Assembly (NCBI GenBank): GCA_963812085.1
Contig: CAWETL010000009.1
Location: 374,592 to 438,591, forward strand
Source: an uncultured Gemmatimonadales bacterium
Lineage (GTDB): Bacteria; Gemmatimonadota; Gemmatimonadetes; Gemmatimonadales; GWC2-71-9
Length of the DNA: 64,000 bases
Reading direction: 5' to 3'
In this document: piece by piece, positions 1-64,000 of the stretch
Layout: each line of letters starts with the position of its first letter
Numbering within the stretch: the first letter of the stretch is position 1
Translations under genes and position numbers: made by a program
Notes under the pieces: model-generated
The model's database searches: none
Seen by the model: only the letters and a program-made list of their open reading frames with translations
What the model was told of the DNA's origin: nothing

Positions 1-790
1 CCTCGCGGCCGCCGCCCCGGCCGCGCCGGCCGCGGCCCAGAAGACCCAGGACGAGGCCAGGCTCATGTTCACGGTGGGCCTCACCTACACCGGGGGCAGC
101 GACCTCTGGGCGGTGTCCGGACAGCCGATCCTGCACGCGCCTCCGGGCGTCGGGAGTGACACCGTGGACCTGTCCCGCGCCATCGGCGGGGCGCCGGGCC
201 TGGTGTTCTCGGGGATGTACTTCCCGAAGCCCGCGCTCGGGCTGGTCGGCGAAGCGTACTTCATGGGCATCGGACTCAAGGACCAGTGCCAGCCCGCCTC
301 GCCGTTGCCGACCGAGCGGACGCAGGAAATCTGCAACAGCATCGACGGGGCCTCGAGCCGCTCCTCGGCGGTCCTGCTCTCGGTCGGCGGCGTCGCGCGG
401 ATCGGCGGTAACCAACCCATCTCGCCGTATGCGCGCGCGCAGGTCGGCCTCCTGTTCAGCAACCTGAGCCCGATCGCGATGTCGGGCGCGACGGTGGTGA
501 CCGACTCGCTGGGCAACTCGGAAATCCTCTCCGCGGTGATCTACGAGGACCCGTCCACCACTCGCGTGACGCCGGCCTTCGTCCTCGGCGGCGGATTCAC
601 CGCCGCCCTCGGCAAGGGCTGGCAGCTCCGCACCGAGGTGCGCGACAACATCGTGGAGATCGCCACCGTGGCCGGCCCCACCAGGGCGGGCAACACGAAT
701 CCCGAAATCGTCAACCAGTGGAAGAACCTGTTCAGCATCATGATCGGCGTGGACGTCGTCCTCGAGAAGAAGCGCGGCCATCGCTACTGA
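1..790 (+). CDS. secreted, probably outer-membrane beta-barrel-like protein (5' end outside window)
   Basis: The frame is open from nt 2. In-frame upstream residues LAAAAPAAPAAAQ look like the end of a signal peptide. The sequence is Gly/Ser/Thr-rich with an alternating pattern and an aromatic C-terminus (..GHRY). No family recognised. Confidence 0.4.
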   Translation, partial: LAAAAPAAPAAAQKTQDEARLMFTVGLTYTGGSDLWAVSGQPILHAPPGVGSDTVDLSRAIGGAPGLVFSGMYFPKPALGLVGEAYFMGIGLKDQCQPASPLPTERTQEICNSIDGASSRSSAVLLSVGGVARIGGNQPISPYARAQVGLLFSNLSPIAMSGATVVTDSLGNSEILSAVIYEDPSTTRVTPAFVLGGGFTAALGKGWQLRTEVRDNIVEIATVAGPTRAGNTNPEIVNQWKNLFSIMIGVDVVLEKKRGHRY

Positions 791-794
791 TCCG

Positions 795-1406
795 GTGCGC
801 GGCGCGATCCTGGCGGGCGGCGGGGCCACGCGGTTCGAGGGCCTTCCCAAGGGACTCGAGCGGGTCGGGGGCGTCCGGATCCTCGACCGCCTGGTCGACA
901 CCTTCCAATCCGCCTTCGGTGCCCCACCGCTGCTGGTGGCCAACGACCCTGGCGCCCGAACCTGGCGGACGGACCTGACCGTCCTGCCGGACATCCACCC
1001 CGGCGCCGGCGCCCTCGGCGGCATCCTCACCGCGGTGGCCGCCGGTCCGGCTCCGGTCGTCTGTGTCGCCTGGGACATGCCGTTCGTGCCGCCCGCCCTG
1101 CTCCGCCTCCTGGCGGAGGCCCTGCCGGACGCGGACGCCGTCCTCCCGTCGAGCGGCGGCCGGCGAGGGGTCGAGCCGATGTGCGCCGGATACGGCCCGG
1201 CGTGCCGGGCGCCGATCGAGGCGGCCATCGCCCGCGGCGATCTCCGGGCCATCGCCTTCCACTCCGCCGTGCGAACCTGTATCCTCCCTCCTGAGGCCGT
1301 GGCCGCCTGCGGCGACCCCGCTCTCCTTTTCTTCAACGTGAACACTCCCGACGACCTCAAGCAGGCGGACGCGCTGTGGCGGCGACTCGCATCCTCTCGA
1401 TCGTAG
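795..1406 (+). CDS. mobA: molybdenum cofactor guanylyltransferase MobA
   Basis: N-terminal GAILAGGGATRF..PKGL is the NTP-transferase motif typical of MobA. It is followed by mobB and moeA with overlapping or abutting starts. Confidence 0.8.
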   Translation: MRGAILAGGGATRFEGLPKGLERVGGVRILDRLVDTFQSAFGAPPLLVANDPGARTWRTDLTVLPDIHPGAGALGGILTAVAAGPAPVVCVAWDMPFVPPALLRLLAEALPDADAVLPSSGGRRGVEPMCAGYGPACRAPIEAAIARGDLRAIAFHSAVRTCILPPEAVAACGDPALLFFNVNTPDDLKQADALWRRLASSRS

Positions 1407-1906
1407 GACGCAAGGACACCGGCAAGACCACGCTGACGGTGGCGCTGTCCGCCGAATACGTCCGGCGCGGCAAGCGGGTCATGACCATCAAGCACGCCAG
1501 CCATCCGGCCAACGTGGACACCCCCGGCACCGACAGCTACCGGCACTTCCACGAGGGACGGGCGGAGCGGGTCCTCATCGCCTCGCCCGACATGCGGGTG
1601 CTCTTCGAGCGCTCGCCCGACGACCAGGACCCGGTGGCGCTGGCCCGGCGCTATCTCGACGGCGCGGACATCGTGCTGGTCGAGGGGTTCACCTCCTTTC
1701 CGCTGCCGAAGATCGAGGTCTTCCGGACCTCGGTGGCGAAGGAGCCCCTGTACAACGCGTCGTCGTCCACCGCCGACCAGTGGCTCGCCATCGTGACCGA
1801 CGGGGACCTGCAGGCCGAATGCCGGATTCTCCGCTTCCGGGACACGATGTGGCTGCAGCTGCTCGCCAACATCGGATGGGACGGAGCGCGGGTCATCGGC
1901 CCGTGA
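1376..1906 (+). CDS. mobB: molybdopterin-guanine dinucleotide biosynthesis adapter MobB
   Basis: GTG start and P-loop GRKDTGKTT, with a MobB-like ..MTIKHASH.. segment. The stop overlaps the moeA start (GTGA at 1903-1906). Confidence 0.8.
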   Translation: MAATRILSIVGRKDTGKTTLTVALSAEYVRRGKRVMTIKHASHPANVDTPGTDSYRHFHEGRAERVLIASPDMRVLFERSPDDQDPVALARRYLDGADIVLVEGFTSFPLPKIEVFRTSVAKEPLYNASSSTADQWLAIVTDGDLQAECRILRFRDTMWLQLLANIGWDGARVIGP

Positions 1907-3153
1907 CGGCCCTCGCCGCCCGGGAGGCCGCCCTCCACATCGTGGCCGCGGTGCCGCGCCAGCCGACCCTCCGCATTCCCCTCGACGACGCCCTCGGCAG
2001 CGTGCTCGCCGAGGCGCTCGTGAGTCCCCTCGACCTGCCCGCGTGGACCAACTCGGCGATGGACGGCTATGCCGCACGCGGCGCCGACGTGCGCGGTGCC
2101 TCGCCCGGCGCCCCGGTCCGGCTGCGCGTGGTCGAGCAGATCCCGGCCGGCGCCTTTCCCTCCCGCACCCTCCAGCCCGGCGAGTGCGCACGGATCTTCA
2201 CCGGGGCTCCGCTTCCGACCGGCGCCGACACCGTGATCCGGCAGGAGGACACCGATCTCGGCCGGGACGACGTCGAGATCCGCAGTGACCGCGACGTCGG
2301 GATCAACTTCCGCCTGGCCGGCGAGGACATCCGCCGCGGCGAGACGGTGCTCCGCGCCGGCGCGGAGCTCGGCGCGGCCGAGCTGGGCGTGCTGGCCTCG
2401 CTGGCGGTGGCCCATCCCCTCGTCTTTCGTCGGCCGCGCGTCGGCATCCTCGGCGGCGGGGACGAGATCGTGGACGTGGACCGGCCGGAGGAGATCCTGA
2501 GCGGCCGCAAGGTGGCGAGCTCGAACACCCACACCCTGGGCGCGCTGGTCCGCCTGGCGGGCGGCGAGCCGCTCAACCTGGGCCTGGCCCGCGACACGCC
2601 GGCCAGCGTGCGCGAGCACCTCGCCCGCGCGCCCGAGTGCGACCTGCTCGTGACCTCCGCGGGGATCAGCGTGGGAGAGCATGACCACCTGCGCGACGCG
2701 GTCGAGGCGATGGGCGGACGTCTCGACTTCTGGAAGCTCCGGATGCGGCCCGGCGCGCCGGTGGGCTTCGGCCAGGTCCTCGGCGTGCCGTGGATCGGGC
2801 TCCCCGGCAATCCGGTGAGCGCGATGGTCACCTTCGAGCTCTTCGTCCGGCCGGCCATTCGCGCCATGGCCGGGCACCCACTTCCCTTCCGGCGCACGGC
2901 GCCGGTTCGCACGGCGGAGCACATCATCCTCAAGCCGAAGCTCCAGCATTTCCTGCGTGCGGTCGTGTCCGGAACACCCTCGGGCCCGGAAGCCCGCCTC
3001 ACCGGGCCCCAAGGCTCAGGGATCCTCACCTCGATGGTGCGCGCCAACGCACTGCTGATCATCCCCGAGGGACAGCACGAGACGCCGGCCGGCAGCGTCG
3101 TCCCGGCGCTCCGCCTCGACGATCCGGTCCACACGGCGGAGCCGGGGTTCTAG
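1903..3153 (+). CDS. moeA: molybdopterin molybdenumtransferase MoeA
   Basis: LDDALGSVLAE...WTNSAMDGYA and the full-length layout match MoeA. I chose GTG 1903 (coupled to the mobB stop) over the ORF-track start 1780, whose N-terminus is Arg/Pro-rich out-of-context sequence. Confidence 0.85.
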   Translation: MTALAAREAALHIVAAVPRQPTLRIPLDDALGSVLAEALVSPLDLPAWTNSAMDGYAARGADVRGASPGAPVRLRVVEQIPAGAFPSRTLQPGECARIFTGAPLPTGADTVIRQEDTDLGRDDVEIRSDRDVGINFRLAGEDIRRGETVLRAGAELGAAELGVLASLAVAHPLVFRRPRVGILGGGDEIVDVDRPEEILSGRKVASSNTHTLGALVRLAGGEPLNLGLARDTPASVREHLARAPECDLLVTSAGISVGEHDHLRDAVEAMGGRLDFWKLRMRPGAPVGFGQVLGVPWIGLPGNPVSAMVTFELFVRPAIRAMAGHPLPFRRTAPVRTAEHIILKPKLQHFLRAVVSGTPSGPEARLTGPQGSGILTSMVRANALLIIPEGQHETPAGSVVPALRLDDPVHTAEPGF

Positions 3154-4086
3154 ATGGGAGTCCATCCTCCGGCGGTCTGGTTGGGATTCAGCATCCTGGT
3201 CTTCGCGTTGCTGGTCCTCGACCTGGGCGTGCTCAATCGCGAGTCCCACGTCCTCTCGATCCGGGAAGCCCTGGGCTGGAGCGGCGGGCTGGTGACCCTG
3301 GCGCTGCTCTTCGGCGGCTTCCTCTGGTACCGCGAGGGAGCCGCCCACGCGCTGGAGTACTACACCGGCTACGTGATCGAGCTCTCGCTCAGCGTGGACA
3401 ACCTCTTCGTCTTCCTGCTCATCTTCCAGTACTTCGCGGTGCCGGCCGAGCTCCAGCCCCGCATCCTGAAATGGGGCATCCTCGGCGCGCTGGTGATGCG
3501 CGCCATCATGATCGCGCTTGGCGCGCTGCTGCTCGCGCGGTTCAGCTGGATCATCTACGTCTTCGGCGGCATCCTGATCCTCACCGGCGTCCGGATGTTC
3601 CGCGGCGGCGCCGACCGCATCGAGCCGGAGCGCAACCCGCTGGTCCGCCTGGTGCGCCGGTTCGTCCCGATGGTCGAGGCCTACGACGGGCAGCGGTTCG
3701 TGACCCGGACCGTGAAGGGCTGGATGATCACGCCCCTGCTGCTGGTCCTCCTGGTCGTGGAGTGGTCGGACCTCGTCTTCGCCATCGACAGCATCCCCGC
3801 CATCTTCGCCATCACGCGCGACCCGTTCATCGTCTACAGCTCGAACGTCTTCGCCATCCTCGGGCTCCGGGCCCTGTTCTTCGTGCTGGCCGGGATGATG
3901 GACCGCTTCGAGTACCTGAAGCCCGGCGTGGCGCTGATCCTCGTGTTCGTCGGCACCAAGATGGTCCTGAACGGCGTCTTCCACGTGCCGATCGCGGGCT
4001 CGCTCATCGTCATCCTGTCGGTCCTGGTCGGCTCGGTGCTCCTCTCCATGCGCAAGGCCCGCTCCTCCGGCAGGACGGCCCCGTGA
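3154..4086 (+). CDS. TerC/Alx family integral membrane protein
   Basis: Multi-TM profile with YTGYVIELSLSVDNLFVF, the conserved TerC-family motif. The ATG directly abuts the moeA stop. Confidence 0.8.
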   Translation: MGVHPPAVWLGFSILVFALLVLDLGVLNRESHVLSIREALGWSGGLVTLALLFGGFLWYREGAAHALEYYTGYVIELSLSVDNLFVFLLIFQYFAVPAELQPRILKWGILGALVMRAIMIALGALLLARFSWIIYVFGGILILTGVRMFRGGADRIEPERNPLVRLVRRFVPMVEAYDGQRFVTRTVKGWMITPLLLVLLVVEWSDLVFAIDSIPAIFAITRDPFIVYSSNVFAILGLRALFFVLAGMMDRFEYLKPGVALILVFVGTKMVLNGVFHVPIAGSLIVILSVLVGSVLLSMRKARSSGRTAP

Positions 4087-4874
4087 GGCACGTCTTCGAG
4101 GGCACCACCGTGCTGATCACCGGCGCGTCGAGCGGCATCGGCTCCGCGTTCGCCGATCAGCTGGCAACCAGCGGCGCACGCCTGATCCTGACGGCGCGCC
4201 ACCCCGACCGGCTGGCGGCGGTGGCCGCGCGGGTGCGCGCGACGGGTGCGAGCGTCGACACCGTCCGGCTCGACCTGACCTCGCCGGGCGCCGTGGCGGC
4301 GCTGCTCCGGGACTTCGAGACACGCCAGGTGACGGTGGACCACCTGGTCAACAATGCGGGCATCGGCGTCCGCGGCCAGGGGGTGGACGTCCCCGCGGAG
4401 CACCAGCTTCGCGTGGTGGACCTGAATGTCCGCGCCGCGACCGAATTGGCGCTCCGGCTGCTGCCCGGGATGGTGGCCAGGGGGCGGGGGGGCGTGCTGA
4501 ACGTGGCCAGCACCGCGGCGTTCCAGGGCCTGCCCTGGCTGTCGGTGTACGGCGGCAGCAAGGCCTACGTGCTCGGCTGGAGCGAGGCGCTGCACGTGGA
4601 ACTCCGCGGCACGGGCGTGCGGTGCTGCTGCCTCTGCCCCGGTCCCGTGGCTACCGGGTGGTTCGCCGCCGCCGGCATGGGCACCCCGACGCGCATGATC
4701 GTGCAGACCGCCGACGAGGTGGCCCGCGCCGGCCTGCGCGGCTACGTCCGCGACAAGAGCCACGTCATTTCCGGCCCACTCTCCCGCACCGGGGCGTGGC
4801 TCACCCGCCTGGTGCCGCGGGCGGTGGCGGCCCGCCTCGCCACCGGGTTCGCGAAACCGCGACGCGACCAGTGA
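4083..4874 (+). CDS. short-chain dehydrogenase/reductase (SDR)
   Basis: Motifs TGASSGIGSAF (TGxxxGxG), NNAG and YGGSKAY (YxxxK). GTG 4083 overlaps the TerC stop (GTGA). The rest of ORF 2790..4874 is a shadow frame. Confidence 0.8.
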   Translation: MRHVFEGTTVLITGASSGIGSAFADQLATSGARLILTARHPDRLAAVAARVRATGASVDTVRLDLTSPGAVAALLRDFETRQVTVDHLVNNAGIGVRGQGVDVPAEHQLRVVDLNVRAATELALRLLPGMVARGRGGVLNVASTAAFQGLPWLSVYGGSKAYVLGWSEALHVELRGTGVRCCCLCPGPVATGWFAAAGMGTPTRMIVQTADEVARAGLRGYVRDKSHVISGPLSRTGAWLTRLVPRAVAARLATGFAKPRRDQ

Positions 4875-6220
4875 CGGGAGCCCTCGGCCGCCTCGCGGCC
4901 AGGCTGCACCTCGACCGTCCGGCCATTCGGGCCTGGATGCTCTACGACTGGGCCAACTCGGCGATGTACGTCGTGATCGTCACGGCCATCTTCCCCACCT
5001 ACTTCAGTTCGGTGGCCGCAGCGGGGCTTCCCCCGGTGGAGGCGACCTACCGCTACAGCCTGGCCACCACGCTCGGCCTCACGATCATCGCGCTGCTCTC
5101 CCCGCTGCTGGGCGCGATCGCCGACCACTCCGCGGCCAAGAAGCGGCTGCTGGGCGCCTTCCTGCTGCTCGGGGCCGCCGCCGTCGCCGCGATGTACTTC
5201 ATCGAGCGGGGAGAGTGGGTCTTTGCCGCGGGCCTCTTCATCGTGGCCAACATCGGCGTGAACGGCAGCTTCGTGTTCTACGACTCGCTGCTCCCGCACG
5301 TCGCCGGTCCCGACGAAATGGACCAGGTCTCCACCGCCGGCTACGCCCTCGGCTATCTCGGCGGCGGGCTCTTCCTCGTCGCGTGCCTCGGGATCATCCT
5401 GGCCCCCGGTGCCTTCGGCCTCCCGCACGGCGCGGGCCTCACCCCCGCGCAGGCGACCCTCCCGACCCGCATCACCTTCCTGCTCACCGCGCTCTGGTGG
5501 ATGGGCTTCAGCGTCCCGCTCTTCCGCCGCGTGCCGGAACCGCCCGGCCGCTCCCTCGACGCCGAGGAGGCGCGGCTCGGCGCCATTCGCGCGTCCTTCT
5601 TCCGCCTGGGGCAGACCTTCCGGAAGCTCCGCGGCTACCGGCAGGCGTTCCTCCTGTTGCTCGCGTTCCTGATCTACAATGACGGCGTTGGCACCATCAT
5701 CCGGATGGCCGCCATCTACGGCGAGGAGATCGGCATCGGGCGGACGACGATGATCGCCGCGATCGCCCTGGTGCAGTTCGTGGGCGTGCCGTTCGCCTAC
5801 CTCTTCGGCGGGCTCGCGAAGAAATTCGGCACCCGGCCGGCCATCTTCGTGGGACTCGTCACCTACGTGGGAATCAGCGCGCTGGGGTTCTACATGCGCT
5901 CGGACAGGGACTTCATCGTCCTCGCCGTGCTGGTCGGGATGGTGCAGGGCGGCGTGCAGGCGCTGAGCCGTTCGCTCTTCGCGAGCATGGTGCCGCGGCA
6001 CCTGTCGGGGGAGTTCTTCGGGTTTTTCGCGGTCTTCGAGAAGTTCGCGGGGATCCTGGGGCCGGCGCTGTTCTCGCTCGCCATCGCGATGACGGGCTCG
6101 AGCCGGATGGCGCTGCTGTCGGTGGTGGGCTTCTTCGTGGTGGGCGGGGTGCTGCTGGCGGGAGTGAACGTGGCCGAGGGGCAGCGGATCGCGCGGGAGG
6201 AGGAACTCGCCGCCGCCTAG
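4871..6220 (+). CDS. MFS transporter, UMF1/Atg22-like family
   Basis: About 12 hydrophobic segments. The N-terminal WMLYDWANSAMY motif is one I associate with UMF1-type MFS proteins. GTG 4871 overlaps the SDR stop. Confidence 0.7.
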   Translation: MTGALGRLAARLHLDRPAIRAWMLYDWANSAMYVVIVTAIFPTYFSSVAAAGLPPVEATYRYSLATTLGLTIIALLSPLLGAIADHSAAKKRLLGAFLLLGAAAVAAMYFIERGEWVFAAGLFIVANIGVNGSFVFYDSLLPHVAGPDEMDQVSTAGYALGYLGGGLFLVACLGIILAPGAFGLPHGAGLTPAQATLPTRITFLLTALWWMGFSVPLFRRVPEPPGRSLDAEEARLGAIRASFFRLGQTFRKLRGYRQAFLLLLAFLIYNDGVGTIIRMAAIYGEEIGIGRTTMIAAIALVQFVGVPFAYLFGGLAKKFGTRPAIFVGLVTYVGISALGFYMRSDRDFIVLAVLVGMVQGGVQALSRSLFASMVPRHLSGEFFGFFAVFEKFAGILGPALFSLAIAMTGSSRMALLSVVGFFVVGGVLLAGVNVAEGQRIAREEELAAA

Positions 6221-7392
6221 GTGTGCCAGCCCACGACCCGGTTGCGGCCGCCGTCCTTCGCCTCGAAGAGCCGCTTGTCGGCGACGTCGAGCAGCTCCGA
6301 CGGATCGGTGCCGTCGTCCGGCAGGCAGGCCAGCCCCACGCTGATCGTGAACTGGGCGGTGAGGTCGTTGCGCGGGATGGGGAACTCCGCCCGGGCCACC
6401 GCCAGCCGCAGCTCCTCCAGCTTCTCGAACGCCGCCCGCGCCGTGGTCTCCGGCAGCAGCACCACGAACTCCTCCCCGCCATACCGCGCCACCGTGTCGC
6501 TGCTGCGGAGCCCCTTCGTCAGGATCTCCGCCAGCACGCGGAGGGCCACGTCGCCGCTGGCGTGTCCGTACCGGTCGTTGAAGTTCTTGAAGCGGTCCAC
6601 GTCGAGGACCGCGATGGCCAGCTGGTGCCCGTGGCGCCGCGCGCGGCTCACCTCGGCCAGGAAGCGGGACTCGAAGTATCCCCGGTTGAGCAGGCCCGTC
6701 AGGCGGTCCCGGGCGGAGAGCCGGCGAAGGCGGCGGGAGCGGACGACGATTGCGGTGCTCAGGAAGCCGGAGGCGGCGAGCAGGATGAGGCGGCCCACCT
6801 GGTCGCCCCAGCTCACCATGCCGTAGGTGAACGGCGCGTACCGGAGGTCGTTCAGGTCCCAGAAGGTTCCCGCGGCGATCAGCACGCAGCCGTACTGCAC
6901 CACGGCGAGCGCGCCGGCCACCGCGCTGATCCGCGCGTCGTAGCGCAGGCTGCTGGCGCCGATGGAAAAGAAGTACACGCAGAACATGATCCGGCTGTTG
7001 ACCGCCACGTGCGGCGTGTCGAGCAGCAGGAACGACACCAGCGTCGCCGTGACGATCGAGACGTCCACGGCGCTGGTGAGGAACCCCAGCCAGGGGCGGT
7101 AGAACCCTCGGCGCACCACGATCCAGACCGCGAGGCCAAAGAGCAGCGCGACAGTCGAGGCCGCGAGGCCGACGTAGGTCTCGACCAGGTAGGGCGCGGT
7201 GAACAGGTTCACGATGGGGATCATCGTGACCGCGATGATGAGCACGAGCCGGACCTGGGCGACGAGCAGTTCGCCACCCGCCCCCGCGTCCATCAGCATC
7301 GGATCGGGGGGATCCCACAGCCCCTCGTCGTCCGAGTCGGGGACGAATTCCGGCGCGGCGAGTCTCGGGAGGCCGTGCTTGCGCGGCGTCAT
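6217..7392 (-). CDS. membrane-anchored diguanylate cyclase (GGDEF)
   Basis: About 6 N-terminal TM helices, then DRLTGLLNR...LDVDRFKNFNDRYGHASGD...RSSDTVARYGGEEF (GGEEF active site with an RxxD I-site). Confidence 0.85.
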   Translation of the reverse strand: MTPRKHGLPRLAAPEFVPDSDDEGLWDPPDPMLMDAGAGGELLVAQVRLVLIIAVTMIPIVNLFTAPYLVETYVGLAASTVALLFGLAVWIVVRRGFYRPWLGFLTSAVDVSIVTATLVSFLLLDTPHVAVNSRIMFCVYFFSIGASSLRYDARISAVAGALAVVQYGCVLIAAGTFWDLNDLRYAPFTYGMVSWGDQVGRLILLAASGFLSTAIVVRSRRLRRLSARDRLTGLLNRGYFESRFLAEVSRARRHGHQLAIAVLDVDRFKNFNDRYGHASGDVALRVLAEILTKGLRSSDTVARYGGEEFVVLLPETTARAAFEKLEELRLAVARAEFPIPRNDLTAQFTISVGLACLPDDGTDPSELLDVADKRLFEAKDGGRNRVVGWHT

Positions 7393-7395
7393 CGG

Positions 7396-9051
7396 CTACA
7401 TCGCCCGGTATCGAGGACCGCTGCCACCCTCGCGGGGCGTCCAGCGGGGGCCCAGGACGTCGGTGGCCTTGCAGTCCACGCAGTTGGGCGGGTTGACGCG
7501 GAGCTCGTCGCCCACCCGCTCATACACGCCGGCCGGGCAGAGGTGGGCATAGAAATCGGCGACCTCGCCGCTGATGTCCCGCCCGACGAGCAGGTGACTC
7601 GGGATGGTGTCGCGGGTGGCGTTGCCGGACTTGAAGACTGCGTCGAGCTTGCTGAAGGTCAGCACGCCGTCGGGCGTCACGGCCGTTTCCGGGCCCGCAC
7701 TGCGCGGCGCTTCGGCATCGGCGTGCATCGGGATGCGCCCGCCGGGGAACCGTCCGCCGGTCAGCGTCATCAATCCCGCCTTGGCCGCCCCGACCATGAA
7801 CCCGTCCTTGAAGGCCAGCCGCATGTTCCGCGTCCGGTACAGGTCGTCGCGGATGTAGCTCCCCTCGACCATCCGGTCGTACTCGGCCAGCGCAGCCGAG
7901 GAGGTGTCGCCCCGCTTGAGCGCGGCGAAGATGGCTCGGGCGGCGTAGATGCCCGACTGCATCGCGTAATGGACGCCCTTGAGGGAGGGCACGTCGACGA
8001 ACCCGGCGGTGTCGCCGACGAGCAGGAGTCCGTCGCCGGTGCGGCGAGAAGGCAGTGCGTGGTAGCCGCCCTCGGGGATCGTCTTGGCGCCCCACTCGAG
8101 GAGTTCGCCGCCGGAGAGGATGTCGCGGAAGAGGGGGTGGAGCTTCATGCGCTGCAGGAGCGCGTGGACGTCGAGGTTCGCGTTGCCGTAGTCGAGGCCG
8201 ACCACCAGTCCGAGCGACACCTGGTCGGGGCCGTGGGGATAGCACCAGCTGCCGCCGAAGGCGTCGGAGGGGAGCGGCCAGCCCATCGTGTGGATCACGC
8301 GATCGAGCGGCCGGGCCACCTTCCAGAGTTCCTTGACGCCAAGCGCGAAGATCTGCGGGTTGGCGGACGAAACGCCCTGCCACTGGCACCAAGCCTGGGC
8401 GAGGGTGCCGCGGGTGCCCTCCGAGAGCACGGTGACCCGCGCGGTGAGGTCGGTGGGCGGCACGAGGTCCGCGCCGGCGTGTCCATCACGGTCGAGCCCG
8501 CTGGGCGTCGTCCGGACGCCGCGCACCGCCTGGCCCTCGACGAGGAGCGAGTCCACCGGGAAGCCGGTGAACACGTTCACCCCGAGTTCCTCCGCCTTGC
8601 CGCCGAGCCACCGCACCATCTCCGAGATCGAGGCGGAGTAGTTGCCGGTGTTGTGCATCGTGGGAGGCGTGGGGATGCGCCGGGCGGCGCCCTCGGTCAT
8701 GAAGTACACCGCTTCCGCGTCCACCCGCTGGCGGAAGGGGAAGTCGGAGTCGCCGAGTTCGGGAAAGAGTTCGCGGAAGGCGCGCGGATTGACGACCGCG
8801 CCGGACAGGTTGTGCTCGCCGAGGCCCGAGGCCTTTTCCAGCACGCCGACATTGAGTTCGCCGAGCCCGCCGCCCGCCGCCTGCTCGGCCTTGGCCAGCC
8901 GCGCGAGCTCGATCGCGCCCGCGAGGCCGGCCGGTCCGGCCCCGACGAACAGCACGTCCATCTCGATCGCTTCGGCGCCGGGGGATTCCGCCAGGATGAG
9001 CTTGTCGAGCGGCAGCTCACGCTGATGACGGATCGGCAGGATGGAAGGCAA
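7396..9051 (-). CDS. electron-transfer flavoprotein:ubiquinone oxidoreductase (ETF-QO)
   Basis: FAD motif DVLFVGAGPAGLAGA, full-length ETF-QO-like sequence, and a C-terminal Cys cluster (..HLCPAGVY...PPNCVDCKATD). Confidence 0.9.
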   Translation of the reverse strand: MPSILPIRHQRELPLDKLILAESPGAEAIEMDVLFVGAGPAGLAGAIELARLAKAEQAAGGGLGELNVGVLEKASGLGEHNLSGAVVNPRAFRELFPELGDSDFPFRQRVDAEAVYFMTEGAARRIPTPPTMHNTGNYSASISEMVRWLGGKAEELGVNVFTGFPVDSLLVEGQAVRGVRTTPSGLDRDGHAGADLVPPTDLTARVTVLSEGTRGTLAQAWCQWQGVSSANPQIFALGVKELWKVARPLDRVIHTMGWPLPSDAFGGSWCYPHGPDQVSLGLVVGLDYGNANLDVHALLQRMKLHPLFRDILSGGELLEWGAKTIPEGGYHALPSRRTGDGLLLVGDTAGFVDVPSLKGVHYAMQSGIYAARAIFAALKRGDTSSAALAEYDRMVEGSYIRDDLYRTRNMRLAFKDGFMVGAAKAGLMTLTGGRFPGGRIPMHADAEAPRSAGPETAVTPDGVLTFSKLDAVFKSGNATRDTIPSHLLVGRDISGEVADFYAHLCPAGVYERVGDELRVNPPNCVDCKATDVLGPRWTPREGGSGPRYRAM

Positions 9052-9194
9052 GGCGGGGGCTCCTTAGATTCCGGTCACTGAGAGCGGCGACGGTAATATA
9101 ACGCGACGCGGAGCAGGCCGCGAACCAATTCACCGCCATAAGCCGTTCCTCGCCAACGGTTTCCACAGCACAACCCAGGCCAGAAAGGTGCTTA

Positions 9195-9674
9195 ATGACT
9201 CGACGCACCGCCGTTCGTGACCCGTGGGTGTGGGGGCAGGTCGCCTTGGCCGCCGCGATCATCGTCGCGGTGCCCTGCGCGGCGAGACGGTGGGGCATGC
9301 TCGACCACTCGGGAAACGCGCTCCGGCTGGGGATGGCGCTCATGGCCCTCGGCCTCGCCACGCTCCTCGCCGGCATCGTGACGCTCGGCAAGAACCTGAC
9401 CCCGGCCACCGAACCGCTCCCCGGCGGCCAGCTCGTGACCCGCGGGATTTATCGCGTGGTGCGGCATCCGATCTATCTCGGGGTTTCGACTCTCCTGACC
9501 GGGTACGGGTGCTTTCGCGGTGGGTGGATCGCCGGCGCCGTCGTGTTCGTGGTGACGGTCGCCTATTTCGATCGGAAGGCCCGCGTGGAGGAGCGCTTCC
9601 TGGTCCAGCGGATGACGGGCTACGAGGAGTATCGTCGGCGGGTGCCGCGGATTCTGCCCGGAGGGTGGCACTAG
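9195..9674 (+). CDS. isoprenylcysteine carboxyl / phospholipid methyltransferase family membrane protein
   Basis: Four hydrophobic helices and TRGIYRVVRHPIYLG (RHPxY motif of the ICMT/PEMT family). Confidence 0.65.
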   Translation: MTRRTAVRDPWVWGQVALAAAIIVAVPCAARRWGMLDHSGNALRLGMALMALGLATLLAGIVTLGKNLTPATEPLPGGQLVTRGIYRVVRHPIYLGVSTLLTGYGCFRGGWIAGAVVFVVTVAYFDRKARVEERFLVQRMTGYEEYRRRVPRILPGGWH

Positions 9675-9688
9675 GGATGATCGGGCAG

Positions 9689-9726
9689 GATTGCTTCGGC
9701 CACTGCGTGGCCTCGCAATGACGGAA
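9689..9726. repeat. solo hairpin arm, type A (reverse orientation) of the TTCTGTCATTGCGAGG repeat family
   Basis: The sequence is GATTGCTTCGGCCACTGCGTGGCCTCGCAATGACGGAA. It lies between the convergent stops of the methyltransferase gene and etfA. Confidence 0.8.
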
Positions 9727-9757
9727 ATGGGCGAGCCCCAACCGCGACCGGTCGATC

Positions 9758-10746
9758 CTATTGGCTCGCGCGCGCCTTTCGGACCGCTTCCGTGAGCCGC
9801 GGCACCACCTCGAAGAGATCCCCCACGATGCCGTAGTCGGCCACCTTGAAGATCGGCGCGTCCTTGTCCTTGTTGATCGCCACGATCGTCTTCGAGGTCC
9901 GCATGCCGGCGAGGTGCTGGACCGCCCCGGAAATCCCGACCGCCACGTAGAGCGCAGGGCTCACGATCCGCCCCGTCTGCCCGATCTGCGTCGACGGGTC
10001 GCGCCATCCGTCGTCGGTGACGGCGCGGGTGGCGCCCACCGCGGCGTTGCCGAAGGCGGCCGCAAGGGCCTCCACCAGCGCGAAGTTCGCGGCCTCCCGA
10101 AGCCCGCGGCCTCCGGCCACGACGACCGGCGCATCCGCGAGGTCGAGCTGCGCGTCGCCCTTGGCGCCGATGGCGGTCACGACCACGCGCGCGGCGGCCG
10201 GGTCGAGCGCGGGAGCCGCCTGCTCCACGCGCGGCGTGCGGGGCGCTTCGACCACGGTGACCGCCCCCGGGCGAAGGGTGACGACCGCCGGGGTCCCGGC
10301 GAGCCGCACCGTCGTGATGATCTTCCCGATGTGGGTGGGGTGCTGCCCGACGAGGGCGTCGCCCTCGATTGCGAAGGCGGTCAGGTCGGACGCCATGCTC
10401 ACGTCGAGCGCCGCCGCCACGCGCGGCGCCAGGTCCCGTCCCTCGGCGGAGGCGGTGAAGAACGCCGCCCGGTACCCACCCGCGCGGATCCGTTCCGCGG
10501 CGGTCGCGGCGTAGACCTCGGGGCTGTAGCGCTCGAGCCCCGCGTGCTCCACGACCACGACCACGTCGGCGCCCGCTCGTCCGAGCGCCGCCGCCTTGCC
10601 GCCGATGCCCGGCGCGCCGATCAGGAGCGCGTGGACCTCGCCGCCGCCGGTGGCGTCGGCCGCCTGCCGGGCGGCGCTGACCGCCTCGAAGGCCACCTTC
10701 CGGAGTTCGCCGCCGCGCGATTCCGCGAACGCAAACACGTTTGCCA

Positions 10747-10747
<1 letters not shown>
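9758..10747 (-). CDS. etfA: electron transfer flavoprotein alpha subunit
   Basis: [23 protein letters not shown]... through C-terminal ..[26 protein letters not shown].. matches EtfA. The ATG at 10747 overlaps the etfB stop (ATGA). The upstream part of ORF 9758..13258 is shadow. Confidence 0.9.
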
Positions 10748-11499
<752 letters not shown>

Positions 11500-11508
11500 G
11501 ACGACTCC

Positions 11509-12693
11509 CTAGAACGCCGAGAGGCCGGTGACGGCCTGGCCCAGGATGAGGGTGTGCATGTCGTGCGTGCCCTCGTAGGTGTACACCGACTCCAGGTTGG
11601 CCATGTGCCGCATCGAGTGATACTCGACGAGGATGCCGTTGGCGCCCAGGAGCCGGCGCGCCTCGCGCGCGGCTTCGCACGCCATGTTGATGTTGTTCCG
11701 CTTGGCCAGCGACACCTGGTCCGGCGTCATGGTGCCCTTGTCCTTGAGGCGCCCGAGCTGCAGCGTGAGCAGCTGCGCCTTGGTGATCTCGGTGAGCATC
11801 TCCGCCAGCCGCGACTGCTGGAGCTGGGTCTGGCCGATCGGCTTGCCGAACATGACGCGGTTCTTCGAGTAGCTCAGCGCCTCGTCGAAGCAGGCCATCG
11901 CGGCGCCGATGCCGCCCCAGGCGATCCCGTACCGCGCCTGTGTCAGGCACATCAGGGGGCTCTTGATTCCGCCCGACTTGGGCAGGATGGCGTCCTTCGG
12001 CACCAGGCAGTCCTGCAGAACGATCTCGCTGGTGTCGCTGGCGCGGAGCGAGAGCTTCCCCTTCTGGTCCTTGGCGGTGTAGCCCTTCGTGGTGCTCGGC
12101 ACGATGAAGCCGCGGATCGACCTGGTGTCGTCGATGGCGCCGGTCTTGGCCCAGATGATGGACACGGTGGCCTGCGAGCCGTTGGTGATCCACATCTTGG
12201 CGCCGTTGAGGAGCCAGCCGTCCTTGGTCTCCCGCGCGGTGGTGATCATCCCGCCGGGGTTCGACCCGTAGTCGGGCTCGGTCAGGCCGAAGCAACCGAT
12301 GTCCTTGCCCGAGGCCAGCCGCGGCAGCCAGTACTTCTTCTGTTCCTCGGTGCCGAAGGTGTAGATCGGATACATCACCAGCGCGCCCTGCACCGAGGCG
12401 AACGACCGGATCCCGCTGTCGCCCCGCTCGAGCTCCTGCATGATGAGGCCGTAGGCCACGTTGTTGAGCCCCGCGCAGCCGTATTCCTCGGGCAGGTTGG
12501 CGCCGAGCACGCCCAGCTCGGCCATCCCGGGAATCAACTGCCTGGGGAACTCGCCCTTGATGTAGGCGTCGCCGATGACGGGCATGAGGTGCTCGTCCAC
12601 CCAGGCGCGCACGGTGTCGCGCACCGCCCGCTCCTCCTCGGAGAGCAGCCCGTCCGCGTCGTAGAAATCCACTCCCGCAAATGAGTTCGCCAT
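11509..12693 (-). CDS. gcdH: acyl-CoA dehydrogenase, glutaryl-CoA dehydrogenase-like
   Basis: ..GCFGLTEPDYGSNPGGM..MWITNGS.. and ..YEGTHDMHTLILG.. are patterns I associate with GcdH-type ACADs. It lies 9 nt upstream of etfBA. Confidence 0.8.
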   Translation of the reverse strand: MANSFAGVDFYDADGLLSEEERAVRDTVRAWVDEHLMPVIGDAYIKGEFPRQLIPGMAELGVLGANLPEEYGCAGLNNVAYGLIMQELERGDSGIRSFASVQGALVMYPIYTFGTEEQKKYWLPRLASGKDIGCFGLTEPDYGSNPGGMITTARETKDGWLLNGAKMWITNGSQATVSIIWAKTGAIDDTRSIRGFIVPSTTKGYTAKDQKGKLSLRASDTSEIVLQDCLVPKDAILPKSGGIKSPLMCLTQARYGIAWGGIGAAMACFDEALSYSKNRVMFGKPIGQTQLQQSRLAEMLTEITKAQLLTLQLGRLKDKGTMTPDQVSLAKRNNINMACEAAREARRLLGANGILVEYHSMRHMANLESVYTYEGTHDMHTLILGQAVTGLSAF

Positions 12694-12726
12694 ATCGTGA
12701 AGCCTCGACCGAAAGCCGTTGAAAGG

Positions 12727-13449
12727 TCAGTCTGACGTGCGCCGGGAGCCGGGGTGGCCCAGGTGACGCCGCGCCGTGGGCTCGATGCCCACCTCGCGCG
12801 CCTTCCGGCGGAACTGCGTGCCGTGATCGACCGGCAGGCCCGACTCGGCCTGCCACTGGTGCACCATCTCGTGCAGGACGGTCCGCTCCACTTCCACCCA
12901 CCCGTGCCGCAGGTGCGCCCGGCTCATCGCGATCTCGATCGTCCGCCCGCTCCGGGCGTCGAGGGAGAGCTCGCCGAGCCGGCTCCGCATTCGCCCAGAG
13001 AGCCGGAACCGGATCGCGGGCAGGGTTTCGCCGAAGTGCGTGGCGTTGAGCCGCCCGTGGATCTCCGACAGTCGGGCCAGCAGGGCGTCGTCGCCGGGGC
13101 GGGGCCGCTCGGCGCCCCGCCGGCTCGGCCGCGCCGGGGGCGCGTGTGCCTCGACCGGAAAGGCGAGGAACTCCTGCTCCGCGGCCCGGCGGGTGGCGCG
13201 GCGGGTGCCGGGCCGCACGTACCGGACGATGGCGGCCAGCACCCGGTCCGGCGCCCACGCATACCCGCGATGCAGCCGGAGCACTCCCCGCCCGGTGACG
13301 CTCAGCAGCACCGTGCGGTTGGTGTGCGTCGCGAACCCGCGGAACACCGGCATCCCCAGCGAGTCGAGGCGGCGGCGGAGTTCCGCCTCGGCCGCCTCAG
13401 GCGACGCGGCCGGCCCCCACAACCCCATGACGCACCCCCGTCCGCGCAA
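12727..13449 (-). CDS. SprT-like zinc metalloprotease domain protein
   Basis: HEMVHQW zinc motif preceded by ..RFRLSGRMRSRLGE.. (SprT-like). The start is ambiguous (13449, 13428 or 13353). Confidence 0.55.
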   Translation of the reverse strand: MRGRGCVMGLWGPAASPEAAEAELRRRLDSLGMPVFRGFATHTNRTVLLSVTGRGVLRLHRGYAWAPDRVLAAIVRYVRPGTRRATRRAAEQEFLAFPVEAHAPPARPSRRGAERPRPGDDALLARLSEIHGRLNATHFGETLPAIRFRLSGRMRSRLGELSLDARSGRTIEIAMSRAHLRHGWVEVERTVLHEMVHQWQAESGLPVDHGTQFRRKAREVGIEPTARRHLGHPGSRRTSD

Positions 13450-14257
13450 AGGCGTATGTGTCGGCCTGGCGAAACTCGCCGGCGCCCCGGTCCCAGCGCC
13501 AATGCGCCACGTGCACCGCGTCCTGGTCGATCCGCACCACGTTGAACACCGACGGCCGCTTGCCCCGGCTCCGGTCGGTCAGCGTACCCGCCGTGCTGAC
13601 GACGGTTCCGCTCGCGAGCTGGCCCGCGCCTTCCTGGTGGTCATGCCCACAGAGCACCGCGTCGGCGCCGGTGGCGCCGAGGCGCCGCTCGGCGCTCTGC
13701 CAGTGCGCCAGGCCCATCCGCTGGGAGATGTCTCCCCGGAGCACATTGTGATGCAGCACCGCCACCTTGGCGGTGCCGGCGGGCTCCGCCGCGAAGAGCC
13801 GCGCCAGGCGGTCGGTCTCCGAGGCGGGGAGATGCCCCTTCACCGTCAGGTCGCGCTGGTTCCAGGTGAGCGAGCCCGCGGCCAGCCCGTGCGCCGAGAG
13901 CGCGCCGGCCACGACGACGCCCGGCAACCGCAGCACCGGGGTGAGCTCCTCGCCGAAATACGTCCGGTACTTCGCGTAGAGCCGCCGGCGGCCGAGGAGG
14001 CCGAAGGGACTCCGCCACCACAACACGTCGTGATTGCCGGGTACCAGCAGGGTCGGCGCCGTCTCCTGCATCCGTTCCAGGAACGCGAGGCCGCGCTGGA
14101 ACTCGCCGTGCCGGCCGCGCTGGCTGATGTCACCGGAGACCACCACGGCGTCCGGCCGGAGCGACGGCACCAGCCGCTCGACCGCGCGGATCTGCGCCAG
14201 GTCCACCGGCCTGCCGAAGTGGAGGTCGGAGAGGTGGATCAGCGTGCACTCGCTCAC
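13397..14257 (-). CDS. calcineurin-like metallophosphoesterase
   Basis: Motifs LIHLSDLHFG, SGDISQRG, VPGNHD and GHDH. Confidence 0.75.
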   Translation of the reverse strand: MSECTLIHLSDLHFGRPVDLAQIRAVERLVPSLRPDAVVVSGDISQRGRHGEFQRGLAFLERMQETAPTLLVPGNHDVLWWRSPFGLLGRRRLYAKYRTYFGEELTPVLRLPGVVVAGALSAHGLAAGSLTWNQRDLTVKGHLPASETDRLARLFAAEPAGTAKVAVLHHNVLRGDISQRMGLAHWQSAERRLGATGADAVLCGHDHQEGAGQLASGTVVSTAGTLTDRSRGKRPSVFNVVRIDQDAVHVAHWRWDRGAGEFRQADTYAFARTGVRHGVVGAGRVA

Positions 14258-15606
14258 CAGGTGACCCGCACGCGATAGGTCAGCGTGGTCTCGCCCTTGG
14301 CAGGAACCGTCAGCCGGAACCGGACCCGCGTGCTCGACACCCGGTCGGCCGTGACGGAGCTCTGGACGACCGACCAGTCGCCGCCCCGCTCCTCGAGCAC
14401 GTCCACGACGGCGGCGGAGTCGGTCGCGTTCGCCACGGTCACGCTGTAGTCCGCGGTGGCGGTGTACCGGCCGTTCTTGTCCCGCACGCTGCTGTAGGTG
14501 GTCTGCGTGCGCCTGGCCGTCAGGTCGAAGGCGGTGCCGGCGCCGAGCTCGAGCGGCTGTCCGGCCGCGGTGTGGCCGATGGCGGACTCGCCGATGAGCT
14601 GCAGCCGGCCCGCGGCGTCCGCCTGGTAGATCCGTGCCGCGCCGCCCGGCACCGGCGTGTCGCCGAACGGCGTCTTGAGCGCGCGCGTCACCACGTAGGT
14701 GACCGACACCGGCACGTCCTGCGCGTCACCGTACTGCTGGAGGCCGCCCCAGTAGGGAAGGCCGGACTGGACCACGAGCCGCTTGGCCACCGGCGCCGTC
14801 GTCGGCTCGAAGAGCGCCACGATGGAAGTCTGTCCCGGCCGGAGCGTGACCCTGCCCGGCACGGTGTACAGGTGAGCCTCGCCGATGCGCTGCTCCTCGG
14901 CGGGCGCGCCTTCAAACGCCACGGCCGCCATGGCCGGGCCCCGAGCCGCCTTCATCCGGTCGGTCGGCGCCGAGCCGACGTTTCCCGCGAGCAGCTGGAG
15001 TTCGGCGTCCGCCACGCTCAGCGTGCCCGACTGTACCACCGCCTCGCCGGTGACCCGCGCCTCCTTGCCGCCGAGCACGACCTGGTAGCTCGCGTTCCAG
15101 TCGGCGCCGGTGGTGAAATAGCCGAGACCGAGGGTCGGCAGCGACTGGGCGCTCTTGAGTGAGAGCCGCACCGTCGGGTCCACGATCACCAGGTCGGCCG
15201 GGAAGCGCGGCGTGCCCGGGGCCAGGAAGCCGACCGTCCCGTCGGCGTAGCGGTAGCGCTCCGGGTCCACCGCGAGCAGGGTGGCGCGCACCGTGTCGGT
15301 CGGCGTCCGCACGAACGTGAGCTCCCGGCCGACCGCGCGGCGGAGCGTGCTCTGCTGGTCGACCCCGCCGTCGTAGGTGGCGGCCATGATGCTCACCGCC
15401 GGGTCGAGCGGGAAGAGCGAGGCGGGATCGAGGGCGCCGAGGCTCACTCGCTGGTCCGAGGCGCCCTTGGGGACCGCCACCGGCAGGGTACGGCGCACGA
15501 GGACGCGGCCGTCGTTGTAGATCGTCAGCCCGGTCTGGGCGCTTACGGGACCAGCGGCCGACAGCAGCAGGGCCGCCACGCTCAGGGCACGAAGAGGGGA
15601 GTTCAT
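14254..15606 (-). CDS. secreted protein, possibly DUF4139/MuiA-like
   Basis: ATG 15606 gives the signal peptide MNSPLRALSVAALLLSAAGPVSAQ. The LTIYNDGRVLVRR.. start resembles the DUF4140/4139 family, but that recollection is weak. The upstream 71 codons of the ORF-track call are Arg-rich shadow. Confidence 0.45.
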   Translation of the reverse strand: MNSPLRALSVAALLLSAAGPVSAQTGLTIYNDGRVLVRRTLPVAVPKGASDQRVSLGALDPASLFPLDPAVSIMAATYDGGVDQQSTLRRAVGRELTFVRTPTDTVRATLLAVDPERYRYADGTVGFLAPGTPRFPADLVIVDPTVRLSLKSAQSLPTLGLGYFTTGADWNASYQVVLGGKEARVTGEAVVQSGTLSVADAELQLLAGNVGSAPTDRMKAARGPAMAAVAFEGAPAEEQRIGEAHLYTVPGRVTLRPGQTSIVALFEPTTAPVAKRLVVQSGLPYWGGLQQYGDAQDVPVSVTYVVTRALKTPFGDTPVPGGAARIYQADAAGRLQLIGESAIGHTAAGQPLELGAGTAFDLTARRTQTTYSSVRDKNGRYTATADYSVTVANATDSAAVVDVLEERGGDWSVVQSSVTADRVSSTRVRFRLTVPAKGETTLTYRVRVTW

Positions 15607-15899
15607 CGGGGCAGGTACTCCATGGCGATGCGGCTCACGATTCGCCGCGTCAGGACGTAAGTGACCAGGACGCCGATGGCGCCGTAGATGCGCCCGAGCC
15701 CGGCCTCGGCCGGCACCGCGAGCCACACGTAGGCGGCCATGAGGACCGTCGCGCCGAGCGCGACCTTGCCGGCGAGCCGGCCGGCGCGCGCCTCGCGCCG
15801 GGCGTGGCATTCGGGGCAATCGGTGCCCCAGCGGAGGCCAAACACCCGCTTGCCGCAGGTGAGGCAGGGAACGTCAGGCGATCCGCCGGACAACTGCAT
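15603..15899 (-). CDS. small membrane protein with N-terminal zinc-ribbon-like CxxC...CxxC
   Basis: The N-terminal Cys pairs are CLTC(16 aa)CPEC, followed by two hydrophobic helices. It overlaps the icd 3' end by 26 nt and the downstream gene by 4 nt. No family recognised. Confidence 0.3.
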   Translation of the reverse strand: MQLSGGSPDVPCLTCGKRVFGLRWGTDCPECHARREARAGRLAGKVALGATVLMAAYVWLAVPAEAGLGRIYGAIGVLVTYVLTRRIVSRIAMEYLPR

Positions 15900-16890
15900 C
15901 GCCGAACTCCGTGGTCGTGGCGCGTCCGCCGAGGTCGCGGGTGCGCACCTTGTCCTGCTCGATGACGCCCGCCACGGCGGCGCGGACGTGGTTGCCGGCC
16001 TCGGTCTCGCCGAGGTGGTCGAGCATCATCGCCCCGGCCAGGATGAGCGCGGCGGGATTGGCGATCCCCTTCCCCGCGATGTCGGGCGCGCTGCCGTGCA
16101 CCGCCTCGAAGATCGCGGCCTGCTTCCCGATGTTGCCCCCCGGCGCCAGGCCGAGGCCGCCGATGAGCCCGGAGGCGAGGTCGCTCAGGATGTCGCCGAA
16201 CATGTTGGTGGTCACCATCACGTCGAACTGTTCCGGACGGATGACCATCTGCATCGCCGTGTTGTCGATGATCAGGTCGTTGGACTCGACGCGGCCCGCG
16301 TACTCCTGGGCCACCGCCCGCCCGACCTCGAGGAAGAGGCCGCTGACCATCTTCAGGATGTTGGCCTTGTGGATGATCGTGACCTTGGTCCGGCCGTTCC
16401 GCACCGCGTACTCGAAGGCGTACCGGATGATGCGCTCGCACCCGAACCGGGTCACGATCGCCATCGACTCCGCCACCGCCCGCGGGTCGTCGCCCACGCG
16501 GACGAAGTGCTCCACGCCGACGTAGAGGCCTTCCACGTTCTCCCGCACCAGCACGATGTCCACGTTCGGGAAGCGCCCGACCCCCTCGACGGAGCGGGTC
16601 GGGCGCACGTTCGCGAAGAGCTCGAACTCCTTGCGCAGCGCCACGTTCACGGAGCGGTAGCCGGTGCCGACCGGCGTGGTGAGCGGACCCTTGAGCCCGA
16701 GCCGCGTCCGGCGGATGCTTTCGACCGTGGCGTCGGGCAGCGGATCGCCGTGCCGGTCCACTGCCGCCATCCCCGCCAGCTGCTCGTCCCAGTCGAACCG
16801 GAGGCCGGTCGCTTCCAGCACCTTCCTGGTGACCGCCGTGATCTCCGGGCCGATGCCGTCGCCCGGAATGAGGGTGACCGGGTGACTCAC
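15874..16890 (-). CDS. icd: isocitrate/isopropylmalate dehydrogenase family, probably NAD-dependent isocitrate dehydrogenase
   Basis: LIPGDGIGPE, ..SVNVALRKEFELFANVRP.. and ..NMFGDILSDL..GGLGLAPG.. are motifs of beta-decarboxylating dehydrogenases. The short (338 aa) form suggests the NAD-IDH/HICDH type. Confidence 0.8.
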   Translation of the reverse strand: MSHPVTLIPGDGIGPEITAVTRKVLEATGLRFDWDEQLAGMAAVDRHGDPLPDATVESIRRTRLGLKGPLTTPVGTGYRSVNVALRKEFELFANVRPTRSVEGVGRFPNVDIVLVRENVEGLYVGVEHFVRVGDDPRAVAESMAIVTRFGCERIIRYAFEYAVRNGRTKVTIIHKANILKMVSGLFLEVGRAVAQEYAGRVESNDLIIDNTAMQMVIRPEQFDVMVTTNMFGDILSDLASGLIGGLGLAPGGNIGKQAAIFEAVHGSAPDIAGKGIANPAALILAGAMMLDHLGETEAGNHVRAAVAGVIEQDKVRTRDLGGRATTTEFGDAVVRRIA

Positions 16891-17576
16891 TGGTCGACCG
16901 AGAGGACGGGAAGGAGGATGGTCATCGCGGAGTCGAGCGCCGCGGCGGGGGTCGCGCCGGGCGCGATGATGTAGCTGCGGAAGATGACGTCACCGAGGCG
17001 AGTATCCACGCCGACCAGGTTCAGCGCTGCCACGACCGCGCCAGTGCTGTCGTGGCGGAAGGAGACGGCCGCGGGCACCAGCATGAAGCGCCCGCCGGCG
17101 ATCGCCATGAGCGTGCGCATGTTGGAGATGAGCGGGTCGGGGACCTTCTTGAGTTCCGGGCTCCGGAGCGCCGACTGACCCATGTAGTCCGGATCGGCCG
17201 CGATGCCAGGCGCCTGCCTGGCCATGCTCCGGAGCTGCGCGGGCAGCTTCCAGTTCACTTCCGGGGCCCGCATCATCAGCGCGTCGCCGACCAGCGAATC
17301 CACCCAGCGCGTGGCAACCGTGCGGTCGGTGAAGGGCGGCTTGCCCACCAGCGAGTCCCGCGCGACCACCAGCGTGGCGGGCAGCACGCCCACGACCTGG
17401 CCGGCGATGCCTTGCGTGTTGAGCGCGATCGGCGGCGGAGTCTTGGGCTTGACGAGCGGTTTCGGCGCCGGCATCGAGGACTGGGCCTGGGCCGGAGTGG
17501 CCCCGGGGCCTCCCCAGGCAGCGGCGGCAATGACCGCCAGGGCCGTGAGGACGAAGCGTCGGAGGCAACGATTCAC
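16887..17576 (-). CDS. hypothetical periplasmic protein
   Basis: Signal peptide MNRCLRRFVLTALAVIAAAAWGGPGATPAQAQ and a Pro/Lys linker. No family recognised. 4-nt overlap with the icd start. Confidence 0.45.
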   Translation of the reverse strand: MNRCLRRFVLTALAVIAAAAWGGPGATPAQAQSSMPAPKPLVKPKTPPPIALNTQGIAGQVVGVLPATLVVARDSLVGKPPFTDRTVATRWVDSLVGDALMMRAPEVNWKLPAQLRSMARQAPGIAADPDYMGQSALRSPELKKVPDPLISNMRTLMAIAGGRFMLVPAAVSFRHDSTGAVVAALNLVGVDTRLGDVIFRSYIIAPGATPAAALDSAMTILLPVLSVDQ

Positions 17577-17736
17577 GAAGGACTCCCGGTTCGGTCCGGC
17601 GCCGCCTGGGTCCCACGGCGCCGGTCGCAGGTAAGTCGCGAGTGGATAACGTGATACCGCCCTCCGGCCGAGCGGGCCTGGAGGGGCAGGAACTGGGGAA
17701 AGCTAATGGGTCGGGGGGGATGGGGGCGAGGGCGGG

Positions 17737-18603
17737 CTATTCCAGCGAAAGGCCCCCGTCCACGGCCAAAACCTGGCCAGTCACGTGGCGCGCTTCGTCG
17801 GAGCAGAGGAAGGTGATGACCCGGGCCACGTCGGCCGGCTCGGCCACCCGGCCGAGCACCGAGTGCTTCTTGGCCCGCTCGATCACGTCGTCCGGCAGCA
17901 TTCCCATCCGCTCGGTGCGGATGAACCCGGGGGCGACGGCGTTGACGTTGACGTTCGATGGTCCGAGCTCGACCGCCGCGGCGCGCGTGAGCCCGATGAC
18001 ACCCGCCTTGCTCGCCGCGTAGTTGGCGACGCCGAACCCCGGGCGGTCGGCCTGGTGCGCGCTGACGTTCACGATCTTGCCGTACTGCTGCGCGCGGAAG
18101 ACGGGCGATACCGCCCGGATGCACTGAAAGGTGCCGGTGATGTTCGTCTCGAGCACGTCTTTCCAGGCCCGGTCGGGCATCCGCCAGAGCGCCCCGTCGA
18201 TGGCGATACCGGCGTTGTTGACCAGGATGTGCAGGCCGCCCAGTTCCGCCTTGGCCGCGGCCATGAACTGGTCCACCGCCCGCGCGTCCCGCACGTCGCA
18301 CTTGGCCGCGAACACCTCGACGCCCATCGCGCGGAGCGCCGTTTCGGTGAGCAGGGCCTGCTCGGTGACGTCCCGGCCGGGGAGGTCCACGAAGCAGAAC
18401 GCCACGTGGCACCCCACCCGCCCGAACTCCAGCGCGATGGCCCGCCCGAGCCCGGTCGCCCCGCCGGTCACCACCGCGACGCGGCCCTTGAACCCCGTCT
18501 CCGCCGTCACCGGCTGCGGCTGCTCCAGCACGGCGCCCCCGCTTCGGCGCGGACGCGCGGCTTCCCACGGGGTGCCTTTGTACTCGGGCGTCGGGTTCGG
18601 CAT
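17737..18603 (-). CDS. SDR family oxidoreductase (FabG-like)
   Basis: Motifs VTGGATGLG, NNAG and YAASKAG (YxxxK). I chose ATG 18603 (MPNPTPEYK..); the upstream 84 codons are shadow. Confidence 0.8.
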   Translation of the reverse strand: MPNPTPEYKGTPWEAARPRRSGGAVLEQPQPVTAETGFKGRVAVVTGGATGLGRAIALEFGRVGCHVAFCFVDLPGRDVTEQALLTETALRAMGVEVFAAKCDVRDARAVDQFMAAAKAELGGLHILVNNAGIAIDGALWRMPDRAWKDVLETNITGTFQCIRAVSPVFRAQQYGKIVNVSAHQADRPGFGVANYAASKAGVIGLTRAAAVELGPSNVNVNAVAPGFIRTERMGMLPDDVIERAKKHSVLGRVAEPADVARVITFLCSDEARHVTGQVLAVDGGLSLE

Positions 18604-18736
18604 AGGGGGACGAAGGTACGGCGCGGAAGTGGGGAGGGCAAGAAGGCGGGGCCACAGCGGCGGGGAAGCGGGGATGCGGGGAAGCAGGACGGAGCATCCG
18701 CTTCCGGCCGTCTCGAATCGCACGCATCTTACGACC

Positions 18737-20770
18737 ATGCAGACACTGCTCTGGATCCTGATCTCCCTGGTCGGCGCGGCGGCGTGGGGCGTGCTCGCGC
18801 TGCACCGCGGGGAGACCATCAACGCCGCCTGGCTGGTTCTCGCCGCCGTCGGCACCTACCTCGTGGCCTACCGGTTCTACGCCCGGTTCCTCGCCACCCG
18901 CGTCCTCGCGCTCGACCCACGGCGAGCCACCCCCGCTGAACGGCTGGGCAACGGCCGCGATTTCGTCCCCACCACGCGCGGGGTGCTCTTCGGCCATCAC
19001 TTCGCGGCGATCGCCGGGGCCGGCCCCCTCGTGGGCCCCGTGCTGGCCGCACAGTTCGGCTACCTCCCCGGGCTCCTCTGGATCGTCTTCGGCGTGGTGC
19101 TTGGCGGCGCGGTGCAGGACTTCGTCATCCTCAGCGCCTCGATGCGCCGGGACGGCAAGTCGCTCGGCCAGATGGCCAAGGAGGAGATCGGCCCGACCAC
19201 CGGCCTCGCGGCGATGATCGCGATCCTGGCGATCATGGTGATCCTCCTCGCGGTGCTGGCGCTCGTGGTGGTCAACGCCCTGCGCGACAGCCCGTGGGGA
19301 ATGTTCACGATCGCGTGCACCATCCCGATCGCGCTCCTCATGGGATTCTGGATGAAGGTGTGGCGGCCGGGGCGCACCCTCGAGGCCACCGCCGCCGGCA
19401 TCGTGCTGCTGCTCCTGGCGCTGGTGGCCGGGCGATACGTGGCCGAGAGCCCCGTGCTCGCCCCGCTGTTCACGGCGGAGGGCAGCACCATTGCCTGGCT
19501 CATCATCGGGTACGGCTTCGTGGCCAGCGTCCTCCCCGTCTGGATGCTGCTCTGTCCGCGGGACTACCTCTCCACCTTCATGAAGGTCGGCACCATCCTG
19601 CTGCTGGCCGTGGGCATCCTCGTGGTGCTGCCCCCGCTCAAGCTGCCTGCGCTCACCCGCTTCATCGACGGCACCGGCCCGGTGTTCGCGGGGAAGCTCT
19701 TCCCATTCGTGTTCATCACCATCGCCTGCGGCGCCATCAGCGGCTTCCACGCGATGGTCGCCAGCGGCACGACCCCCAAGATGCTCCGCCGCGAGAACGA
19801 CGCCCTCCTGATCGGCTACGGCGGCATGCTGACCGAGTCGTTCGTCGCGGTGATGGCGCTCTGCGCCGCCGCGGTGCTCGACCCCGGCGTCTATTTCGCG
19901 ATCAACGCGCCCCTCGGCGCGCTCGGCGGCTCGCTCGACGCCGCCGCGGAGACGATCCGGACGTGGGGATTCGCCGTCACGCCGGCGCAGATGCAGGCGC
20001 TCGCCGCCTCCGTCGGAGAATCCACGCTGCTGGCGCGCACCGGCGGGGCGCCCTCGCTGGCCGTCGGGATGGCGCAGATCTTTTCCGGCGCCTTCGGGGC
20101 GCACCTCACCGCGCTCTGGTACCACTTCGCCATCATGTTCGAGGCGCTCTTCATCCTGACCACGGTGGACACCGGCACCCGCGTGGGGCGCTTCATGTTC
20201 CAGGAGCTCGCCGGCCACGTCTGGACGCCGCTGGGGCGGACCTCCTGGTACCCGAGCACCGTCTTCGCCTCCGCGGCGGTGGTGGCCGGCTGGGGATGGT
20301 TCCTGCTGCAGGGCGTGCAGGACCCCCTCGGCGGCATCAACACGCTCTGGCCGCTCTTCGGCATCAGCAACCAGCTCCTGGCCGCCGTGGCGCTCGCGGT
20401 CGGCACCACGGTGCTGATCCGCTCCGGCAAGGCGCGCTACGCCTGGGTCACCCTCCTGCCCATGGCGTGGCTCCTCGTGGTCACCCTCACCGCGGGATGG
20501 CAGAAACTCTTCTCGGCCGACCCGCGGCTCGGCTTCCTGGCGCACGCGGCCGCCACCGCCGCGCAGGTGGCCGCGGGCACCCTCGACCCCGCGCGCGGTG
20601 CGCGCCTGGTCATGAACGACCGGATCGACGCGGTCGTGGCCGCGGTGTTCATGGCGGTGGTGGTCCTGGTGGTGATATCGTCGATGCGGGTCTGGCTGGG
20701 GGTGCTGCGGGGCCGCATCCCGGTGCGATCGAAGGAGACGCCTTTCGTGGAGACGACCTATGCGGTCTGA
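18737..20770 (+). CDS. cstA: carbon starvation protein A (peptide/pyruvate transporter family)
   Basis: From ATG 18737: MQTLLWILISL...FGHHFAAIAGAGPLVGPVLAAQFGYLPG.. is a CstA signature. The protein has many TM segments and is followed by ybdD. Confidence 0.9.
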   Translation: MQTLLWILISLVGAAAWGVLALHRGETINAAWLVLAAVGTYLVAYRFYARFLATRVLALDPRRATPAERLGNGRDFVPTTRGVLFGHHFAAIAGAGPLVGPVLAAQFGYLPGLLWIVFGVVLGGAVQDFVILSASMRRDGKSLGQMAKEEIGPTTGLAAMIAILAIMVILLAVLALVVVNALRDSPWGMFTIACTIPIALLMGFWMKVWRPGRTLEATAAGIVLLLLALVAGRYVAESPVLAPLFTAEGSTIAWLIIGYGFVASVLPVWMLLCPRDYLSTFMKVGTILLLAVGILVVLPPLKLPALTRFIDGTGPVFAGKLFPFVFITIACGAISGFHAMVASGTTPKMLRRENDALLIGYGGMLTESFVAVMALCAAAVLDPGVYFAINAPLGALGGSLDAAAETIRTWGFAVTPAQMQALAASVGESTLLARTGGAPSLAVGMAQIFSGAFGAHLTALWYHFAIMFEALFILTTVDTGTRVGRFMFQELAGHVWTPLGRTSWYPSTVFASAAVVAGWGWFLLQGVQDPLGGINTLWPLFGISNQLLAAVALAVGTTVLIRSGKARYAWVTLLPMAWLLVVTLTAGWQKLFSADPRLGFLAHAAATAAQVAAGTLDPARGARLVMNDRIDAVVAAVFMAVVVLVVISSMRVWLGVLRGRIPVRSKETPFVETTYAV

Positions 20771-20954
20771 GCGGCCGGGGCGCGCCGCGCGGTGGTCGGC
20801 CGTGCTCCGGCGGATTTGCGGCATGCCGGACTACGACGCGTTCGTGGCGCACCTGCGGGAGCACCACCCCGGGACCCCGGCGCCGAGCGTGCGGGAGTAC
20901 TACGCCCAGTTCGTCGCCGCCCGGTACGGCGACGCACCCACGAGGTGCTGCTGA
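20760..20954 (+). CDS. ybdD: YbdD/YjiX family small protein
   Basis: CGMPDYDAFVAHLREHHPG...ARYGDAPTRCC has the characteristic YbdD C-terminal ..RCC. It overlaps the cstA 3' end, as is usual for this pair. Confidence 0.8.
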   Translation: MRSERPGRAARWSAVLRRICGMPDYDAFVAHLREHHPGTPAPSVREYYAQFVAARYGDAPTRCC

Positions 20955-21538
20955 TGAACCGCCTGGTCCGGTATTTCGTGAATGGCCTGATCCTCTCCAC
21001 GCCGATCGCCGTCACCCTCTATGTGTGCTGGCGGTTCTTCCGCGCGGTGGACAGCTGGCTCAACCTGCCGTGGCAGGGCGTCGGGTTCCTGGTGACGGTC
21101 GCGCTGATCACGATGGTCGGCTGGCTCGCGACCACCTTCCTGTGGAATTCGCTCTTCGGGCTCGTCGAGCGGGCCATGGAACGGCTTCCGCTCGTGCGCT
21201 TTCTCTACAACTCGCTCAAGGAAGTCCTCGGCGCGTTCGTCGGGGAAAAGAAGCGCTTCGACCGGCCGGTGATCGTGAACATGATGCCGGGCGGCACCGC
21301 CCGCGCCCTGGGCTTCCTCACGCGGGAATCGCTGGACTCCCTCGGGCTGCCCGGGCTCGTGGCCGTCTACCTGCCGCAGTCGTACAACTTTGCCGGGCAG
21401 GTGCTGCTCTTCCCCGCCGAGCACGTCACGCCCCTCGTCGGCCCGGCCAGCAGCGACGTGATGGCGTTCATCGTGTCGGGGGGCGTGGTGGAAGGAGGCG
21501 AGCGGGGGAGCGAAGCGCCAGCCACCCCACCGCGGTGA
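20954..21538 (+). CDS. DUF502-like membrane protein
   Basis: ATG 20954 overlaps the ybdD stop (TGATG). MNRLVRYFVNGLILSTPIAVTLYV.. plus two TM helices are typical of DUF502. Confidence 0.6.
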   Translation: MNRLVRYFVNGLILSTPIAVTLYVCWRFFRAVDSWLNLPWQGVGFLVTVALITMVGWLATTFLWNSLFGLVERAMERLPLVRFLYNSLKEVLGAFVGEKKRFDRPVIVNMMPGGTARALGFLTRESLDSLGLPGLVAVYLPQSYNFAGQVLLFPAEHVTPLVGPASSDVMAFIVSGGVVEGGERGSEAPATPPR

Positions 21539-22676
21539 GCGCGAGGAGCGCCGCCGACACCCGGAGCGCGGCCCCCGGCCCCGAGGTCTGGTAGAGCCAC
21601 CCGAACAGGAGCCCCGCCGGCAGGGCGGCGAACCCGGTCACCGCGTGATAGGCCCCGAAGCCGCGGCCCGTCCGGACCGGTGCCAGCTGCGCCACCAGCG
21701 AGCGCTCCGCCGGCTCCAGCAGGCCGTTCGCCAATCCAAGCACGAGGAAGATTCCCACCCCCGCCAACTCGCCCGGGCTGCCGCCCATTCCCCATGACAC
21801 CGCCGCGTAGATCAGCCCGCCAACGGTCACGGTGCCCCGCGTGCCGAGCAGGTCGCTGAGCCACCCGCCCGGGTACGACGCCGCGGTGCGCACCACGTGC
21901 AGGCCGGCCCAGACCAGCGGGATCGTGGCGACGGCGACCCCGAGCCCCTGGAGCCGGAGCAGCAGCAGCGCCTCGGGCACCCGGAAGAGCGTCATCGCGG
22001 AGAGCATGAGGACCGGACCCCAGAAGACGCGCCCCGTCGCGTCGGCGACCGTGGCGGCCTTGGGTGGCGACGGCCGCTGCACGGCGTGCCGGAGGACGTA
22101 GATCAGCACCAGCAGCACCAGAAGCCCCGGCAGCACGGTCCAGCCGATCACCTGCCGCACGTCCAGGCCGTTCCGAAGCAGGAACCACGCGGCGAGGGAG
22201 CCAAGTACCGCGCCGAAGTGATCCGCCGCGCGGTGGAAGCCGAAGGCGCGCCCGAGAAGCGCCGGCGGAGTGGCCGAGGCGAGCATCGCGTCCCGCGCAG
22301 GAGTGCGAAGCCCCTTCCCCACCCGGTCGATGACGCGGAATCCGAGGACCTGCATTCCCGATCCGGCCAGCGAGATCAGCGGCCGCACCAGGAGGGCAGT
22401 GGCATACCCGCTGAGCACCAGCGGCTTCCTCCAGCCCGGGCGATCAGCCCATCGGCCAGTGATCCCCTTCAGCACAGCCGACGTGAGGTCCGAGGCGCCG
22501 TCGAGCGCCCCGAGCAGGGTCGCGCTCCCCCCGAGCGAGGTGATGAACGCCGGGAGGAGGGGATAGACCATCTCGCTCGCGAAGTCATTGAAGAGCGAGA
22601 CCAGCGAGAGACCCTTGACGGTGGCGGGGAGGCCGCGGGGCAGCGGGGAAGCGGCGGCCGGGTGTCGGGCTGTCAT
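21468..22676 (-). CDS. MFS transporter
   Basis: About 12 hydrophobic segments and an MFS-like G.WADR.GR loop (GRWADRPGWRK). Confidence 0.7.
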   Translation of the reverse strand: MTARHPAAASPLPRGLPATVKGLSLVSLFNDFASEMVYPLLPAFITSLGGSATLLGALDGASDLTSAVLKGITGRWADRPGWRKPLVLSGYATALLVRPLISLAGSGMQVLGFRVIDRVGKGLRTPARDAMLASATPPALLGRAFGFHRAADHFGAVLGSLAAWFLLRNGLDVRQVIGWTVLPGLLVLLVLIYVLRHAVQRPSPPKAATVADATGRVFWGPVLMLSAMTLFRVPEALLLLRLQGLGVAVATIPLVWAGLHVVRTAASYPGGWLSDLLGTRGTVTVGGLIYAAVSWGMGGSPGELAGVGIFLVLGLANGLLEPAERSLVAQLAPVRTGRGFGAYHAVTGFAALPAGLLFGWLYQTSGPGAALRVSAALLALTAVGWLALRSPARLLPPRPPTR

Positions 22677-22685
22677 TAAGTCATT

Positions 22686-22705
22686 GACCTATAACGTTTT
22701 AGGTC
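22686..22705. promoter_or_regulatory. 20-bp near-perfect palindrome, candidate operator
   Basis: GACCTATAAC|GTTTTAGGTC has one mismatch between half-sites. It is AT-rich in a GC-rich genome and lies 10 nt upstream of the MFS start, in the divergent intergenic region. Confidence 0.3.
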
Positions 22706-22787
22706 GAGGATCAGCGCTGCAGAGATGGCGGTTGACACCGTAGCCCCGCCTGTGGATTGGGGGCCATGCCACTAGATTTGCCCCCCC

Positions 22788-23819
22788 ATGATTGCCACCC
22801 AACTCGAGGACACCGGCTTCCGGGAAGCGACCTTGTTGTCGACTCCCATCCGCGACCTCGGCCTGACCATCGAAGGCACCCGACTCGAGCCGATCCTCGA
22901 GGAGTTCCGGCGCGAGCTCGCGGCGGCGGGATTCCGGCGGCTGACGCCCAAGTTTTACCTGTCCACCGAGTGGGGCGTGCCGTTCGAGACGGTGGCGATC
23001 GCGATTCCGTTCTACCTGGCGCGCACCGACCTGCTGGAGATGCACGCCTTCCGGACGGGACACGTGGAGGGCCGGGACCGCGAGGAGGTCCTGCGGTATC
23101 TCCGCCACGAGATGGGGCACGTCGTCAACTACGCCTATCGGCTCTACGAGACCCCGGAGTGGGAGGCCCTCTTCGGTTCGATGAGCGAGCCGTACGAGGA
23201 CGACTACCGCCCCGTCCCGTTCAGCCGCAAGCACGTCCGCCACCTGCCCGGCTGGTACGCCCAGAAGCACCCCGACGAGGATTGGGCGGAGACATTTGCC
23301 GTGTATCTGACGCCGGGCGCGGACTGGCGCGGGGAGTACGCGACCCGCCCCGAGGCCCTCGCCAAGCTCGAGTATTGCGAGCGGACGGTGCGCGCGCTGC
23401 TCGATCGCGACCCCGAGGTGGTGGACGACGAGCTGGACGAAGATGTCGGCGAACTCGACTACTCGATCGCGCAGTTCTATCGCGACCTCTCCGAGGGGGA
23501 GGCGCGCATCGCCGTCAACCTCGACACGATGCTCCGGAGCATCTTCCCGCCGAGCACCGACTGGAACGACGCCGCGCAGTCCCGCCCCGCGAGTGGGTTG
23601 ATCCAGCGGCTGGAGGGGGAGCTGCTCGGCAACATCTACCGGTGGACCGGGCACTTTCCCGAGCGGACCCGCGTCCTGGTCCAGCACCTGGCCGCGCGGG
23701 GGGCAAGCCTCGACCTGACCTATCGCGCCGCCGACGAAGCGGCCGCCACGGTGGCGCTCACTGCGCTGGTGACGTCGCTCGCCATGAACTACGTGCAGTC
23801 GGGATCCTACCTCCGCTAG
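22788..23819 (+). CDS. putative zinc-binding metallopeptidase (Peptidase_Mx-like)
   Basis: HEMGHVVNY plus a downstream ..HPDEDWAETFAVYL.. motif, which I associate with the 'putative zinc-binding metallopeptidase' family. Confidence 0.6.
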   Translation: MIATQLEDTGFREATLLSTPIRDLGLTIEGTRLEPILEEFRRELAAAGFRRLTPKFYLSTEWGVPFETVAIAIPFYLARTDLLEMHAFRTGHVEGRDREEVLRYLRHEMGHVVNYAYRLYETPEWEALFGSMSEPYEDDYRPVPFSRKHVRHLPGWYAQKHPDEDWAETFAVYLTPGADWRGEYATRPEALAKLEYCERTVRALLDRDPEVVDDELDEDVGELDYSIAQFYRDLSEGEARIAVNLDTMLRSIFPPSTDWNDAAQSRPASGLIQRLEGELLGNIYRWTGHFPERTRVLVQHLAARGASLDLTYRAADEAAATVALTALVTSLAMNYVQSGSYLR

Positions 23820-24886
23820 CTCTCCCCCGCCTTCTTCGAGGCCTCCACCGGCTTCTTCGGAGGTTCCGCGATCCGCTTGCTGCTCTCGCTGCTGGTCCTG
23901 AGTCCTGAACCACGCCGGTAGCGGTCGGTCGCGAGGTCCACGATCCGCTGGATGAGCGCCGGATAGGGAATCCCTGCCGCCGCCGCCGCCATCGCGAATT
24001 CGCTGTCCCGCGCGAGGTAGCAGCTGGCGTTCACCTCGAGCACGTAGATGTCCCCGGTGTCGGTGAGCCGAAGGTCGACCCGGCCGTAGTCGCGCACCCG
24101 GAGGGCCCGGTAGGCGTCCACCGACACCTTCTGCAGCCGGGCGCGGAGCTCGTCGGGCAAGTCGGCCAGCACCGCCTTGGTTCCCTTGTACTCCGCGCTG
24201 TTCTCGTCCCACTTGGCCTTGCTGTCGAGCACGTGCGGCATCCCCTCCGGCAGCCCCGAAAAATCCAGCTCGATCGGCGGCAGCGCGATCGGATCGTAGT
24301 TGCCGAGCACCCCCACGTAGAACTCCCGCCCCTCGATGTATTCCTCGGCCAGCGCGCTGTCGTTCAGGTCCTCGTGGATGGTGGCCACCCGGCGCATGAG
24401 CGACTTCATGTCGGTGACCAGCGAGTTTCGCCGGATGCCGATGGAGGCGTCGGTGCGGAGCGGCTTGACGAAGAGCGGCATTCGGAGGTTGCCGCCGGTC
24501 TCGAAGTCGGCGTCGCGGGCAAAGACGGCAAAACGGGGGTAGAGGATGCCGTGGAAGGCGAGGAGCTTCTTGGAGAGGGCCTTGTCCTGCGTGAGGTACG
24601 ATTCACCGGGGCCGCAGCCGGTGTACTTGAGGCCCAGGAGGTCGAGCAGTCCCTCCATCGCGATGTCGCCGAACATGTTCTCGGCGAACATCTCCACCAG
24701 GTTGAAGACCAGGTCCGGCTTCCGGCGCTGTAACCCGGCCAGGACCCGCTTGACGTCCGAGTGCACGCCGAGGATGGCGACCTTGTGCCCCTGCCGCCGG
24801 AGCGCGCGGGCCACCTGCTGCACCACCACGTCGTAGGAGGTCGAGCGCTCGGCCCCCTCGACGTACGTCAGCACCGTGATCTTCAC
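23816..24886 (-). CDS. ATP-grasp enzyme, D-alanine--D-alanine ligase family
   Basis: Ddl-like N-domain (MKITVLTY..VAILGV..) and ATP-grasp core (..DKALSKKLL..PLFVKP..EEYIEGREF..VLEVN). Confidence 0.8.
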   Translation of the reverse strand: MKITVLTYVEGAERSTSYDVVVQQVARALRRQGHKVAILGVHSDVKRVLAGLQRRKPDLVFNLVEMFAENMFGDIAMEGLLDLLGLKYTGCGPGESYLTQDKALSKKLLAFHGILYPRFAVFARDADFETGGNLRMPLFVKPLRTDASIGIRRNSLVTDMKSLMRRVATIHEDLNDSALAEEYIEGREFYVGVLGNYDPIALPPIELDFSGLPEGMPHVLDSKAKWDENSAEYKGTKAVLADLPDELRARLQKVSVDAYRALRVRDYGRVDLRLTDTGDIYVLEVNASCYLARDSEFAMAAAAAGIPYPALIQRIVDLATDRYRRGSGLRTSSESSKRIAEPPKKPVEASKKAGES

Positions 24887-24904
24887 ATGCGCCCCTCTCT
24901 CAGG

Positions 24905-26494
24905 TCAGTCGTCGAGCCCCATCCCCCAACGGATCAGTGACACCGGCAGGCCCCCGTAGCTCAGCACCGCGTCGTGGAAGGCTCGCAGCGGGGCGCCGGG
25001 CCCCGCCTCGGCGCGCCAGGAATCGCGGAGCGCCAGGATCTCCCGGCGGCCCACCGCGTCCGCGAGCGCGTAGGTCGGACGGGCGGACGCCCGGCGGACC
25101 ATCTCCATCGCCTCCTCGCGATCCACCGCCAGGTGTTCCACGGCGTATGACACGCCCTCGGCGGGTGTCATCCCACGGGTGTGGAGCCCGACGTCGAGGA
25201 TCACCCGCACCGCGGCACGGAGCCGGCGGAGCGTTCCCATCAGCCTGGCCTCCCTGCTTCCCGCAAACCCGGCGTCGGCCAGCAGCTCCTCGGCGTACAG
25301 CGACCACCCTCGCACCGTCAGCGGCGTCCAGAGGTGCTTCCGGACCAGCGAGGCCTGGGCGGCGGCCGTGCAGCGCTGCAGGAAGTGACCCGGCCAGACC
25401 TCCGCGGCAGCCCACGCCCAGGTCTCGTGCCGGGAGTGCAGCGCGCCTTCGCCGCCGTCGCCGACGTACAGCCGCCCCGGGCGGCCGCGCTCCTCCGGTC
25501 CCGGAGGCACGCACCACACCGACGGGAGGAAATGCTGGAGAAACCGCGGAGTCGGCTCGATCAGGAGTTCCGCCGGCGGCAGGCCCACCAGGCCGGCCTC
25601 GGCCACGAACCCCCGCGCCCGGCCCACCTCTTCGGCGTACGCCTCGAGGAGCGGCAGGTCCGGCGTTTCCGCGCGGAGCCGCCGGACCGTCTCCGCCCAG
25701 ACCGCGCCGGGCGCCAGCGCTTCGGCCGCCGCCTGCACCTCGGCGCCCGTTTCCTCGACCAGGCGAAGCCCGTAGCGCCAGAGTTCCGGCGCGGTGGCCC
25801 GGAGCGCGTGTTCGTGGTGCAGCCGCCGGTTGAACTCGTCCTCGCCGACGGCGAAGGACAGCTCCGCCGGATTGGCCTGCAGCTCGGTGCGGAGCGTCGT
25901 CTTGAAGTGCGCGAGGGCCGCGGCGGCCTCGGTACCTGCGGCGGCCAACGCCCCCGCGAGGGATGGCGCCAGCGCCCCGAAGCCAGACGCCACCTGGCGG
26001 GGCAATCCGGCGCCGCCCTCCACCATGGTGAGCGCGGTGCCGAGCATGACGGGTGGCGGGCTCTTGAGCGTGGCCGTGGCGGCGGCCAGAAACGCGGGCG
26101 TCGCCTCGAGCCGGGCCAGGGCGGCGGCGGCGCGGCGGTCGGTGTCCTGGTCGGCGCGGACCAGCAGGCCGTGCAGGGCGCCGAAGAGATGCGAGAGCCA
26201 GAATGCCGGGTCGTGGACGTGGGGCCGTTCGTGCTGGAAACGGAAGATCGTGACGCGGATGTCGTCGAGCAGGGCGGTGCGGTCGATTTCGTCCTGCAAC
26301 CCGGCTACTTCGAGTTCCTCCACCGCGCCCGCCATGGCCCGGAAGGCGGCCAGCTGCTGCCGGATGCTGGCGTCGTCGAACATGCCGAGGCGCGCGTCCG
26401 ACGCGGCGTCTCCCACCGCGGTGCCGGCGGCGGGATCGAAATTCCAGCGCAGGTCGAGGTAGGAACGGGCGAGGACGTCAGTGGGTCGAGGCAT
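24905..26494 (-). CDS. DUF885 family protein
   Basis: Length and an ..AAAEVWPGHFLQ.. motif (DUF885 E..PGHh.Q). Confidence 0.55.
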   Translation of the reverse strand: MPRPTDVLARSYLDLRWNFDPAAGTAVGDAASDARLGMFDDASIRQQLAAFRAMAGAVEELEVAGLQDEIDRTALLDDIRVTIFRFQHERPHVHDPAFWLSHLFGALHGLLVRADQDTDRRAAAALARLEATPAFLAAATATLKSPPPVMLGTALTMVEGGAGLPRQVASGFGALAPSLAGALAAAGTEAAAALAHFKTTLRTELQANPAELSFAVGEDEFNRRLHHEHALRATAPELWRYGLRLVEETGAEVQAAAEALAPGAVWAETVRRLRAETPDLPLLEAYAEEVGRARGFVAEAGLVGLPPAELLIEPTPRFLQHFLPSVWCVPPGPEERGRPGRLYVGDGGEGALHSRHETWAWAAAEVWPGHFLQRCTAAAQASLVRKHLWTPLTVRGWSLYAEELLADAGFAGSREARLMGTLRRLRAAVRVILDVGLHTRGMTPAEGVSYAVEHLAVDREEAMEMVRRASARPTYALADAVGRREILALRDSWRAEAGPGAPLRAFHDAVLSYGGLPVSLIRWGMGLDD

Positions 26495-27746
26495 CAGCCA
26501 CGCTCCGCTGGCGCGCCGCCGCCACCAGCCGGTGGCACTCGTCCTCCGCCAGCGTCCGGTCGGCCCGCTTGGCCGCCGAGAAGAGCGCCTCGGCCACCGC
26601 CGCCTCCTCCGGGTCGTATCCGTGTTCCTCGAGCCAGCATTTGACGTTCGACAACCCGGACACCGGCGAGATCTCGATCCGCTGGCGGAAGCCGAACGTC
26701 GCCGCCGGCACGCTCGAATAGACCCGGTCGGCCAGCCACTCGTCGCCCTTCTTGCGGGCCTTGATGATGGCCGCGGCGTGCACGCCCGTGGCGGTGCGGA
26801 AGGCGTCGGAGCCCACGACCGGGTACTGGGCAGGCACGGGGATGCCCGTAGCCTCCGAGACCAGTCGGCAGTACTCGCTCAGTTTCGACAGGTCCCCGGT
26901 GTGGAGCCCGAGCAGGAAGAGATTCACGATGAGGAGGTCCATCTCGGCGTTGCCGACCCGCTCCCCGATGCCCAGCGCGGTGCCGTGCACCCGGTCCACG
27001 CCCGCCTCGATGGCGGCGAGGCAGTTGGCCACGCCGAGGCCGCGGTCGCGGTGGCCGTGCCAGTCGATCTTCACCGATTCGCCGGACGGCGTGACGATCT
27101 CGTCCTGCACGAAGCGGATCAGCGACCGCACCCCGGCGGGCGTGGCGAAGCCGACGGTGTCGGCCAGGCAGATGCGGCGGGCGCCGCACCGGATGGCGGC
27201 GCCGTAGAGCGCCTTGAGGGTCTCGGGGCGCGCGCGGGTGGTATCCTCGGTGACGTACATGACCGGGAGGCCGTGGGACACGGCGTAGTTCACCGCCTCC
27301 TCGGAGACCCGGAGCATCTTGTCGAGCGTCCAGTCCTCGGTGTACTGGCGGATGCTCGAGGACCCGATGAACGTGGCCGCCTCGATCGGCACGCCCACCT
27401 CGTCCGACACGCGCACGATCGGCTCCACGTCGGCGACGACGGTGCGGGCGGCGCAGTTCATGTCGATGGGGAGCTTCTGGTCCACGATCTCGCGAGCGAG
27501 GGCGCGCACCTGGGCCACCGCGCGCGGGCCCGCGCCGGGCAGGCCGATGTCGGCCGCGCGCACGCCGAGGTCCGCCATGAGGTGGAGCAGGCGGATCTTC
27601 ACCTCCATCGGCGGATCGATGACGGAGGGACTCTGCAGCCCGTCGCGCAGCGTCTCGTCGTTCAGGACCACCCGGGAACGGGCGTAGTCGTACCCGCCGC
27701 CCTGAGCGTTCCAGTCGAAGACGAGTTCGTCGCGGTTCATGGTCAT
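26478..27746 (-). CDS. 2-isopropylmalate synthase / homocitrate synthase family (HMGL-like) enzyme
   Basis: LNDETLRDGLQS and HGHRDRGLGVANCLAAIEAG motifs. The start is ATG 27746 or 27740; the ORF-track N-extension to 27827 is a translation of the repeat element. Confidence 0.8.
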   Translation of the reverse strand: MTMNRDELVFDWNAQGGGYDYARSRVVLNDETLRDGLQSPSVIDPPMEVKIRLLHLMADLGVRAADIGLPGAGPRAVAQVRALAREIVDQKLPIDMNCAARTVVADVEPIVRVSDEVGVPIEAATFIGSSSIRQYTEDWTLDKMLRVSEEAVNYAVSHGLPVMYVTEDTTRARPETLKALYGAAIRCGARRICLADTVGFATPAGVRSLIRFVQDEIVTPSGESVKIDWHGHRDRGLGVANCLAAIEAGVDRVHGTALGIGERVGNAEMDLLIVNLFLLGLHTGDLSKLSEYCRLVSEATGIPVPAQYPVVGSDAFRTATGVHAAAIIKARKKGDEWLADRVYSSVPAATFGFRQRIEISPVSGLSNVKCWLEEHGYDPEEAAVAEALFSAAKRADRTLAEDECHRLVAAARQRSVADASTH

Positions 27747-27791
27747 AGTCTCACGTCTAGAGGTGCTCGGCACAAGTGGGAGCCCGCCCCA

Positions 27792-27881
27792 TTCTGTCAT
27801 TGCGAGGCCGCGAAGCGGCCGAAGCAATCTGGCCCGAGATTGCTTCGTCGGGCCCGCTGGGCCCTCCTCGCAATGACAGAA
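27792..27881. repeat. complete ~90-bp element of the hairpin repeat family (arm A forward + arm B reverse)
   Basis: Sequence: TTCTGTCATTGCGAGGCCGCGAAGCGGCCGAAGCAATCTggcccGAGATTGCTTCGTCGGGCCCGCTGGGCCCTCCTCGCAATGACAGAA. It is intercistronic, between the pyrophosphorylase stop and the leuA-like start. Confidence 0.85.
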
Positions 27882-27902
27882 CGCTGCGGCCGCGCACCGC
27901 AG

Positions 27903-28880
27903 TCAGCGCGCGTGCAGTTCGGAATCGTCGCCCAGGCTGGCGTCCCCGCGGAGGCCGCTCACCTTCACGCGGTTGCCCAGGAGGGCGCCGTCCAGCGTCG
28001 ATCCGGTGATTTCCGCGTCGCGCCCGACGATGGCGTTCCGCACCGTGCTGTCGGAAATGCGCGTCCCCGCCTCGAGCGACACGTTGGGCCCGATCGTGCT
28101 CCGCTCGACGACGACGCCGTCCTCGATGTACACCGGATCCACCACGGTGACGCCCGGGAAATCGCGCCGGCGGGCGGCGCCCTTTTCCAGCAGGATGCCG
28201 TTGGTCTCCAGCAGGGTGCCCGGCGCGCCGCAGTCGTACCAGCCGCCCACCTCGGCAGCGAGGATGCGCCGGCCGTGCTCGATCATCTGCTGGAAGGCGT
28301 CGGTCAGGTAGTACTCGCCCTTGTTGGCGGGAGCCGCCAGCACGTGGTCGATCCCGGCCCAGAGCGACGCCACGTCCCGGATGTAGTAGAGCCCGATGTT
28401 GGCGAGCTTCGAGATCGGCGTGGAGGGCTTCTCCACGATCTTCGTCATGTAGCCCTTCGCGTCGGTCACCACCACGCCGAAGCGCTGGTAGTCCTCGACC
28501 TCCTTGGCCCAGATGATCCCGTCGGCGTCGGTCCGGCGGATCAGCGACAGGTCCGCCTCGAACACCGTGTCCACGAAGATGATCAGCACCGGACCGGTCA
28601 CGTAGGGCCGCGCCAGGTTGATGGCGCCCGCGGTGCCGTCCTGCACCTTCTGCTCGATGAACCGGCAGGGGAGGCCGTAGCGGTCCTTCGCGTACGCCTC
28701 GACCGTTTCCTTCAAGTGGCCGGTGATGAAGATCAGCTCGGTGACCCCCAACCCCTCGATCCGGTCCATGACCCAGTCCATGACCGGCCGGCCCGCCACC
28801 TTGAGCATCGGCTTGGGCACGAGATGGGTGTGCGGCCGGAGCCGCGTCCCCTTGCCGGCCAGCGGAATGATGACCTGCAT
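27903..28880 (-). CDS. NDP-sugar pyrophosphorylase (nucleotidyltransferase + left-handed beta-helix C-domain)
   Basis: From ATG 28880: MQVIIPLAGKGTRLRP..PKPML (GxGTRL motif). The C-terminal hexapeptide-repeat-like region is ..VVERSTIGPNVSLEAGTRISDSTV... Confidence 0.8.
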   Translation of the reverse strand: MQVIIPLAGKGTRLRPHTHLVPKPMLKVAGRPVMDWVMDRIEGLGVTELIFITGHLKETVEAYAKDRYGLPCRFIEQKVQDGTAGAINLARPYVTGPVLIIFVDTVFEADLSLIRRTDADGIIWAKEVEDYQRFGVVVTDAKGYMTKIVEKPSTPISKLANIGLYYIRDVASLWAGIDHVLAAPANKGEYYLTDAFQQMIEHGRRILAAEVGGWYDCGAPGTLLETNGILLEKGAARRRDFPGVTVVDPVYIEDGVVVERSTIGPNVSLEAGTRISDSTVRNAIVGRDAEITGSTLDGALLGNRVKVSGLRGDASLGDDSELHAR

Positions 28881-29233
28881 CAGCTCCCCCGGCCGTAGCG
28901 GTCGGAGAGGCGGACCAGGTCGTCCAGCTCGGGCGTCGAGGCTTCCAGCACGTCGCTGTCCACCACCGCCTCGATCTGGTGCACCAGTCCGGCGGGGATG
29001 TGGACCGACTCGCCGGCGCGGAAGGCGCGCGCAACCAACTCGTCGCCGGGCCGGGTCCGCAGGATCAGCTCGCCGGAGAGGACGTGCATCGTCTCGTCCT
29101 TCTTGTTGTGGTACTGCAGGCTCAGCACATGGCCCGCCTTCACGTGCAGCACCTTGCCCACGTAGCGGTCGGTCCGGGCCCAGATGAGTTCGTGACCCCA
29201 CGGCTTGTCCACCCGGTATGGCACGTCCGGCAT
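28880..29233 (-). CDS. cupin domain protein (mannose-6-phosphate isomerase type II-like)
   Basis: From ATG 29233: KPWGHELIWA...KAGHVLSLQYHNKKDETMHVLSG is a cupin motif. 1-nt overlaps with both neighbours. Confidence 0.7.
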   Translation of the reverse strand: MPDVPYRVDKPWGHELIWARTDRYVGKVLHVKAGHVLSLQYHNKKDETMHVLSGELILRTRPGDELVARAFRAGESVHIPAGLVHQIEAVVDSDVLEASTPELDDLVRLSDRYGRGS

Positions 29234-29817
29234 CAAGTCTCCACCATGCGAAGTTTGAAGGAAGACGGCGACGTCACGCACGCGCGGACGCACACCCCGC
29301 ATCCGACGCAGCCCTCGGCCCGGATGACCGGGTGCCCGGCGTCGTCCATGGACAGCGCCCGCTCGCCGATCGGGCAGGCCTTGGCACAGACGCCACATTC
29401 CGACCCGTGAAAGGTGATGCACCGCTCAGGCAGGAGCTCGAGGACACCGAGGTGCTGGCCGACCCACCCGCTCGCCGGGACCGTCAGCGCCTCGGTCGGG
29501 CAGGCCGCCGCGCACGGCATGTCCGGGCAGGCGATGCACGGCTGCAGCTTCGGGTCGAAGAACGGCGTGCCGGCCGCGAGCCCCGCGCTCGGCGCGGCGA
29601 ACTGGATCGCGTGCGGCGGGCAGACCGGGCCGCAGGCGCCGCAGCGCGTGCAGGCAGTCAGGAACCCCACCTCCGGCAGCGCGCCCGGCGGCCGGAAGTA
29701 GCGCTGCTGGATGACGGTGTTTTCGGCCTTCTCGACCAGATTCTCGATCCAGTCGCCGACCATGTCGCGGAAGAAACCCCGCCGGTCGCCGCCGCGTCTA
29801 TCCCAGGGCCCGGTCAT
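29233..29817 (-). CDS. NapF/MauM-like ferredoxin-type protein with multiple 4Fe-4S motifs
   Basis: RRGFFR...RPPGALPE..FLTACTRCGACGPVCP matches the NapF-like N-terminus. Further clusters are CIACPDMPCAAACP, CGVCAKACP and CVGCGVCVRAC. Confidence 0.75.
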   Translation of the reverse strand: MTGPWDRRGGDRRGFFRDMVGDWIENLVEKAENTVIQQRYFRPPGALPEVGFLTACTRCGACGPVCPPHAIQFAAPSAGLAAGTPFFDPKLQPCIACPDMPCAAACPTEALTVPASGWVGQHLGVLELLPERCITFHGSECGVCAKACPIGERALSMDDAGHPVIRAEGCVGCGVCVRACVTSPSSFKLRMVET

Positions 29818-29844
29818 GCAGGAAGTCTAGCTGGCACGACCACT

Positions 29845-29942
29845 TTCTGTCATCGCGCGGCCATAACCCCTTCTGTCATTGCGAGGCCCCGACCCCATCT
29901 GTCATTGCGAGGCCCCTCGGAGCCCCTTCTGTCATCGCGAGG
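29845..29942 (+). repeat. tandem array of four truncated terminal motifs (stubs) of the hairpin repeat family
   Basis: TTCTGTCATCGCGCGG (29845), TTCTGTCATTGCGAGG (29871), ATCTGTCATTGCGAGG (29897) and TTCTGTCATCGCGAGG (29927). The full arm A follows at 29953, giving periods of 26/26/30/26 nt. Confidence 0.85.
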
Positions 29943-29952
29943 CGACAACCCC

Positions 29953-30382
29953 TTCTGTCATTGCGAGGCCACGCAGTGGCCGAAGCAATCTCAACGGCTG
30001 GTTGCGCCCTAGTTGATGCTGGCGTGCAACCATGGACCCATGCCTGGCCGCCGCTGCTATTTCGTCTACCTCCTCACCAACTCCAGCCGGCGCGTCCTGT
30101 ACACCGGCGTCACTCGGGACCTGCAGCGTCGCGTGGCTCAACACAGGGCGGGTAGAGGAGGGGCGTTCACGGCCCGATATCGAGTGAGGCATCTCGTATG
30201 GTTCGAGGCCCACGAGAACCCTGTGAGCGCCATCCTTCGCGAAAAGCAACTCAAGGCCGGCCCTCGGCACCGAAAGCTCGCCCTGATCCAGGCCATGAAC
30301 CCGACGTGGCGGGACCTCTGGGAAGAGTTGTAGACCGAGATTGCTTCGTCGGCCCCTTCGGGGCCTCCTCGCAATGACAAAA
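29953..30382 (+). mobile_element. candidate autonomous unit: arm A (29953-29992) - GIY-YIG ORF - arm B reverse (30337-30382)
   Basis: It has the same arm pair and orientation as the ~90-bp coding-free elements, but with a 98-aa nuclease ORF between the arms. Mobility is inferred, not shown. Confidence 0.4.
30040..30333 (+). CDS. GIY-YIG nuclease family protein (YhbQ/UPF0213-like)
   Basis: CYFVYLLT (GIY-type), RVLYTGVT (YIG), RRVAQH and REKQLK motifs in about 98 aa. Alternative upstream starts are TTG 30013 and ATG 30016. Confidence 0.85.
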   Translation: MPGRRCYFVYLLTNSSRRVLYTGVTRDLQRRVAQHRAGRGGAFTARYRVRHLVWFEAHENPVSAILREKQLKAGPRHRKLALIQAMNPTWRDLWEEL

Positions 30383-30396
30383 TGTCGGCCTCACCC

Positions 30397-30497
30397 TTCT
30401 GTCATTGCAGGGCCGCGCAGTGGCCGAAGCAATCTCGATGGTCGTGGATCGAGATTGCTTCGTCGGCCCCTGGCGGGGCCTCCTCGCAATGACAGAA
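30397..30497. repeat. complete 101-bp element of the hairpin repeat family (arm A forward + 14-nt spacer + arm B reverse)
   Basis: Sequence: TTCTGTCATTGCAGGGCCGCGCAGTGGCCGAAGCAATCTC-gatggtcgtggatc-GAGATTGCTTCGTCGGCCCCTGGCGGGGCCTCCTCGCAATGACAGAA. Confidence 0.85.
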
Positions 30498-30508
30498 CAA
30501 TCGTACCC

Positions 30509-33484
30509 CTAGATGGCCGGCGCGAAACTCAACACCCACCGGAAGCCCACCTGGTCGGCGGGATGCGTATCCTGCGCCAGTGAGGGCACGCTCACCCACA
30601 GCGGCACGTCGAACCGCGTCACAAACGAAGTGCCGCCGATCTTGTGCGATGCGCTCACCCCGATGCCGGCGTCGCCGAACACGCGGAGCGGGCCGTAGGT
30701 GGCGCTTCCGGTCGGCGGATCGCTGAGCGCCACGTCGCCAAAGGCGCCGACGGTGACCTTGTTGAACAGGTGGGCGCCGTTCCGGAGGACGAGGGTGCGG
30801 TCGAGCTGGGCGTTGAGCGCGTAGGCCTGCCGCGCGCTCAGGCGCGGGTCGAGCCCGCGCATGTTGGCGCCGCCCGGCGCCTGGTAGTAGAACCCCGGGC
30901 GCACCAGCAGCGCGCCTTCGGAGCGCAGGAACGGATTGTACAGCTGCTCGTACGGGTCGGCCCCGCCGAGGTACACCTGCCGCTGCTTGACGAGCGCATC
31001 CTTGGCCAGGGCGATGCCGGCGTAGCCGCGGAACGCGACCGCCATCTTCTTGCCCAGCGGGCGGCGCGCGGTGCCCACCAGCGAGGCCCGAAGGTATCCC
31101 TGGGTGTCGTAGCGGTCCTGGGTGCTGACGCCGGGGCCCTGGTTGTCGTACATCACGCCGCCGCCGAGCGACCCGTTCGTCCCAAGCTGCCAGGCGCCGC
31201 TCCGGTTGCTCACGCCGCCGTAGAGCGTGGCCTCGACCGTGCCGGCGTCCTGGTAGTAGCCGGGGTCGAGGAACGCCATGTTGGTCGTCGTGACCCAGCG
31301 GAGGGAAAGCCCCTGGGTGACGGTGGGCCCGAAGGTGAAGTGGTCGCGCCGCTTCTTCTCGAGGATGACCGTGGCGCCGGCGCGCCCTTCCATCGAGAAG
31401 CCCTCGAAGACCTGGCTCATGTTGGTCGAACGGAGTGCGGTCGGGTTCTTGACCCGGGCAAAGACGTCCAGCGTGCGCACCGGGTCGTCCGCGCCCCAGC
31501 CGGTGCCGCCGGTGATCGAGAGGACGTTCTGGTCGAACCGACCGAGATAGTCGCTCCGGCTCCGGAGGCCGAGCGTCACGCCGCCGGCGTCGTTGTACCA
31601 GCCCTCAGGTGCGAGGCCCAGCGTCATGTGGTCGCGGGCGGTCCTGGTGGAGAAGTAGGTGTCGAGGTACGGCTCGACCCGCCCCGGGTTGGAGAACAGC
31701 CCGAACGACTTGTGGTTGTTGAGGAAGTTCCAGTCGCCGGTCTGGACCCTGGGGTCGAGCGTCACGCCCTTCGGCTCGCTGTTGGTGTGGACTTCCACCC
31801 ACTCCCGCTCCGCCGTCCCGACCGACCGCACCGTGGCGGTGTCGGTGGCGCCTGCCACCTGCACCTCGACCGGAAGCTGCCGCGGCGCCTTCCGCAGCAC
31901 TTCCACCCGGGTCGTCCAGCCGCCGTCGGGGTTCCGCGCCTTGCTCGTCCGCCCGACGGCGTAGTCGGTCAGGTCCACGGCGTGGAGTTGCTGGGCAAAG
32001 AACGGCCCCAGCGGCTGGCGTGACGTGGCCTCGGCCACGGCGCGAAAGCGATCCTCGTTCACGTGGCGCAGCTTCCACTGGGCGTAGTAGTTGTGGAGCA
32101 CGTTCTGCATCGTGGTGTCGCCAAGTACGTACTGCAGGCGGCGGAGGAACAGCTCGCCACCGGAATAGATGCTCATGTTGTAGGTGAAGAAGTCCCGGTA
32201 GTCGTTGCTCACCATGCTCGTGGGCTCGGCGTAGCCGTCGAGCTGCAGTCCCAGCAGGAAGCGTTCGGTGCCGGCCACGCCGCCGGCGCCGCCGTGAGCG
32301 TCGGCGAACAGTCCTTCCTGGTAGGAGGTGAAGCCCTCGTCGAGCCATCCCTCACGCCATTCGTTGTTGGCCAGGATGCCCATCACGTAGTTGTGCCCGC
32401 CCTCGTGGACGATCAGCCCCTGCCCTGCCGAGCCGTCCATGATCATCATGGGGAATTCGGTGCCGCCCCCCTCGATCCGGTGCACGTTGGTGAACTGCGG
32501 CCAGGGAAACGTCCCGAAAGTCTGGTCCAGCCAGGCGAGGGCCGTTTCGGTGCGCTGGACGGCCACGCCACCGCCCCAGCTCTTCTCGTCGCCGGGTTGG
32601 TAGAGCACATGGACCACGACGTTGCCCCACTTCCCGCCCTCGTAACGGTAGTCCGGATTGAGCGACATCGCGAAGTGGTGCACGTCCGCGGCGTACCAGG
32701 TGACGACCTTTCGCCCCGGGGCGGCGGACGCCGTGGCGCAGCCGAAGCGCGCCGGATCGCCGTAGAAATCGCGCCGGTAGTCGATCGGTCGGCCCGGCTG
32801 GCGGCTCGCGCGAGCCCAGCCCGGGTCGCCGCAGACGGGAACGCCCGTCGCACCGATCACCTCGTCCTCGGGCACGTCGAGCCGGACCAGGAAGGTGCCG
32901 AACTCCCCGTAGAACTCGCCGGCCGGGTACAGCGCGTGCTCCTCCCAGCCGTACTGGTCGTACACCACCACCCGCGGATACCACTGCGCAAAGTCGAAGG
33001 CCCGGCCTCGGCGCCCCTGCCGCCGCGGTGGGATGGAAGGCCGCGCGTCCCAGTTCATCTCGGCGACGAGCGAGTCTCCGGGCGCCAACGGACGGGGGAG
33101 CATGAACCGCACGATCGTGCTGTCGGGCGCGAAGGGATAGATGGCCTCGACCGGCTGGCCCATGATCCGCACGTTCCGGACGTGGTTGAAGCCGTAGTTC
33201 GGGTCCTTGAGGTCGTTGTACCGGCGATTGTGCTCCACCGAGTCCGCGGCGGCCCAGCGGCTCCCGGGACGGAAGGCGTTGAGGTAGAGATGGAAGCTCA
33301 GCTGGCGGAGGGTGTCCGGCGAGTTGTTCCGGTAGAGCACCTCCTGGCGCCCGCTCAGGACGCCCTTGGGCTCGTCGAGCGAGGCGTCGATCTGGTAGGC
33401 CACGAATTGCTGCCAGTACGGCGCGGGCCCGGTGCCGGGCGTGGCCTGCTGGAGGCTGGCGAGCGCAACGAGGGCGAGGAGCAT
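30509..33484 (-). CDS. M1 family metallopeptidase with ~450-aa C-terminal extension
   Basis: HEGGHNYVMGILANNEWREGWLDEGF (HExxH-18-E) and an upstream GGTEFP (GxMEN-like) motif. The N-terminal LLALVALASLQQA looks signal-like. The C-terminal half has an alternating beta-strand-like pattern. Confidence 0.8.
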   Translation of the reverse strand: MLLALVALASLQQATPGTGPAPYWQQFVAYQIDASLDEPKGVLSGRQEVLYRNNSPDTLRQLSFHLYLNAFRPGSRWAAADSVEHNRRYNDLKDPNYGFNHVRNVRIMGQPVEAIYPFAPDSTIVRFMLPRPLAPGDSLVAEMNWDARPSIPPRRQGRRGRAFDFAQWYPRVVVYDQYGWEEHALYPAGEFYGEFGTFLVRLDVPEDEVIGATGVPVCGDPGWARASRQPGRPIDYRRDFYGDPARFGCATASAAPGRKVVTWYAADVHHFAMSLNPDYRYEGGKWGNVVVHVLYQPGDEKSWGGGVAVQRTETALAWLDQTFGTFPWPQFTNVHRIEGGGTEFPMMIMDGSAGQGLIVHEGGHNYVMGILANNEWREGWLDEGFTSYQEGLFADAHGGAGGVAGTERFLLGLQLDGYAEPTSMVSNDYRDFFTYNMSIYSGGELFLRRLQYVLGDTTMQNVLHNYYAQWKLRHVNEDRFRAVAEATSRQPLGPFFAQQLHAVDLTDYAVGRTSKARNPDGGWTTRVEVLRKAPRQLPVEVQVAGATDTATVRSVGTAEREWVEVHTNSEPKGVTLDPRVQTGDWNFLNNHKSFGLFSNPGRVEPYLDTYFSTRTARDHMTLGLAPEGWYNDAGGVTLGLRSRSDYLGRFDQNVLSITGGTGWGADDPVRTLDVFARVKNPTALRSTNMSQVFEGFSMEGRAGATVILEKKRRDHFTFGPTVTQGLSLRWVTTTNMAFLDPGYYQDAGTVEATLYGGVSNRSGAWQLGTNGSLGGGVMYDNQGPGVSTQDRYDTQGYLRASLVGTARRPLGKKMAVAFRGYAGIALAKDALVKQRQVYLGGADPYEQLYNPFLRSEGALLVRPGFYYQAPGGANMRGLDPRLSARQAYALNAQLDRTLVLRNGAHLFNKVTVGAFGDVALSDPPTGSATYGPLRVFGDAGIGVSASHKIGGTSFVTRFDVPLWVSVPSLAQDTHPADQVGFRWVLSFAPAI

Positions 33485-33516
33485 CGTCGAGTCCGGGGTG
33501 AGAGCTGAGTCGGGTT

Positions 33517-33553
33517 TCGAAAAGTAAACAGGCCCACCCGCTGGGGTGAGCCC
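33517..33553 (-). terminator. intrinsic terminator candidate downstream of atpH
   Basis: The minus strand reads GGCTCACCC-CAGC-GGGTGGGCC, a 9-bp stem with one G.U pair. It is followed by TGTTTACTTTTCG and begins 23 nt after the atpH stop. Confidence 0.5.
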
Positions 33554-33575
33554 GTTCCATACGTCCGGGAGGCGG

Positions 33576-34112
33576 CTAGCGATTCAGCAGCTGCCGCCGG
33601 AGCATGATGAGCTTGCGCCGGAGCGAGCCGTCGTGCACCCGGTCGCCGATGCGGACCAGCGCGCCGCCCAGCACGGCGGGATCCGCCGAGAAGCCCACCA
33701 GCGCCTCCTTGCCGAGCGCCGTGGTGAGGGCGGCGGCGATCTGTTTCTGGAGCGGGGCGTCAGCGTCGTGTGCCAGCGTCACGCCGACCCGCACCCGGTT
33801 GAGCTTGCCGTCGACCAGCCCGGTGTAGGCCTCCGAGATCTCGGCCAGCATGCCCTGCCGGTTACGCTTGACCAGCGCCTGCAGGAACAGGACGAACGGC
33901 TTCGGTGCGTCCGGCAGGGTGTTCGCGAGGAGCCGCGCCTTGGCCGCCTTGGACACCCGGGGCGACATCAGCACCCCCTGCGCGTTCGGCGTGGCGGACA
34001 CGGCGCCCGCCAGCCCCTCGAGGAGCGCGCCGTACCGCACGCTCTCCCCCTGCGCCTCGCCGAGCTCGAAGAGCGCCTCGGCGTAGTTCCGGGCGATCAC
34101 CTCGTGCTTCAC
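33576..34112 (-). CDS. atpH: F-type ATP synthase subunit delta (OSCP)
   Basis: MKHEVIARNYAEALFELG.. and C-terminal ..GGALVRIGDRVHDGSLRRKL.. are typical of AtpH. It follows atpF. Confidence 0.85.
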   Translation of the reverse strand: MKHEVIARNYAEALFELGEAQGESVRYGALLEGLAGAVSATPNAQGVLMSPRVSKAAKARLLANTLPDAPKPFVLFLQALVKRNRQGMLAEISEAYTGLVDGKLNRVRVGVTLAHDADAPLQKQIAAALTTALGKEALVGFSADPAVLGGALVRIGDRVHDGSLRRKLIMLRRQLLNR

Positions 34113-34651
34113 TGCGGCGACTCCAGGCTCGCGAGGTAGTCGATGACGATCTTCTTGTCCGCGTCGGCGCCGAGCCGCTCGCCGATCAGCTTGGAGGCCG
34201 CCGCCAGCGACAGGTCCACCGCCTCGCGGCGGAGTTCCTGGCGCGCCTTCTCTCCCTCGGCGGCGATTTCCCGCCGCGCGCGAGCCAGCAGCTGTTCCTG
34301 CTCGTCCCGCGTCTTCTGGACCGCGATCGAGCGTTCCTTCTCCGAAGCCGCCTTGGCCTCGGCCATCACGGCCTGGGCCTGCGTGCGCGCCTCACCGAGC
34401 AGCTTCTGCTGCTCGGCGAGGAGCGCCGTGGCCTTCGCGTGCGCCTGCTCCGCCTCCTCCAGGTGGCGACGGATGGTCTGCTCGCGCTCCTCGGTGACGG
34501 TGAGGATGGCCGGCCAGGCGTACTTCTTCAGCAGGAAGTAGAGGGCGATGAAGACCACCCACGTCCAGAAGAAGAGCCCGAAGTTCACCTCGAAGGGCGA
34601 CGCCGGGGCCCCGCTGGCACCCTCCGATACGACGAGCAGCGCGGAGTACAT
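34109..34651 (-). CDS. atpF: F-type ATP synthase subunit b
   Basis: One N-terminal TM helix followed by a long charged coiled coil (..EEREQTIRRHLEEAEQAHAKA..). Position is between atpE and atpH. Confidence 0.8.
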   Translation of the reverse strand: MYSALLVVSEGASGAPASPFEVNFGLFFWTWVVFIALYFLLKKYAWPAILTVTEEREQTIRRHLEEAEQAHAKATALLAEQQKLLGEARTQAQAVMAEAKAASEKERSIAVQKTRDEQEQLLARARREIAAEGEKARQELRREAVDLSLAAASKLIGERLGADADKKIVIDYLASLESPQ

Positions 34652-34660
34652 GGAACCGCC

Positions 34661-34960
34661 TTACGCGATGAGCTTGAACAGCAGGGCGAACACCAGCGCG
34701 ATGATCGTGGCGCCCTCGAGGAGCACGGCGATCAGGAGCGCGGCGCCGCGGATTTCGCCGGCCGCTTCGGGCTGGCGGGCGATCGCTTCGGCGGCCTGGC
34801 CACCGATCCGGCCGAGGCCGATGCCGGCGCCCAGCACGGCCAGCCCGATGCCGATGCCGGCGCCGAGGAGGGCGTTGGTGTTCTTGGCGGCCGCGATGAA
34901 GTCGGCGCCCGACGGCCCGCCGTTGGCGGCCGCGTCCTGGATGAGGCTGAGGAGGAACAT
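34661..34960 (-). CDS. atpE: F-type ATP synthase subunit c
   Basis: From ATG 34960: hairpin of two TM helices with GAGIGIGLAVLGAGIGLG, loop ARQPE and a carboxylate in LLEGATI. About 25 aa of N-terminal extension. Confidence 0.85.
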   Translation of the reverse strand: MFLLSLIQDAAANGGPSGADFIAAAKNTNALLGAGIGIGLAVLGAGIGLGRIGGQAAEAIARQPEAAGEIRGAALLIAVLLEGATIIALVFALLFKLIA

Positions 34961-35149
34961 GTGTCGATCCTGTTCAATGAGTGGAGATGTCTGGTTGTCG
35001 CGCCACCCGGTCCGGCGCCGCGTCTCCCGCGCGGCCCATCCCGGCGGCCCGCCATCGGCTCCTCGCGGAGCCAGCGGGCGCATCATCCGCCGTCCGGCGG
35101 ACTACGATCAACCCCGGCGGCGGCAGCGCGCGGCGCCGGGGGCCCTGCC

Positions 35150-35235
35150 TTCTGTCATTGCGAGGAGGCCCCTCGGGGCCGACGAAGCAACCTCGGGCCA
35201 GATTGCTTCGGCCACCACGTGGCCTCGCAATGACA
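35150..35235. repeat. complete 86-bp element of the hairpin repeat family, flipped (arm B forward + arm A reverse)
   Basis: Sequence: TTCTGTCATTGCGAGGAGGCCCCTCGGGGCCGACGAAGCAACCTCgggccAGATTGCTTCGGCCACCACGTGGCCTCGCAATGACA. It lies between the atpB stop and the atpE start. Confidence 0.85.
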
Positions 35236-35259
35236 CAAGCGAACTGTGCTGCGCACTCC

Positions 35260-36120
35260 CTAGTGCTCGTGCTGCATCAGCCCGATGAACACGGCCGACA
35301 GCAGCGCAAAGACGTACGCCTGCAGGAACGCCACGATCAGCTCCAGCATCATCACGCCGACCGTCAGAAGCGCGGTCATGATCCCGATGGCCCAGTTCCA
35401 GCCCTGGATGCCGCCGAAGAGGAAGATGATGCCGAAGAGCGACAGGATCACGAAGTGGCCGGCGGTCATGTTGCCGAAGAGACGGACCGCCAGCGCAAAC
35501 GGCTTGACCAGCTTGCTGACGATCTCGATCGGGGCCATGAAGATCGTGAACGCCAACGCCCCGGGTCCATGCATTCCCGGCACGTGCGGGAAGATCGTCC
35601 CCAGGTAGCCCTTGGCCCCCAGCTTGACCATCCCGCCGACCTCGATCGTCAGGAAGACCAGGATCGCCAGCGAGGCCGTCACCGCCAGGTTGCCGGTGGG
35701 CGAGGCGCCCCAGGGCAGCAGGCCGAGCAGGTTGGAATAGAGAATGAAGAAGAAGAGCGCCATGATGAGCGGGGCGAACTTCGCGCCAGTCTCGCCGATG
35801 TTGGCGATGGCGATGTCGTTCCGGACGAAGAGGACCAGCCCTTCCATGGCCGCCGCGAAGCCCTTCGGCGCCTTTTCCCCCGCCCGCTGCCGGCGGAGCG
35901 AACGTCCGGCCAGGAACATCGTCAGGAAGACGAGTGCCGCCGCCAGGATCAGGAAGACGACGTGCTTGGTGGGCGAGAGATTGAGCGTCAGCGGCCCGAG
36001 GTGCACGTCGGGCCACCGGGGAAGGTGGATCGTGCCGATCGGGTAGAACTCGATCGTCCAGGCGTCCGCCGTGTGGTGGAGCACCATTTCGCCGATGTCG
36101 GGGGCCTGGCCAGCAATCAT
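35260..36120 (-). CDS. atpB: F-type ATP synthase subunit a
   Basis: From ATG 36120: the multi-TM protein ends with ..LAVRLFGNMTAGH.. (essential Arg motif) and ..AFLQAYVF.. typical of subunit a. Confidence 0.9.
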   Translation of the reverse strand: MIAGQAPDIGEMVLHHTADAWTIEFYPIGTIHLPRWPDVHLGPLTLNLSPTKHVVFLILAAALVFLTMFLAGRSLRRQRAGEKAPKGFAAAMEGLVLFVRNDIAIANIGETGAKFAPLIMALFFFILYSNLLGLLPWGASPTGNLAVTASLAILVFLTIEVGGMVKLGAKGYLGTIFPHVPGMHGPGALAFTIFMAPIEIVSKLVKPFALAVRLFGNMTAGHFVILSLFGIIFLFGGIQGWNWAIGIMTALLTVGVMMLELIVAFLQAYVFALLSAVFIGLMQHEH

Positions 36121-36458
36121 CGTATCGTCCGTAGGTCCGAGAACATCAGGGGGATCAACACCCCCACGAACGCCAGCGCCGTCGGGAGCGGCGGAAAGAA
36201 CACCCGGTCGGCCAGCACCGCCACCAGGAAGAGCATCACCCCGAGCATCCGGAGGCCCATGCCGAGGCCCCACGCCTTGAGGAGCCGCTCGAAGGGCTGG
36301 CCGGCGGCCCGCCCGAGGAGCCCCGACGCCGCCACCTGGATGGCCGTGGCCACACTGCCGAAGAGGAGCGCCGCCGGCAGGACCGCTCGCCCAAACGCCC
36401 AGGCCAGGAGGCCGCTCACGACGGCCGTCAGCACCATCCCGAGCTTCAGCGCCTTCAC
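36117..36458 (-). CDS. atpI: AtpI-like small membrane protein
   Basis: Four hydrophobic segments, positioned between atpZ and atpB. GTG 36458 overlaps the atpZ stop (GTGA); an alternative start is ATG 36437. Confidence 0.5.
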   Translation of the reverse strand: MKALKLGMVLTAVVSGLLAWAFGRAVLPAALLFGSVATAIQVAASGLLGRAAGQPFERLLKAWGLGMGLRMLGVMLFLVAVLADRVFFPPLPTALAFVGVLIPLMFSDLRTIR

Positions 36459-36730
36459 GGTGCGCGCCGCCCGAACTTCCGCTTCGGTGCGGGGTGCTCG
36501 GCGTCGTACTCCTTTTCGTCGGCCTGGAGCTTCCAGTACACGTTGAGGAAGCTCAGCACCGAACCGAGGAGGGTGCCGGCCACCGTCAGGACCGGCATCC
36601 ACCCGAGCCAGCGATCGAGCAGGAACCCCATCCCCATGAAGAGGATGATCCCGCCGGCAAAGGTGAGGCCGAGGGAGACGTACTTGTACCCCTCCCCCAT
36701 CTCCCGGGGAGACCCCAACGGCTCTTTCAT
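36455..36730 (-). CDS. atpZ: AtpZ/AtpR (ATPase_gene1) small membrane protein
   Basis: From ATG 36730: ..YKYVSLGLTFAGGIILFMGMGFLLDRWLG.. with two TM helices. It is the first gene of the atp operon. Confidence 0.6.
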   Translation of the reverse strand: MKEPLGSPREMGEGYKYVSLGLTFAGGIILFMGMGFLLDRWLGWMPVLTVAGTLLGSVLSFLNVYWKLQADEKEYDAEHPAPKRKFGRRAP

Positions 36731-36748
36731 CGGGGCCAAAATTACCCG

Positions 36749-36768
36749 CTTGTGAAAAATTTCGCAAG
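36749..36768. promoter_or_regulatory. CRP/FNR-family-like palindrome in the AT-rich region upstream of the atp operon
   Basis: CTTGTGAAAAATTTCGCAAG contains TGTGA-N6-TCGCA, one mismatch from the CRP-type TGTGA-N6-TCACA. It lies 19 nt upstream of the atpZ start in a divergent intergenic region. Confidence 0.3.
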
Positions 36769-36866
36769 CAACTTTTGGCCCCCGGATTTGACTTCCGCGG
36801 AGCCACCGGGAGATTGCCGCTGTCAGGGCCCGTGCGGGGCGCTGGACCCCCTCCAGGAGGTCTCTA

Positions 36867-37325
36867 ATGATCCGGAAACTGTTCCTCGCCGTGGGCCTCG
36901 CGGCCCTCGTCACCGTCCCCCTTCACGCCCAGGACAGCGCGGCCGTCGCCAAGGCGATCAACGACCTCGAAGGCCAGTGGGCCGTCTCCCTGGCGGCCGC
37001 GCAACTGGACCGCGGTCGAGACGTTCCTGGCGCCCGACTACATGGCCACCGACGGCACCGGGAAGCGGATCGAACCGGACCACCTACCTCGCCGAGCCTG
37101 AGCGATGCGGGGTGAAGTACTCCAACGTCACGAACGGCGCCTACACCGTCGTGGTGAGCGGCAATACCGCAGTCCACCTCGGCGAGGGCACGCTTTACCG
37201 TGAAGAGCAAGAAGGGCAAGGTGTCGCACATCCGGATCAGGTCTGGACCGACACCTGGGTCCGGCAGGCCAACGGACATGTGGCTCTGCATCGCGAGCCA
37301 GTGGGTGGAGCACAAGGTGAAGTAA
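36867..37325 (+). pseudogene. DUF4440/SnoaL-like (NTF2-fold) secreted protein gene with multiple frameshifts
   Basis: Good SD (AGGAGG 8 nt upstream) and signal peptide MIRKLFLAVGLAALVTVPLHAQ. Protein-like sequence continues through frame changes 0->1 (~37000), 1->2 (~37076), 2->0 (~37196), 0->2 (~37240) and 2->0 (~37278), ending ..WLCIASQWVEHKVK* at 37325. Confidence 0.6.
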
Positions 37326-37420
37326 CTCTAGCGCGCGGGGCCCGGGCCTGCCCTTCGGGCCCGTCCCGGTGCAACTTTCCCTCACGGCACGCCGTAGCGC
37401 ACTGAACACCCCGACCGTGA

Positions 37421-38440
<1,020 letters not shown>

Positions 38441-38447
38441 CGCGGCG

Positions 38448-38511
38448 GGGCAGCGGGGCAGCGGGTCAGGAAATGCAGAAGGGGCGCACGGCTGTGCGCC
38501 CCTTCTGCATT
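38448..38511. repeat. second repeat family, copy 1: GGGCAGCGGGGCAGCG box + long GC hairpin
   Basis: The GGGCAGCGGGGCAGCG box is at 38448-38463. The perfect 18-bp stem AATGCAGAAGGGGCGCAC-ggct-GTGCGCCCCTTCTGCATT is at 38472-38511. Confidence 0.8.
38472..38511. terminator. bidirectional terminator candidate between convergent moxR and lipoprotein genes
   Basis: An 18-bp perfect stem with a 4-nt loop lies between the two convergent stops (38440 and 38537). There is no clear U-tract. Confidence 0.45.
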
Positions 38512-38536
38512 CCGGGCTTCGATCCGTCGGCGGCGG

Positions 38537-39424
38537 TCAGCTGGCCGGGAGGTACTGGTCGGTGTGGGTGCCGCAGCCGGTCCAGGTCACGCGGACGTTG
38601 CCGCCGGTGCCCCGGGCGTCGAGCACGCCGGCCACGATGCCGCCGCACGTCGTGTCGTAGGCCAGCGGCGTGATGGTGGTGAGCTCCAGCGCGTGATTCT
38701 CCCGGCTGGAGGAAACCCGCCAGGCGCCGTTGATGTCGATGGTGCCGTTGGGGAGGGGGCTGCCCCACGCAATGGGGGTGCCGCCGGAGGTGAAGCTCAC
38801 CGTGAGGTCGTTGGCCAGCGAGGCGCGCTCGCCGTTGACGGTGAGGACGAAGTTGTAGTTCTGGTCGAGCGAGAGGGCGTCGCTGGTGCCGCGGAGGCCC
38901 CAGTTGCCGTCCATCACGAGCTGGAGGATGGGGCTCGAGGCGCCGTTCTGGAAGTACTGCGCAGCGAGGTTGTTGATGTGCAGGTCGTAGCCGGCGGTGA
39001 GGCCCGGATCGGTCACCACGACGCTGCCGGTCACCACGCTGCGGTTGCCCTCGATGTCGGTCTGGGTGCAGTCGGCGGCGGTGAAGCTCCAGGTGGCGTT
39101 GTCGGGGACGCCGTCGCCGTCGGTGTCGGTCAGGCTGCTGGCGGCGGGGCAGTTCGGCAGCGAATCCGGCGGGGTGAACTGGATTCCGCCGGCGATGGCG
39201 CGGCCGCGGCTGAAGAACATCGGGAAGCCCAGGCCGAACTGGGGGACCGACGGCGTGAGGGCGCCGATGGCCAGATCGGCGGTGCTCGCCATCGCGGAGC
39301 CCACCGGTGCGGCAGACTGCGCGGTCAGCGGGTCGTTGGTGGGGCTGTTGGAATCGCTGCAGGCGCCGAGGCCGAGGGTGCCGAGGACGAGCAGGCCGGC
39401 CAGGCCGCGGGACGTATTGAGCAT
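38537..39424 (-). CDS. hypothetical lipoprotein with a calcium-binding-like DTDGDGVPDN motif
   Basis: ATG 39424 gives MLNTSRGLAGLLVLGTLGLGAC, a lipobox-like LGAC. No family recognised. Confidence 0.5.
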   Translation of the reverse strand: MLNTSRGLAGLLVLGTLGLGACSDSNSPTNDPLTAQSAAPVGSAMASTADLAIGALTPSVPQFGLGFPMFFSRGRAIAGGIQFTPPDSLPNCPAASSLTDTDGDGVPDNATWSFTAADCTQTDIEGNRSVVTGSVVVTDPGLTAGYDLHINNLAAQYFQNGASSPILQLVMDGNWGLRGTSDALSLDQNYNFVLTVNGERASLANDLTVSFTSGGTPIAWGSPLPNGTIDINGAWRVSSSRENHALELTTITPLAYDTTCGGIVAGVLDARGTGGNVRVTWTGCGTHTDQYLPAS

Positions 39425-39668
39425 GCAAGCATCTCCGTCGTTGGGGGCGCGCCGGGGGAGGGCGCCGGGTGTTTCCGAGCGGGGACAATTTAGCCAAGCG
39501 GGACGAGAGGCAGCAACAACGGGGCCGAGGGAGTGATGCAAGGCGCTGCAGCATGGAATTGTGCTCGATGAGGTCGGATGGGACCACGGAGAGGACGACG
39601 GCAATATTGCAGGCTCTCGACCAGGGTCGAGCGCCGAGTTGACTGCTAGTTGAGCCCTCGGCTGTACG

Positions 39669-42600
39669 ATGTCCGTGTCTCGCGAATCGGAGCCCCCGAT
39701 GAGTCCCCCGTTTTCCCTCCGCTGTCTGGGCCAACCCGCGCTGCTGGATCCCTACGGCGCCCCTGTTCGCCTGAAGACACGGAAGCAACTGGCGCTGCTC
39801 GTGTACATGGCCATCGACGGGCGGGCGCCGATCCGACGCGACCGCCTCGCCGATCTCCTCTGGCCGGGCGTCGGGATTCGCGAGGCCCGTCATTCGATGG
39901 CCACCGCGATCTCGGCGCTTCGATACCGCGTGGACCCGAAGGGATTCCCGGGCGACAATCACTCCCTTCGCATGACCGCGGCCCTCAGCACCGACCTCGA
40001 ACGGCTCCAGCGTGGGGAGGTCCTCGGCACCGACCTGCTTCCCGCCATGGAAGTGGACGCCTTCCTGGAGGAGTTCGAGATCCAGGATGCGCCGGCCTTC
40101 AACCACTGGCGCGACCAGCAGCGCACGATGCTCTGGCCCGCCATCGAATCCGCCCTCGTTCAACAGATGGATCACTGCCGCCGCACGGGGGACTTCGTCG
40201 GCATCCTCCGGCTGGCCGACCGCACGTTGTCGCACAATCCGCTCAGCGAAGCGGCGGTGCGGGCCCGCATCGAGGCCCGCGCCTTCGCTGGGGACAGGAT
40301 CGGGGCCCTCCGCGCATTCGAGACCTGGAAGCAATCCCTGCAGACAGAGCTGGGGGCGCAACCCTCGGACAAGCTGGAGGCGATGGCGCGGCGGCTCCGG
40401 CGGGGTACCCTGGAGGGCGGAGGTGACGGTGCCCGTCCCCGGGTGCCGACCGAGCAATGGAAGAACCGCACCTTCATCGGCCGCACGGCGGAGTATCGCA
40501 CCCTGTACGAAGCCTGGGAGCGCGCCACCCGCGGCGATTCCACCCACGCCCTCGTCCTGGGAGAATCGGGGATCGGGAAGAGCACGCTCATCCAGCGGCT
40601 CCTCACCGCGGCGAGCCTGGACGGCGCGGTCACCAGCCGGGTCCAGTGCTACGAGCTCGAACGCGACATCCCCTACGCCGCGCTCGGCGCCCTGGTGCGG
40701 GGCCTGCTCGAGCGCCCCGAAGCCCGGGCCACTGCGCCCAATGCGCTCGCCGACCTTGCCCGCGCGGTCCCGGCGGTGCACGAGCACTTCCCGCATTTGC
40801 CGTCCACCCTCCAGCTTCAGGGCGAGTCGTTCCGGATCCGGATCACCGACGCCATGGAAACATTAGTCCGCACCATCGCGGAGGAGACGCCGGTCATTCT
40901 GGTGATTGACGACCTTCACCTGGCCGACGATGCGAGCATCGCGGTGGTCCACCTGCTGGTTCGCCGGTTCGAGCGCGAGCGGGTGATGCTCGCGCTCGCC
41001 GCGCGCCCCAGCGGGCCGAACGAGTCGCCCAATGTCGCCAAGCTCCGCGAAAGCCACCGCCGGCTCGGCGTCGTTTCGCTCGAGGTGCCCCCGATGGCGG
41101 ACGACGAAGCGGCGGCGATGCTGGACAGCCTGACCGCCGACGGCCCGACGCCCGGCAAGACGGTTCGCGACGCCATGCTCCGCGCGGCGGGTGGCTACCC
41201 GATGGCCCTCGAGCTCTTCGTGAGCGAGTGGATCGCCAGCGGGGAGAGCAGCCTGGCGCTTGCCGTACCGGCCATGCGCGAGGAACTGGGCAACCGGCCA
41301 CCCCCGGAAGACGCGTACCGGCTGGCGCTGGACCGGATTCATGAAGGACTCGATGCCCCGGCGCGCCTGGTGCTTCAGTTGGCGGCGGTCCTGGGGCCCC
41401 GACTCAACGACCTGCCCTTCTACCAGATCGTCGACCTCGGCTTGGGCGCCACCGGTCAGGCGATGAGCGCCCTCCGGTCCTTGCGACTCCTCCGGGAAAC
41501 GGAGGAGCGGCTGGAGTTCGTCAACGAGTTGATCAGGGGACACACCTACCTGAGCATCCCGAAGCCGATGCGGACAGCGTTGCACGGCGAGGTGGTGACC
41601 CGGCTGCTGGCCGCGGAAGCGGCCGGCCGGAACGCACCAGGGCTGGAGATCGCCTGGCACCTGATTCGAGCCGGACGGCGCGATGAGGCGACTCCGTACT
41701 TGTTGCGCGGTGCGCGAGAGTCAATGCGCGGCGGTGCCCCGCACGAGGCGGAGCGAGGGCTGTCGACGGCGATGGACCGATTGGAGGAGCCGGACCGGAG
41801 CGAGGCGCTCCTGCTCCTGGGTGAGGCGCTTCAAGAGCAAGGGCGGATGGCGGAGTCGCTCGAGTTTCTGGACGGAGTCAGCGATTTGGCGCGGCCCGCC
41901 GTGCGATCACGGCGCACTGTGCTCCGTTTGTACGCGAGGCACTTCATCGGGGACCACACCCCACAGATGAACCGCGACATCGCGCTTGGATTGCTTGCCG
42001 AGGCTCGGTCAGCGCGGGACGCCAATACACGTCTGCGTGCCCTTTGGATGGCGGCGTCAGTCTTCCGGGATCTTCAGGAGCCCAATCTACTCCACAAGAT
42101 TCTATCCCAGCTTGAGGCTGAGCCATGCGACCAACTTTCCTTGGAGGACATGGCTGAGCATGCACTTGGGAAGGCTTTCTGCTTTTATCACTCTGGCGCC
42201 AAGTTGCGGAGCCTAGAGACAATCATGGGAATCGTCGGCGACCTTGAGGCCCAGGGCATTCGCAACTCAGTCTATCTGCGACTAGTCATTGGGCAAGCCG
42301 CGAGTCACTCGGCCCTTGGCGACTACTCGGCCGCCGAATCAATCGCGCAAAAGGGCATCTACGTCGCGCGAAAGCTAGGAGAGGAAAGCAAACTGCGCCT
42401 GCTCGCTGCCAATCTCTCTCTTTGCCACTGTCGCCTCGGCAACACGGACGCTCAGCTTCATTGGGCCGAATTCTGCGCGACTACCCGACCAAAATTCAAC
42501 AACGAATTGTTCCATCACTATCAAGCCCACTTTCTCCGGGCGCATGCATACGCGCTCCAAGGGCGGGCGACCGAAGCCATTGGGGCTCTAGAAGACGGAG

Positions 42601-43028
42601 GTCGCACCTTCGTGGAATTCGCCCCCCTCTACCTCCAGCAGTCTTGGTGTCTTCGAAAGGCTGATGTCCTCTGCCTACTCGGTCGTGGCGCTGACGCACT
42701 TGGTGCCGCCCGGGAAGGGGTCACCGGGGAGATGACGAAGCTTAGATCCGATGCATTCGCGGGGCCGTATTCTCGCTGGTCGGCAAGAGCAGCGTTGGCA
42801 GGCGGGCGAGAAGTAGCTGAAGTTCGAGAAATCCTGGGTGAGTTACTACTCCGAGGGCACCTCTTGGACTGCATTGATCAAGCAGAAGTTCTGAATGCGA
42901 AGGTGTGGCTGGACACAAGGTTCGGAGTTGTCGTTGAGGATGAGCGCGAGGCAATGTGGCGTCGCCTCCAAGAACTTCCAGCGGCCACCACAAATCAGCT
43001 CAGGCTTCTGGGGATGCTCGACTTGTGA
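39669..43028 (+). CDS. SARP/AfsR-like regulator: winged-helix + BTAD + P-loop NTPase (AAA_16/STAND-like) + TPR-like C-terminal region
   Basis: The N-terminus (LRCLGQPALL....RKQLALLVYMA) and BTAD-like region (..AAVRARIEARAFAGDRIGALRAFETWKQSL..) are present. Walker A is VLGESGIGKSTL and Walker B is VILVIDDLHLAD, followed by a long helical-repeat C-terminus. An alternative start is ATG 39699. Confidence 0.8.
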   Translation: MSVSRESEPPMSPPFSLRCLGQPALLDPYGAPVRLKTRKQLALLVYMAIDGRAPIRRDRLADLLWPGVGIREARHSMATAISALRYRVDPKGFPGDNHSLRMTAALSTDLERLQRGEVLGTDLLPAMEVDAFLEEFEIQDAPAFNHWRDQQRTMLWPAIESALVQQMDHCRRTGDFVGILRLADRTLSHNPLSEAAVRARIEARAFAGDRIGALRAFETWKQSLQTELGAQPSDKLEAMARRLRRGTLEGGGDGARPRVPTEQWKNRTFIGRTAEYRTLYEAWERATRGDSTHALVLGESGIGKSTLIQRLLTAASLDGAVTSRVQCYELERDIPYAALGALVRGLLERPEARATAPNALADLARAVPAVHEHFPHLPSTLQLQGESFRIRITDAMETLVRTIAEETPVILVIDDLHLADDASIAVVHLLVRRFERERVMLALAARPSGPNESPNVAKLRESHRRLGVVSLEVPPMADDEAAAMLDSLTADGPTPGKTVRDAMLRAAGGYPMALELFVSEWIASGESSLALAVPAMREELGNRPPPEDAYRLALDRIHEGLDAPARLVLQLAAVLGPRLNDLPFYQIVDLGLGATGQAMSALRSLRLLRETEERLEFVNELIRGHTYLSIPKPMRTALHGEVVTRLLAAEAAGRNAPGLEIAWHLIRAGRRDEATPYLLRGARESMRGGAPHEAERGLSTAMDRLEEPDRSEALLLLGEALQEQGRMAESLEFLDGVSDLARPAVRSRRTVLRLYARHFIGDHTPQMNRDIALGLLAEARSARDANTRLRALWMAASVFRDLQEPNLLHKILSQLEAEPCDQLSLEDMAEHALGKAFCFYHSGAKLRSLETIMGIVGDLEAQGIRNSVYLRLVIGQAASHSALGDYSAAESIAQKGIYVARKLGEESKLRLLAANLSLCHCRLGNTDAQLHWAEFCATTRPKFNNELFHHYQAHFLRAHAYALQGRATEAIGALEDGGRTFVEFAPLYLQQSWCLRKADVLCLLGRGADALGAAREGVTGEMTKLRSDAFAGPYSRWSARAALAGGREVAEVREILGELLLRGHLLDCIDQAEVLNAKVWLDTRFGVVVEDEREAMWRRLQELPAATTNQLRLLGMLDL

Positions 43029-43041
43029 TCAACTCTGGCAA

Positions 43042-44445
43042 TCACGCCTGGCGGCCCCTCCAGAACTGCTTCTGCGAGAATGTCGGCCGACCGACTTTCG
43101 GATCCGAGATCGTCATCGTGGCCGACATCGTGGCCGGCTCAACACCGACCGTGATGAGCCGGCGCACCGCCACGGAGGACACGACGAGTTCCACCACGTC
43201 CGGATCGAACTGGCTCCCCTTGCACTTCTGCAGCTCGGCCGTGACCACCTCGAGCGGAAGCCGCTTGCGGTAGGGGCGGTCGGTGGTCATGGCGTCGATG
43301 GTGTCGGCCACCAGGATGATCCGCGAGGCCAGCGGGATCTCGTGCCCCTTGAGCCCCTGGGGATAGCCCTTGCCGTCCCACCGCTCGTGATGGTGCCGCA
43401 CCGACTCCTGGATGAACCCCCGAAACTTGGAGATGATGCCCACCAGGTCCGCGCTCCGGGCGGAGTGGGTCTGCATCAGCGCCGTTTCGTCGGGCGTGAG
43501 GCGGTCCTCCTTCCGGAGGAGGGGCGCGAACTCCTCGTGGATCTTGCCGACATCGTGCAGCAAGGCGGCGGTGTGGACCTGCTCCACGTCCCGGATCTGG
43601 AGCCCCATCTCGAGCGCGATGACGCGAGAGAGCTGGCTCACTCGTAGGGAATGGCCGGAGGTGTACGGGTCGCGGGCCTCGATGGCCTTGACCATCACCT
43701 GAAGGAGTTCCTGCCCGCTGTCCTGCAACTGGTGGTAGAGGCCGTACACGTGTCGCACGGCCACGATCGGGAGGACCACTCCGACCAACCCGAGGGAACC
43801 CAACCCCCAACTCACCTCAAATCGAGTGTAGAGCCATGCCAGAAAGAGCGCGATCCCGCTGGCGCCGAGATCATACCCGATGACGCCACGGGTATTGAGA
43901 TTCCAGACATCCCGGAACGAGCGCTCGCTATTGATCGCCACGACGCCGCTCACGGCCATCGAGTTGGCGATGAAATAGGTTGCCGCGTAGGCGAAGAAGA
44001 GAAAGAAATCCCGCTGCAGCGCGGTGGAGTCTACGCTCCCAACTACTTGTAGATATGCGGGGGGAAGGCTGCCGCCGAGGAGATGATACACCAGCACGGC
44101 GGCCATGACGGAAGCACCGCGCTGAGCCACATTGAATAGGAGCTTCAGTGGTTCTTTGCCAACCGCCAACTGTGCCAATGCGGTGGAAACGACAACAATC
44201 AATCCACCCCAGAAGCCGCCAAACAGTATGCCAGCGGCGATATGGACTACGAAGGAAGTTGAGCCATAGGCGGATACTTTCAAGCTCGTCTGTCCCTGAT
44301 CTAGAAGCAGGGCAACGAGAATGAAACTCAGGACCGGCCAGATGCCTGGGTACGGATGCTGGAATTGAAACGAGACCACACCCAGCGCGACTGCGATGAG
44401 CGTGATGAGAATTACAAAGAGGGTCGTTTTGCTCAGGGCTCGCAT
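43042..44445 (-). CDS. HD-GYP domain c-di-GMP phosphodiesterase with multi-TM N-terminal domain
   Basis: About 7 N-terminal hydrophobic helices, then HSLRVS..LLHDVGKI..HHERWDGKGYPQGL..ADTIDAMTTDRPYR (HD and GYP signatures). Confidence 0.85.
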   Translation of the reverse strand: MRALSKTTLFVILITLIAVALGVVSFQFQHPYPGIWPVLSFILVALLLDQGQTSLKVSAYGSTSFVVHIAAGILFGGFWGGLIVVVSTALAQLAVGKEPLKLLFNVAQRGASVMAAVLVYHLLGGSLPPAYLQVVGSVDSTALQRDFFLFFAYAATYFIANSMAVSGVVAINSERSFRDVWNLNTRGVIGYDLGASGIALFLAWLYTRFEVSWGLGSLGLVGVVLPIVAVRHVYGLYHQLQDSGQELLQVMVKAIEARDPYTSGHSLRVSQLSRVIALEMGLQIRDVEQVHTAALLHDVGKIHEEFAPLLRKEDRLTPDETALMQTHSARSADLVGIISKFRGFIQESVRHHHERWDGKGYPQGLKGHEIPLASRIILVADTIDAMTTDRPYRKRLPLEVVTAELQKCKGSQFDPDVVELVVSSVAVRRLITVGVEPATMSATMTISDPKVGRPTFSQKQFWRGRQA

Positions 44446-44481
44446 GGATTGGAACAGCTCAGCGGGGGGATCGGGGCGTCA

Positions 44482-44516
44482 GGGCCTAATTAGGCCCAAG
44501 TCTGGCCTTCGGCCAG
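44482..44516. promoter_or_regulatory. perfect 16-bp palindrome plus adjacent hairpin upstream of the HD-GYP gene
   Basis: GGGCCTAATTAGGCCC (44482-44497) and CTGGCC-TTC-GGCCAG (44502-44516). They lie 37-71 nt upstream of the HD-GYP start codon in a 295-bp lower-GC intergenic region. Confidence 0.3.
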
Positions 44517-44740
44517 GAACAGATTCGCCACGAACTTCACAGCGGCGGCAAGCCACGTAATCTGCAGCATGAGCGTCACCTCCCTTCGAGACACTATCAC
44601 TCGGGAAGTGGTCGGCCTCGCTATGGCCTCCCATACGCTCCGCTCAACTGTCCGCTAGTCTCCGCTGTCCTGTGAAGACCCGGTCCCCCTGCCTCGCTCT
44701 GTTCCCTCCGCTCGGGGTGGTAGAAATCGCCGTCCGCCGC

Positions 44741-45496
44741 TCAGCGCGGCCGGCGCAGTTCCGTCCATCGGTTGGTCGCGTCGAGCACCGCGAACACCGC
44801 GGCGCGCTCGGCGCTCTCCTTGATCTGCGCGCTGCCGGTCAGCACGAGCGACTCGCGCCCGCCCAACCCCTGCACCGCCACGAACACGAACTCCCGGTCG
44901 AAGGCCGGCACGATCTTGGCCCCCTCCAGCGCCAGGGACGAATCCTGGAGCAGCCGGTCCATGACCGTCACCGCGGCCCGGGCCGCCGCCTCCACCCGGC
45001 TCCGCGGCGTGTCGCTGCTTTCCTCTTCCGCCGTCTCGGTGCGCCCGTCATAGCTCAGGCTCACGCTCAGCGCGATGCGGTGCGGCCGCTTGCTCGGCGC
45101 CACGGAGAGGTCCTCGAAGAGGATGGCCCGGTGCAGCGCCTTGGTACGCACCGCCTCCTTGTCGAGCGCCTCGATCGGCTTGACGTCGGCCGTCTGGGCG
45201 ATGCTGATCTTGCGGTGGTCCACCCGGAGGCCGAGCTGCGCCAGCAGGGCTGATTCGATATTACGCACCAGCTGCTTCGGCGCCAGCCCCGACTGTGCAA
45301 GGATGTGCACCTCGCTCACCTCGCCCAGCGGCGTCGTCACGACCCGCGCGGAGAGGATGCCCTCCAGCGTGGTGAGCAGGTTTTCCGCCCGGCGCACGCC
45401 CCACGGATCGGGGGCCTCGCCCCCGAGACCGCCGGACGGCGTGGTGCGCCCCGGCTGCGAGCCGGCATCGGATTGCTTTGCGGCGTTGAAGGCCAT
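44741..45496 (-). CDS. hypothetical protein
   Basis: ATG 45496 (MAFNAAKQSD..). It has a disordered N-terminus and then two segments with an alternating alpha/beta-like pattern. It lies 46 nt downstream of the Fe-S/GGDEF gene. No family recognised. Confidence 0.45.
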   Translation of the reverse strand: MAFNAAKQSDAGSQPGRTTPSGGLGGEAPDPWGVRRAENLLTTLEGILSARVVTTPLGEVSEVHILAQSGLAPKQLVRNIESALLAQLGLRVDHRKISIAQTADVKPIEALDKEAVRTKALHRAILFEDLSVAPSKRPHRIALSVSLSYDGRTETAEEESSDTPRSRVEAAARAAVTVMDRLLQDSSLALEGAKIVPAFDREFVFVAVQGLGGRESLVLTGSAQIKESAERAAVFAVLDATNRWTELRRPR

Positions 45497-45542
45497 CGTC
45501 TGTCCCTGTCGCTGAATGCCTGTGGGGGCAACGGCCGCCCGT

Positions 45543-47237
45543 TCAGGCAGCCCCTTCGTTGGCCACGGCGTTCCTGCCCGCGGCCTTGGCCTGGTACAAT
45601 GCCCGGTCGGCGGTGACCAGGAGGTCTCCCTCGGTGGGCCGCGCCGGGTCGAACTCCGCGAGCCCGATGCTCGCCGTGACGATCCCGACCTCATACCCCA
45701 ACCGCCGACCGACTCCTTCGATCCCGGCCCGGAGCGCCTCCGCCACGCGGCGGGCGCCGTGCAAATCTGTCCGGGTCAGGATGACCACGAATTCGTCGCC
45801 GCCATAGCGGGCCGCGAGGTCCGAGGCGCGCACCGCGCTCCGGATTTCCGACGACACCGCGCGGAGCACCTCGTTGCCAGCCTCGTGCCCGAAGCGGTCG
45901 TTCAGCGCCTTGAACCGGTCGAGGTCGATGAAGAGCACCGCGAAGCCTTCCAGGCTGCGCTTGCTCCGCTCGACTTCGTGCCCCAGCCGGTCCCGCAGGA
46001 CCCGGAAGGTCGCCAGCCCCGTCAGCAGGTCCACCGCCGCCTCGCGGGAGGCCTCCTCCGCGCGCCGCTCCTGGTAGGGCGTGCACTGGCGGAGCGTGGC
46101 GCGGCCGAGGACCGCCGCGGCGGCGAACCGGGCGCAGGTCGTGAACCCGCAGGCCCCGCAGTCCCAGGGACGTCCGTTGGGCCCCGGACCGATCGCGTCG
46201 AGCAACGCGGCCACCGCCGTCGGGTCGGACTGGAGCCGCCGGGGCCGGATGTCGAACGTGGCGCCCACGCTGGCCACCAGCCGGCCATCCACCACCGGCA
46301 CGCTGCTCCGCGGCGGTTCCGCGCTGGCCAGCAGCGCCCGCCGCCAGTACAGCTGGTCCCGCGGCCCGAGGAGCGGATGATCCAGCACGCCCTCGAACGA
46401 CAGCAGGTCCACGAACCCCAGGTCGAGCCGGTTCACCGCCACCGCATGCGCCAGCGCCGGCAGGTGGCGCAGGCCGCGCAAAGTGCGGAAGCGGCGGCTC
46501 GCGTAGCGGGCCTCCTCGAGCATGGCCAGCGGAAGCCCGCCCGCCGCGCTCAGGTGGCGCCGCCGCTCCTCCGGAATCCGCGCGAAGAAGTCGGGCTGCG
46601 CCAGGACGCTCACGCCCCGAAGCTGGAAGATCCGCTCGAGGTCCTCGAACGTGACGGCGGCGTCGAGCTCCGGCGTGCCCCGCGGCGCCGCGACGCCCGC
46701 GTACACGATCCGGAGGTCCTGCCCGTTCGCCGCGCGGAGATAGCGCGCCTCCGCGATGGCCGGGATCGTGACCGGCGCCATGTACGGCACCAGCTCCGGA
46801 TAGTCCATGCGGACCGTCTCGACCACCACCGGATCCGTGGAGCGGATCAGCGTGCCCCACCCGGTGTCCCGCCACAGGCTCAGATACTCGGCGGCCACGA
46901 GTTCATCGCCGATGACGCCGCGATGCACCGTCCGGAACCCTGCCGCGTAGCAGGCGTTGACCACCTGCTCCGGCGTGGCCGGGTAGAAATGCGCCGTGGA
47001 CTCCGGACTCAGGATCAGGATCCCGTCGCCCCGCGCCGCCACGGTCAACGCCCGGCCGATTTCTCCGCTGGCGTGGATGGCCTGGTGCGGGCACGCCGGG
47101 ACGCATTCCCCGCAGGAAATGCACGCCTCATCGACGATTTGCACCTGGGTGCCGTCGACCGCCACCGCCTCGGTGGGGCAGACCCGCACACAAGCCAGGC
47201 ACGCGACACAGGCCTCAGGGTCGATGCTGAAAATCAT
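45543..47237 (-). CDS. Fe-S cluster / [FeFe]-hydrogenase-like domain protein fused to a GGDEF diguanylate cyclase
   Basis: Two ferredoxin motifs (CVACLACVRVCP, CISCGECVPACP), a central hydrogenase-large-subunit-like region and CGACGFTTCARFAAAAVLGRATLRQC (CX2CX4CX16C). Then LFIDLDRFKALNDRFGHEAGN...RASDLAARYGGDEF. An alternative start is GTG 47312. Confidence 0.8.
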   Translation of the reverse strand: MIFSIDPEACVACLACVRVCPTEAVAVDGTQVQIVDEACISCGECVPACPHQAIHASGEIGRALTVAARGDGILILSPESTAHFYPATPEQVVNACYAAGFRTVHRGVIGDELVAAEYLSLWRDTGWGTLIRSTDPVVVETVRMDYPELVPYMAPVTIPAIAEARYLRAANGQDLRIVYAGVAAPRGTPELDAAVTFEDLERIFQLRGVSVLAQPDFFARIPEERRRHLSAAGGLPLAMLEEARYASRRFRTLRGLRHLPALAHAVAVNRLDLGFVDLLSFEGVLDHPLLGPRDQLYWRRALLASAEPPRSSVPVVDGRLVASVGATFDIRPRRLQSDPTAVAALLDAIGPGPNGRPWDCGACGFTTCARFAAAAVLGRATLRQCTPYQERRAEEASREAAVDLLTGLATFRVLRDRLGHEVERSKRSLEGFAVLFIDLDRFKALNDRFGHEAGNEVLRAVSSEIRSAVRASDLAARYGGDEFVVILTRTDLHGARRVAEALRAGIEGVGRRLGYEVGIVTASIGLAEFDPARPTEGDLLVTADRALYQAKAAGRNAVANEGAA

Positions 47238-47273
47238 GCGCCGGCCCGGGCAGGGCAGGAACAGGGCAATGGC

Positions 47274-47302
47274 AATATTGGCTCGGACTTGAGAACTGTC
47301 AA
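47274..47302 (-). promoter_or_regulatory. sigma-70-like promoter candidate for the Fe-S/GGDEF gene
   Basis: The minus strand reads TTGACA-17 nt-AATATT, with the -10 ending 36 nt upstream of ATG 47237. This is valid only if ATG 47237 is the real start. Confidence 0.3.
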
Positions 47303-47338
47303 GAGGTGACACCCCGCAAACGCCAAGAAAACAACCAC

Positions 47339-48844
47339 TTAGCCGAGTCCAAATGCCTTGATTTTTCGATATAGCGTCCGCTCGCCAATGCCCAGGACTT
47401 CGGCCGCCTTCCGGCGGTTGCCCCGGTACTCCTCCAGCGCGGCCTCGATGGCCCTCTTCTCCACCTCAGCCATTGTCATGCCAGACCGGTAGAGGACCGC
47501 CCCCAGCTCCTCCCCGGGGACCTCCCCCAGCAGGTCGGCCACCGGCTGGCGATCGGCCATGTCGATGATCTGGACCCGCTGAGGCCCGCTGTCCACCCGG
47601 CGCCTGAGGTCCTCGACCTGAACTCGTAAGTCCATGATATTACGCAAGATAAACTCAAGCTCCTGGCTCGACACATCCCGCCCGACATGGGCGATCCGGG
47701 CCGGCAGGAGCGAACCCGCCCCATCCATGACGTCCGGCGGAATGTCCCCGGCCCGGATCTCGGTCCCCGGCGCCAGGACCACCATCGACTCGACCAGGTT
47801 CCGGAGTTGCCGGACGTTCCCGGGCCAGGGGGCGCCGACCAGGTGCTCCAGCGCTTCGGCGGTGATGCCCCGGAAGGGCCGCTCGTGCGCCTTGGCAAAC
47901 TCCCGGACGAACCGACGGAGCAGGAGCGGGATATCCTCCCGCCGCTCCCGGAGGGGCGGCAGGTAGATGTTGAGCACGTTGAGCCGGTAGTACAGGTCGT
48001 CGCGAAACTCGCCGAGCTGGACGGCGTCGCGCAGGTTGCGGTTGGAGGCTGCCACGACCCGCACGTCCACCTTGATCGGCTGCACGCCGCCCACGCGGAA
48101 AAAGGCGCGGCTCTCGAGCACGCGGAGCAGCTTGACCTGGGTGCTCGCGGGAATCTCCCCGATTTCGTCCAGGAAGATCGTACCGCCGTCCGCCAGTTCG
48201 AAGCGACCCAACCGCCGCTCGGCGGCGCCGGTGAACGCACCCTTCTCGTGCCCGAACAGCTCGGACTCCAGCAGGGTATCGGGAATGGCGGCGCAGTTGA
48301 CCGCGATGAACGGCTGGCCCCGCCTGGGCGACAGGTCGTGGATGGCCTTGGCAACGAGTTCCTTGCCGGTGCCCGATTCCCCCTGGATGAGCACCGTGCT
48401 CGACACCGGCGCCATCTGCTCGATCTTGACGAGCACTTCCTGGATGGCGGCGCTCTCGCCGCTGATGCCGGTGCGCTGCTGGAGCTGCCGCCGCTGCACC
48501 AGCCGCCGCGCGGTGGCCACCACCTCGTCGACGTGCGATGGCTTGGTCATCACCGCCGTCGCGCCGAGCCTCGCCACCCGCTCCGCACGCTCCGAGTCGG
48601 TCGGCTCGATGAGGGCGAGCGTGGAAACCTCCGCCTCCCGCGCGAGCGCGATCAGCGCCAGCGCCGGCGACTCGTGGACTGCGCCGGTCAGGATCAGCAG
48701 GTCCGGGCTCTCGCGGCGGAAGACGGAGCGCACGTCGTCCATCGCCGAGACCATCGTGGTCGTGTAGCCCGCGTGCTCCAGCGCCGCGTTGAGCGGCACG
48801 GCGGTCTCGAGGTCGTCCATCGTGAGGAGGATCTGCGCCGTCAT
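47339..48844 (-). CDS. sigma-54-dependent transcriptional activator (NtrC family) with atypical receiver domain
   Basis: GESGTGKE Walker A, the GAFTGA motif, ..[16 protein letters not shown].. and the C-terminal Fis-type HTH ([19 protein letters not shown]) are present. The receiver-like N-domain reads PDLLILTG where PDLvllD is expected. Confidence 0.9.
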
Positions 48845-48850
48845 CTGCCG

Positions 48851-49345
48851 TCAGCCCTCCTGGTGGGTGTGCGTGGTGTCCGTGCCCCGAACCAGCGCCA
48901 CGGCGTGCGCCACGAGGCCGTCGAGCACGGCGAGACCGTCGCGCACTCCGCCGGGGCTGCCGGGGAGGTTCACGATGAGCGTCTGCCCGCGCACGCCGGC
49001 GAGGCCGCGGGCCAGCGCCGCCCGAGGAAACCGCGGCACCGCGCTCGCGCGGATGGCCTCGGCGATGCCCGGCGCCTCGCGGTCGAGCACGGCGCGGGTG
49101 GCCTCCGGCGTGACGTCCCTCGGGGTGAGGCCGGTGCCGCCGGTGGTCACGATCAGGTCGGCCACGTCGCCGTCGGCCCAGCGGGCGAGTGTCCCCGCGA
49201 TCGGGCCGGTCTCGTCCGGCACCAGGGTGCGCGCCGCCACCGCGTGGCCCCGCTCGGCGGCCCAGGCCGCAATGAGGTCGCCCGAGGCGTCGGCCCGCTC
49301 GCCCCGGCTGCCGGCGTCGGAGATGGTCAGGATGGCTACGCGCAT
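48851..49345 (-). CDS. mogA: molybdenum cofactor biosynthesis protein MogA/MoaB (molybdopterin adenylyltransferase)
   Basis: From ATG 49345: MRVAILTISD....LIVTTGGTGLTPRDVTPEAT...PGSPGGV, the MoaB/MogA signature. Confidence 0.8.
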   Translation of the reverse strand: MRVAILTISDAGSRGERADASGDLIAAWAAERGHAVAARTLVPDETGPIAGTLARWADGDVADLIVTTGGTGLTPRDVTPEATRAVLDREAPGIAEAIRASAVPRFPRAALARGLAGVRGQTLIVNLPGSPGGVRDGLAVLDGLVAHAVALVRGTDTTHTHQEG

Positions 49346-49355
49346 CGTGGGGCGT

Positions 49356-49415
49356 GGGCAGCGGGGCAGCGCGGCCGTTCGGCCGTCACGCAGGGGCGCA
49401 CGACGGTGCGCCCCT
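49356..49415. repeat. second repeat family, copy 2
   Basis: The GGGCAGCGGGGCAGCG box is at 49356-49371. The hairpin AGGGGCGCAC-gacg-GTGCGCCCCT is at 49392-49415. It lies between the gcvT stop and the mogA start. Confidence 0.75.
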
Positions 49416-50523
49416 ACTTGGCCTTGCGCGCGGTGCCCGCCGTGTAGAACGGCCGGCTCACGACCTCGGCGGGAATGCGCGTGCCGCGCGAATCCACCTC
49501 GAAGCGGGTGCCCGGCTTGGCCGCGGCCGCCGGCAGGTAGGTGGTGCCGATCGGGATGCCCAGGGAGGGGCTCATCGTCCCGCTCCGCACGATGTCGACC
49601 TGGTGACCGTCGTAGTAAACGGGGTACCCGTGCCGCGGGATGCCGCGCTCGAGCAGCTTGAAGCCGACGAACCGCCGGGTGACGCCGCGGCCCTTCTGCG
49701 CGCGGAGCGCGTCGCTCCCGGTGAAGGGGGCGCCCTTGTCGAGCTTCACGATCCACGCCAGGCCGGCTTCGAGCGGCGTGATGGTGTCGTCGATGTCGTT
49801 GCCGTAGAGCGGGTACGCCACCTCGAGCCGGAGCGAGTCGCGCGCGCCGAGGCCAATCGGCTGAGCGCGGCCCGGACCCTCGAGGGCGCGCCAGATCGCC
49901 TCGGTGTCGCGGGTGCGGCAGTAGATCTCGAAGCCGTCCTCGCCGGTGTAGCCGGTGCGGCTCACGAAGCAATCGGCGCCGGCCACCTTGCCGGTAGTGA
50001 ACTTGTAGTAGCCGAGGGCGGGGAGGTCGATGTCGGTGACCGGCGCCATGACCGCGTCGGCCTTCGGGCCCTGCAGCGCGAGCAGGCCGACGTCCTCGGA
50101 AATGTTCTTGAGGCGGACGTTGGCGCCGCCCTTCTGCGCCACGATGTGGTTCCAGTCCTTCTCGATGTTCGAGGCGTTGACCACGATCATCACCTTGTCC
50201 TCGAACCGGTAGACGGTGCAGTCGTCCACGAAGGTCCCCTCGACCGTCAGCAGCGCGGAATACTGCACGTCGCCGGCCGCCAGCGCGCCCACGTCGTTGC
50301 AGGTGACCCGGTTGACGAAGGCGTTCCGGTCGGGCCCGGTGACCTCGAACTCCCCCATGTGGGAGACGTCGAAGAGCCCGGCGCCGGTCCGCACCGCCTT
50401 GTGCTCGGCGAGGATCCCGGCGGGGTACTGCACCGGCATCTCGAAGCCCGCGAAGGGCACCATCTTGGCGCCGAGGGCCACGTGGACGTCATAGAGCGGG
50501 GTACGCTTGAGCGGCGTGTCCAT
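49414..50523 (-). CDS. gcvT: glycine cleavage system aminomethyltransferase T
   Basis: [25 protein letters not shown]....[13 protein letters not shown] is the classic GcvT N-terminus. Confidence 0.9.
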
Positions 50524-50550
50524 GAGCCTGACCAGTCTGAAAGAAGAAGC

Positions 50551-50590
50551 GAGATTGCGTCGGCCGCGACGCGGCCTCGCAATGACAGAA
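50551..50590. repeat. solo hairpin arm, type A (reverse orientation)
   Basis: The sequence is GAGATTGCGTCGGCCGCGACGCGGCCTCGCAATGACAGAA. It lies between the argF stop and the gcvT start. Confidence 0.8.
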
Positions 50591-50610
50591 GCGAATCGTG
50601 TCCGGCCTGC

Positions 50611-51543
50611 CTATCCCATCAGCATCGCCATCAGGGCCTTCTGCACGTGGAGGCGGTTCTCCGCCTCGTCCCACACCCGCGACTGCGGGCCTTCGAGCAC
50701 CGCCTCGGCGACTTCCTCCCCCCGGTGCGCCGGGAGGCAGTGGAGGAAGATCGCCTTCGGGTCGGCGTGCCGCATGAGCTCCTGGTCCACCGAGTAACCC
50801 TGGAACGCCTGGGCGCGGAGCACGGCCTCGCTCTCCTGTCCCATCGAGGCCCAGACGTCGGTGGTCACCACGTGGGCCCCGGCCACCGCCTCGTCCGGGT
50901 CGGAGGTCATGAGCACGCGGGTCTTCGCCGCGTTGCGCTCGAAGATGGCGCGGTCGGGCTCGTATCCCTCAGGGCAGGCCAGCCGCAACTCGAAGCCGAG
51001 GAGCCCGGCCGCGTTGAGCCAGCTGTTGCACATGTTGTTGCCGTCGCCGATCCAGGCCACCGTCTTCCCCTCGAGCGTGCCGAAGGCCTCCACCGCGGTC
51101 AGGAGGTCGGCCAGGATCTGGCAGGGGTGCAGGAGGTCGGTGAGGCCGTTGATGACCGGCACCGTGGCATAGCGCGCCAGTTCCTCGACGTCGGCATGCG
51201 CGAAGGTGCGGATCATGATCCCGTCCACCATGCGCGAGAGGACGCGCGCCATGTCGCGGATCGGCTCGCCGCGGCCCAGCTGGATGTCCCGGGACGAGAG
51301 GAAGAGCGCGTGGCCGCCGAGCTGGAGGGCGCCCACCTCGAACGAGACCCGGGTCCGGGTGGAGCTCTTGGCGAAGATCATCGCCAGCGTCTTGCCGGCC
51401 AGCGGACGCTCCCGGTACACCCCAGCCTTCATCCGGGCGGCCAGGTCGAGCAGCACGTGGACCTCGGCGGCGGTGAAGTCGGGGATGGCGAGGAAGTCGC
51501 GCTTGGTCATGAATCGATCGGTGGCGGGGGTAAGGGCGGCCAA
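50611..51543 (-). CDS. argF: ornithine carbamoyltransferase
   Basis: Motifs STRTR, HPCQILADL and HCLPAHRGEEV. The start may be the internal MTKRDFL.. (about 51510). Confidence 0.85.
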   Translation of the reverse strand: MAALTPATDRFMTKRDFLAIPDFTAAEVHVLLDLAARMKAGVYRERPLAGKTLAMIFAKSSTRTRVSFEVGALQLGGHALFLSSRDIQLGRGEPIRDMARVLSRMVDGIMIRTFAHADVEELARYATVPVINGLTDLLHPCQILADLLTAVEAFGTLEGKTVAWIGDGNNMCNSWLNAAGLLGFELRLACPEGYEPDRAIFERNAAKTRVLMTSDPDEAVAGAHVVTTDVWASMGQESEAVLRAQAFQGYSVDQELMRHADPKAIFLHCLPAHRGEEVAEAVLEGPQSRVWDEAENRLHVQKALMAMLMG

Positions 51544-51602
51544 ATTGGCAGGAGGAGTTTAGCCCGTCGGGGAGGGGTGGGGCAAGTTGAGGCGGCCCGG
51601 GG

Positions 51603-52620
51603 TCAGTTGCGGAGGTAGGGCTCCAGCCCGGCGGCTTTGACCACGGCAGGTAGCGCGGATCCTGGCGCAGGCAGCCGAGGTCCACGTTGGTGACGATCCA
51701 CCGAGGCGCTTGGGTCGGATGCGGTAGAGATCCTCGATCGAGGTCCATCGCTTTCTTCGAGTCGCCCAGCTCGCAGAGGAGCGCATCGATGCGAAGTTCG
51801 GCCACGTTGTAGCGCTCGGCTGGGAACGACGTCGGCCCGCTCCAGACGTGCGATCAGCGAGTCGGCGGACTTCCGCAGTCTCCGCCCGGCGCGCGCGCGC
51901 GTAGGCGGCGGTGTCGTGCGCGGCGAGCGCCGCTTCGAACGCCTCGGCGGACTCGCCGGTCGAGTCCACGAAGCGCCGGATGCGGATCGCATCGGCGTGA
52001 CGGCCCAGCCGTTCGTAGGTCGTGATCAGGCGGGTCCACGCGCCGGCGCTGGGGCGGATGGCCATGGAGCGCTCGAGCACTGCCGGCGGCCTCCGGATAC
52101 CGCCGGGCGGCCATCAGCCCGCGCCGAGGCTGTTGAGCCGCAGCAGGCTCGGTTCCAGTTCGATCGCGCTGCTCGTAGTCCGAGAGCGCCCCCTTGAGGT
52201 CGCCGTCGAGCTCCTGTCGGAGATTCCCAGGATCCGGAAGACCTAGGGTACCCGGAGTCGAGCGCGATGATACGCGTCCATTGCCGCGCGCGCGCCCTGC
52301 GAAGTCGTCCTCGAGGTAAAGCCGAATCGACCACCATCTCGTTCCATGCGTTCACGAGGGTGCTGTCGAGCGTCAGCGCCAGCCCGGTCAGGGAGTCACC
52401 GCGGGCCTGCGACCTCGGCCGGCGTCAGGCCAGGCACCGACCAGCCGCGAATGAACGAGATGGAATAGAAGTCTCCCATGCCCGCCGATGGCCTGCGGGT
52501 TCCGCGGCGATCCCGCTCCAGCACACTCTGATATAGCGTCCGCACCGAGTCGATCGTGGCCGAGTCGCCCGGCGCGCCCGCGATGCCCTGCGAGCCAGCA
52601 GCGCCGGCCGCGAAGCACGA
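51603..52620 (-). pseudogene. frame-disrupted C-terminal (TPR-like) region of the upstream Ser/Thr kinase gene
   Basis: Protein-like sequence jumps between all three minus frames. Examples are ..GSQGIAGAPGDSATIDSVRTLYQSVLERD | PRNPQAIGG | MGDFYSISFIRGWSVPGLTPAEVA | GDSLTGLALTLDSTLVNAWNEMVV .. and later ..TTYERLGRHADAIRIRRFVDSTGESAEAFEAALAAHDTAAYARA.. The last fragment ends ..VVKAAGLEPYLRN* at 51603. Confidence 0.5.
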
Positions 52621-54058
52621 GATCGAGCACGACTGGATCCACCGTCGAGCGGTCGAGGACCGCCTGTCGCGCCCCGCCGCTCAGCTGCAGGCGGAGCGAG
52701 TCGGCGATGACGGCGACGACCGCGGGAATCAGCCCGGCGTAGTCGGTATCGGGATACTCGAACTGTCCCGACCAGAGCAGGCGCCCGTCCTCGACCTGGA
52801 CCAGTTCGGCGTTCACGCTGAGCCTGCCCCCGAACCGGGCGAGGGTGCCGGTCAGCACGGCCGTCGCCCCGAGCTTGCGGCCGAGGTCCACCGGGGACGA
52901 GATGGCGGAATCACGGCGGACGAGACTCATCGGCATCACGTCGAGCCCCGGCAGGCGTCGCAACGCCGAGACGAGGTAGTCCGGAATGCCGCTCCTCAGG
53001 TAATCGGTCGAGGAATCCCGGTTGACGACAGCCAGGTCGGTCAGGGCCAGGCGTCGCGCCGTGGGCGCGGCCGGGGCCGGCCTCCGCATGAAGAAGATGA
53101 TGCCGGCCGCCACGACGGCCAGGAACGCCAGCACGGCGAACAGCGGCGTTCGCGATCGTCTCGGCGCGCCAACGGGGCTCGGTGTCGAGGTGGGCGTTGT
53201 CCCCGTTTGAAGGGCCGCCGAGAACTCGGCGGCCGTCGGGAACCGGTCCGTCGGCGCCTTGGCGAGGGCACGGTGCAGCGCGGTGTCGAGTTCCGCCGAG
53301 ATCGTGTCCCGGAGCCGGCGGGCCGACGGCACCGGGTCGGTGAGCCGCTTGACCAGGATGGCCTGCGCGTTGGGGCCGGTGAACGGCGGCTCTCCGACCA
53401 GCATTTCGTAGAGCACGCAGCCCAGGCTGTAGAGATCGCTCCGGGCGTCCACCTCGCGCTCCGCCGCCGCCTGCTCCGGGCTCATGTACGCCGGGGTCCC
53501 GATGGCGAGGCCGGTCTCGGTCAGGCGCTCGCCTCCCGCCACGCCGACCGCGCGGGCGATCCCGAAATCCGCCACCAGCGCGTGCCCGCCGGAGAGCAGG
53601 ATGTTCTCGGGCTTGATGTCGCGATGCACGATGCCGTGGGCGTGCGCCGCACCGAGGGCGCCGAGGACCTCGCGGGCGATGCCCACGGCCGTGTCCACCG
53701 GGAGCTGGCCCTGGCTCTGCAGCCGGTCCCGGAGCGTCTCCCCCTCGACGTACGGCATGACGTAGAACAGGACATCCCGTCCCGCGACGTGCTCCGCCCC
53801 GCTGTCGTAGAGGGGCAGGATGTGGGGATGCTGGAGTCCCGCGGCGAGGCCGATCTCGCGGAGGAAGCGCTCACCTCCGAGCGAGTCGGCGAGTTCGGGC
53901 CGGAGCACCTTGATGGCGACCCGGCGCCCGTGCTTCAGGTCGTCGGCCAGGTACACGATGGCCATGCCCCCGCGCCCGAGCTCGCGCTCGAGCCGGTAGC
54001 GTCCGGCCAGTGGGCCCTGCAGGGTGTTCAGGAGGTCCATGGTGATTTCGGCGCTCAA
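52388..54058 (-). CDS. Ser/Thr protein kinase with TM helix and extracytoplasmic domain (open frame as it stands; 3' end likely frame-disrupted)
   Basis: Kinase motifs: GRGGMAIVY, VAIK, HRDIKPENILL, DFG and the SPEQ (APE-like) segment. After a Pro/Thr linker comes the TM helix LFAVLAFLAVVAAGIIFF and a periplasmic region. The last ~70 codons before stop 52388 look out of frame. Confidence 0.85.
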   Translation of the reverse strand: MSAEITMDLLNTLQGPLAGRYRLERELGRGGMAIVYLADDLKHGRRVAIKVLRPELADSLGGERFLREIGLAAGLQHPHILPLYDSGAEHVAGRDVLFYVMPYVEGETLRDRLQSQGQLPVDTAVGIAREVLGALGAAHAHGIVHRDIKPENILLSGGHALVADFGIARAVGVAGGERLTETGLAIGTPAYMSPEQAAAEREVDARSDLYSLGCVLYEMLVGEPPFTGPNAQAILVKRLTDPVPSARRLRDTISAELDTALHRALAKAPTDRFPTAAEFSAALQTGTTPTSTPSPVGAPRRSRTPLFAVLAFLAVVAAGIIFFMRRPAPAAPTARRLALTDLAVVNRDSSTDYLRSGIPDYLVSALRRLPGLDVMPMSLVRRDSAISSPVDLGRKLGATAVLTGTLARFGGRLSVNAELVQVEDGRLLWSGQFEYPDTDYAGLIPAVVAVIADSLRLQLSGGARQAVLDRSTVDPVVLDLVLRGRRCWLAGHRGRAGRLGHDRLGADAISECAGAGSPRNPQAIGGHGRLLFHLVHSRLVGAWPDAGRGRRPAVTP

Positions 54059-54092
54059 TCTACGACCCGGGGATGTTCCGGCCAGAGGGGTG

Positions 54093-55549
<1,457 letters not shown>

Positions 55550-55553
<4 letters not shown>

Positions 55554-56093
55554 GAGGCGCCCAGTTCCAGCACCGTGATGTGGTCGTTGGTGAACACGCA
55601 GATCTCCGCGGCGATGCGGAGCGAGCGGTCCACCGTCTCGCGCGCCGAGAGCGCGGCGTCCGGCAGGAGTGCCCGCGCGGCGGCGAGGGCGTAGTTGCCG
55701 CCCGAGCCCACCGCGAGGATGCCGTCGTCGGGCTCGATGAGTTCGCCGCTGCCGCTCAGGAGGAAGCTGTGCTCGAGGTCGGCCACCACGAGCAGCGCCT
55801 CGAGCCGCCGGAGGATGCGGTCGCTCCGCCAGTCCTTGGCGAGCTCGACGGCCGCCCGCGGCAGGTTGCCGGGGTGGCGCTCCAGCTTTTCCTCGAATTT
55901 TTCATAGAGCGTGAGCGCGTCGGCCACCGACCCGGCGAATCCCGCCAGGATCTTGCCGCCCTTGAGGGTGCGCACCTTGGTGGCACGGCCCTTCATGACG
56001 GTGTCGCCCACACTCACCTGGCCGTCGCCGCCGAGGGCGACGCGTCCGGCCTTCCGGACGGTGAGGATCGTGGTGCCGTGGAATGATCGTCAT
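55550..56093 (-). pseudogene. hslV: ATP-dependent protease subunit HslV with apparent frameshift after codon 3-4
   Basis: The body frame reads ..[38 protein letters not shown].. (catalytic Thr region). That frame has a TGA at 56090-56092 and no ATG/GTG/TTG before the catalytic Thr. The only ATG (56093, ATG ACG ATC A|TTC CAC GGC) is offset by one nt. Confidence 0.75.
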
Positions 56094-56112
56094 GAGTGCA
56101 AATCCCCAACCA

Positions 56113-56150
56113 GGTTGCTCCGACCGCCACGCGGCCTCGCAATGACAGAA
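56113..56150. repeat. solo hairpin arm, type A (reverse orientation, degenerate inner end)
   Basis: The sequence is GGTTGCTCCGACCGCCACGCGGCCTCGCAATGACAGAA. It lies between the xerC stop and the hslV start. Confidence 0.7.
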
Positions 56151-56156
56151 ATCAGC

Positions 56157-57173
56157 CTACGCGCGCGGATGTGCCTGCTGGTAGACCCGCTTCAGGCGTT
56201 CCACGCTGGTGTGGGTGTACACCTGGGTGGTGCTGAGCGAGGCGTGGCCGAGCATCTCCTGCACCGCCCGGAGGTCCGCGCCTGCGTCAAGCAGGTGCGT
56301 GGCGAAGCTGTGGCGGAGCGAGTGGGTCCGCAAGCCGTCCACGCCGACCAGGTCGAACGCCCGGTGCACGATCCGCTGGACGCTCCGGGCCGCCAGCCGG
56401 CGGCCCCGCTCGCTCACGAAGACCGCCCGGCGGTCGGCGGCGCTCGGGGCCTTCAGGGCCTCGCGGACGGGAAGATAGCGGCGAAGCACGCGGACCGCCC
56501 GGCCCCCGACGGGAATGATGCGCTCCTTGCGGCCCTTGCCGCGCACCTTCACCTGGTCGGAGAGGAGGTCGAGCGAGTCGATGTCGAGCCCCTGGAGCTC
56601 GGAGAGCCGCATCCCGGTGGAGTAGAACAGCTCGAGGATGGTCAGATCGCGGAGCGCGGCGAAGTCGTCGCCCGCCGCGCGGGCCTCCAGCGCGGCGAAG
56701 AGGTCGTCCACCTGGGTGCGCTCGAGGTGGCCGGGGAGCCGCTTTGGCAGCCGCGGCACGCGCGCCGCGCGCGAGACGGCCGCGTTGATCCCGTGATGGG
56801 TCTGGAGATACCGGTAGAAGCTGCGGACGGCGGAGAGCGCCCGCGCCGCCGTCCGCTTGGAGAGCCCACGGCGATGGAGCTCGCCCAGGAACCCGCGGAA
56901 GCCGAGCCGGTCCACGGCGGCCCAGTCCCCGGCGCGGCCGTAGTGCCGGCCGCAGAACTCCTCGAAGGCGGCGAGGTCGCGGCCGTAGGCGGACACGGTA
57001 TTCGGAGAATGCTGGGTCTCTTTCTCGAGATGCAGCAGGTATTCACCAATGAGCGGGTCGACTGGACCCCGGCGTTCGCCGGGGTGACGATCCGGGCTGT
57101 CGCCGGGGTGACGAGCATCCCGCCCCGCAGCCCCGCTGGCCCCCTGCCCTGCCTTCACAGCGTCGCCTTCCAT
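56157..57173 (-). CDS. xerC: tyrosine recombinase XerC/XerD family
   Basis: ..LIGEYLLHLEKETQHSPNTVSAYGRDL.. and the catalytic region HSLRHSFATHLLDAGADLRAVQEMLGHASLSTTQVYTH. Synteny with trmFO and hslVU. The start is either ATG 57173 or GTG 57158 (GTGA overlap with the trmFO stop). Confidence 0.85.
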   Translation of the reverse strand: MEGDAVKAGQGASGAAGRDARHPGDSPDRHPGERRGPVDPLIGEYLLHLEKETQHSPNTVSAYGRDLAAFEEFCGRHYGRAGDWAAVDRLGFRGFLGELHRRGLSKRTAARALSAVRSFYRYLQTHHGINAAVSRAARVPRLPKRLPGHLERTQVDDLFAALEARAAGDDFAALRDLTILELFYSTGMRLSELQGLDIDSLDLLSDQVKVRGKGRKERIIPVGGRAVRVLRRYLPVREALKAPSAADRRAVFVSERGRRLAARSVQRIVHRAFDLVGVDGLRTHSLRHSFATHLLDAGADLRAVQEMLGHASLSTTQVYTHTSVERLKRVYQQAHPRA

Positions 57174-58449
57174 CGCGCCATCTCCTCCAGCGCCCGCGCC
57201 GCCTGCCCCGCCTTGCGGTCCTGCTTCCGGACCTTGCCCGGGAGCGGATCCACGAGGCCGAAGTTGGCGTTCATCGGCTGGAAATGCGCCGGGTCCGCCT
57301 CGGCCAGGTATCGGTAGAGCCCGCCGAGCATCGTGGTGGGCGGAGGCACCAGGGCCGGCCGGCCGGCCATCCGGCGCGCGAGGTTGATGCCCGCGAGCAG
57401 CCCCGTCCCGAGCGACTCCGTGTAGCCCTCCACGCCGGTGAGCTGTCCGGCAAAGAACAATCGGTCGTTGTCGCGTGCGGCGAGCGCCGGGCCGAGCGTG
57501 GCGGGACTGTTGAGATAGCTGTTCCGGTGAATGCTGCCGAACCGGAGGAACTCCGCCTCGGCCAGGCCGGGAATCGTCGCGAATACCCGCGCTGCTCCGG
57601 AATCCGGAGCCGGGTCTGGAAGCCGACCAGGTTCCACATCTGCCCGGCGCGGTCTTCCTGCCTGAGCTGCACGACGGCGTACGGTTCCTGCCCGGTGCGC
57701 GGATCGGGAAGTCCCACCGGCTTCATCGGGCCGAAGCGCAGCGTTTCGCGGCCGCGGCGCGCCGCCTCCTCGACCGGCATGCAGCCCTCGAAATACGGCA
57801 CCTGGTCGAACTCGTGCGCCGTGAACTGGTCGGCGGCCTGAAGCGCGTCGATGAACGCCTCGTACTCGGCGCGGGACATCGGCGCGTTGAGGTAGTCGTC
57901 GCCCTCGCCCTTGCCGTAGCGGGAAAGCGCGTAGAGCCGGTCGCGGTCGAGGGAATCGGCGGAGACAATCGGGGCGATGGCGTCGTAGAACGCGAGCGCA
58001 TCGGCGCCGAGGCGCGCGGCGATGGCTTCACCCAGGCGCGGCGAGGTGAGCGGCCCGGTGGCGACGACGCCCGCCTCCGGCAGCGCGGCCGCTTCCTCGC
58101 GAACGACGGTGATGTTGGGGTGGCCGCTGATCCGCTCCTGCACGGCGGCGGCGAAGACCTCGCGGTCGACCGCCAGGGCGCTGCCGCCCGGCACCCGCGC
58201 GCCGTCGGCGCAGTCGAGCAGCATGCTGCCCAGCAGGCGGAGCTCCGCCTTGAGGAGGCCGTGCGCGTTGGTCAGTTCGACGCTCTTGAAGGTGTTGCTG
58301 CAGACGAGTTCGGCGAGGCGATCGGTCTGGTGGGCCGCGGTCCGCACGACCGGGCGCATTTCGACGAGGGTGACCGCGACCCCGCGCTCGGCGAGGGCCC
58401 AGGCGGCTTCCGAGCCGGCCAGCCCCCCGCCGAGGACGGTTACGGTCAT
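57155..58449 (-). pseudogene. trmFO: methylenetetrahydrofolate--tRNA-(uracil-5-)-methyltransferase TrmFO with one apparent frameshift
   Basis: The N-part [17 protein letters not shown]...[12 protein letters not shown] is in one frame. The continuation (R)[26 protein letters not shown]... is in another. The junction is at about 57586-57592 and is consistent with a 1-nt deletion. ATG 58449 overlaps the topA stop (ATGA). Confidence 0.75.
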
Positions 58450-61274
58450 TTTGAGGCCGTCCTGCGGGCACGGCGCCCACCCTTGCGCGGGCCGGCCGCC
58501 CGGCGGGCCGCGAGGAGCTCGATGGCCTCGGGCATCGTCAGGGCCTCCGGGTCGCTGCCGCGGGGCAGCGAGGCGCTGACGTCGCCGTGCTTGACGTACG
58601 GCCCGTACTGGCCCTCGTACAGGCCGATCGGCTGCTCGTCGTCGGGGTGGCGGCCGAGGATCTTCCTGGGCGCCGCCGCGGCCCGCCGGCCGCGAGCCTG
58701 CTTGGGCTGCGCCAGGAGTTCGAGCGCGCGCGCGAGCGTCACCGTGAGGACGTCGTCCTCGCCCTTGAGGGAGCGGTACTCCTTTTCCCCCTTGCCGAGG
58801 TCGTGCACGACGTACGGCCCGAAGCGACCAAGCCCGGCCTGCACCGACCGGCCCGACTCGGGATGGTTCCCGAGGAGCCGCGGCAGCGCCAGCAGGCCGA
58901 GGGCCTGCGGCAGGGTGACCTGGTCGGGCGTCACACCCTTGGGCAGGGAGGCGCGCTTCGGCTTGGGGGCGCCGTCCACCACCTCGCCGAGCTGCAGGTA
59001 GGGGCCGTACTGCCCGGTGAGGAGAAAGATCTTCTCGCCGGTCTCGGGGTGGACGCCGAGGGAGTCGGGTCCTTCCTTCTTCTGGCGGAGGATGTCCTCC
59101 ACCTGCGCCTGGCTGAGCTCGGCCGGTGCCACGTCCTTGGGGAGCGACGCCCTCAGTTCGTGCCCCTTGGCGCCGACCTCCACGTACGGACCGAACTTCC
59201 CGATCTTGACCTTGGCGTCGAGGCCGTCGAGCAGCACGGTGCGCGCGGCCGTCGGGTCGATCTGCTTCTCGTGGAGCTGCACCTGCTGCTGCAGGCCGTC
59301 GGGGCCGAGGTAGAACTCGCGGAGATACGGCAGCCACTCCGCCTTGCCCTCGGATATCTCGTCCAGCACATCCTCCATGCCCGCCGTGAACTTCTCGTCC
59401 ACCAGGTGCGGGAAATGCTCCTCGAGGATGGCGGTGACGGCGAACGCGGTGAAGGTCGGCACCAGCGCCTGGCCCTGGCGCACGCAATAGCCCCGCTCGA
59501 GGATCGTGCCGATGATCGACGCGTAGGTGCTGGGGCGCCCCACACCGTCCGCCTCGAGCGACTTGACCAGCGTCGCTTCGGTGTAACGCGGCGGCGGCTG
59601 GGTCTCGTGGCGGACCGGCTTCACCTCCTCGCAGCGCGGCGTGTCCCCGGCCTCGAGGTGCGGCAGGATGACCTCCCGGTCCTCGAGCGCGGCCTCGGGA
59701 TCGTCGCTCCCCTCCACGTAGGCGCGGAGGAACCCGGCAAAGTCGATCCGCTTGCCGGTGGCGCGGAAGGTGGCCTCGCCGGCTTCCAGCGTGACCGACA
59801 TGGAGGTCTGCCGCGCGTCGGCCATCTGCGAGGCCATGGTACGCTTCCAGATGAGCTCGTAGAGCGCCAGGTCCCGCCCGTCGAGGCCAGTCTGCTTCGG
59901 ATGGCGGAAGGTGGCGCCCGCCGGCCGGATGGCCTCGTGGGCCTCCTGCGCGTTGGCGCTCTTCGTCGTGTAGCGACGGGGCGCGTCGGGGAGGTAGTCG
60001 GTGCCGTAGAGTTCGGTGACCGCCTTCCGCGCGGCGCCGATCGCCTGCTCCGACAGATTCACCGAGTCGGTGCGCATGTAGGTGATGAATCCGCGCTCGT
60101 AGAGTCCCTGCGCCGCCCGCATCGCGTCGCGCGCGCTGAGCCGGAGCTTGCGGTTGGCTTCCTGCTGCAGGGTGGAGGTGGTGAAGGGCGGGGCCGGCCG
60201 GCGGATGCCGGGCTTTTCCTCGGTGGCGGTGACGCGCCACGCGGCCTTCGCGGTGCGGCCACCGAGGGCCGTCGCCGCCGCCTCGTCCAGCACGACCACG
60301 TCCCGGCCGCCGAGGAGGCGGCCGGTCCGCTCGTCGAAGTCCTTCCCGGTCGCGAGCTTCTTGCCGTTGAGCAGGACGAGCTCGGCGTCGAAGGCCTGGC
60401 CGTCGTGCCGGAGCGTGGCGAGCAGGTCCCAGTACGCCGCCGAGCGGAACGCCCGGCGCTCCCGCTCGCGCACCACGAGGAGCCGCATGGCCACCGACTG
60501 CACGCGGCCGGCGGAGAGCCCGAAGGCGATTTTCTTCCAGAGCAGCGGCGACAGGGTGTAGCCGACGAGCCGGTCGAGGATGCGCCGGGTTTCCTGCGCG
60601 CGCACGAGCCGGTCGTCGATGTCGCGCGGGCTGGCCAGCGCCTCGGCGATCGCCTCGCGCGTGATCTCGTGGAAGACCATCCGGTGCACCGGCACGTCGG
60701 GCTCCAGCAGCTGGAGCAGGTGCCACGAGATGCTCTCGCCCTCGCGGTCTTCGTCCGTCGCGAGCAGGAGTTCGTCCACATCCCGCACCGCCGCCTTGAG
60801 GTCGCGCACGACGCCCTTCTTGTCGGCGGAGACCACGTAGAGCGGCTCGAAGTCGTTCTCGACGTTCACCCCGAGGCGGGCCCACTCGACGCCCTTGTAC
60901 TTCGCGGGGATGGACTTGGCGTCGCCCGGGAGGTCGCGGACGTGCCCCATCGAGGCCTCCACGCGGTAGCCGTCGGGAAGGAAGCCCCGGATGGTCCGCG
61001 CCTTGGTCGGCGACTCGACGATGACGAGCGCCCGATTCCCGCCTCGGCGGGCCGGGCGCTTCGCGGCCGGGGCCTTCGGGGTCGCCTCCGGCATCGCCTT
61101 CGGTTTCGCCGCCTTGACCTTCGGTGCGACGCCTGCGGCCGCCTTGGGCCTGGCCTTGGCCTTGGCCGGCTTGCTCGCGGACGCCCTGGATTTCGGGGCA
61201 GCCGCCTTCGACCCCTTCGCCTTCGGCTTCGGGGAGATGGACGGCTTGGACTTTTTCGGCTTGCTGCTCGCCAT
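58446..61274 (-). CDS. topA: DNA topoisomerase I with N-terminal Lys/Ala/Pro-rich tail
   Basis: Toprim motif [13 protein letters not shown] and a full type IA core are present. C-terminal repeats of the ..G.YGPYV..-type replace zinc fingers. The first ~85 aa are KPKAK-type low complexity. Confidence 0.9.
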
Positions 61275-61392
61275 AGGCCCCGATCTCGATCAGGCGGTCT
61301 CGAGCGTGCTGACCCGGAAAATCGCTAGCAACTAAGGACGGGCGTGACCGAATGGCAAGGAGCAGCCATCCAAACCGCGGCGGCGGACCGCC

Positions 61393-61914
61393 TCAGGCGA
61401 AGCCCCCGCGCCTGAGCCAGGAGACGATCTCGGCCGCGGCCTCGGCCGGTTCGTCGCGGTCGTTTCCGACGGTGGCGTCGGCCTGCCGATAGAAGGGTTC
61501 GCGCTCCGCCAACAGGGCCGTGATGCGCGCGAGGCCCTCTCCGCCGGCCAGGAGCGGGCGCACCGCGCCTTCCTCCGCCCGCCGCAGCGCGACGGCCGGC
61601 GCGACCTTGAGCCAGATGAAGAGGGAGGTGGCCCGGGCGCCTGCGAGATTGCCCGGCTCGGCGGCCCATCCCCCGCCGGGAGCGAGGACCGCGGGAGGTT
61701 CGGCGAACTGGGCGGCGGCGGCCTCGCGCTCGAGCTCCCGGAAGCGCGGCTCGCCGAATTCGGCCATGATGCGGTCCACCGGCATGCCCATGCGGCGGAC
61801 GAGCACGTCATCGAGATCCACGAACGGCAGGCCCAGCTCCGCGGCGACCAGCGCCCCGACGGTGCTCTTGCCGCTCCCGGGGAGCCCGATGAGGACGATG
61901 TGGCGCCGGCTCAC
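61393..61914 (-). CDS. aroK: shikimate kinase
   Basis: IVLIGLPGSGKSTVG and ..FVDLDD...FRE.E.. motifs. 4-nt overlap with the aroC stop. Confidence 0.85.
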   Translation of the reverse strand: MSRRHIVLIGLPGSGKSTVGALVAAELGLPFVDLDDVLVRRMGMPVDRIMAEFGEPRFRELEREAAAAQFAEPPAVLAPGGGWAAEPGNLAGARATSLFIWLKVAPAVALRRAEEGAVRPLLAGGEGLARITALLAEREPFYRQADATVGNDRDEPAEAAAEIVSWLRRGGFA

Positions 61915-63167
61915 GACCCGGGTCGCCTCGCCGCGAGCGCGGCGAGGTAGCCGTCCACGTTGCGGCGCAGTTCCCCGAGCGAGTCCCCGCCGAACTTCTC
62001 GAGCATCGCGTCGGCCAGCGCGACGGCCACCATCGCCTCGGCGATGACGCCCATCGCGGGCACCGCCGTCACGTCCGAGCGCTCGCTCTGCGCCGCGGCG
62101 GGCAGGCCGGTGTCGAGGTCCACGCTGGGGAGCGGGCTCATCAGGGTGCTGATGGGCTTCATCGCCACCCGCACGACGAGCGGCTCCCCGGTAGTCATGC
62201 CGCCCTCGAGCCCGCCGGCGTGGTTGCTCCGTCGCGGATAGACGGCCCGGACCCCGGCGCCGCGCGCCGGCTCGGGATCGATCGGATCGTGGACCGCGGA
62301 TCCGGGCCGGCGCGCGGCCTCGAAGCCGAGCCCGATCTCCACACCCTTGACCGCGGGAATCGACATGAGGAGCGCGGCGAGGCGGCCGTCCAGCTTCCGG
62401 TCCCAGCTGACGTGGCTGCCGAGCCCGAGGACCATGCCACGCGCCACGACCTCGACCTCGCCACCGAGGGTGTCGCCCGCGGCCTTCGCCTCGTCGATCC
62501 GGCGAATCATGTCCACCTCGGCCGCGGCGTCGAGCACCCGCACGGGCGAGCGGTCCGACGCCGGGTTGAGCGGCGACGGGAGCGAGGCGGGCGCCTTGGC
62601 GCGAATGCCGCCGAGCGAGACCACGTGGCTGCCGACGTCCACCCCGAATTCCTCGAGGAGGCGGCGCGCCAGCGCGCCGGCCGCCACGCGCGCGGCGGTT
62701 TCCCGGGCGCTGGCGCGCTCGAGGATATCGCGGGCGTCGTCGCGGTCGTACTTGAGGACCCCGACCAGGTCGGCGTGACCCGGCCGGGGGCGGTTCACGC
62801 GCCGGCGCCGATGCTCGCCCGGCTCCCCTTCCGGCGACATGACGTCCTGCCAGTTGGCCCAGTCACGGTTGGGAATGCGCATCGCCACGGGAGAGCCGAG
62901 CGTCTCGCCGGCGCGCACGCCACTCAGCCACTCGATCCGGTCCGCCTCGACCTGCATCCGGGCGCCCCGCCCGTGGCCCTGCATCCGCCGGGCGAGCTGC
63001 GCGTCCACGAAGGCCGCCGTGACGGGGAGGCCCGCAGGCAACCCCTCCACGACGGCCACCAGGCCGGGACCGTGCGACTCACCCGCTGTGGTGAACCGAA
63101 GGCGCACTCGGAGCCTCGCGATCGGGCCGCGCCGCGCGCGGCCGGGGGAAACGCGTGAGCCCGACAC
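61911..63167 (-). CDS. aroC: chorismate synthase
   Basis: LRFTTAGESHGPGL.. is the signature N-terminus. The true start is probably a little downstream of 63167 (the Arg-rich leader is doubtful). Confidence 0.9.
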   Translation of the reverse strand: MSGSRVSPGRARRGPIARLRVRLRFTTAGESHGPGLVAVVEGLPAGLPVTAAFVDAQLARRMQGHGRGARMQVEADRIEWLSGVRAGETLGSPVAMRIPNRDWANWQDVMSPEGEPGEHRRRRVNRPRPGHADLVGVLKYDRDDARDILERASARETAARVAAGALARRLLEEFGVDVGSHVVSLGGIRAKAPASLPSPLNPASDRSPVRVLDAAAEVDMIRRIDEAKAAGDTLGGEVEVVARGMVLGLGSHVSWDRKLDGRLAALLMSIPAVKGVEIGLGFEAARRPGSAVHDPIDPEPARGAGVRAVYPRRSNHAGGLEGGMTTGEPLVVRVAMKPISTLMSPLPSVDLDTGLPAAAQSERSDVTAVPAMGVIAEAMVAVALADAMLEKFGGDSLGELRRNVDGYLAALAARRPGS

Positions 63168-63222
63168 GGGTCGGGCTCACGGGTGGTGGACGGAGACGCG
63201 GCGGGGCCGCGCGGGGATCCGC

Positions 63223-64000
63223 CTAGAAGTTGTCGTCCAGGATGCGCGGCGTGACCAGGATGATGAGGTCGCGGCGCCGTTCCTGGTTGCTCGAGAAGGA
63301 GAACAGCGGGCCGAGGAGCGGGAGCCGCGACAGCATCGGGATGCCGCTGCGGGTCTTGTTCACCTCGGTGACCGTCAGGCCGCCGATGACGGCGGTCTGT
63401 CCGTCCGCCACCAGGAGCTGGTTGTCGGCCTGCTGCGTGGTCACGATGAAGCCGAGCTCCTGGTCCGCCACGGGAACCACCGCCGAGCGCTCGGTGTGCA
63501 GCACCATCGTGATGTGCCGGTCGTCGGTCACGTGCGGGGTGACCGTCAGCTTGATGCCGGTCTGCTTGAACTGCACCGTGGACTGCGGGGCGTTCTGCCC
63601 GCCGGTCGCGGACCCGTAGTCCACCACGCGGACCGGGGTTTCCTCGCCGACCAGGATGTTGGCCTGGCGGTTGTCGAGCGTGTTGATCGTCGGCTCGGCC
63701 TGCACGTCGGCCAGCTGCGTCTGCTCCAGGGCGCTCAGGAACACCGTGAAGTTGAAGTTGCCGATGGCCGTGGACCAGACCAGGTCGAGGGCCGGCTGCG
63801 CGATGCTGGCCGCCGGGTTGCCGACCGCGGCGAGCGAGTTGCCGCCCAGGTCCACGACCGTGCTGTTCGACGGCTGGGACTTGGTGGGGTCGGTCGGGTC
63901 CGGCCGCTGCACGACGCTGTTGAAGTAGGTCGAGTTGCTGCCGAGGTCGTAGCGCAGGCCGAGTTCCTCGAGGCTGCTGCGGTCGACGAAGATGATCTTG
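63223..64000 (-). CDS. pilQ: type IV pilus / type II secretion secretin (PilQ-like), C-terminal part; 5' end outside window
   Basis: The secretin C-domain reads ..LADVQAEPTINTLDNRQANILVGEE....IGGL....SGIPMLSRLPLLGPLF.......LIILVTPRIL. I checked the frame by hand and it is open up to nt 64000. Confidence 0.75.
   Translation of the reverse strand, partial: KIIFVDRSSLEELGLRYDLGSNSTYFNSVVQRPDPTDPTKSQPSNSTVVDLGGNSLAAVGNPAASIAQPALDLVWSTAIGNFNFTVFLSALEQTQLADVQAEPTINTLDNRQANILVGEETPVRVVDYGSATGGQNAPQSTVQFKQTGIKLTVTPHVTDDRHITMVLHTERSAVVPVADQELGFIVTTQQADNQLLVADGQTAVIGGLTVTEVNKTRSGIPMLSRLPLLGPLFSFSSNQERRRDLIILVTPRILDDNF

What the first reader, a model, noticed from the sequence alone, without database searches (positions are those of the whole stretch)
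29845..29992. One-sided tandem array of five terminal motifs with ~26-nt periodicity at the left end of the GIY-YIG unit
Copies of (T/A)TCTGTCAT(T/C)GCG(A/C)GG start at 29845, 29871, 29897, 29927 and 29953. The last is the complete arm A. Spacings are 26/26/30/26 nt, and each copy is preceded by a C-rich spacer (..CCCC..).

No comparable array exists at the right end or at any dispersed element. Iterated end-motifs on one side recall the multiple transposase-binding sites at Tn7/Mu-type ends. They could also be products of repeated abortive insertion or replication slippage. Either way this is a local hot spot.
Basis: seen in the sequence. Interest (0 to 1): 0.55.

Follow-up and report, generated by a model that had tools for sequence, protein, structure and literature searches.

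The report
Tandem half-hairpin repeats beside Ssn-like nuclease
Five head-to-tail copies of the first half of a known bacterial hairpin repeat sit next to the small single-strand-DNA nuclease gene that goes with such hairpins; they look like strain-variable copying scars rather than a working part, although the same lopsided pattern recurs across many bacterial phyla.

Summary
There are five direct copies of TCTGTCATYGCGMGG at 29846, 29872, 29898, 29928 and 29954, spaced 26/26/30/26. Only the last copy is a complete hairpin.

The hairpin is a TGTC/CGTC-tagged REP of the kind paired with Ssn nucleases, which are single-domain GIY-YIG enzymes that cut single-stranded DNA 5' of the tag (Chenal 2025). 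The 97-aa gene at 30040-30333 lies between two inverted copies, the published NTS-ssnA-NTS layout.

Each extra unit holds a pyrimidine-rich leader, the tag, the first strand of the stem and about 3 loop bases. It lacks the second strand, so it cannot fold alone.

- **Strain variation:** ten syntenic metagenome loci (about 93% identical) carry one unit fewer, an exact 30-nt indel.
- **Not a fixed end feature:** most related GIY-YIG units have no extra units, and those that do have them at either end.
- **Polarity:** arrays of first halves occur in many phyla and are about 7-10 times commoner than arrays of second halves.

A Tn7/Mu-type multi-site end is not supported. Most likely this is a non-essential scar array, made on the side where Ssn cuts and truncated where the GC-rich inner stem begins, then resized by slippage. 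The system is known; the polar half-site arrays appear undescribed.

The parts
29820..29844 (+). Possible decayed outermost unit ('unit 0'): GGAAGTCTAGCTGGCACGACCACT resembles a unit (GTC.T.GC..GGC.ACGACC.C). Low certainty.
   Evidence: Direct reading. The flank GGCACGACCAC resembles the inter-unit junction CCACGACCCC.
29845..29870 (+). Half unit 1 (TTTCTGTCATCGCGCGGCCATAACCCC region). It is the most diverged unit. Its ATCGC no longer complements the single GCAAT second half.
   Evidence: It is orthologous in the ten related loci.
29871..29896 (+). Half unit 2: TTCTGTCATTGCGAGGCC + CCGA + CCCC.
29897..29926 (+). Half unit 3 (30 nt: ATCTGTCATTGCGAGGCCCCTCGGAGCCCC). This is the unit absent from all ten orthologous loci. 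Its inner part resembles the second hairpin subtype, GGCCCCTCGGGGCC.
   Evidence: One search shows a 30-nt gap that corresponds to one repeat unit. One search shows the 35151 element used for comparison.
29927..29952 (+). Half unit 4: TTCTGTCATCGCGAGGCG + ACAA + CCCC.
   Evidence: The window has ATCGC where the relatives have ATTGC.
29953..29992 (+). Complete left hairpin (arm A): leader TTCT, tag GTC, outer stem ATTGC/GCAAT, GA/GAA internal loop, inner stem GGCC(AC)/(GT)GGCC, tail CTC.
   Evidence: Fold (-9.2 kcal/mol, z = -2.4). Inner-stem covariation across the family is shown.
30040..30333 (+). Single-domain GIY-YIG nuclease gene (97 aa; alternative starts at 30016 and 30013). It is an Ssn-like candidate.
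   Evidence: Pfam PF01541, E = 7e-14, no other domain. The best PDB match is UPF0213 1ZG2, weakly. Homologues are named GIY-YIG nuclease family protein in Gemmatimonadota. The orthologue is 94/97 identical.
30337..30382 (-). Complete right hairpin (arm A'), inverted relative to arm A. It is the second subtype, with the longer GGCCCC/GGGGCC inner stem.
30394..30498 (.). Adjacent gene-less pair of inverted hairpins (head-to-head dimer). In related strains this position carries 1-2 extra half units and extra dimers.
   Evidence: Fold (-40.7 kcal/mol, z = -8.6). Strain comparison.
29824..29853 (-). Promoter-like site facing the divergent ferredoxin gene. The -35 ATGACA is the reverse complement of TGTCAT in half unit 1. 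The -10 TAGACT ends 6 nt before the ATG at 29817.
   Evidence: This is a consensus match only.
29233..29817 (-). Divergent NapG/MauM-like 4Fe-4S ferredoxin gene that bounds the array on the left.
   Evidence: It is syntenic in L201-L210.

Best explanation
**What it is**
- The array is four truncated 'first-half' copies of a TGTC/CGTC-tagged REP-type hairpin repeat. They are stacked head to tail on the tag (5') side of the complete hairpin that flanks an Ssn-like single-domain GIY-YIG nuclease gene.
- Each unit is the first ~26 nt of the element: a pyrimidine-rich leader, the GTC tag, the first strand of the outer stem (ATTGCGAGG) and a few bases of the inner stem and loop.
- The units lack the second strand (GAAGCAAT). 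They cannot fold on their own and are not needed by the element.

**How it most likely arose**
- The array is best read as scar tissue. Errors of replication or repair (microhomology-mediated duplication or templated insertion) recur on the one side of the hairpin where Ssn-type nucleases are known to cut single-stranded DNA.
- The re-copied segment ends where synthesis meets the stable GC-rich inner stem.
- Once two units exist, slipped-strand mispairing adds or removes whole units. This accounts for the 4-versus-5 copy difference between strains.

**Shown and inferred**
- Shown: the anatomy, polarity, truncation point, facultative occurrence, strain polymorphism and phylogenetic breadth.
- Inferred: that Ssn cleavage and hairpin stalling set the two unit boundaries.
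For: **Identity of the repeat and gene**
- Tag TGTC 56% and CGTC 35% of 531 distinct hairpins.
- C immediately after the palindrome in 97%, and a pyrimidine-rich leader at -8..-1.
- The inner stem covaries: 4 of 5 pairs show double changes, and 0 of 500 shuffles reach the observed score.
- The gene is a 97-aa GIY-YIG-only protein between inverted hairpins. This matches the NTS-ssnA-NTS layout and the tag and C determinants reported for Ssn (PMC11893778), and the CGTC-REP description (PMC3733652).

**Polarity**
- Half units followed by a full hairpin: 33 + 8 + 1 runs. Full hairpin followed by half units: 0 + 1 runs.
- First-half to first-half adjacency 73-74, against second-half to second-half 7-10, in 64 non-redundant protein-ascertained loci.

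**Truncation point**
- Half units share a median of 2 nt (IQR 0-4) beyond GTCATTGCGAGG with the full hairpin, so they end at the foot of the inner stem.
- In this lineage every junction reads GGCC-ACG | ACCCC-TTCTGTC.

**Facultative**
- 43 of 45 left arms and 40 of 45 right arms of related GIY-YIG units lack half units.
- Only 8 of 120 array loci have a GIY-YIG gene nearby.

**Dynamic**
- There is an exact 30-nt one-unit indel against ten independent syntenic assemblies.
- The right side of the same locus varies in half-unit and element number.
- Related copies elsewhere differ by about one repeat unit (35-38 nt).

**Slippage signatures**
- The window flank GGCACGACCAC resembles the inter-unit junction, and the hairpin loop starts CCACG.
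- Eight clean tandem duplications show 0-17 nt of microhomology, for example in L021, L038 and L077.

**Drift**
- Orthologous half units differ at about 5 of 78 nt. The two full hairpins differ at about 1 of 86. The locus as a whole differs by about 7%.
- Half units 1 and 4 carry ATCGC, which cannot pair with the only GCAAT.

**Breadth**
Against: - **Most founding events are not simple tandem duplications.** In 99 of 107 distinct half-plus-full pairs, the periodic match is shorter than one period. The half unit has its own leader, unrelated to that of the full copy. Sometimes it has a different hairpin subtype from its neighbour (L036, L045, L057). Plain slippage therefore cannot explain how most arrays start.
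- **Generic hairpin stalling should be symmetric.** The 7-10-fold polarity needs an extra asymmetry. I attribute it to Ssn cleavage without direct evidence.
- **The boundary does not match the one mapped cut site.** The unit's left boundary lies about 9-12 nt 5' of GTC. My reading of the paper puts the Neisseria SsnA cut site about 5 nt 5' of GTC.
- **Possible constraint on the motif.** The 12-nt motif stays intact in half units whose leaders are unrelated. This could reflect selection or gene conversion.
- **No orientation bias.** Arrays show no bias relative to local GC skew: 59 versus 76, p = 0.17.
Confidence: 0.58

Rival explanations
1. Nested or serial insertion. Each half unit is the remnant of a once-complete hairpin element that was destroyed when a new copy, carrying its own leader, inserted into or just past its first half. 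On this reading the array records successive insertion events of a mobile SRM/REP element at a preferred target inside itself.
For: - In most pairs the half unit and the adjacent full copy have unrelated leaders. Mean identity is 4.5 of 10, against 2.9 for random pairs.
- Some half units are of a different hairpin subtype from the neighbouring full copy (L036, L045, L057; window unit 3 versus units 2 and 4).
- The truncation position is constant.
- Elements cluster, and whole dimers and a second GIY-YIG unit appear side by side in related strains.
- The Ssn authors raise the hypothesis that NTS-ssnA-NTS is a mobile element.
Against: - The displaced second halves that a true insertion would leave downstream are almost never seen: second-half to second-half adjacency is 7-10, against 73-74 for first halves.
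- No target-site duplications are visible at the window's elements (direct reading).
- No transposition activity is known for Ssn. It cuts only one strand, on one side of the hairpin.
- Internal units of long arrays are near-identical, linkers included, which fits slippage.
Confidence: 0.2
2. Functional half-site array. The first halves act as extra Ssn recognition and cleavage sites when paired with the single second half in cis (looping out the intervening units), or with second halves in trans. This would tune single-strand DNA cleavage, recombination or expression at this locus.
For: - In vitro, SsnA cuts split hairpins made from separate first-half and second-half oligonucleotides.
- It tolerates extensions at the loop position.
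- It digests a rolling-circle concatemer of first halves once a second-half oligonucleotide is added (PMC11893778).
- Each natural unit keeps about 9-12 nt of leader plus the GTC tag and first stem strand. That is roughly the published minimal cleavable 5' portion.
- The motif is better kept than the loop-derived 4-nt filler within the window array.
Against: - Arrays are absent from most related units and occur at either end.
- Half units 1 and 4 carry ATCGC, which mismatches the only GCAAT.
- Orthologous half units diverge at about the background rate.
- Distal units decay: the proximal unit is more similar than the distal unit in 35 arrays, against 8 the other way, p = 4e-5.
- The array strand has no predicted structure beyond the terminal hairpin (z = +0.17 and +0.74).
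Confidence: 0.12
3. Tn7/Mu-type transposon end. The iterated motifs are multiple transposase-binding sites that define an asymmetric left end of a GIY-YIG-encoding transposon.
For: - Several direct copies of the terminal motif lie on one side of this particular unit.
- The outer 16 nt of the two arms form terminal inverted repeats.
Against: - The extra copies lie outside the complete terminal repeat and are missing from 43 of 45 related left ends.
- They occur mostly at gene-less hairpins.
- No DDE transposase or accessory genes are present. The only protein is a 97-aa GIY-YIG domain.
- The characterised relatives of this protein act on single-stranded hairpins, not on duplex end sites.
Confidence: 0.03
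4. Regulatory by-product that has been co-opted. The outermost half unit supplies an outward-facing -35 hexamer (ATGACA) for the divergent NapG-like ferredoxin gene, so at least that unit is kept for promoter function.
For: - A promoter-like site on the minus strand: -35 ATGACA, an 18-nt spacer, and -10 TAGACT ending 6 nt before the ATG. One such site was found, against 0.1 expected.
- This part is conserved in all ten related loci, with a 17-nt spacer there.
Against: - This is a consensus match only. Promoter rules for Gemmatimonadota are not established.
- It explains one unit, not the array or its polarity elsewhere.
Confidence: 0.05

Closest known systems
Ssn nucleases with NTS/SRM hairpin repeats (Chenal et al., Nat Commun 2025, PMC11893778)
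   Same: - A single-domain GIY-YIG protein of about 95 aa lies between inverted hairpin repeats.
- The repeat has an unpaired GTC tag 5' of a palindrome that starts A-T, T-A, and a C right after the palindrome.
- There are many gene-less copies, mostly as outward-tagged inverted pairs.
- The paper's synthetic concatemer of first halves is the laboratory counterpart of this natural array.
   Different: - The stem sequence (ATTGCGAGG...CGAAGCAAT, with a GA/GAA internal loop) does not match the published SRM search pattern: 0 of 651 hairpins match.
- Membership of the protein in CDD cd10448 could not be tested.
- Natural tandem arrays of first halves are not mentioned in the paper ('tandem' has 0 occurrences).
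CGTC-tagged REP superfamily (Di Nocera et al., BMC Genomics 2013, PMC3733652; includes Neisseria dRS3 and Rickettsia RPE-4/6)
   Same: - The terminal tag is CGTC, often changed to TGTC.
- The stem begins with A-T pairs and is followed by a short unpaired tail.
- Head-to-head dimers predominate, often as heterodimers of two subtypes.
- Distribution is wide, and no transposase is associated.
   Different: - The stem here has two tiers with an internal loop, rather than the described 8-9 bp stem with a 4-5 nt loop.
- The tail is mostly CTC rather than CCA.
- The paper reports head-to-tail dimers as negligible and does not describe truncated half-unit arrays.
REP/BIME-RAYT (REPIN) systems
   Same: - Short extragenic palindromes with an unpaired tag occur singly and as inverted pairs.
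- They flank one dedicated nuclease gene.
- They are thought to act as single-stranded hairpins.
   Different: - The enzyme is a GIY-YIG nuclease, not a HUH Y1 transposase.
- The tag is GTC, not GTAG.
- Polar arrays of half palindromes are not a described feature of BIMEs, which alternate whole REPs.
Slippage-driven minisatellites and modular repeats such as pneumococcal BOX (variable boxB number)
   Same: A sub-module of a dispersed repeat is iterated head to tail, and its copy number differs between strains by whole units.
   Different: - The iterated module is the outer terminal half, not an internal one.
- It always lies on one side of an intact hairpin.
- Most founding events are not simple duplications.
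Tn7 and Mu transposon ends with multiple transposase-binding sites
   Same: Several direct copies of an end-related motif lie on one side.
   Different: - The sites lie outside the element end.
- They are facultative.
- There is no DDE transposase.
- The related enzymes recognise single-stranded hairpins.

Membership tests
Ssn nuclease / SRM repeat system | Single-domain GIY-YIG protein of roughly 90-150 aa | tested here: met
   The protein is 97 aa. Pfam PF01541 covers residues 6-73, E = 7e-14, with no other domain.
Ssn nuclease / SRM repeat system | Top CDD hit cd10448, or blastp E < 1e-10 to N. meningitidis SsnA (CAX49033.1) | not testable with these tools
   Neither CDD nor the SsnA sequence was available. 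The only PDB match is UPF0213 1ZG2, at E = 3e-4.
Ssn nuclease / SRM repeat system | Gene flanked on both sides, within 500 bp, by inverted hairpin repeats | tested here: met
   The arms lie at 29953-29992 (+) and 30337-30382 (-). Of 63 related gene copies scored (from 64 non-redundant loci), 45 have a left arm and 44 have a right arm.
Ssn nuclease / SRM repeat system | Repeat matches the published SRM search pattern HGTCWYN(0-2)YYVSBRHN(0-5)WNVSBRGN(0-2)RNCYNB | tested here: not met
   0 of 651 hairpins of this type match. The Neisseria NTS control does match.
Ssn nuclease / SRM repeat system | Oriented hairpin: unpaired GTC 5' of the palindrome (needed for cutting) and C immediately 3' of it (needed for binding) | tested here: met
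   Tags are TGTC or CGTC in 91%. C is at +1 in 97%. GTC itself was part of my search pattern.
Ssn nuclease / SRM repeat system | Cuts only single-stranded DNA, only one strand, a few nt 5' of the tag | not testable with these tools
   This needs biochemistry. It is known for four homologues (PMC11893778).
CGTC-tagged REP superfamily | Unpaired terminal CGTC (or TGTC/CCTC) tag, and a stem starting with A-T, T-A | tested here: met
   The outer helix columns 7/34 and 8/33 are A-T and T-A in all 51 sequences, though the outer helix was required by my selection.
CGTC-tagged REP superfamily | Stem of 8-9 bp, loop of 4-5 nt, 3-nt tail close to CCA | tested here: inconclusive
   The stem here is 5 bp, then a GA/GAA internal loop, then 4-6 bp. 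Loops are 3-7 nt. The tail is CTC in 46% and CCA in 16%.
CGTC-tagged REP superfamily | Head-to-head dimers predominant, head-to-tail dimers negligible | tested here: met
   The window has three tag-outward dimers plus the gene-bearing unit. Tandem full-full runs are rare: 5-7. The half-unit arrays are the exception under study.
Tn7/Mu-type multi-site transposon end | Multiple binding sites present in the ends of all copies of the element | tested here: not met
   43 of 45 left arms and 40 of 45 right arms of related units have none.
Tn7/Mu-type multi-site transposon end | Element encodes a DDE transposase (TnsB/MuA type) | tested here: not met
   Only a GIY-YIG domain protein lies between the arms.
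REP-RAYT (REPIN) system | Flanked gene is a HUH Y1 (IS200/IS605-like) transposase, and the REP carries a GTAG tag | tested here: not met
   The gene is GIY-YIG. The tag is T/CGTC.
Simple slippage tandem repeat (VNTR) | Head-to-tail units with whole-unit copy-number differences between strains | tested here: met
   TRF reports period 26 and 4.8 copies. There is a 30-nt one-unit indel against ten orthologous loci.
Simple slippage tandem repeat (VNTR) | Founding event is a complete tandem duplication, with periodicity spanning at least one full period including the first unit's flank | tested here: inconclusive
   In the window, the flank GGCACGACCAC resembles the linkers. Family-wide, only 8 of 107 half-plus-full pairs qualify.
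CRISPR array | Repeats of 24-48 nt separated by unique spacers of similar size, with cas genes or a leader | tested here: not met
   The period is 26-30 nt, with only 4-8 variable nt between conserved parts. There was no Rfam hit.

The most novel reading that the evidence does not exclude
The polar first-half arrays are in vivo scars of Ssn action on chromosomal single-stranded DNA. Cleavage 5' of the tag, together with arrest at the inner stem, delimits a ~26-nt segment that is re-copied or captured.

If so, the thousands of such arrays in public genomes record where, on which strand and how often these nucleases cut their own genome. They would also expose the copying step by which the 'transposase-less' CGTC-REP/SRM repeats multiply.
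Probability: 0.25. Interest if true: 0.7.

Novelty: new variant of a known kind. Interest (0 to 1): 0.42.

Why it matters
- **Open questions this bears on.** The hairpin and nuclease pair is already described: CGTC-tagged REPs in 2013 and the Ssn nucleases in 2025. What Ssn does outside Neisseria, and how its repeats multiply without a transposase, remain open.
- **A side-specific process.** The strictly polar, truncated half-site arrays show that some process acts on one side and one strand of these hairpins in many phyla.
- **A genomic read-out.** If that process is Ssn cleavage, the arrays give a read-out of nuclease activity and a direct handle on repeat proliferation.
- **Missed repeats.** The published SRM search pattern misses this very widespread ATTGCGAGG...CGAAGCAAT class, so current counts of Ssn-related repeats are underestimates.
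- **For this window alone.** The array is an ordinary, moderately stable intergenic polymorphism.

Tried and rejected
- **Rfam.** Neither gathering thresholds nor E <= 10 gave a relevant family.
- **Folding the array.** As single-stranded DNA on either strand, it has no structure beyond the terminal hairpin (z = +0.17 and +0.74). An RNA or DNA structural role for the array itself was dropped.
- **Exact-protein look-ups.** The ferredoxin, the 97-aa GIY-YIG, a neighbouring gene and P0001 were not on record. The cluster member P0121 then gave the orthologous loci.
- **Literature.**
  - Searches by sequence string and by GIY-YIG plus REP, MITE, TIR or COG2827 found nothing relevant.
  - The two key papers came from 'CGTC-tagged' and from 'GIY-YIG + extragenic'.
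  - Their supplements hold no sequences, or are not held at all.
- **Simple tandem duplication as the general founding event.** This was rejected for the majority: 99 of 107 half-plus-full pairs do not fit.
- **True nested insertion that leaves the displaced second half downstream.** This was rejected because second-half runs are rare.
- **Deletion inside tandem full hairpins.** It fits L071 by eye but not the window or most others.
- **Orientation of arrays relative to replication, using local GC skew.** No signal was found: 59 versus 76, p = 0.17. The 8-kb loci are too short for this test.
- **CRISPR-like and iteron readings.** Both were rejected on period, spacer size and context.
- **Unrelated scan hits.** A few hits of the genome scan are GC-rich coding repeats, not hairpin arrays (L010, L094, L116).
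Full report
**Observation**

The region reads as five direct copies of (T/A)TCTGTCATYGCGMGG at 29846, 29872, 29898, 29928 and 29954, spaced 26/26/30/26 nt.
- Tandem Repeats Finder reports 29845-29972, period 26, 4.8 copies, score 150. This is the strongest tandem repeat in the 64-kb window.
- The 15-mer occurs 16 times in the window at up to 2 mismatches, against 1.06 expected.
- Only the last copy continues into a second half: GAAGCAATCT occurs in this region only at 29982.
- That last copy folds as a hairpin: ATTGC / GA / GGCCAC-loop-GTGGCC / GAA / GCAAT.
- No other run of this kind exists in the window.

**What the repeated unit is**

The same ~40-nt hairpin occurs in three settings:
- alone, at 9688-9728, 50552-50592 and 56110-56152;
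- as inverted pairs with the motif on the outside, at 27789-27882, 30394-30498 and 35148-35240;
- once on each side of a 97-aa ORF, at 29953-29992 and 30337-30382.

Other properties:
- The ORF is a GIY-YIG domain and nothing else (Pfam PF01541, E = 7e-14).
- The paired elements fold into a very stable cloverleaf or cruciform. It has a 16-bp outer stem, two side hairpins and a central stem, at -38 to -41 kcal/mol with z about -8.5.
- Across 51 hairpins of equal length from many genomes, four of the five inner-stem pairs show compensatory changes. No shuffle out of 500 reaches the observed covariation. The outer helix was required by my selection and carries no weight.

**The system is known**

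Two papers describe it.

Di Nocera et al. 2013 (PMC3733652) defined CGTC-tagged REPs. They describe:
- an unpaired CGTC tag, often TGTC;
- a stem starting with A-T pairs;
- a short tail;
- head-to-head dimers;
- no associated transposase.

Chenal et al. 2025 (PMC11893778) showed the following:
- Single-domain GIY-YIG proteins of about 94 aa (the Ssn family, CDD cd10448) are typically flanked by such hairpins (NTS/SRM).
- They bind the hairpin only as single-stranded DNA and only on one strand.
- They cut a few nucleotides 5' of the tag.
- The GTC is critical for cutting, and the C just after the palindrome is critical for binding.

My data fit this architecture:
- The tag is TGTC in 56% and CGTC in 35% of 531 distinct hairpins.
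- C is at +1 in 97%.
- A pyrimidine-rich leader lies at -8..-1.
- Homologues are annotated as GIY-YIG nuclease family proteins in Gemmatimonadota, Devosia and Sphingomicrobium.

Two caveats apply:
- The published SRM search pattern matches none of 651 hairpins of this ATTGCGAGG...CGAAGCAAT class.
- I could not test assignment to cd10448. The only PDB relative is UPF0213 1ZG2, at E = 3e-4.

I therefore treat the locus as an Ssn-like gene with a divergent class of SRM/CGTC-REP repeat.

**What the array is**

Each extra unit is the first ~26 nt of the element: leader (A)CCCCTTCT, tag GTC, first stem strand ATTGCGAGGCC and about three loop bases. It then joins directly to the next leader. The units lack the second strand and cannot fold alone. 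The array strand shows no structure beyond the terminal hairpin.

**Is it peculiar to this locus?**

No. These come from Proteobacteria, Bacteroidota, Chloroflexota, Planctomycetota, Omnitrophota, Firmicutes, Spirochaetes, Actinomycetota and candidate phyla. Arrays hold 2 to 11 units with a median period of 27 nt. Nearly all consist of truncated units followed by one complete hairpin.

A second, unbiased sample comprised 80 loci found through the protein, 64 of them non-redundant.
- Runs read half units then full hairpin 42 times, and the reverse once.
- First-half to first-half adjacency outnumbers second-half to second-half by 73-74 to 7-10.
- Half units share a median of 2 nt (IQR 0-4) beyond GTCATTGCGAGG with the full hairpin. 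They end where the GC-rich inner stem begins, which is also the branch point of the cloverleaf.
- The unit next to the full hairpin resembles it more than the outermost unit does: 35 arrays against 8, p = 4e-5.

**Is it part of the element's end?**

No.
- Among related GIY-YIG units, 43 of 45 recognisable left arms and 40 of 45 right arms have no adjacent half unit. Where present there is one, on either side. The window's four is the largest number seen.
- Only 8 of the 120 array-ascertained loci have a GIY-YIG ORF nearby.

'One-sided' is therefore true of this locus only. The general rule is polarity relative to the hairpin.

**Strain comparison**

A protein 94/97 identical to the window's lies on contigs from ten different metagenome samples. 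These contigs have the same gene order: NTP-transferase, cupin, 194-aa ferredoxin, array, GIY-YIG, M1 peptidase. They are about 93% identical in nucleotide sequence.
- All ten have three half units plus the full hairpin. The window has one more, an exact 30-nt indel equal to unit 3.
- Units 1, 2 and 4 are orthologous, so the array predates the split of these lineages and is only moderately unstable.
- Orthologous half units differ at about 5 of 78 positions. The two full hairpins differ at about 1 of 86. The locus as a whole differs by about 7%.
- Units 1 and 4 carry ATCGC, which cannot pair with the only GCAAT. This looks like drift rather than constraint.
- To the right of the gene, the ten contigs differ from the window and from each other in half units (0, 1 or 2), in extra inverted pairs, and in two contigs by a second GIY-YIG unit in tandem.

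The intergenic region is a genuine hot spot, and the array is not an assembly artefact.

**How the arrays arise**

For the window, a simple microhomology-mediated tandem duplication followed by slippage fits. The flank before unit 1 (GGCACGACCAC) resembles the inter-unit junction (CCACGACCCC), and the hairpin loop begins CCACG. Clean examples of this kind exist elsewhere, with 0-17 nt of microhomology, for instance in L021, L038 and L077.

This is not the general founding route.
- In 99 of 107 distinct half-plus-full pairs, the half unit has its own leader, unrelated to that of the full copy.
- Sometimes the half unit has a different hairpin subtype from the full copy.
- True nested insertion is also unlikely, because displaced second halves are almost never found.

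What remains constant is the side (5' of the tag) and the truncation point (the foot of the inner stem). The known biochemistry offers a natural asymmetry, since Ssn cuts only the tagged strand, only 5' of the hairpin.

I infer that breaks or nicks made there, repaired by re-copying that stalls at the stable inner stem, seed the first extra unit. The route would be templated insertion or microhomology-mediated duplication. Slippage then changes the unit number.

This step is inference, and two results do not help it:
- The unit's left boundary lies 9-12 nt from GTC. That does not coincide with my reading of the Neisseria cut site, about 5 nt from GTC.
- A GC-skew test for strand bias was uninformative.

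**Rivals**

- A functional half-site array is conceivable. SsnA cuts split hairpins, and it cuts a synthetic concatemer of first halves when the second half is supplied. The facultative occurrence, the drift and the distal decay argue against this reading.
- A Tn7/Mu-type end is contradicted on every defining feature tested.
- The outermost unit may contribute a -35 hexamer (ATGACA) to a promoter-like site for the divergent ferredoxin gene. That would explain one unit at most.

**Verdict**

- The 'multiple transposase-binding sites' half is not.
- The underlying system is already known. The polar arrays of first halves, and the fact that this abundant hairpin class escapes the published search pattern, appear to be undescribed.
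- The arrays are of moderate interest as a possible genomic trace of Ssn activity.

Noticed in passing
window 29824-29853 (minus strand): A promoter-like site formed partly by half unit 1. The -35 ATGACA is the reverse complement of TGTCAT, followed by an 18-nt spacer and a -10 TAGACT that ends 6 nt before the ATG (29817) of the NapG-like ferredoxin gene. There is no Shine-Dalgarno sequence, so the transcript could be leaderless. Every copy of the repeat carries this outward-facing ATGACA.
   Followed up: partly
L201-L210, right of the GIY-YIG gene (e.g. L201:1795-2110, L206:1795-2161); window 30383-30508: Ten orthologous metagenome contigs show at least three structural variants here. There are one or two extra inverted hairpin pairs (a ~115-nt tandem duplication of pair plus junction). 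There are one or two half units in front of them. In L206 and L207 a second GIY-YIG unit follows in tandem.
   Followed up: partly
all loci L001-L200 and window hairpins: The SRM search pattern published for Ssn-related repeats matches 0 of 651 hairpins of the ATTGCGAGG...CGAAGCAAT class. Yet this class flanks GIY-YIG genes in many phyla, so published SRM counts probably miss a large repeat class.
   Followed up: yes
window 27786-27885, 30390-30500, 35148-35240: The inverted pairs are heterodimers of two hairpin subtypes: a short GGCC inner stem and a longer GGCCCC/GGGCCC stem with GACGAAG. As single strands they fold into a cloverleaf with a 16-bp outer stem (z about -8.5). In the 35148 element the order of subtypes is reversed.
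   Followed up: partly
L045, L057 (Oscillospiraceae), L036: Some half units are truncated later, after the whole inner hairpin (GAGGAGCGAAGCGACG|), and are of a different subtype from the full hairpin that follows. They are therefore not copies of their neighbour.
   Followed up: partly
L006, L047, L048, L073, L080, L087: In a subset of arrays with period 29-33, the linker after the half unit reads GAGATTCCT(C/T)CGC. This resembles an inverted second half (GAGATTGCTTCG), so it seems to be a separate class of rearranged unit.
   Followed up: no
window 29879-30016 (+), 27739-27876 (+), 30341-30583 (+) and others: Open reading frames run through the repeats and yield peptides such as ...FCHCEA...SVIARPRSGRSNL... 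and ...LLAMT.... These are artefacts of the repeat and could be mis-called as small proteins.
   Followed up: no
L010, L094, L116: A few hits of the genome-wide pattern scan are GC-rich repeats (GGTCATCGCGCGG...) without any second half. They appear unrelated to the hairpin family.
   Followed up: no
L071 and L091 (two Gammaproteobacteria MAGs): These are the longest arrays seen: 11 and 8 units of 25-26 nt, nearly identical within each array. They share downstream sequence but have different upstream flanks and different unit numbers.
   Followed up: partly

Follow-up and report, generated by a model that had tools for sequence, protein, structure and literature searches.

An Ssn-family GIY-YIG nuclease gene and its probable cognate hairpin arms form an insertion-polymorphic unit in a Gemmatimonadota genome

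The window, by which we mean the whole 64-kb stretch of Gemmatimonadota DNA that was analysed (70% G+C), encodes a small GIY-YIG nuclease. The gene lies within a compact unit of about 430 bp that begins and ends with inverted hairpin repeats, here called arms. Two kinds of full arm, A and B, are present, and the window holds 11 full arms and four copies of the arm head only. The features are as follows.

9687-9726, minus strand: single A-type arm in an intergenic spacer
27792-27881: gene-less doublet between HMGL-like and NTP-transferase genes (A, plus strand, 27792-27831; spacer GCCC; B, minus strand, 27836-27881)
29845-29942, plus strand: four partial arms, each consisting of the head only, in tandem (heads at 29845, 29871, 29897 and 29927; period 26-30 nt)
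29953-29992, plus strand: arm A (A-type), bounding the gene unit on the left, head outward
29993-30039, plus strand: 47-nt leader with a GTTG..N..GTTGA motif and an inverted repeat (29999-30012 / 30019-30032)
30040-30333 (including the stop codon), plus strand: ssn-like gene for a 97-aa single-domain GIY-YIG nuclease
30337-30382, minus strand: arm B (B-type), bounding the gene unit on the right, head outward
30397-30497: gene-less doublet adjoining the gene unit (A, plus strand, 30397-30436; 14-nt spacer; B, minus strand, 30451-30497)
35150-35238: flipped gene-less doublet between atpB and atpE (B, plus strand, 35150-35194; spacer GGGC; A, minus strand, 35199-35238)
50551-50590, minus strand: single A-type arm between two minus-strand ORFs
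56111-56150, minus strand: single degenerate A-type arm between convergent ORFs

The start codon follows arm A after 47 nt, and 3 nt separate the stop codon from arm B. A first-pass annotation of this DNA had placed the nuclease gene correctly between the two arms, including the 3-nt gap, and had given the protein as 98 aa and the leader as 48 nt; these values are corrected here to 97 aa and 47 nt. A Pfam GIY-YIG domain (PF01541, E 7e-14) covers residues 6-73 and there is no further domain. The protein thus has the single-domain build of the Ssn family (about 90-100 aa), in which an added DNA-binding domain is absent. Close homologs carry the names Gemmatimonadota or Gemmatimonadales, and no second GIY-YIG copy was found within the window. 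NCBIfam returned sub-threshold matches only, to the GIY-YIG parts of larger proteins. The GTTG..N..GTTGA motif of the leader is conserved in units from four genomic contexts, and the leader is a candidate promoter or operator carried inside the unit.

The 16-nt arm head, TTCTGTCATTGCGAGG, has 15 matches in the window at up to two mismatches, against 0.04 expected (0 of 100 shuffles), and the tail, GAAGCAATCTC, has 10 against 0.65 expected. An A arm is 40 nt long and follows the plan TTCTGTCATTGCGAGG, 6-bp stem, loop, returning stem, CGAAGCAATCTC. B arms (44-47 nt) share this plan, with extra GAG...GAC bases around the inner stem that form an internal loop. As single-stranded DNA, each arm is predicted to fold into a two-part hairpin, in which the outer stem, ATTGC/GCAAT, is separated by an internal loop from a 6-bp GC stem that ends in a triloop. 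Among 14 A-type arms from the window and its relatives, pairing is maintained in 98% of cells, compensatory changes are seen in the inner stem (one pair, for example, is AU in 5, GC in 5 and CG in 2), and the covariation score was reached by none of 500 shuffles. Positions G5, C7 and C38 are invariant and T6 is nearly so; in other words, the GTC 5' of the palindrome and the C 3' of it are invariant or nearly so. A crude score based on the longest inner stem barely set the arms apart from shuffles, because in many phyla the inner stem is a 2-bp GCGAAGC mini-hairpin. Rfam contained nothing relevant, either in a gathering-threshold search of the whole window or in an E-value search of 29800-30520, and a literature search with the arm sequence returned chance primer matches only. 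The arms sit in short intergenic spacers, some of them within operons such as atpB-atpE.

All three gene-less doublets listed in the first-pass annotation were recovered, the third extending to 35238. Its list lacked the three single A-type arms, all on the minus strand, and the four head-only copies. The rule it proposed, that an A arm in forward orientation is always followed by a B arm in reverse, holds within the window. Across the family it does not: among the matches listed, the order of arms around the gene is (B,A) in 15 loci, (A,A) in 15 and (A,B) in 10, and two Gemmatimonadota relatives (L003 and L097) have the order B-gene-A.

A system of this kind has been described in Neisseria. 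In N. meningitidis, the 94-aa SsnA consists of a single GIY-YIG domain (CDD cd10448); it binds the hairpin repeat NTS (CGTCATTCCCGCGMAVGCGGGAATCYRG) as single-stranded DNA only and in one orientation, does not bind RNA, and cuts 3 nt 5' of the repeat (of CGTCA) (Chenal et al., Nat Commun 2025, PMC11893778). Mutagenesis showed the GTC and C positions of NTS to be most important for cutting and binding, and the genes of Ssn homologs in many phyla have 'Ssn-related motifs' beside them (PMC11893778). The Discussion of that paper already likens NTS-ssnA-NTS to an insertion sequence and draws the parallel with REP/RAYT (PMC11893778). The earlier view that no system of this kind had been described is therefore not borne out.

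A tblastn search of PLSDB matched the window protein to two N. gonorrhoeae chromosomes entered there as plasmids (E 4e-17). The matching ORF encodes 94 aa, lies amid NTS copies, and has Y6, Y17 and E64, the residues mutated in SsnA (PMC11893778). We used it as the Neisseria reference, calling it the SsnA ortholog by its length, these three residues and the flanking NTS repeats. BLASTP aligned it to the window protein at 48% identity over 89 aa (E 7e-27); both E values lie below the 1e-10 used to define homology in the Ssn family (PMC11893778). Y10, Y21 and E68 of the window protein align with Y6, Y17 and E64 and are invariant in 22 clade members, and the C-terminal WRDLW is common to both proteins. 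Homology thus identifies the ORF as a member of the Ssn family. The protein had been called YhbQ-like, a label that does not fit: a sequence search of PDB found only UPF0213 proteins, which match weakly, and no Ssn structure. The UPF0213/YhbQ proteins (PDB 1zg2, 1ywl) resemble the window protein in being small stand-alone GIY-YIG domains, but their similarity to it is weak (E 3e-4 and 0.014). We know of no association of the UPF0213/YhbQ subfamily with repeats.

The window arms retain the NTS frame GTC-ATT[stem]AAT-C, in the form GTC-ATTGC...GCAAT-C, and their conserved positions (G5, T6, C7 and C38) correspond to those critical in the N. meningitidis mutagenesis. The published SRM string, HGTCWYN(0-2)YYVSBRHN(0-5)WNVSBRGN(0-2)RNCYNB, matched none of the arms in the window and gave no match near the gene in 72 loci among the matches listed, yet the same expression does recover the N. 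gonorrhoeae NTS copies. It misses the window arms because their stem starts TTGCGAG and is longer and two-part. By analogy with Neisseria, the arms are most likely the cognate Ssn-related hairpins of the window protein. Also shared with the Ssn/NTS system are the size of the single-domain protein (about 94-97 aa, 48% identity) with its catalytic Tyr/Tyr/Glu, the presence of oriented hairpin repeats on both sides of the gene, and the dispersal of repeats in intergenic DNA, including heads-outward doublets. Differences lie in the hairpin, which is longer and two-part in the window (5-bp outer stem, internal loop, 6-bp inner stem) and has forms A and B, and in the arms nearest the gene, which point heads-outward in the window and heads-inward in N. 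gonorrhoeae. The host of the window also differs, being a member of the Gemmatimonadota. The locus is thus of a kind already known, Ssn/SRM, and adds a Gemmatimonadota member with a longer hairpin in two forms.

The association between gene and arm extends well beyond this genome. A genome scan with the clade alignment returned at least 80 loci from many phyla, at 44-62% identity. The cross-phylum set comprised 83 loci (the 80 matches listed and the Gemmatimonadota loci L001-L003), 72 of them with full 250-nt flanks. An arm of the form GTCATTGCGAG...GCAATC lies within 250 nt of the gene in 62 of these 72 loci, and 48 of the 72 have the heads-outward bracket, the arm before the gene being forward and the one after it reverse. 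Over the 83 loci, again among the matches listed, there are 5.1 arms per kb up to 300 nt from the gene, compared with 0.20 per kb elsewhere, a difference of about 26-fold. Both arm forms are spread over many phyla; Sphingomonadaceae and Xanthobacteraceae also have A+B doublets. The bracket recurs in all nine Gemmatimonadota relatives fetched via their GIY-YIG homologs (L001-L003, L093-L097), although the upstream element of L096 was matched as a head only. The proposed link between nuclease and repeat, and the bracket architecture, are both supported by these counts, the former also by the published biochemistry of the family (PMC11893778).

The unit and the doublets vary in their presence between relatives. 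One relative, L001 (85% protein identity), shares with the window the syntenic series of Fer4, GIY-YIG, M1 peptidase and ATP synthase genes. It lacks the head-only array directly upstream of arm A as well as the doublets at 30397-30497 and 27792-27881, and has a single B arm only at the atpB-atpE site. Seven orthologous M1/Fer4 spacers were obtained via the neighbouring Fer4 gene. In five relatives (L085-L089) this spacer is empty and 35 nt long. In L091 it contains an A+B doublet only, bounded exactly by TTCTGTCA...TGACAGAA, and in L090 a different hairpin repeat and one leftover head. L089 (empty) and L091 (doublet) are 97% identical. The one strain-level comparison with the window, from a metagenome contig (L085), shows 97-99% identity over 4.5 kb. 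Here 12 nt stand in place of window positions 29835-30505, a 671-nt composite that includes the head array, the gene unit and the adjoining doublet, and 34 nt in place of 27756-27901. Comparable head-only copies are found upstream of the gene's arm in L002, L096, L017 and L064.

The second polymorphic site, the spacer between the HMGL-like and NTP-transferase genes, was delimited by BLAST anchors. The doublet of the window is missing from L085, in which the flanks are 99% identical, and from L001, L086 and L088; L089 has a doublet in the opposite orientation and L090 a single arm. In class-I alleles of this spacer a different hairpin lies where the arms would be. The orthologous spacers thus include empty, doublet-only and occupied alleles, and the insertion polymorphism that the first-pass annotation had predicted is real. 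Occupation is accompanied by other changes: at each of the two polymorphic sites, the occupied alleles depart from the empty ones in a further 8-36 nt of flanking spacer. The arm-bearing HMGL/NTP alleles (window, L089 and L090) share a diverged flank that the empty alleles lack, so this spacer looks replaced rather than interrupted. The allele classes do not follow the Fer4/cupin tree. The occupied allele is common to the window and L001, yet closer relatives are empty, and the direction of change could be either gain or loss. Comparison of the window with L085 revealed no clustering of mismatches beside the junctions of the kind expected of an imported recombination tract.

Among Gemmatimonadales, at least four different genomic contexts carry the arm-gene-arm unit. 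Homology among five aligned units runs from outer head to outer head and ends exactly at TTCTGTCA and TGACAGAA. In 52 arms, the positions 5' of GTCA have the consensus TTCT, with T at -4, -3 and -1 in 94-98% (49-51 arms) and C at -2 in 65%, and conservation drops to background at -5. This sharp limit of conservation at -4 coincides with the reported cut position of N. meningitidis SsnA. Beyond TTCT, neither a target motif nor a target-site duplication was found 5' of the arms. Unclean insertions of this kind, with no target-site duplication, are explained no less well by replacement of alleles through recombination than by transposition. Of the attributes of an insertion sequence/MITE pair, presence/absence between relatives and occurrence in different contexts are seen here; a target-site duplication or defined target, and a DNA-joining enzyme, are not. 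Given the missing duplication and a hydrolytic enzyme, the element should not be filed as an insertion sequence.

The doublets had been interpreted as internal-deletion derivatives of the gene unit, a view strengthened by the doublet at 30397-30497. This doublet keeps 3 nt of the 5' flank of the unit and, of its interior, the 5 nt that follow arm A and the 10 nt that precede arm B, which supports an origin by duplication and internal deletion. The spacer GCCC is common to other doublets across sites and genomes, and suggests that doublets may also multiply as such.

The main rival to a mobile cassette treats Ssn and its cognate hairpins as a domesticated host function. By cleaving ssDNA at the arms, be it incoming or exposed, the enzyme would shape the tracts of transformation and recombination, and arm polymorphism would arise from ordinary homologous recombination and slippage. 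This is the only in vivo role of the Ssn family that has been shown by experiment (in N. meningitidis; PMC11893778). The replacement of whole spacers between occupied and empty alleles, without target-site duplication, is in its favour, as are the allele classes common to non-sister lineages, which are expected of recombination. Nevertheless, we consider it less likely, as the compact unit recurs in at least four unrelated contexts with homology that stops exactly at the heads, identical GCCC-spacer doublets occupy different sites and genomes, and flanks remain 99% identical as far as the junctions, without any divergent tract that could have been imported. Competence in Gemmatimonadota is also without documentation in the material examined.

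Two other readings appear far less probable. That the gene encodes a classical dsDNA homing endonuclease, a phage-derived selfish gene or an anti-phage defence gene is very improbable: the GIY-YIG fold is indeed shared with homing endonucleases, and PHROGs contained one weak endonuclease match (E 4e-4), but the window protein is a single domain with no DNA-binding extension, there is no intron or intein context, and the match to the group I intron endonuclease model TIGR01453 (E 0.09) is far under its cutoff. PADLOC gave no match for the protein, and 2.9 million viral contigs include one relative only. If, alternatively, the arms were REP-like elements acting at the RNA level, as terminators or mRNA stabilisers, their proximity to a GIY-YIG gene would be coincidental. 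Their restriction to short intergenic spacers, in part inside operons, is compatible with such a role, and so is the replacement of arms by a different hairpin in the class-I HMGL/NTP alleles. Coincidence is hard to reconcile with the enrichment of arms beside homologous genes across phyla among the matches listed; moreover, arms occur in both orientations relative to transcription and have no T-tract, the sole terminator-like match in 29800-30520 falls inside the ORF and not in an arm, Rfam has no match, and N. meningitidis SsnA binds the DNA hairpin rather than RNA (PMC11893778). We regard this reading as extremely improbable.

We thus favour, with considerable confidence, the explanation that the window protein is an Ssn member with cognate arms, and that the module of about 430 bp and the doublets are insertion-polymorphic cassettes that most likely spread by nick-stimulated copying or recombination. 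By analogy with N. meningitidis SsnA, the protein would recognise GTC, ATTGC[stem-loop]GCAAT and C on the strand that carries this orientation, and would nick directly 5' of TTCTGTCA, at the outer edge of each arm. Where two arms face heads-outward, as in a doublet or the gene unit, each outer boundary would then receive one nick, one on each strand. Module (arm, candidate promoter, gene and arm) and gene-less A+B doublets would be cassettes of this Gemmatimonadota lineage, the doublets being module derivatives that lost the gene. Spread would most likely involve template-directed copying stimulated by the nick, or recombination from arm to arm, in a homing-like manner. GIY-YIG nucleases hydrolyse DNA and, to our knowledge, do not rejoin it, and for this reason homing-like spread is favoured over cut-and-paste. 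The latter is also disfavoured by the missing target-site duplication, the replaced spacer and the allele classes that depart from the Fer4/cupin tree.

Sequence comparison establishes the family identity, the architecture, the presence/absence polymorphism and the multiple genomic contexts. The cut position at the outer edge of the arm would follow from the behaviour of the Neisseria enzyme, and we infer that Ssn activity may cause the mobility; a transposase-like role of the enzyme is likewise conjectural. The idea of a mobile pair, proposed from the window alone, thus gains from the comparative polymorphism and the several contexts, but as a system it had already been described. We raise more tentatively the possibility that Ssn modules constitute autonomous mobile elements of a class of their own. 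In such an element a GIY-YIG ssDNA nickase would cut at the outer edges of inverted arms and host repair would copy the unit or doublets into new intergenic sites, making it a homing-like counterpart of REPIN/RAYT that lacks known transposase chemistry.

Similarities to REP/REPIN-RAYT and to IS200/IS605 elements, which have HUH Y1 transposases, include hairpin repeats recognised as ssDNA (here by analogy with SsnA), an enzyme gene flanked by its own repeats, and cleavage at a set distance from the hairpin, which is likewise presumed here. With REP/REPIN-RAYT the locus also shares inverted doublets dispersed in intergenic DNA, which are REPIN-like. Unlike the enzymes of both systems, Ssn is a hydrolytic GIY-YIG nuclease and not an HUH tyrosine transposase, and therefore no covalent intermediate or strand transfer is expected. 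In IS200/IS605 both ends lie on one strand, whereas the inverted arms here would present one cleavable end per strand.

The description of the Ssn family left two questions, the role of Ssn in bacteria other than Neisseria and the status of NTS-ssnA-NTS as a possible mobile element (PMC11893778), and the locus is a clean natural example that bears on both. New here are the empty, doublet-only and gene-bearing alleles of one site at strain level, and the occurrence of the 430-bp unit in several contexts with sharp ends that coincide with the predicted nick position. For users of enzymes, the protein and its arms are a candidate pair of enzyme and recognition site for site-specific cutting of ssDNA. 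Also new is a very widespread TTGCGAG-type arm, GTCATTGCGAG...GAAGCAATC, present in A and B forms in many phyla. This arm type escapes the SRM string, and surveys that use the string therefore likely undercount Ssn-family repeats.

Stacks of arms reduced to little more than their heads, the 16-nt motif at the outer end of each arm, occur in several unrelated genomes and phyla:

Window 29845-29942, head-only partial arms
L002 (Gemmatimonadota) 5886-5911, head-only partial arms
L096 (Gemmatimonadota) 3854-3915, head-only partial arms
Loci L017 and L064, head-only partial arms

In all five, each partial arm keeps ~20 nt from the 5' end of an arm together with a few bases, with a period of 20-32 nt, and a full arm of identical orientation lies directly downstream of the stack. 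Speculatively, these stacks could record abortive copying that halted at the hairpin.

Related genomes differ in where the GIY-YIG gene sits relative to an M1-like gene: L002 has it on one side and L003/L097 on the other, and the bracket order is also opposite (A-gene-B against B-gene-A), which is consistent with inversion between inverted arms. In the HMGL/NTP spacer, comparison of window 27747-27902 with L085/L001/L086/L088 and L089/L090 revealed two allele classes, one of ~44 nt, hairpin-forming and without arms, and the other diverged and arm-bearing. These classes do not match the tree of the flanking genes, and differ even between strains whose flanks are 99% identical. The orthologous M1/Fer4 spacer, which holds the gene unit in the window, is occupied in L090 (2006-2322) by a different hairpin repeat, GGGGTGGCCTCACGGCCACCCC..., that includes a ~75-nt unit present twice and adjoins one leftover reverse arm head. 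Repeats of more than one family seem to favour this spacer as a hotspot. In the strain-level relative, the neighboring gene for the M1 peptidase (L085 1-1372, compared with window 30506-31877) contains two single-base gaps. These would be frameshifts, and may reflect metagenome assembly errors or a pseudogene.

On the minus strand of window 29824-29853, a consensus scan identified a -35-like ATGACA, which the outermost head provides when read as its reverse complement. It lies 18 nt from the TAGACT that is conserved upstream of Fer4. Given this placement, the insertion may have created or altered a promoter. The segment separating arm A from the start codon carries a GTTG...GTTGA motif together with an inverted repeat (window 29999-30032). 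Both are kept at aligned positions in L001, L002, L093 and L096 (alignment A7), in units that span four genomic contexts. They are candidates for an internal promoter or operator, and their distance from the ATG hints at a very short leader.

A single 12-kb locus, L070, encodes two GIY-YIG paralogs. The first has arms of the TTGCGAG type, and upstream of the second is an arm (GTCATTCCGATGAAAATCGGAATC) resembling NTS, the Neisseria repeat recognised by SsnA:

L070 3441-3464 and 3530-3763, NTS-like arm and second GIY-YIG paralog

This arrangement suggests that two enzymes, each paired with a cognate repeat, coexist in one genome.

For N. gonorrhoeae, the sequences matched (L004, NZ_CP119142.1 1879219-1884485, and H5, NZ_CP119140.1) derive from two 2.17-Mb chromosomes that PLSDB files as plasmids. 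No in-frame ATG, GTG or TTG start was found for the ssnA ortholog in L004; its start codon appears to be ATT. The NTS copies in this locus form heads-outward doublets of ~108 nt, spaced ~250-260 nt apart.
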